A stretch of DNA of 20,067 nt from Pseudomonadota bacterium (GTDB lineage: Bacteria; Bdellovibrionota; Bdellovibrionia; Bdellovibrionales; SG-bin7). The translations under genes and the position numbers were made by a program. The stretch lies in assembly GCA_034439715.1 (NCBI GenBank), contig JAWXAY010000108.1, forward strand, positions 1 to 20,067, in the 5' to 3' direction. The notes beneath the pieces are model-generated. The model made no database searches, was not told where the DNA came from, and was given only the letters and a program-made list of their open reading frames with translations. Shown one piece after another: positions 1-20,067 of this stretch. Numbering within the stretch: position 1 is the stretch's first letter; each line of letters begins with the position of its first letter.

Positions 1-1448
1 CCACTGTTTTGAATTCTAGCATCTACACCATTAAAATAATATTTCTGACCAAGGTAGCCATTTTTATAGGGACAGATGGCAACTTCGGCATCAGCATATT
101 CTAGCGAAGTCATAGAAATAGGGAAAGTTTCAAGAGTGGTGTCACCTGCCAACGAAAAACCCAAAGGACCAATCTTATTACAGTCCACGCCATCCCCACC
201 CGTTCTAATGTCGCCATCTAATCCCGTGGTATTGACAAAAACAGATACGCCATCTACGCCGTCGACACCGATGACATCTGGCAAGTAGTTCCAAGACAAA
301 GTTAAAACGCCCGAGCTATAAGTAGCTTGAATGGCGTTATAGCTACTGCTGCTAATTTTGAAAACACTCTCAAAACCAAAGGTTCTGCCTTTTCCACTGC
401 CGACGTTTTTTCCATCAATTTTTAAAATGTTGTCGTACTCGGTTCCCGTTCCGCAAATTCCAACCCCAATTGCTTTACCAACAAAGGAATTTAATCTGCG
501 CACTTTTGTAGTGACGCCCGAATTGGGATCATACCACATCGGCGTGTTGGTAGTATTATTCGTATATGCAGTATACATATTAGAAACAGACCCAGCGGTG
601 GTATTATAACAAGCCGCCCGAGGCACCGAAGCTGCACCCGGTCCAAAGAAGCCAGCGATATATCTTTCTTCGCCTCGAGTCTCAGTAGTTGGAGTCGCTC
701 CATTATTCATATAGGCTGAGATTCCAGCTGGCTGAATCAAATGCAGTAAGTGATCAGTTTGTGAGAGCGGACTAAACACCGCACCATTTAAATCCAGATT
801 AGTTCCATCAAATAAATTAAGCCCGCTATGTTTAAATCTATAACTAAAAGCAGCGCCATCGATTAGAAATAGGTTAAACCAGCCATTTATCATACTGACG
901 TCCATGATTTTCATCTTCGGACGCCCTGCAACCGGCGGCGTAAATAATAGTTCTAACTCACCCGTTGGTCCACTCGTTCCACCGACATTTAAATATCGCC
1001 CCCCGACTTGCCCTTGAACTCCACTTCCGCCTCCACTAACACTGTTAACTACAATGGTGACGCTTTCAAATTCTGCTACTAAGTCCTTTACAACGTCGCC
1101 ATAGCTAAATTCTTCGGCGCCAGATTCTGTTTCAGAAACAAGTAATATTTGGATGAGTCTTGCCGTACCTTTTGGTACATCTAGACGGACATAATCCGGA
1201 GGAGTCAGCATTGTTCCGTTATGATGTGCATCCCAGTTCCAAACGATGGGGCCGGGTAAGCCAGCGCCTTGAATGTTCACGACGATATGTGAAACATTAC
1301 TACCAATGGATTGGGCGCCAATCTTTGAGTTGTAGATATTTTTTAAAGAGAGATTAATCTGACTCGCCTTTTCTGCCTCGCGAGTGCAGCTAGTAGTTAA
1401 GAGACTTAAACAAACAACCCCGGTAACGGTCCACATTAGTTTTTTCAC
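1..1448 (-). CDS. Large beta-rich lipoprotein of unknown function, truncated by the left window edge (>482 aa)
   Basis: Hand translation: no stop from GTG 1448 (in-frame ATG at 1460) to position 1. GAGGTGG Shine-Dalgarno lies just upstream of the GTG. N-terminus MKKLMWTVTGVVCLSLLTTSC is basic residues, a hydrophobic core and a lipobox-like Cys. Body is Gly/Ser/Thr/Asn-rich (e.g. DYVRLDVPKGTARLIQILL, YIAGFFGPG, LTLSWNYLPD). Absent from the ORF track because there is no stop inside the window. Confidence 0.9.
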   Translation of the reverse strand, partial: MKKLMWTVTGVVCLSLLTTSCTREAEKASQINLSLKNIYNSKIGAQSIGSNVSHIVVNIQGAGLPGPIVWNWDAHHNGTMLTPPDYVRLDVPKGTARLIQILLVSETESGAEEFSYGDVVKDLVAEFESVTIVVNSVSGGGSGVQGQVGGRYLNVGGTSGPTGELELLFTPPVAGRPKMKIMDVSMINGWFNLFLIDGAAFSYRFKHSGLNLFDGTNLDLNGAVFSPLSQTDHLLHLIQPAGISAYMNNGATPTTETRGEERYIAGFFGPGAASVPRAACYNTTAGSVSNMYTAYTNNTTNTPMWYDPNSGVTTKVRRLNSFVGKAIGVGICGTGTEYDNILKIDGKNVGSGKGRTFGFESVFKISSSSYNAIQATYSSGVLTLSWNYLPDVIGVDGVDGVSVFVNTTGLDGDIRTGGDGVDCNKIGPLGFSLAGDTTLETFPISMTSLEYADAEVAICPYKNGYLGQKYYFNGVDARIQNS

Positions 1449-1485
1449 GTACCACCTCATAATAAAATTGCCTTACTCATAAAAT

Positions 1486-1512
1486 ATATCGGACGAAGGT
1501 CGAGCCAAGTGA
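1486..1512 (-). promoter_or_regulatory. Putative sigma28 (FliA)-type promoter of the large lipoprotein gene
   Basis: Minus strand reads TCAC-N15-TCCGATAT versus consensus TAAA-N15-GCCGATAA. Spacing is exact, the -35 match is weak. Confidence 0.5.
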
Positions 1513-1620
1513 AGGGGTTTCCAAGTCTGAAACAGACGATTATCAAAGTGAAAGTACTATTATGAGAACGATCCCAATTCGAATCAATTGCGCTATCTCG
1601 CTTGAGATTTTGTATCCAAA

Positions 1621-2712
1621 CTAACGATAGTCGTGAAGGTAATCGATATGGGTTGGCACCCAGGGATCAATTTCAATTCCATCGTGCGAAACCGCATCCC
1701 TGACATTGGCACTTTCTGAAGGAGGTACGCTAGGCTTATAATGTTGTGATATAAATTTTTGCTCTTGCAGGGGTGGCAATAATTGATCAATCGATTTTTG
1801 GCCCAATACCTGCCGCCTTACCAAACCATCAAAACTTCGCTCTATTTCTTCGCTCGTAAACTCATAATTCATAATGAGATCCTGAACCACTCGCAATACT
1901 TGTTCAATTTTAATTCTGTTATCTTGAAAGAGATCGAGCGAAGCTTGAAAAGTGTTTTCGGTGGGTACCATGCGCCGACCAAATTTGACGTAGTATTCGG
2001 GATCAGTATCGATCGCAAGGTTAATATATATTTTATCCACAGGATCGTTTTCGGGGACCTGCCTTTGTAAATCCAGTATCACCCGAAGTTGTTCACCTGT
2101 GACATGGAGACCCTTAAGAGTTTGGGTGATTTCTGTCTCGCTCAGTCGCCTTGAACAAATATCAGAATACAACGAATAGATGATCGCATCAGATTCACTA
2201 TCGTCGCCCCACAAAACTTGCCGAACATCTTCTCTTAACAATACCCGCAATTGCAGCAAGGACTGAATTTTGTAACCAATTTGTTGAGTGAGGCGCCACA
2301 TGCGTTTAGGTCTGAGGTTTTTTAAATTGTCCTTATAAAACGTACCATAAGGATAAATGCCATCGAACTGCAATTTTTCGCGAATCTTACGTTCAATTTG
2401 AGGAGGCGAGGCTGTAATAAAATAAATGGGAAAAGGCTCAGCGCCCGCACCAAAACCGCGGCTGACCGTTAGTGCCCTCACCAAGGTGGCCGTTCCTGGC
2501 ACATTTTTCTTTTGGAAGGCTTTTTCCATGATCGTTCGAGAGAGTTCTCGAAACGACCCCCAAGATGTGTCTAAATAGGTTTTATCCAGGTCCCAAACAT
2601 AGACTTCTTTGGCTTCTCGTTGCAGAGACGAAACAACGTAACTAAAATAAATTACATCTCCACAAATTTCTGCACGTAGACGCCAATCAGCCACTTTAAT
2701 CTCCCTAGACAT
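1621..2712 (-). CDS. HAD-superfamily phosphatase, App1/DUF2183-like (putative phosphatidate phosphatase)
   Basis: Motif I DxDxT (VYVWDLDKT, D41/D43), motif II IYFITASP, a motif III Lys (GYKIQSL) and motif IV LWGDDSESD, in the App1-type arrangement. Confidence 0.7.
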   Translation of the reverse strand: MSREIKVADWRLRAEICGDVIYFSYVVSSLQREAKEVYVWDLDKTYLDTSWGSFRELSRTIMEKAFQKKNVPGTATLVRALTVSRGFGAGAEPFPIYFITASPPQIERKIREKLQFDGIYPYGTFYKDNLKNLRPKRMWRLTQQIGYKIQSLLQLRVLLREDVRQVLWGDDSESDAIIYSLYSDICSRRLSETEITQTLKGLHVTGEQLRVILDLQRQVPENDPVDKIYINLAIDTDPEYYVKFGRRMVPTENTFQASLDLFQDNRIKIEQVLRVVQDLIMNYEFTSEEIERSFDGLVRRQVLGQKSIDQLLPPLQEQKFISQHYKPSVPPSESANVRDAVSHDGIEIDPWVPTHIDYLHDYR

Positions 2713-2740
2713 TATTATATCGTCATGCTACCAACTCCTC

Positions 2741-3562
2741 ATGGATTTCTGTTTGATTTCGCAATGCACTAAGCACCTTGAATTTACCAAATTTCGAAAA
2801 TGGCCCAAAAAATTGCCAGCCATTGCCTGGAAAAAACACTTGTTGTGCGCCTTTGATCGGCAAGAGCAACAAGCCGAGGGCCAGGTTGTCACCTTTGAAG
2901 ATGACTTACCTGAACTGTTGAAGTCAATTTATCCCGAGCTGAGTCTTACGGAGTTAGCTCTGCTATTTAAAAAAGCTGGTGATCTTTTTTCTGAAGTCAC
3001 TAAAACTGATGTTCTTAAAACCTATGGATTAAAGGCTAACCAAGACCTTAACTCAGTACTCGAAATTTTGCCTCGCACCCCCAACGAATTTCAAGACTTT
3101 GTTCATCATAAGAAATTGGCCGCACGCGAACTATCCCCACTTCGTGCCGTTTTCAATTTGGCCGAAATCAAAGATTTGCTGATTTCGATAGCCCTTTCAA
3201 CTCTTTCAAAATCGCAAGCCGTGAGCTTGCTCGAAATGGCTATCGAGCTTTATCTCGTGGATCGAAGCCTCACGAAGCTTCTAAAAAATGATAACGAATC
3301 ATCTCATACTTGGTTAGCGAGAATTTCTGCCTTACGTATGCCTCTCACTAAAAAATCAGATCAAGATTTTGCTTTAAAAACTTCGGCGCTCAATTGGCCC
3401 AGCCACGTGAAGGCCGAATGGATTCGTAGCGGCGATCAGTCCGGCTTACAAATTTCGCTTTTTGCCACTTCACAAGCTGACTTTAAAAAAAAGCTATTGG
3501 GAATTAATAAAATAAATGATGAACTGACAATGACACCAGAAAAATTATGGACCAACTCTTAA
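2741..3562 (+). CDS. Hypothetical helical protein (273 aa) coupled to the SPL-like gene
   Basis: Long ORF with normal composition; overlaps the next gene by 16 nt (3547-3562). No catalytic motif recognised. Confidence 0.75.
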   Translation: MDFCLISQCTKHLEFTKFRKWPKKLPAIAWKKHLLCAFDRQEQQAEGQVVTFEDDLPELLKSIYPELSLTELALLFKKAGDLFSEVTKTDVLKTYGLKANQDLNSVLEILPRTPNEFQDFVHHKKLAARELSPLRAVFNLAEIKDLLISIALSTLSKSQAVSLLEMAIELYLVDRSLTKLLKNDNESSHTWLARISALRMPLTKKSDQDFALKTSALNWPSHVKAEWIRSGDQSGLQISLFATSQADFKKKLLGINKINDELTMTPEKLWTNS

Positions 3563-4689
3563 AGAGCTTTACAAAAGTATATATCAGCAAAGACGCGGTC
3601 ACAAGTGACGCGGCTCGGAGATTTTTCGACCTAATTCCGCACGAAAAAATAGCCATTGTTTCTGAACGACCTTATCCCGAAGTGCAAGGTAGTCTGTCGG
3701 CAAGTGAATATGATCGAAGTAAGCGAGAACTTTTTTTAACACACTATCAAGGACAGTTTTTTAAAAAGTGTCCTGGTTTTAAACCAGGGCTGGTCTGTTG
3801 CAACTATTTTGTATTAAACCTGGGTCTACAATGTAATATGAATTGCTCGTATTGCTATTTGCAGTCCTATCTTAATACTCCAGTTACAACTATTTACAGT
3901 AATATCAATGACGCCCTTTCACAACTTGAACTCATCGCCCAAAAGTTTTCCGCGGAATCTTACCGTGTTGGTACGGGTGAAACTGTCGATAGTCTCAGTC
4001 TGGATGAGCTCACTCTATACTCCAGACACTTGATTTCTTTTTTTAATCGCTACCCTAAATGGGAGCTTGAGCTCAAGACCAAATCAAAATCGGTCGATCA
4101 GTTTTTGGATGTTGATCATGTTGGTAACACAGTCATCAGTTGGTCAATAAATCCCGAGCATATTATCAGCCGCGAGGAGCACGGAACCGCGAGCCTTAGC
4201 GAACGCTTTTCTGCCGCACAAAAATGTTTAAATAAAAACTTCAAAGTAAATTTTCACATTGATCCACTGATTTGGCATCCCGAGTGGCAAGACAATTATT
4301 TTGAACTTGTGGATCAAATTACTCGGCGTTTTTCTCCTCAGGATATTCCACATATTTCTTTAGGGGCTCTGCGATTTCAACCTGAACAACGGCACATTAT
4401 GCGCGAACGCTTCGGCATGAAAAGTTATGTTACGCGCGCGGAGGTACACCTTTCGAGTGATGGAAAGCTTCGCTATGACCTCCGGCTCAGAAATGAAATG
4501 TTTACTGCCATTATCAATCGCTTTAAGAGTCAAAACTCCGCTTGGAATGTTATAATGTGCATGGAGACTCCCGAGACCTGGCTTGCTCATCAGGGTATTA
4601 ATCCACGTTCAAATGAAAGCATGAACCCATTATTTAGACCTTTAAAAGGCGAGCAAAAGGTAAGCCATCATACCCATAATCCAAGCTAA
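3547..4689 (+). CDS. Spore photoproduct lyase (SplB)-family radical SAM protein
   Basis: CxxxCxxC followed by YLQ (C96NMNC100SYC103YLQ), plus family-typical segments LKTKS, SWSINPE, EHGTASLSERFSAA, FHIDPLIWHPEW and DGKLRY. Confidence 0.9.
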   Translation: MDQLLKSFTKVYISKDAVTSDAARRFFDLIPHEKIAIVSERPYPEVQGSLSASEYDRSKRELFLTHYQGQFFKKCPGFKPGLVCCNYFVLNLGLQCNMNCSYCYLQSYLNTPVTTIYSNINDALSQLELIAQKFSAESYRVGTGETVDSLSLDELTLYSRHLISFFNRYPKWELELKTKSKSVDQFLDVDHVGNTVISWSINPEHIISREEHGTASLSERFSAAQKCLNKNFKVNFHIDPLIWHPEWQDNYFELVDQITRRFSPQDIPHISLGALRFQPEQRHIMRERFGMKSYVTRAEVHLSSDGKLRYDLRLRNEMFTAIINRFKSQNSAWNVIMCMETPETWLAHQGINPRSNESMNPLFRPLKGEQKVSHHTHNPS

Positions 4690-5586
4690 AGAACTAGCTA
4701 ATGGTTTTTTTGCATTTTTCTGCGCATTTACAGATTCAAGTTCGCTAGAAATAAACTCAGGTGATATTTTTCTTTTGAGTTCTTCCTCCATGGCTAGATC
4801 TTCATTAAGACGCTTTAGTTCCGCCGGAAAGCGAACGAGATCGGCTTCATTTATCTCATTCTTATTTTTGGCACGAACCACTTCTACCAGGGCGTGTTGT
4901 GATTCTACTTTCGCAACCTTTCCCTCAGCAAAAACAGTGATTCTTCCTCCGTCAGCAAATAGGGGTTCGAGGTTTACTCTTGTCAATCGAATCCATTGAA
5001 CGGGATCACCTACTTGAATTTGACTTTGAAGTCCTATTTCAACTTTCGCGAGCTCGACTCCGTCTTGCTCATATATCGCTTGGCCAATAAGGGCATCCAC
5101 GATTTGAAAACCCTGATAGGGAAGTGTAGCCAAAAAATCATTGACCAAAGTACTAACGGCTTTACTCAGTTGCCTGGGAACGCGAACGGATTGATGAAGA
5201 TTCAATTTTTTTTTCCAAAAAAGACTCCCATCCTCGCCACTATAGACCACCATACTTAAAGTGTTCTTTTGCAAATACGTCACAACCAGGGCATGAGCAT
5301 CTAGAAGCTTTCCTAAAATAATGGCGTCGGCCGGAGACAAAGCCCCGCGCGGCTGATACACGTCTTTCTTTTGTAAAAAATATTTGCTAGCCAATAGAAA
5401 TCTGCGGTCACGAGTGAGTTGCTCCCGCATATCCCACCAAACTTGTTCTGCCACATCAGAAATTTCTTCGGGAACAAGTATCGGAAACACCACAAGGCGG
5501 CGAATGAGCCCATATTCAAGCGCATGAGAAGCACTTGGCAACCAAAGCGTGACCCAGAATGTGATACTTAAAACAACGGCCTTCAT
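4642..5586 (-). CDS. Secreted protein with a C-terminal hydrophobic anchor, possibly CsgG/FlgT-like fold
   Basis: Signal peptide MKAVVLSITFWVTLWLPSASHA|; RRLVVFP and AIILGKLLDAHALV recall the CsgG/FlgT-middle alpha/beta fold; beta-rich third part; ends KKPLASSLAWIMGMMAYLLLAF. Start could be TTG 5592, GTG 5589 or ATG 5586. The fold call is tentative. Confidence 0.7.
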   Translation of the reverse strand: MKAVVLSITFWVTLWLPSASHALEYGLIRRLVVFPILVPEEISDVAEQVWWDMREQLTRDRRFLLASKYFLQKKDVYQPRGALSPADAIILGKLLDAHALVVTYLQKNTLSMVVYSGEDGSLFWKKKLNLHQSVRVPRQLSKAVSTLVNDFLATLPYQGFQIVDALIGQAIYEQDGVELAKVEIGLQSQIQVGDPVQWIRLTRVNLEPLFADGGRITVFAEGKVAKVESQHALVEVVRAKNKNEINEADLVRFPAELKRLNEDLAMEEELKRKISPEFISSELESVNAQKNAKKPLASSLAWIMGMMAYLLLAF

Positions 5587-5595
5587 CACCAATAC

Positions 5596-5623
5596 AAATC
5601 GGCAGAATTAGGGTAGATTTTTA
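5596..5623 (-). promoter_or_regulatory. Putative sigma28-type promoter giving a nearly leaderless transcript
   Basis: Minus strand reads TAAA-N16-GCCGATTT. The -10 element ends 6 nt before GTG 5589 and no clear Shine-Dalgarno is present. Confidence 0.5.
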
Positions 5624-5693
5624 ATTTTTTTAGGGGCGAAAAGTAGACCAATAAACAGTATTGCCAGAGTTACTGGACTTCTGTCCGCAGGAC

Positions 5694-7901
5694 TTAAAAT
5701 CGAACGCTTACGCCTAATCCAATTGTGCTTCCGGAAGTGTCGGTTTGTCTAAAGAAAAGTCCCACTTTGGTCTGAGCGGTAAACTGATATCCCAGTCCCA
5801 CCCCTAGCTCAAACTCAATTTTTTCTTTATAAGAAAACTCCGGCTCAATATCTAAGGTGACTCTATCAATGATAGGAATACTCTTTCGAAGCTTAATTAT
5901 GACTTTACCGTCAGTTCTTACATAACTCAATACTTCCACATTTAAGGGTAATGTGTGTGCAAGGCCAATGAGAGCCGAGAGCTTTTTGTCCTCGTATTCA
6001 GCGCCACCCACCACAGCGGTAAAACGATTTAAGTAGCGCTTAAACAAAACGTCAGCGTTGAGAGTGTCCAGCTTATACTCATCAATTTCAAGATTGAGTT
6101 CTAAGTCCCAACGACCACCGTTAAGTTTAGCTCTGAGTTCACTTCGATTTGAGTACAATTTAACTTCTGCACTAGGATAAAAATCACTATCTTTTATCAT
6201 GTGGGGACCATGGGCTTTTTCTTCGTGCTCTAACTCACCAGGAATTTTGAATCCTTCATACTTTACTAGTCGAGCCATGCCCATCATCATATGGTAGAGG
6301 TTATGACAGTGTAGAAACCAGACGCCTGGTTCATTGGCCCTAAATTCAATTATGACTGTTTGCATAGGGGCGACGTCAACGGTATGAATGTTTGGCGAAT
6401 ACTTATCTTGGCCGTTTAGAATTCTAAAAAAATGGCCATGAAGGTGCATCGGGTGGTGCATCATGGTTTTATTACGCATAGTGAACCGCACGATCTCGTC
6501 ATAGCGAATCATTATATATTTTTCTTCAGAGAACGACTTGCCGTTTATAGTCCAGATAAATCGATTCATATCGCCATCCAGGTCTAAATCGATATTTCTT
6601 CGCGGCAATGAAGCGTCAAATGAGGTGTCAACAGGGGATTTTAACATTTTATAATTGAGCCGATTAGTCATAGGTATCGCCGCTGACATGGGAATTGGCA
6701 TAGGAGAACTGCCGCTAGCAGGAGTATGCCCGCCACCACCATGACCACCACCATGACCACCACCATCAGATTCTCCGCCGCCAGGCTCGCCGTCTCCATC
6801 GCCAGGTTCGCCGTCCCCATCGCCGGGTTCTCCACCACCATGGCCACCACCATGCCCGCCATCATGGCCACCATGATCCATTACATATGGGTTTGGTCGC
6901 AGCTTATCAGGCACTCTTTCACTTTCCTTACCTGCGCCAAACGTAATGCTGGAGTATCCCGTCACATCTTGTGCTGTAGCTCTTAGCTCCACACTTATTT
7001 TTGGGTCCTTGGGCATTTCTAATATAATATCGTATGTCTCGCCAGGTCCCATAAGCAGCTCATTGACCTTCACTGGTACTACATCCACGCCATCTTTAGA
7101 AATAACTGTAAAATTACGGAGCTGGCCAAAGTTGACATAAAAATATGTTGAAGATCCCGCATCAATAAGTCTCAATCTTACTTTCTGACCGGGCAACGCC
7201 TTTGAAAAACTTATGTTCTTTTTTCCATTTACTAGAAACGCATCATACCCCACATCGCTCAGATCCATGGCTCCCATACGAATCCACTCGCTTTTCAAAT
7301 AATCCCAAACAGAACCATGCCGAATGGCCCCAATCCAAGATGGAAAAGACTTTTTCTTAAACGCATAATAGTCGCCATCCATTTTGAGATTCCTTAAGAT
7401 CGTCGTAGGTTTCTCATTACTCCAGTCGCTAAGAACGGCCACAAGGTCGTGATCCGCGTGATTACGATGGGGGTTTTCATCTTCGATTACAATTGCTCCG
7501 TAAAGCCCACTTTGCTCTTGAAGGTCGGTGTGAGAATGGTACCAGTAGGTTCCTGTATGTCTAATTAAAAATCTAAAAGTAAATGTTTCCTTAGGTTTAA
7601 TAAGTTGTGTGTTTGAAAACTCAGGTCCGTCCATATTCCAAGGAACCAAGACGCCGTGCCAGTGCAAAGTTGTGGGCTCGTTTAATTCGTTGGTAACATT
7701 AATTACTGCCATTTCGCCTTTTTTAAATCGCAGTGTCGGTGCAGGTATACTGCCATTGATGGCAAGGGCATGATCGACTTTTACACCCGTAAAATTGACG
7801 GAGAAATTATGTATTTTAAGATTATAAACTCTATCGGTTCTCGCAAAAACAGAGGTACAGAACAAAAAAACAAACGCCCAAGAAATTCGTGATTGCGGCA
7901 T
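5694..7901 (-). CDS. Multicopper oxidase (CopA/PcoA-type, three cupredoxin domains) with a His/Gly/acidic insert and a C-terminal CopB-like beta-barrel
   Basis: All four copper motifs are present: LHWHG, YWYHSH, HHPMHLHGH and HCHNLYHMMMGM (axial Met). Sec-type signal peptide ending VFA|. The last ~163 aa alternate hydrophobic and polar residues and end GLGVSVRF. Confidence 0.95.
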   Translation of the reverse strand: MPQSRISWAFVFLFCTSVFARTDRVYNLKIHNFSVNFTGVKVDHALAINGSIPAPTLRFKKGEMAVINVTNELNEPTTLHWHGVLVPWNMDGPEFSNTQLIKPKETFTFRFLIRHTGTYWYHSHTDLQEQSGLYGAIVIEDENPHRNHADHDLVAVLSDWSNEKPTTILRNLKMDGDYYAFKKKSFPSWIGAIRHGSVWDYLKSEWIRMGAMDLSDVGYDAFLVNGKKNISFSKALPGQKVRLRLIDAGSSTYFYVNFGQLRNFTVISKDGVDVVPVKVNELLMGPGETYDIILEMPKDPKISVELRATAQDVTGYSSITFGAGKESERVPDKLRPNPYVMDHGGHDGGHGGGHGGGEPGDGDGEPGDGDGEPGGGESDGGGHGGGHGGGGHTPASGSSPMPIPMSAAIPMTNRLNYKMLKSPVDTSFDASLPRRNIDLDLDGDMNRFIWTINGKSFSEEKYIMIRYDEIVRFTMRNKTMMHHPMHLHGHFFRILNGQDKYSPNIHTVDVAPMQTVIIEFRANEPGVWFLHCHNLYHMMMGMARLVKYEGFKIPGELEHEEKAHGPHMIKDSDFYPSAEVKLYSNRSELRAKLNGGRWDLELNLEIDEYKLDTLNADVLFKRYLNRFTAVVGGAEYEDKKLSALIGLAHTLPLNVEVLSYVRTDGKVIIKLRKSIPIIDRVTLDIEPEFSYKEKIEFELGVGLGYQFTAQTKVGLFFRQTDTSGSTIGLGVSVRF
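6726..6881 (-). repeat. Coding low-complexity repeat: GGH units, (GEPGDGD)x2.5, GGGH units
   Basis: Encodes MDHGGHDGGHGGGHGGGEPGDGDGEPGDGDGEPGGGESDGGGHGGGHGGGGH; 12-nt units (ccaccaccatgN) and degenerate 21-nt units at 6780-6833. Confidence 0.95.
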
Positions 7902-7953
7902 AGTACTCTCCAGTGGCTAACTTAAGGGAATTACGCGATTTAGTAATCTATTT

Positions 7954-7969
7954 AGCAATTCAGGTGCCA
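7954..7969 (-). promoter_or_regulatory. Sigma54 (RpoN) -24/-12 promoter of the multicopper oxidase
   Basis: Minus strand reads TGGCAC-CTGAA-TTGCT, a perfect match to TGGCAC-N5-TTGCW, 52 nt upstream of the ATG in intergenic DNA. GGAG Shine-Dalgarno precedes the ATG. Confidence 0.85.
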
Positions 7970-8060
7970 AGTGATCTCGCTATCTTTAGGGGAAAGCCTC
8001 AGCTGAATCTTCTATCTTCGCTGCAAATACCTTTATTTTTAAATTTAAATAATTCGATGT

Positions 8061-8083
8061 AATTTCAAGCCTCAATTTGTCAT
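8061..8083. promoter_or_regulatory. Putative activator-binding site, copy 1 (AATTTCAAGCCTCAATTTGTCAT)
   Basis: 19/23 ungapped identity to 19906-19928; both copies lie upstream of a sigma54 promoter in the same orientation. Confidence 0.5.
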
Positions 8084-8233
8084 TTCGAGTGACCTTTTTG
8101 GCCAAAAACACCTGTACAAGATACAATCTGCAATGGGCGAGATTCCGGGTATATATTGTGTTTATTGTGTTTTTTGGTGCTGTATGGTAAGACTACGCGC
8201 GAGTAGATCGTTGTTTTTTTGAGGTCGTTTTGC

Positions 8234-8782
8234 ATGCTTGTAAATTTACATAAATATCTTAAACTGATACCTTTTCTGGCGCTCCTTGTTCTAGCGGTCG
8301 GAATGGGATGTTCTTCTTCTCATGACGAAGACGAGGGGTTTTCTTTAGTAGAACCCCGATTTAAATCCATTACTGAAAATATATTTGTTTCAAAGTGCGT
8401 CCATTGCCATGGCCCTCAAAAAAGCGAGAAGGGTATAGATTTATCGTCATATGAAAAAATATTTTCTGGCGCGGTTTTTCCTCCGCTAATTATTCCCGGA
8501 AATCCAGAAAAAAGCAGTCTATACAAAAGTGTGGCTGAGGGAAAAATGCCAAAAAATGAACCTTCATTGAACAAGAAGGAATTGAAGGCAATTTATAAAT
8601 GGATAAAAAATGGAGCGAAGAAAGAGGAGACGCCAGATTCGGACCCTCTACCTCTGCCGTCACCTACAGAACCCGAAACTGATGAACCAGGGACCGGTAC
8701 AGATGAGCCAGGAAGTAGCACACCAATCGTAGAATCATTTGAAAATAGTCAAAAATTTTTAAGTTTTTTAACCAAACCTTAA
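8234..8782 (+). CDS. Lipoprotein monoheme c-type cytochrome (Planctomycete cytochrome c-like domain)
   Basis: Lipobox-like VGMGC; heme motif CVHCH at 8396-8410; IDLSSYE, IIPGNPEKSSLY, GKMPK (likely axial Met) and IYKWIKNGA; acidic Pro-rich tail. ATG 8234 is preferred over TTG 8219 because GAGG lies 9 nt upstream. Confidence 0.88.
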   Translation: MLVNLHKYLKLIPFLALLVLAVGMGCSSSHDEDEGFSLVEPRFKSITENIFVSKCVHCHGPQKSEKGIDLSSYEKIFSGAVFPPLIIPGNPEKSSLYKSVAEGKMPKNEPSLNKKELKAIYKWIKNGAKKEETPDSDPLPLPSPTEPETDEPGTGTDEPGSSTPIVESFENSQKFLSFLTKP

Positions 8783-8791
8783 GGAGGTTTT

Positions 8792-9088
8792 ATGAGAAAG
8801 AAATTTATAGCATTGTTGCTAACGTCAGCGTTTCCCCTATTGGCATTTGGACATGGTAGCACCATTGATGCTGTCAATGACAGCGTAGTGGCGGTGTTAA
8901 AGACTTTTAAGGAAACTGAAACAGACGCTATTAAGGCTACATTTCGTGGTATAAAAGCGTGGCCAAAGGATGAGATGATTATGGCAAAAATTTATTTGTT
9001 GGAGGGTCAGGTCGAAAAATCCCTTAACTACATGTGCATGATGGATCATACTGGCGAAAATGATAAAATGGCCTGCCAAAAACAATAG
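8792..9088 (+). CDS. Small secreted Met/His/Cys-containing protein, candidate copper-binding protein
   Basis: Strong AAGGAGG Shine-Dalgarno; signal peptide ending AFG|, so the mature protein would start HGST; C-terminal YMCMMDH...MAC. Confidence 0.8.
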   Translation: MRKKFIALLLTSAFPLLAFGHGSTIDAVNDSVVAVLKTFKETETDAIKATFRGIKAWPKDEMIMAKIYLLEGQVEKSLNYMCMMDHTGENDKMACQKQ

Positions 9089-9104
9089 TCTAATTAAATT
9101 TTTT

Positions 9105-9134
9105 AAACTGATACCCTTTGCTGGGTATCAGTTT
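9105..9134. terminator. Probable bidirectional intrinsic terminator
   Basis: Perfect 12-bp inverted repeat AAACTGATACCC-tttgct-GGGTATCAGTTT with A/T-rich flanks, between convergent stops at 9088 and 9151. Confidence 0.8.
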
Positions 9135-9150
9135 TTAAAAAACTACTCGA

Positions 9151-10005
9151 TTAAAAAGTAAAATTCTCTTTTGGAAAAGTCAGCCACGATTCCTTTTTCG
9201 GAAAGCCCTTGGGTCGATCTTCACTACCCCCAATGTCATGAATGTAGGCCGTCAACCCACAAATAAACGCATCAAAAGCTGCGGGCGTCTGAGATAATAC
9301 CTTGATATCCTGGTCATAAACAAAAACCAAACCACTATCGACAATTTTTTTTATAATTTGAAGGCGATTGCTCTCGCCTTCCACTGAATGCTTATGAAAA
9401 TTAAACATCGACTTTGAGATATCCAGCTTTTGACCAATTCGCCACAAAGACAATTCGGGATAAACCTCAATTGTCGGAACCTTTATCCGACGTAAGATAA
9501 ATTGGGCCCGCGAAGCGAGTGGAGCCATGTTAGAGCCCAAGGCTTCAGGCGGATGAAAAGCTTTTTCATATTCAGACGCAACATGTAGTTCGGTACAGCG
9601 CTGAGTATAAGGCACAAACTGGCGCGGAGGTTTTTTTTGCTTTCCATGTTTCTTAAACCAATTCCACATCCACTTTATCTCAGGTTCGCCACACTTTTCA
9701 TAACCCGGGCACTTCAATTCACAAATTATACACTTAGGAAGGGAGAGTGGCGCATCCATGCTCAAAAGATCAATGGGACTTTCGCCTATAGTTAATAGCT
9801 CATGCAAAACCAAATCAGCCGATTTATCTTTTTTACCGCCTAGGCCCAAATGAATTCTACTTAAAAATACTTTCTTGTGTTTGGGATAATATTCTAGAAC
9901 TGCAACAACTGTGTTGTCCGTTTTGGCGCCGCCTAGGTGCAGACCCAAAAACCTTTTGATTAAAAACTCTCGTGGACTAGGGCGATTGATTTTTCTCTTA
10001 GCCAT
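9151..10005 (-). CDS. DUF429-like RNase H-fold protein with a Cys4 insert
   Basis: FLGLHLGG (strand 1), MDAPLSLP, TQRCTE, IEVYPELSL and FDAFICGL follow the DUF429 pattern; overlaps the kinase gene by 8 nt. Confidence 0.75.
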   Translation of the reverse strand: MAKRKINRPSPREFLIKRFLGLHLGGAKTDNTVVAVLEYYPKHKKVFLSRIHLGLGGKKDKSADLVLHELLTIGESPIDLLSMDAPLSLPKCIICELKCPGYEKCGEPEIKWMWNWFKKHGKQKKPPRQFVPYTQRCTELHVASEYEKAFHPPEALGSNMAPLASRAQFILRRIKVPTIEVYPELSLWRIGQKLDISKSMFNFHKHSVEGESNRLQIIKKIVDSGLVFVYDQDIKVLSQTPAAFDAFICGLTAYIHDIGGSEDRPKGFPKKESWLTFPKENFTF

Positions 10006-10993
10006 TGTATATAGACACGTCTAATACTTTCATGCCCTGTTCCTTTAATCTCGCGCTTACTTCTTTCTTTTTCTCTGGTGCCCACACCATCACACAACCG
10101 CCACCGCCTGCGCCGCAGATCTTAATCGCTTCCGCTCCCGACATCAGCGCCAATTTTTCTAGAATTTCTATCTCGGGACTCAAAAAAAGAGGAGTTAATT
10201 CAACTCTAGCCTGATACTCTCTCCTAAAAATATCCGAGAGCTTTTCATAATCTTGATCCAGCAACACAGATCTCAAATCTAATGTCACATCACGAATTTT
10301 TTTTAAAGCAATCAAAGTAGTTTGCTTGCCTTCGACGGCAAGCTTGCAAACTTCAAAATTATTTATCCCGCTATTATGAGGCTTACCCGTATAAACCAAA
10401 ATCGCATTTTCATTAAAAACAGCCTCAGGAAATTTAGAATTTGAAACTTTAAAACCATCATGTGAAAATTCAATGATATTTAATCCTGGAGATATCGCCG
10501 CAACGTAGTCTTGTATCCCAGTAGGAGTCCGCAATATTTCTGCTTCAATATTATGAGCAGCCTCAACCATGGAGTACAAATCAAACTTTCTGTTTATCGC
10601 CTCGGCAAATGTCTTCATGACCGAAATTGAAAGACTTGAACTACCGCCCAGTCCTCCCCCAATGGGACTCTCTGAGCGAGTGGTCAAATTAAAGCCAAAA
10701 GAGGGATTCCAATATTTAATGTGACATTTAAAGAAATTTAAAGCGGGGTCCTTGCTTAAATAGAGCTCTTCGATGGAATCAAACTCTTTTTTAAACTCCT
10801 GATCTTTACTCTCTATTGTTATTTTTTTGTCTTTCCTTTTCTCCAAATCACAATAAGTAAAAACACTTACCGAAACATTAATGGTGGCGCACTGGCCAAC
10901 AAAGGAATGCAGCGGCCAAAGATCCAGTGTTCCTCCAGCTAAATCCACTCGTGTTGCCGATCGCGCTGTATAGCTATTTGCGAAGTTGTTCAC
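9998..10993 (-). CDS. GHMP-family sugar kinase (HddA/heptose-7-phosphate kinase-like group)
   Basis: ATRVDLAGGTLD, PIGGGLGGSSS (ATP-binding loop), TGIQD and KICGAGGGGC; the GTG start overlaps the upstream TGA (GTGA). Confidence 0.9.
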   Translation of the reverse strand: MNNFANSYTARSATRVDLAGGTLDLWPLHSFVGQCATINVSVSVFTYCDLEKRKDKKITIESKDQEFKKEFDSIEELYLSKDPALNFFKCHIKYWNPSFGFNLTTRSESPIGGGLGGSSSLSISVMKTFAEAINRKFDLYSMVEAAHNIEAEILRTPTGIQDYVAAISPGLNIIEFSHDGFKVSNSKFPEAVFNENAILVYTGKPHNSGINNFEVCKLAVEGKQTTLIALKKIRDVTLDLRSVLLDQDYEKLSDIFRREYQARVELTPLFLSPEIEILEKLALMSGAEAIKICGAGGGGCVMVWAPEKKKEVSARLKEQGMKVLDVSIYNG

Positions 10994-12402
10994 AACGTCT
11001 TACCAGGCGCCTCAGGTTCGGGCTTTGGCTCTGATACTAATAGATTTTCACCGGGTATTTCATCGATACGATTGGCTTTGATGGCTAGTACCTCATTACT
11101 TAAGTTAGTTCTCACAAAATAATAGTCATCGCTTCCCTCACGAAATTTCTCGCCCCAAATCACGTCTAAAATCAATTTGCCATTGGCGTCCTTTAACAAG
11201 ATTTGTGCCTTTGGAGGATTCAAACCCCTGGGGCCTACTCCAGCAATAAATCTATCCGCACTTAACTCGCGAATTTTTGATATAAGCTCCTGCGCTTTTA
11301 AAACATCAAGCTCTTTGCCCTTAAATTCCTTTGTTGGCTCCCACTTATTGGCGTCGTTCTGAATCGAAAGGCGAAATTTATTGCGATCCACCTGCACCTG
11401 TTTGATTAGCTTCTCATCAAAGGTAAACGGAAACTTTCTGTCACGAAAATCGCTCAACTCTTTTTTTAAGATTGAAGTTCCCGCCGAAGCAGTTTCGTAA
11501 ATTACTTTTTTGTCGCTCGACATTAAAAAAACTTTGCCCGAGGATTCTTTGGACACAGTGAGGGTTACGTCCTTAGACTTTAGTGAATCCCCTTTTTTAT
11601 CTAAAAAACTAACGGTCAATTTTACCTCAGGCGTTGAAAGCCCAAACTTATTTAATTCTTGAGGCCCCGATGTTTCCGAAACGAACTCTCGTGCCTTAAT
11701 AAATTTTAGTCCATTTGCCATATCGGCAATAGCTGCAGGGTCAAGCTTTAGGTTTTTATCTGCGGGATAAACCCAAACTTCGCCTGATTTTTCAAAAGAG
11801 ATTGGTTTTTTACCTTTCACCTCGAGATTCATAACTGTGGGCTGGATGTTTTCAGGCAAGATGTCTTTACTTCGCAGCTCTTTAACGGGTTTTTCTAACA
11901 AATCTCCAAAATTATTGCTCGCCAGATAAATCTTTGGCCCTCCGTCGACCTTAATATGATAATTTCGCCCGTCAAAACTTTTTTCGCGGCTAATATAAAA
12001 TCGATAGGTCTTTTGTGCGCTCTTTAACTCAATCCATCCTGCGGGATTATCTAAGCCAAATGTTTTAACATCGGGATCGGTCCCATCCTCATTTTTAAGT
12101 TCCGTTTCTTTGTCTCCAATTAGATTTCGAATGGCATTTTCTATATTAAAACGGTCTCCATAGTCTTCAATTGGGGATGTCATCATCCAAATACCATCTT
12201 TTTTAATAAAGCTTTTTTTATCTTTCCCCTTAACGATGTTTAACTCGCTAATATCGCCGTCTTTGACTTCACTCAATAGATTGACGGTGTTGGCCTCCTG
12301 GCCATCTTCCTTTTGCGCTTTTTTAAATTCAAAAAAATAGGTGTAGCTCACCAGTATCACCACGAGGCCCGCAAAAAAATAAGTTGAGCTAAACTTCTTC
12401 AC
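10990..12402 (-). CDS. DUF4340 domain-containing protein (membrane-anchored partner of GldG-like ABC systems)
   Basis: N-terminal transmembrane anchor; three repeats ending FGLDNP, FGLSTP and RGLNPP, with LRSKDIL and FRDRKFP linkers. GTG 12402 is preferred over 12423 (GTGA overlap with the upstream stop, GGAGG 5 nt upstream). Confidence 0.85.
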   Translation of the reverse strand: MKKFSSTYFFAGLVVILVSYTYFFEFKKAQKEDGQEANTVNLLSEVKDGDISELNIVKGKDKKSFIKKDGIWMMTSPIEDYGDRFNIENAIRNLIGDKETELKNEDGTDPDVKTFGLDNPAGWIELKSAQKTYRFYISREKSFDGRNYHIKVDGGPKIYLASNNFGDLLEKPVKELRSKDILPENIQPTVMNLEVKGKKPISFEKSGEVWVYPADKNLKLDPAAIADMANGLKFIKAREFVSETSGPQELNKFGLSTPEVKLTVSFLDKKGDSLKSKDVTLTVSKESSGKVFLMSSDKKVIYETASAGTSILKKELSDFRDRKFPFTFDEKLIKQVQVDRNKFRLSIQNDANKWEPTKEFKGKELDVLKAQELISKIRELSADRFIAGVGPRGLNPPKAQILLKDANGKLILDVIWGEKFREGSDDYYFVRTNLSNEVLAIKANRIDEIPGENLLVSEPKPEPEAPGKTL

Positions 12403-13955
12403 GCGCTCCTCCGCCTCCACCAAATAAGACCGCTGGCGAAAAAGAACAGTATCGCAATTGGAAAAAATATTCCATAGAACATAATGTTCGCTTGCATGCC
12501 AGTAATGGTAAAATTGGATCCCACGGGCGCCTTGGGCCGAATGCTAATAAGATCGGTGTCTTTCATAAGTGCAGCAAACGAATTTAAAACCACGTTTCGA
12601 TTTGCCTCCACACTCTCAAGCCCGCCTCCTATTAAAAACTCAACATCGGCAAATGCGACGATATTAAACTCTTTTAAGGGATTAGCTTTTGAAGCTTCAT
12701 CTAAAAAACCTTTTGAGGACATGACAACCACATGAGGTCCTCGCTCAACTTTTTCTTTGCTGAGATCAATTGTCTGCTCGGGCAATTTAGCAGTAGAAAT
12801 ACTCATTGGTCCCGTTTTAACAAGTTCTTCGACGGTTATTGAGGGAGTTAGCGACGCCGTTTTTTTGAGTGTCGAAGGCATTACAAAAATCATCCGCTCG
12901 TTCTCAGAATCCAAATCTTTGGTAATAGAGTTTGTTTTTGAAAATCCCGCGCCAGCCACATAGGCCATATTTTGGCGCTGACCTAAATCAATAACGTAAT
13001 TTGCAGAAAACTCAATTCCATATTTTTGCAGAAATCCTTTGAGATTATGTTTGTCTTCAGGATTTATAGCAATAAACAAAGACCCACCATTTTTTGTAAA
13101 GTTTGTTAGAAGATTCAACTCCCTTTCAAAAAACTCGCTTTTCGGCCCAATTATGGCAATGACCTTACAGTCATCAGGTAGTTTTTCAAGCTGACCTAAT
13201 GTCAGAGTTTTAATTTCGTAGCCACTATCCTCTAAGGCTTTCTTAAGCGCCGACGTATCGGCTTTGTTGGGTCCTTGGCTTTCGAGTGGAATTTCGCTTT
13301 GTCCCTGAAGGTAATAAAGAACCTTTTTAGGATGAGTAATCGCAATGAGGGAGTTGGTAACACCCTGCTCACTCAGTTCTTGGGCCTTGGCCTTTTGCCC
13401 TTTATAGACTACAAACGCTGCCGCCTGAGGTGTTGTGACACTAAAATCCTTGGCCAGGTTGGGCCAGGCCAAAACGTTTATGGCCTTATAGCTTATGCCA
13501 TTATGTTTATCTTGAAAAAGTTTTACCGTATCACGAAACCGCATTTTATCTTCCATCGCCTGAGGGTTTCGTGGATCAAAAAAAAGCTTAATCTCGATGT
13601 CGTCCTTAATTCCAGCAAGAATTTTGGCAGTTTGATCGGACAAGCTGTTTAGCTTTTCTTTAGTCAAATCAAAAGTCTTATTGTGCCTGACAGCCAAATA
13701 GTTAACTGACCCAACCAATGCGATCGCCAGGAGAATGAGGACACCCATATTCATACCGTGTTTTGTGGTCTTCATCGATAAAAAATCGAGGTAAAATGCC
13801 CTGTCGACAATAAAACTAATGAGAACTAAAATCGGACAAAGAACAATCGGTGCCCAAAGATACTGATGCCAAATGCCTAGCAACATCGTAAAAATTCCGA
13901 TGATTATTAAACAAAATGCGGCCAGTAGTAGTGAGCCAATACTAATACGACTCAT
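12399..13955 (-). CDS. GldG-family ABC transporter accessory protein
   Basis: Three N-terminal hydrophobic segments; VNYLAVRHNKTFDLTKEKLNSLSDQT, YYLQGQSE, IIGPKSEF, GGSLFIAINP and ISIRPK; C-terminal transmembrane helix followed by WWRRR. Confidence 0.9.
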   Translation of the reverse strand: MSRISIGSLLLAAFCLIIIGIFTMLLGIWHQYLWAPIVLCPILVLISFIVDRAFYLDFLSMKTTKHGMNMGVLILLAIALVGSVNYLAVRHNKTFDLTKEKLNSLSDQTAKILAGIKDDIEIKLFFDPRNPQAMEDKMRFRDTVKLFQDKHNGISYKAINVLAWPNLAKDFSVTTPQAAAFVVYKGQKAKAQELSEQGVTNSLIAITHPKKVLYYLQGQSEIPLESQGPNKADTSALKKALEDSGYEIKTLTLGQLEKLPDDCKVIAIIGPKSEFFERELNLLTNFTKNGGSLFIAINPEDKHNLKGFLQKYGIEFSANYVIDLGQRQNMAYVAGAGFSKTNSITKDLDSENERMIFVMPSTLKKTASLTPSITVEELVKTGPMSISTAKLPEQTIDLSKEKVERGPHVVVMSSKGFLDEASKANPLKEFNIVAFADVEFLIGGGLESVEANRNVVLNSFAALMKDTDLISIRPKAPVGSNFTITGMQANIMFYGIFFPIAILFFFASGLIWWRRRSA

Positions 13956-13958
13956 GAC

Positions 13959-14723
13959 TTACCTCCAACGATTCGACTCAACCACGCGTTGAGTGAGAAA
14001 ACAGTTTAAACCAATCACACTCAAGAAAAATACAATTGATGTGATCTTAACTATGCCCTTGGCAAAATTCTTAAAAAAATGTTCGCCAAGTGACAGATGC
14101 TCGAAAACGGCAACCCAAGAAGGGTCTTCCGCGATTTCGGCACCGGCACCCACGAACCAAAAGATCAAGTTAAACAATACTCCTATGATCACGGCCAAAA
14201 ACACCGAACTTGTGAGCGACGAGGCAAACATTCCAATGGCCACATAGGAGGCCACAAGTAGCATGAGACCAACATAGGTGGAGAAAAGCGGTCCCCAAGA
14301 AACCTCACCATAAAACGAGGTCACTAGCGGGTACATAAAGGAAACTCCCACCAAAACCCAAGCGGCCGCTGTTCCAGCAATAAACTTTCCAAGAACAATC
14401 TGAGTGGCATTGATAGGACTTGTCAGCAAGAGATCCATGGTATTGGCCCGCTTCTCCTCTGAAAAAAGCTTCATGGTAATGGCCGGGATTATAAAGAGTA
14501 AAATAAGATTTACAGTCGAGATGTGCATGCTAAAGACCTGATGCAGATTCATATCATGTTGCTGCATCATCATCATCTGTTGACTTTTCTTAATGAAATC
14601 TTTGAGAAAGGTCCCATACCAAACAGTCCAAATAAAAGCACATATTCCTGCCAAAATAAAAAATAGTGAATTAAACGTTAGCGCTCTAAAATCCCGCCAC
14701 GCAATGGTGCAAATGCCTCTCAT
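13959..14723 (-). CDS. ABC-2 type permease, GldF-like
   Basis: About six transmembrane segments; PAITMKLFSEEKRANTMDLLLTSPI...IVLGKF and IGMFASSLT; ATGA overlap with the ATPase gene. Confidence 0.92.
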   Translation of the reverse strand: MRGICTIAWRDFRALTFNSLFFILAGICAFIWTVWYGTFLKDFIKKSQQMMMMQQHDMNLHQVFSMHISTVNLILLFIIPAITMKLFSEEKRANTMDLLLTSPINATQIVLGKFIAGTAAAWVLVGVSFMYPLVTSFYGEVSWGPLFSTYVGLMLLVASYVAIGMFASSLTSSVFLAVIIGVLFNLIFWFVGAGAEIAEDPSWVAVFEHLSLGEHFFKNFAKGIVKITSIVFFLSVIGLNCFLTQRVVESNRWR

Positions 14724-15658
14724 GCTCTGGCTCCTTGTGACGAATCACTTGTTAACTTAATAAATATATCTTCGAGATTTAAATTATTGGCTCTAAATTC
14801 TGTGAGGCCCACTCCCTCATTGACAATGGCAGCTGAGATTTTTTCAAAACATTCCATGTTGGTCGCGTCAATCTCAATCGCCCCGAGTTCTTGTCCCTTA
14901 GAAACACCAACAACACCGACAATGTTTTTAACCATTGAGAGGACTTGGTCGCTGGGTCGTTTTACCTTTACATGAATGTGATAGCCTCCCTGCATTCTTT
15001 GGGATAGCCCCGCCAGCGTGTCCTCAGCCACAATGCGACCATTGTTGATGATAATGATGCGTTGGCAAGTAGCCTGCACTTCAGATAAGATGTGGGTTGA
15101 TAATATAATAGTGTGATGTCCGGCGAGCTCTTGAATGAGGTTTCTAATCTCAGACACTTGTTTTGGATCTAGTCCCACAGTTGGTTCATCGAGAATCAAT
15201 ATTTCAGGATTAGACACAATGGCCTGCGCAATTCCCACCCTCTGTCTAAATCCCTTAGAAAGATTTTGAATCAATCTATCAGCTACACCTTTTAAATTAG
15301 TTTTTTCTATGGCTCGATCTACGTTAGATTGGATTTGGTCGCGCGGTACTTTTTTAAGGTTGGCCACAAATTTTAGATAGTCACGAACAAACATATCACC
15401 ATAAACAGGCGGAAACTCTGGCAGGTATCCAATTTTTTCTTTGACCTCAATAGGATTTTCAAAAACATCATAGCCCGCCACCATCACTGAACCAGAACTT
15501 GGTGCCATGTAACCCGTGATGATCTTCATAGTCGTTGATTTTCCGGCTCCGTTGGGCCCTAGAAATCCAACAACTTCTCCTTTTTTAACAGAAAAACTGA
15601 GTCGATCAATAGCCTTGTGGGGGCCATAATTTTTTGTGAGTTCTCGTACTTCAATCAT
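14720..15658 (-). CDS. ABC transporter ATP-binding protein, GldA-like
   Basis: Walker A GPNGAGKST, signature LSKGFRQR, Walker B ILILDEPT, H-loop STH. ATG 15658 (MIEVRELTK) is preferred over 15691 because AAGGAG lies 6 nt upstream. Confidence 0.95.
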   Translation of the reverse strand: MIEVRELTKNYGPHKAIDRLSFSVKKGEVVGFLGPNGAGKSTTMKIITGYMAPSSGSVMVAGYDVFENPIEVKEKIGYLPEFPPVYGDMFVRDYLKFVANLKKVPRDQIQSNVDRAIEKTNLKGVADRLIQNLSKGFRQRVGIAQAIVSNPEILILDEPTVGLDPKQVSEIRNLIQELAGHHTIILSTHILSEVQATCQRIIIINNGRIVAEDTLAGLSQRMQGGYHIHVKVKRPSDQVLSMVKNIVGVVGVSKGQELGAIEIDATNMECFEKISAAIVNEGVGLTEFRANNLNLEDIFIKLTSDSSQGARA

Positions 15659-15703
15659 GTCACACTCCTTAAGGTCTAAGATTGGCGCCATCGCAAAAAA
15701 TCG

Positions 15704-16909
15704 TCAAGCATCAACTTTCAAGCGAAAAACCCGCTCATGTTGAAAATGCACTCGACCCGTGCGATCACCTTTGATGGGTTTCACATGGCGACACTCACAG
15801 ATGATTATTTCATAAGCAATTCCTATGTAGTTTTTCTTTAATGACTCTTTAATTAGCCACTCGCCAACTATTTTGATCTCTTCTTCAGCAATTTTTAGCC
15901 CCTTGGGCCTTGCAATTATGACGTGAGCCGATGGGAAATCTCTTAAATGTAACCAGTAATCCCAAGAGTTGGCGCTCCGTAAAATCTTGAGATTATCCTG
16001 CGCTGACTTTCCCATAAAAGCGGTAGCCGATTTAAGGTGTAGCGTTCTGCCCTTAGCCTCTGAACCGCCAAATACATTTTCTTTTGCTTTTAATGGCGAC
16101 ACCTCTCCCCGCTCAATCTCCCCACTTAATTTATCAATTCGCATCTGCGCCTTTTTAACTTTTTCATCATTTTTTTTGGCCTCGCCAAAACAGTTGGCCA
16201 TATTTAGCGTCCAACTTTTTTTAGAATCAATAAGTCCAATAAACTCAGCCGGAACTTCATTCGAACGATAGGTTTTGAGCCAGACTCCTGCTTCACGCCA
16301 TGGCTTTTTTTGTTTGGCAGAAATATCTTTCTTAATTTTTAAAATGGCTTCTTGTTTTTTTTGAAAACTCGGCTTTTTATCATTTCTTAACTGCCCCCCA
16401 CTGTGCTGCGGGGCGGATTTATTCTGAAGCCACTCTATCGCTATTTGCTCGGCGCTTCGTGAGGGACTGAGTACGAGGTTCTGCTGCGCCAGTGTGACTT
16501 CTTTGACTTTGTCGAAACTGATTTTTTTGTCATCAGCAAAAACTAAAAGATTTGCTCCTTGAGAGAACAGTCTAACTTCGATGGCATTGCCGCCAAACAT
16601 AAGAGTTATCACACGGCCTAGTTCTTGGTGCACGCGCACATTTTCTAAAATCTTTCCTTTGATATGGGCGTTCAGAAATAGGCCCACCGGCGTCGTCTTT
16701 TTGCTAATTCTTGGCGGTAGTTCTGTGAGTGGCAAAATGATCGGTAACGATTTTTCTAATGAGATCCAAAGCCACTTTAGCCCGTCTTTGGTCCACAGTC
16801 CCAATCCATACTCCTGCTCACTGCTAAAAATTTTTTGTACGAAAGCACCGGTCCAAGCACTAATCGCAGCGACTAAGACCTCAAGCTCTGACTGGTTGAT
16901 AACCTTCAT
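15704..16909 (-). CDS. NFACT-family (RqcH/FbpA-like) protein, shortened and divergent
   Basis: C-terminal NFACT-R (DUF814) motifs FMGKSAQDN and DYWLHLRDFPSAHVII; central coiled coil (NMANCFGEAKKNDEK); N-terminal NFACT-N-like segment FLNAHIKGKILENV...LGRVITL. Confidence 0.8.
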   Translation of the reverse strand: MKVINQSELEVLVAAISAWTGAFVQKIFSSEQEYGLGLWTKDGLKWLWISLEKSLPIILPLTELPPRISKKTTPVGLFLNAHIKGKILENVRVHQELGRVITLMFGGNAIEVRLFSQGANLLVFADDKKISFDKVKEVTLAQQNLVLSPSRSAEQIAIEWLQNKSAPQHSGGQLRNDKKPSFQKKQEAILKIKKDISAKQKKPWREAGVWLKTYRSNEVPAEFIGLIDSKKSWTLNMANCFGEAKKNDEKVKKAQMRIDKLSGEIERGEVSPLKAKENVFGGSEAKGRTLHLKSATAFMGKSAQDNLKILRSANSWDYWLHLRDFPSAHVIIARPKGLKIAEEEIKIVGEWLIKESLKKNYIGIAYEIIICECRHVKPIKGDRTGRVHFQHERVFRLKVDA

Positions 16910-17008
16910 TTTGTCCTATTTTGAAATAAAACGGTCCGGTGTTCAGGCACTCCATCTAGCCCGTCTCAAGTTAACACCTACCTTTAGATCAGAAATACTG
17001 AGAAACAC

Positions 17009-17035
17009 TAAATAATATTAGATTTATTCCGATTA
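17009..17035 (+). promoter_or_regulatory. Sigma28 (FliA)-type promoter
   Basis: TAAA-N15-TCCGATTA with exact spacing, 19 nt upstream of ATG 17055. Confidence 0.7.
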
Positions 17036-17054
17036 AAAAGGCAACGAAATTAAT

Positions 17055-17327
17055 ATGAGATTTAACCAAGACCCACTCTACTCTATTTTTGAAAAGCACC
17101 TGAGCAAGTCGCTAATGAACGATGAGTGCTGTGCAGACACTCTCATTGACCAAGTCGTAAAGAACTACGTAGAAATGATGACAAAACTGGGACATGCCTG
17201 TGGTCGAATTCAAGATTACATTGAAAGAGACGTCCGCGAGGAGGTCACTGATATGCTAAGGAAACGCATCTATGGCCACTTTAGTTTAAGTGAGTATCGC
17301 GATAAAATTAAAAAAGCCAATGCCTAA
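17055..17327 (+). CDS. Small hypothetical helical protein (90 aa)
   Basis: Fills the gap between two minus-strand genes, has its own promoter-like motif and an AAGG upstream; charged amphipathic sequence ending MLRKRIYGHFSLSEYR. Confidence 0.8.
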   Translation: MRFNQDPLYSIFEKHLSKSLMNDECCADTLIDQVVKNYVEMMTKLGHACGRIQDYIERDVREEVTDMLRKRIYGHFSLSEYRDKIKKANA

Positions 17328-17333
17328 AAAACT

Positions 17334-18449
17334 CTAATTGAGTTTGGTAATGCTCGGCAACCTTTCGAGCGCATTTCTAGTAACCGCCAAAATTCTCGCT
17401 AAGTCCTGTTCAATCATTCTGATGTGCACAGCACGCTCTGGTAAGTACTTACCAGAAATAAGTTCCGCCACAGACCTGAGAGTGTTAAATCCTAACTCAA
17501 GTGATTGTAAAGCCCGCTCAAGTTTAGCCATGGTCTCTTTTAGGGACTCTGTGGAACTTCCTATGGAAACAGCCAGCAGAATTATATCAATGTCTTCGAC
17601 CGAGGAATTCAATTCATTACCCGCCGCAACTAGTAAACTTATCAATTTGTTAAGCTCTTCTGTTAGAAACATTACTTCGGCATCTTGAGGGTCGTTTTTA
17701 GTAACTGCTGTCAGCCATGCATTGGCTTCGATTCGAACTCCCTGAGCATTACCGCTTGATAAATCCAAGTCGCCCGACATAGCCAGAAGTTCTTCATTGA
17801 GATGACTGCGCTTCAACACAACCTGGGCGTCCGGTCCCTCAGTGAGGCCAGGTAGGAATGCCAAGTGGGCCCATCCCGTTTCCTTTTTTGGAGCTTCAAA
17901 TGCTAGATGCAACTCTCCAATGCCTGGTTTTTTAAGTTTCACTAATATACGCTCGCAAGAGTTCGCACAGCGAGCTTCTGCTTTGGTAGATTTATTCTTT
18001 TCAGACTGAGTGGCAAAAGGGCTAAAGTTGCCTTTAGGCACGAGTTGGCCACTTAAAACCAGTCGCTCAAGCTGAGCTTCGTTGTCTTTATTTGTAATCA
18101 AAGTGAGTTCCAATTTTTCGCTACTTATAAGTAAATTCACTGAAATAAGGTTTTTTAAATTTAAATTTAGCATTTGAGACTCAGAGTTTTCAAAAGTGCC
18201 AAGGTCAGAATTTGGGGGCGATTCAGAGCCCGGTCTTTTTTCTATACGACCCTCAACCATATTAGGCTCGGCAGAGGGAATTCCGCCTGACGATGGTGTC
18301 GGAGGTGTATCTGCCGGCGGCAGGGTCGGTTGGGTTTTGGGAACTACGGGGCGCGCATTGCGCTTTTTCTTTGAGTCCTGGCAGGTGCAAGACGTCAAGA
18401 GAGTAGAACCGAGCATCAATATTGATAAATGACGTGCCAAAAATATCAT
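17334..18449 (-). CDS. Hypothetical lipoprotein (371 aa)
   Basis: Lipobox-like LLTSC; Pro-rich linker; beta-rich middle containing ARCANSC; helical C-terminal region; GAGG Shine-Dalgarno; starts 5 nt after the upstream stop. Confidence 0.8.
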   Translation of the reverse strand: MIFLARHLSILMLGSTLLTSCTCQDSKKKRNARPVVPKTQPTLPPADTPPTPSSGGIPSAEPNMVEGRIEKRPGSESPPNSDLGTFENSESQMLNLNLKNLISVNLLISSEKLELTLITNKDNEAQLERLVLSGQLVPKGNFSPFATQSEKNKSTKAEARCANSCERILVKLKKPGIGELHLAFEAPKKETGWAHLAFLPGLTEGPDAQVVLKRSHLNEELLAMSGDLDLSSGNAQGVRIEANAWLTAVTKNDPQDAEVMFLTEELNKLISLLVAAGNELNSSVEDIDIILLAVSIGSSTESLKETMAKLERALQSLELGFNTLRSVAELISGKYLPERAVHIRMIEQDLARILAVTRNALERLPSITKLN

Positions 18450-18454
18450 AATAA

Positions 18455-19801
18455 TTACCTCGAAAGATCGTCACCAGTTAAAGCTTTATGCGCCTCATAC
18501 ATGCCCTTAAATTCAGTTTTTTCCGCAAGGCCTGTTAATAGCGTTTTGATTTCTTCAAACTTAGCTTTCGAACCGTCAGGAACTTGAGCTAGCTTTTTTT
18601 CAAGGCCGGGAATAACTTTTTTATTGTTTTGTTCAATGGCAAACTTGAAGCCATCAATTAAAGCTGCTGCCGAAACCTTAATTCCCGGGCTCGGCCTTCC
18701 ATCAACGGTTGAAAACATTAGGGTCCTAAAGAGTTTCCTGTAATGAGAGATTTGCTTCTGAGTGTCGCCATAAACTAATTCCATCTCTTCTTTTAAGAGA
18801 TTTTTGAGTGTCTCATCTGTTTCAAGAATTCCTTCAATCTTAAGTTTAATTTCCGCGAGTGGCACGACTGCCGCCTCCATCTTAGTTAACTGCACAGCGT
18901 AATCTTTACTGTACTTCGACATTCTCTGTAGGCGCTCAAACTCCGTAGTTTCATGGCCGAGAATCTGTACCAATTCCAAAGTAGTTTCTAAAGGATCCGC
19001 CGATGGCTTAAAGGCGTAGGCAATGGCTTTACTACCAGCGCCTTCAGGACTGCTTTCAAGACTCAAAATAAAGTGTGCTTTTCCATCAATTTTTATTTTT
19101 CTTAATTTTGCGGTTGAATAAATATCACTAAAATACTTCAATGCAAAATCATTTCCCTCATTCTTATCAAGAGACAGCTGTTTCAATTCAATACCTTTGC
19201 TTAATATATCATCGTTCAGTTCCTCGTTCCCGAAATTTTTAAGCGAGACAAAGACGTAAGTGTATTTATCATTATTAGTCTTTGAGAAAATCGTAAGGTT
19301 GGCTTCCTTATAGGTTGTATTCCCTGCAACTTCGTGGGCACCAATAAGAATCAAATTTACAGCCCCAATTTTTGAAATGAGATCAGCACTTGTAGTCCAT
19401 TTTAATAAGAGGTCCGAACCCTGATCGCCTAAGGCTTTTACAACTTCATCGCGAAGGGACTTTTCTTCTTTTGTTATGGTACGGGGTTTAACTTTCTCGT
19501 CATTAGGTTTAACATTCCCTTTTTTAGCACCAATCATTTCGGGTGTTACATCGGGTGCCGGAGTTTCGACTTCTTCGTCTTTTTTAGGTTCGTCTTTACT
19601 TTCTGCCTTTTCTTCTGCATCTTTTTCTGCTTTCTTTTTGGCATCAATTAAAGCTTTAGCTTTTTCTTTATCTGTAAAATCGGCTCTGTCGGACCGCTTA
19701 AGACGATTTCGATCGTTTCTCTTTCCGCAAGAGGCAAGTAGTGAAAATGCTATTAGCGAAAAAAACAAAGTTTTTGTTAGTACGTTTAATTTAACAAACA
19801 T
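18455..19801 (-). CDS. Hypothetical lipoprotein (448 aa)
   Basis: Canonical lipobox LASC; Lys/Glu-rich linker; helical C-terminal third; AAGGAG Shine-Dalgarno. Confidence 0.85.
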   Translation of the reverse strand: MFVKLNVLTKTLFFSLIAFSLLASCGKRNDRNRLKRSDRADFTDKEKAKALIDAKKKAEKDAEEKAESKDEPKKDEEVETPAPDVTPEMIGAKKGNVKPNDEKVKPRTITKEEKSLRDEVVKALGDQGSDLLLKWTTSADLISKIGAVNLILIGAHEVAGNTTYKEANLTIFSKTNNDKYTYVFVSLKNFGNEELNDDILSKGIELKQLSLDKNEGNDFALKYFSDIYSTAKLRKIKIDGKAHFILSLESSPEGAGSKAIAYAFKPSADPLETTLELVQILGHETTEFERLQRMSKYSKDYAVQLTKMEAAVVPLAEIKLKIEGILETDETLKNLLKEEMELVYGDTQKQISHYRKLFRTLMFSTVDGRPSPGIKVSAAALIDGFKFAIEQNNKKVIPGLEKKLAQVPDGSKAKFEEIKTLLTGLAEKTEFKGMYEAHKALTGDDLSR

Positions 19802-19840
19802 GACAAACTCCTTAAAATAGGGGAACTCGTCTCAAAACAG

Positions 19841-19856
19841 AGCAAACAAAGTGCCA
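19841..19856 (-). promoter_or_regulatory. Sigma54 (RpoN) -24/-12 promoter of the lipoprotein pair
   Basis: Minus strand reads TGGCAC-TTTGT-TTGCT, a perfect consensus match, 39 nt upstream of ATG 19801. Confidence 0.85.
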
Positions 19857-19905
19857 AAAAAAGCATTTACCAAATCTGCCCTATTAGAAAAGAGGTAATA
19901 ATTTC

Positions 19906-19928
19906 AATTTCGAGCCAAGATTTGTCAT
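19906..19928. promoter_or_regulatory. Putative activator-binding site, copy 2 (AATTTCGAGCCAAGATTTGTCAT)
   Basis: 19/23 identity to 8061-8083; overlaps a TTTGT-N12-ACAAA inverted repeat at 19921-19942. Confidence 0.5.
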
Positions 19929-20067
19929 CTGGTAATAACAAAAAATGGAAGTCTGTAGTTCTCCAGGAATTAAATAAATTGGGGACATCGGCGGGTATTT
20001 TTGAGTATCTCGCTGTACTGACTTGGATTTTAGTACTGGTATGGGCTTCGCAGTGGAGAAAAGAGAG

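Follow-up and report, generated by a model that had tools for sequence, protein, structure and literature searches.

Do the three exported genes that meet around one control region in a 20,067-nt stretch of DNA from a Bdellovibrionota genome (the window, meaning the whole stretch analysed) form a dedicated redox machine, or are they separate parts that keep company? An earlier note had described a multicopper oxidase with a terminal beta-barrel, a lipid-anchored cytochrome and a small protein with an N-terminal His, and had read them as one three-part envelope copper module. We lean slightly towards a different reading, in which two separately mobile modules make up an envelope locus for Cu(I) detoxification, rather than a dedicated three-part redox machine. 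The open reading frames of oxidase, cytochrome and small protein are all present as claimed, with the following features:

5694..7901, minus strand: three-domain multicopper oxidase of CopA/PcoA type carrying a fused CopB/PcoB-like barrel, 735 aa (Pfam, ligands, AlphaFold)
5697..6179, minus strand: predicted 12-stranded outer-membrane barrel, residues about 575-735, with terminal Phe (model, PcoB match, hhalign)
6681..6875, minus strand: disordered insert rich in His, Gly, Asp and Glu, separating oxidase domains 2 and 3 (pLDDT, His count)
7902..8233, no strand: divergent intergenic region, 332 nt, without a CsoR-type operator in this copy
7955..7969, minus strand: sigma54 -24/-12 consensus, exact match, 68 nt before the oxidase start
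8234..8782, plus strand: monohaem PSCyt1-type c-cytochrome lipoprotein, 182 aa from ATG 8234 (PF07635)
8792..9088, plus strand: small exported protein with a predicted cystatin-like alpha+beta fold, 98 aa, 78 aa when mature, no Pfam family
9099..9140, no strand: bidirectional terminator-like hairpin, common to the convergent gene (-20.4 kcal/mol, z -7.5)

The divergent gap, put at about 330 nt in the earlier note, has its present length because the cytochrome start was set at ATG 8234, which is preferred over TTG 8219 because GAGGT lies 8 nt upstream and the Atlas record begins there. Contigs from other public runs span both the oxidase-barrel junction and positions 7842-10500 with zero differences, so that neither the fusion nor the gene order is an assembly artefact. 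Oxidase, cytochrome and small gene have been inserted between housekeeping genes that adjoin each other in a relative, and the trio arrived at this site as a single block. The pair of cytochrome and small gene, which we call the cassette, is flanked by a 22-of-25-nt repeat (0/60 resamples were as good); we considered this repeat as a target-site duplication and rejected it, one side being explained by a genome-wide repeat end. The arms of the 9099-9140 hairpin match the ends of a ~200-nt repeat element in this genome, whose 16-nt repeat end has 16 copies at no more than one mismatch. The strong terminator said to close the locus stands in part: the hairpin is there, although our terminator scan did not pick it up, but it ends the cytochrome/small-protein side only, and on the oxidase 3' side the one stretch tested (5640-5696) folds no better than shuffles (z -1.1). 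As had been claimed, no gene for CopC/CopD, a Cu-ATPase, Cus or a regulator adjoins the trio: the scan of 17 window proteins turned up none of them. Other contigs of the same genome do encode CusA-like proteins, a CsoR-family regulator and a P1B-type ATPase. The organism's DNA was detected in microbial-mat metagenomes, and no RNA run is listed among the public runs that match it.

The oxidase proved complete. It carries three Pfam domains (Cu-oxidase_3, Cu-oxidase and Cu-oxidase_2) and all 12 copper ligands (H80, H82, H122, H124, H483, H486, H488, H531, C532, H533, H537 and M542), which are invariant in 22/22 aligned fused oxidases, and its AlphaFold model (pLDDT 83, pTM 0.83) ends in a C-terminal barrel of 12 strands. 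TIGR01480 (copper resistance CopA) is the top NCBIfam match, at 374 bits and under the cut-off of 479, and the N-terminal part is 37-39% identical to plasmid PcoA/CopA. The signal peptide is of the Sec type, without a twin arginine. The interdomain insert, modelled at pLDDT <50 over model residues 322-386 and containing 7 His, is variable among relatives and His-rich in most.

In a fold search with the model, the barrel matched PcoB best (7PGE; Z 17.8, rmsd 2.9 Å, 162 residues), with NanC next (Z 15.8); since other 12-strand porins score Z 14.7-15.8, fold by itself is not decisive for CopB/PcoB. Profile evidence points the same way as the fold: a profile of 110 barrels aligns with annotated Acinetobacter CopB (hhalign 91.5%, E 8.7e-7), in a three-sequence search, E 7e-31 was obtained between the barrel profile and a Pontibacter plasmid protein, and Pfam CopB matches in three relatives at 25.9-27.2 bits, with one of the three passing the cut-off of 27. 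This copy's own barrel has no Pfam CopB match, and the barrel by itself as query found nothing in plasmids. Counted over the whole barrel, basic and acidic residues balance at 22 each, whereas the PcoB pore is described as strongly electronegative (PMC9210255); one Glu reaches at least 90% conservation over 16 rows. The fused oxidase is a CopA-CopB fusion, a form common across the phylum. The different architecture that had been proposed is real to the extent that a one-chain oxidase is tethered to a barrel, but the fusion is not new and was already noted in PMC11213822.

The description of the second gene as a lipid-anchored CxxCH cytochrome was borne out by a single CxxCH, a PF07635 (PSCyt1) match of 39.8 bits (cut-off 22) and a lipoprotein-type Cys; that Cys, the CxxCH and a Met-Pro are invariant in 15/15 homologues, and the tail is acidic, with Glu-Pro. 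The nearest solved sequence to the haem domain is FoxE (E 3e-15), both of whose domains match. FoxE itself has two haems and oxidises Fe(II). Domains of the PSCyt1 type are widespread, and this genome has further paralogues in unrelated settings.

For the third gene, a mature protein of 78 aa beginning with His was confirmed in this copy, with the cleavage site judged from its motif alone. As a general feature of the family the N-terminal His did not hold: across 107 family rows, His1 is present in 73, and the other proposed ligands, Trp37, Met64 and His66, in 88, 28 and 40. The protein also carries a conserved Cys pair. The family has 115 representatives at E <=0.001, and a Pfam scan of 107 members gave no family common to more than three and no CopC match. 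AlphaFold models the protein (pLDDT 96) with four strands and one helix of 19 residues, a predicted cystatin-like fold of a long helix on a four-stranded meander. A designed cystatin-fold protein is the top fold match (Z 8.9, rmsd 2.0 Å, 69 residues), while natural proteins reach at most Z 6.1 and share a common arrangement only; neither YebY nor CopC is among the fold matches listed. Foldseek gave no match at E <=0.001, a word-index search returned only the protein itself, and an Atlas search no usable match. We rejected CopC as its identity: the CopC fold is all-beta and the model contains a helix, Pfam gave no match, and the sole match to a CopC chain (E 1.6) is at noise level.

How firmly these parts belong together was read from their neighbourhoods. 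The cytochrome adjoins the small gene in 36 of the 65 loci examined, lying no more than 350 nt away in 22/45 loci within the order and 14/20 in other orders; the remaining 29 small-protein loci have no adjacent cytochrome, and some of their contigs are short. Exactly 26 of the 36 cassettes lie within 7 kb of a marker for copper or heavy metals (oxidase, P1B-ATPase, CsoR, MerR or RND pump). The metal islands also carry MerR, MerT/MerP and Czc-type genes. The other 10 have no metal marker at that distance, several of them with full flanks (e.g. L090, L118). An oxidase of any type is found within 7 kb in 19/36 and in none of the remaining 17, and fused oxidase and cassette occur together as a trio at 13/36. 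Co-occurrence of the three families across genomes is far above chance, 13 cases against 0.2 expected and in at least two orders. Yet counted within 9.5 kb, the small gene is near 13 of 95 fused oxidases and not near 82. It was likewise seen at 0/20 further fused-oxidase loci read directly, and not found in 63/84 genomes with the fusion, where at most 12 candidates per genome were scored. A single oxidase clade owning the cassette was rejected, as the cassette label changes 11 times along the oxidase tree against a mean of 11.7 after shuffling, without clustering (a quick tree whose rows are enriched for cassette loci by selection). The genome contains another cassette, around which the 14 kb read shows no oxidase; it stands within a same-strand run headed by a CsoR-type box and csoR. 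The trio as a dedicated unit is not supported by these observations; the cassette often accompanies the fused oxidase without being one of its required parts.

Other arrangements recur beside these. At five of the 65 loci the small gene has a CxxCH-barrel protein for a neighbour, and a branch of the family without His1 adjoins two-domain multicopper oxidases. At L106 and L107 a form with two domains in tandem and an N-terminus rich in His precedes putative metal ABC transporter genes, named by sequence appearance. Other genomes of the phylum hold a parallel cassette in the same operon slot, in which a ~190-aa protein is paired with a mostly dihaem cytochrome (7/24 adjacent cytochromes are monohaem); a reading of the 190-aa protein as the small domain twice over, one copy for each of two haems, was not supported (hhalign <7%, halves without significant alignment). 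Complex prediction for cytochrome and small protein gave 0.57 against 0.00 for the best control, which argues weakly for contact: the mark is reached by 116/157 solved and 2/215 mismatched pairs, and among marks of 0.60 or below are 18 of the solved pairs and the two mismatched ones. Agreement between runs covered at least 0% of contacts, with partner pLDDT at least 87.

The conserved control signal among cassettes is a CsoR-type box matching the published type 2 operator, whose consensus comes from Streptomyces lividans (PMC3902906). It stands 5' of the cassette in 14/36 loci, 7/22 within the order and 7/14 in other orders, the latter set having been examined after the box pattern was fixed, and the background in this genome is 0.0017 per 2.7 kb. 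In this copy's 7902..8233 the operator is absent, the best weight-matrix score there being -9.7 (rank 14,957 in the genome). The CsoR-type regulators contain Tyr-Cys and His-x3-Cys, which we take to be the Cu(I) ligands of CsoR; CsoR/RcnR proteins can also sense other metals. Copper remains the likely theme of the locus, as first proposed. Sigma54 control, also proposed, kept its exact -24/-12 site and an RpoN-box protein encoded in the genome, but the site faces only the oxidase and is found at 0/21 other fused oxidases. The number of sigma54 matches is by itself weak because 19/100 shuffles gave at least two matches at one mismatch; the genome has 21 exact matches, 15 of them intergenic, and no enhancer-binding activator was seen among the 17 window proteins scanned. 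A sigma70 scan was at chance (10 found, 8.8 expected).

Combining these results, we chart a model of two modules. In the first, the CopA-CopB fusion would be Sec-exported and seat its barrel in the outer membrane with the oxidase at the periplasmic mouth. By analogy with PcoA/CopA the oxidase would use O2 to turn Cu(I) into Cu(II), and by analogy with PcoB, whose flux direction is disputed in the literature, the barrel would let Cu(II) through the outer membrane. The second module, the cassette, appears from co-location and operators to be part of a CsoR-type metal regulon in many relatives. Its small protein would most probably gather periplasmic copper at the end where strand order would join His1, Trp37, Met64 and His66, and dock on the lipid-anchored cytochrome. 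That the haem accepts the electron of Cu(I), giving the cell an additional route of oxidation alongside whatever oxidase or pump it has, we put forward tentatively, as distinctly less likely than not. More doubtful still is the full version, in which the cassette is an undescribed haem-based route of Cu(I) oxidation, from a new-fold carrier to a lipid-anchored cytochrome with no need of O2 at the site, that joins varied oxidases and pumps. Several observations weigh against the two-module model: the missing CsoR box in this copy, the 10 cassettes with no metal marker, the patchy conservation of the proposed ligands, the 29 small-protein loci lacking an adjacent cytochrome, the ability of CsoR/RcnR proteins to sense other metals, the MerR, MerT/MerP and Czc-type genes of the islands, and the balanced charge of the barrel.

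Three other readings were weighed. The cassette might be a general metal-buffering or envelope-protection pair that rides metal islands with no catalytic link to copper oxidation, serving other soft metals or shielding haem and thiol chemistry from copper. The variable ligands, the cassettes without metal genes and the tandem form before putative ABC transporter genes are consistent with this, as are the harm that copper does to c-cytochrome assembly in the periplasm (PMC4600104) and the precedent of YebY, a small disulfide protein of a copper operon with weak copper binding (PMC8689200). We nevertheless find it unlikely, because an invariant Met in a conserved haem protein implies that electrons are transferred, and the His1-less branch beside two-domain multicopper oxidases leads back to copper.

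The dedicated machine of the earlier note, in which the small protein copper-loads the oxidase, the cytochrome exchanges electrons with the T1 copper and sigma54 drives the locus, draws on the 13 trio loci, on entry here as one block and on the oxidases of one type or another near 19 cassettes. Oxidase and cassette diverge around one shared operator in two relatives (L094, L171) and are co-oriented in L162, L166, L167 and L174, and an oxidase without a Tat signal would require metallation in the periplasm. Against it stand the many fused oxidases and fusion genomes without the small gene, the lack of clustering on the tree, the 17 cassettes without an oxidase, and a sigma54 site that is private to this copy and one-directional; we regard it as improbable. 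Least probable, and very unlikely, is Fe(II)/Mn(II) oxidation at the envelope, with the barrel admitting metal for the oxidase or the FoxE-like cytochrome to oxidise: the FoxE match, a role in Fe(II) oxidation suggested without experiment for the porin-oxidase PcoAB (PMC5566968), the CxxCH-barrel neighbours and the finds of the organism's DNA in mat metagenomes favour it, but operators and neighbours are typical of metal-efflux regulons, PSCyt1 domains are widespread, with paralogues here in unrelated settings, and the window proteins scanned include no iron-uptake or extracellular electron-transfer genes.

We retain the reading of two separately mobile modules. A literature search, which took in few subscription journals and no supplements, returned no description of the cassette, no experimental study of the fusion and no study of envelope copper handling in Bdellovibrio-like bacteria, of which the present locus offers a first outline. 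The cassette, recurrent in copper-resistance regions of predatory bacteria, is apparently undescribed. A natural one-chain PcoA-PcoB would allow a direct test of the disputed direction of PcoB flux and of oxidase-to-pore handover of Cu(II), which has so far only been proposed (PMC12509749).

Among known systems, PcoA with PcoB (E. coli pco, Caulobacter pcoAB) and CopA with CopB (Pseudomonas cop) have the same full-ligand oxidase and a homologous 12-stranded barrel, but as two chains, whereas the fused copy is one chain with a Sec-type signal. The fused barrel lacks the disordered stretch that PcoB has at its N-terminus, and a His-rich insert sits inside the oxidase instead; unlike pco and cop, this locus has neither CopC/CopD nor CopRS close by. 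The same three Cu-oxidase domains with a C-terminal PcoB-like porin region occur in Bizionia argentinensis (G2EDV6) and in other Bacteroidota, according to PMC11213822, and the Pontibacter copy of the fusion has no cassette among its 10 annotated neighbours. CopC/PcoC resembles the small protein in being small, exported, N-terminally His-bearing and encoded at a copper locus, but the protein here has a predicted cystatin-like fold and a conserved Cys pair and lacks a Pfam CopC match. Cytochromes have precedent in copper-resistance clusters in CopJ and CopT of the Cupriavidus cop cluster, still labelled putative (PMC12029693); compared by description, the cytochrome here is a lipoprotein of the PSCyt1 type whose partner is an unnamed small protein, and the pair is small and soluble enough for assay. 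FoxE belongs to an iron-oxidation operon, whereas the present cytochrome is a monohaem lipoprotein in a metal-efflux context. Set against known CsoR regulons, the box 5' of many cassettes fits the type 2 consensus, although this copy has none, and it precedes exported redox proteins in Gram-negative predators, bringing a new small-protein family and a cytochrome into CsoR-type regulons.

The three open reading frames proposed in the earlier note, the 332-nt divergent gap, a sigma54 consensus and a hairpin were all recovered in the window sequence, with ATG 8234 as the most likely cytochrome start:

5694-7901 (-), multicopper oxidase fused to a C-terminal barrel
8234-8782 (+), cytochrome c
8792-9088 (+), small protein, 78 aa when mature

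The window corresponds to contig C108 of its genome. The relatives identified are Bdellovibrionales and Bacteriovoracaceae, and the organism is accordingly taken as Bdellovibrionota. Contigs of other runs showed no differences at 5733-6549, the oxidase-barrel junction, or at 7842-10500. In one same-family genome (G002) both flanking housekeeping genes are directly adjacent, with 57 nt between them, and in genome G003 a single unrelated gene separates the same two; the three genes therefore sit here as one inserted block, whose GC is close to that of its flanks. The terminator hairpin (9099-9140) is made of both ends of a ~200-nt non-coding element with terminal inverted repeats, and looks like a collapsed MITE footprint used as a terminator. 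The element has several copies in the same genome, also at contig ends; its 16-nt end occurs in 16 copies and matches cytochrome signal-peptide codons at 8260-8275 in 15/16 positions. Copies include:

contig C16, 39440-39637
contig C110, 11040-11240
contig C29, 59900-60098

Elsewhere in the window, the gene at 3547-4689 codes for a radical SAM protein resembling spore photoproduct lyase (Pfam SPL, 119 bits) in a lineage that does not sporulate, its adjacency to a 316-aa gene being kept in G003, and 10990-15691 holds a GldA/GldF/GldG-like ABC transporter set and a DUF4340 gene, then a GHMP kinase and a DUF429 gene.

The oxidase is a CopA-CopB fusion. Its three Cu-oxidase domains carry T1, T2 and T3 ligands that are all invariant in 22/22 aligned relatives, and its top NCBIfam family is copper-resistance CopA (374 bits, under the cut-off of 479). 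The AlphaFold model (pLDDT 83) shows an oxidase part interrupted by a disordered, His-rich insert, and a 12-strand barrel. For this barrel PcoB was the best structural match among barrels (Z 17.8 and rmsd 2.9 A over 162 residues), followed by NanC (Z 15.8) and KdgM (Z 15.5). Because this margin is small, sequence homology was also checked: a 110-barrel profile matched annotated Acinetobacter CopB (hhalign 91.5%, E 8.7e-7), and three relatives scored 25.9-27.2 bits against Pfam CopB (cut-off 27). The fusion is common, its C-terminal part being matched in 87/401 phylum genomes (E <= 1e-30), and a second fused copy lies on contig C24 of the same genome. The architecture is already known in outline and is mentioned for Bizionia in PMC11213822; an experimental study of the fusion was not found in the literature searched.

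A profile search for the small-protein family returned 115 representatives (E <= 0.001), and no Pfam family is common to the 107 aligned rows (with the window's mature sequence in place of P0001, and without eight rows that were long, repeated or spurious). The family occurs in 56/384 genomes of the order and, at a stricter threshold, in 48/401 of the phylum. The predicted fold (pLDDT 96), with one long and one short helix and four antiparallel strands, is a cystatin-like arrangement and differs from that of CopC. Two cysteines are near-invariant (106/107 and 105/107 rows) and probably form a disulfide, the Cys loop holding some histidine in 79/106 rows; His1 is kept in 73 of the 107 rows, Trp37 in 88, Met64 in 28 and His66 in 40. 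Judging from strand order, the N-terminus, Trp37 turn and Cys loop should lie at one end of the protein. Two loci (L106:8873-9517, L107:9388-10032) encode a tandem two-domain form with a His-rich N-terminus, in a gene run shared with what appear to be metal ABC transporter genes.

The cytochrome is a monohaem PSCyt1-type protein whose nearest solved sequence is FoxE (E 3e-15). An invariant Cys past a hydrophobic stretch, CxxCH and Met-Pro are shared by all 15 homologues; an acidic Glu-Pro tail comes next, and on the Cys, CxxCH and Met motifs the protein is predicted to be lipid-anchored, with His/Met-ligated haem.

The trio recurs as a genuine association, but its two modules are found together at some loci and apart at others. 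Among neighbourhoods read at 45/64 places in the order (weak hits and several tandem-domain copies skipped) and at the best-scoring 20/36 outside it, a cytochrome lay within 350 nt of the small gene at 22/45 and 14/20 loci, respectively. Within 7 kb of these 36 cytochrome-small-protein cassettes, a barrel-fused oxidase was present near 13, any multicopper oxidase near 19, and a copper or heavy-metal marker of some kind near 26. The co-occurrence anticipated by the earlier note held in part: in the 401-genome sample, 13 of 95 fused-oxidase places (98 minus 3 partial rows) had a small gene within 9.5 kb versus 0.2 expected by chance, but 82 had none near. Both families occur together in 21 genomes of this sample versus 10.1 expected, and since kin are not independent these counts are descriptive. 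A small gene was found in 0/20 further fused-oxidase loci read directly, four with a short flank on one side, and the cassette label needed 11 changes across a quick 51-oxidase tree, against a shuffled mean of 11.7. The genome's second cassette, on contig C7 amid csoR, merR, merT/merP and czc-type genes, shows no oxidase within the 14 kb examined:

L031:1186-4319, same-strand run with a CsoR-type box (candidate copper-regulator operator) at its head, comprising csoR, two unnamed exported proteins, cytochrome, small protein and small lipoprotein

Furthermore, a branch of the small protein that lacks His1 has two-domain oxidases and an unnamed protein of 550-600 aa as its neighbours. These counts, the tree, the C7 cassette and this branch together point to two modules that are sometimes joined and sometimes separate; a dedicated three-part machine, as the earlier note had it, we consider unlikely.

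The unnamed exported protein, lacking a Pfam match, occurs at 16/65 loci, typically next to a two-domain multicopper oxidase and a small protein without His1, and often lies downstream of a CsoR-type box. The small gene shares its neighbourhood at 5/65 loci with a YceI gene and a barrel-like protein that carries CxxCH at its N-terminus, a Cyc2-like layout. A parallel cassette, in which a ~190-aa exported protein adjoins a PSCyt1 lipoprotein, occupies the same slot after csoR; it was found in 51/301 genomes and in 0/4 of the same family, and comparison detected no homology of its ~190-aa protein to the small protein. Its cytochrome was adjacent in 24/30 loci read (17 dihaem, 7 monohaem).

Unnamed 550-600 aa protein: L042:1810-3636, L101-L104, L112-L115, L117, L123, L169, L172, L173, L177
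CxxCH-barrel loci: L033:3203-4944, L092:3873-5611, L125, L130, L162
Parallel cassette: L036:11456-12773, L194:12440-13737, L195:12206-13499, L197:5001-6420, L201-L230

Sigma54 control of the window's oxidase gene is plausible from sequence: an exact intergenic site lies 68 nt upstream of its start, and the genome has a gene for an RpoN-box protein. Extended to the whole locus, as first proposed, this control fares less well: the site serves the oxidase direction only and precedes 0/21 other fused oxidases. At one mismatch, a site lies ahead of 1/13 other cassettes. A second exact consensus (19842-19856, -) lies 55 nt ahead of a 448-aa lipoprotein-like ORF (18455-19801). The conserved signal is a palindrome, also found upstream of csoR genes at cassette loci, that fits the Streptomyces lividans type 2 CsoR consensus given in PMC3902906. 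This box occurs on the cassette 5' side in 7/22 cases in the order and 7/14 in other orders, the latter checked after the pattern was fixed and excluding a site downstream of the cassette at L167; its background in the window's own genome is 2 sites per 3.26 Mb. At L094 and L171, the latter with the window's gene order, one box lies between divergent fused oxidase and cassette; the window copy has none.

By analogy with PcoA/PcoB, oxidation of Cu(I) would take place where the barrel opens to the periplasm, and Cu(II) would pass through it (PMC9210255, PMC12509749, two papers that disagree on flux direction through PcoB). General metal buffering by the cassette is, in our view, unlikely, and Fe/Mn oxidation at the locus, in line with an iron role put forward for PcoAB without experiment (PMC5566968), very unlikely. 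Alongside copper oxidation, and more tentatively, the small protein may carry copper and dock on the cytochrome, whose haem would take the electron. Complex prediction weakly supports docking: the pair scored 0.57, with the best control at 0.00 and the separate runs at 0.57, 0.21 and 0.63; contacts agreed in at least 0%, and the pLDDT of the partners was no lower than 87. The mark was met by 116/157 solved and 2/215 mismatched pairs, but at <=0.60 by just 18 solved pairs and both mismatches.

No description of the small-protein family or cassette was found in the literature searched, and the cassette is the part deserving bench work. Cupriavidus CopJ/CopT offer a precedent for cytochromes within copper clusters (PMC12029693).
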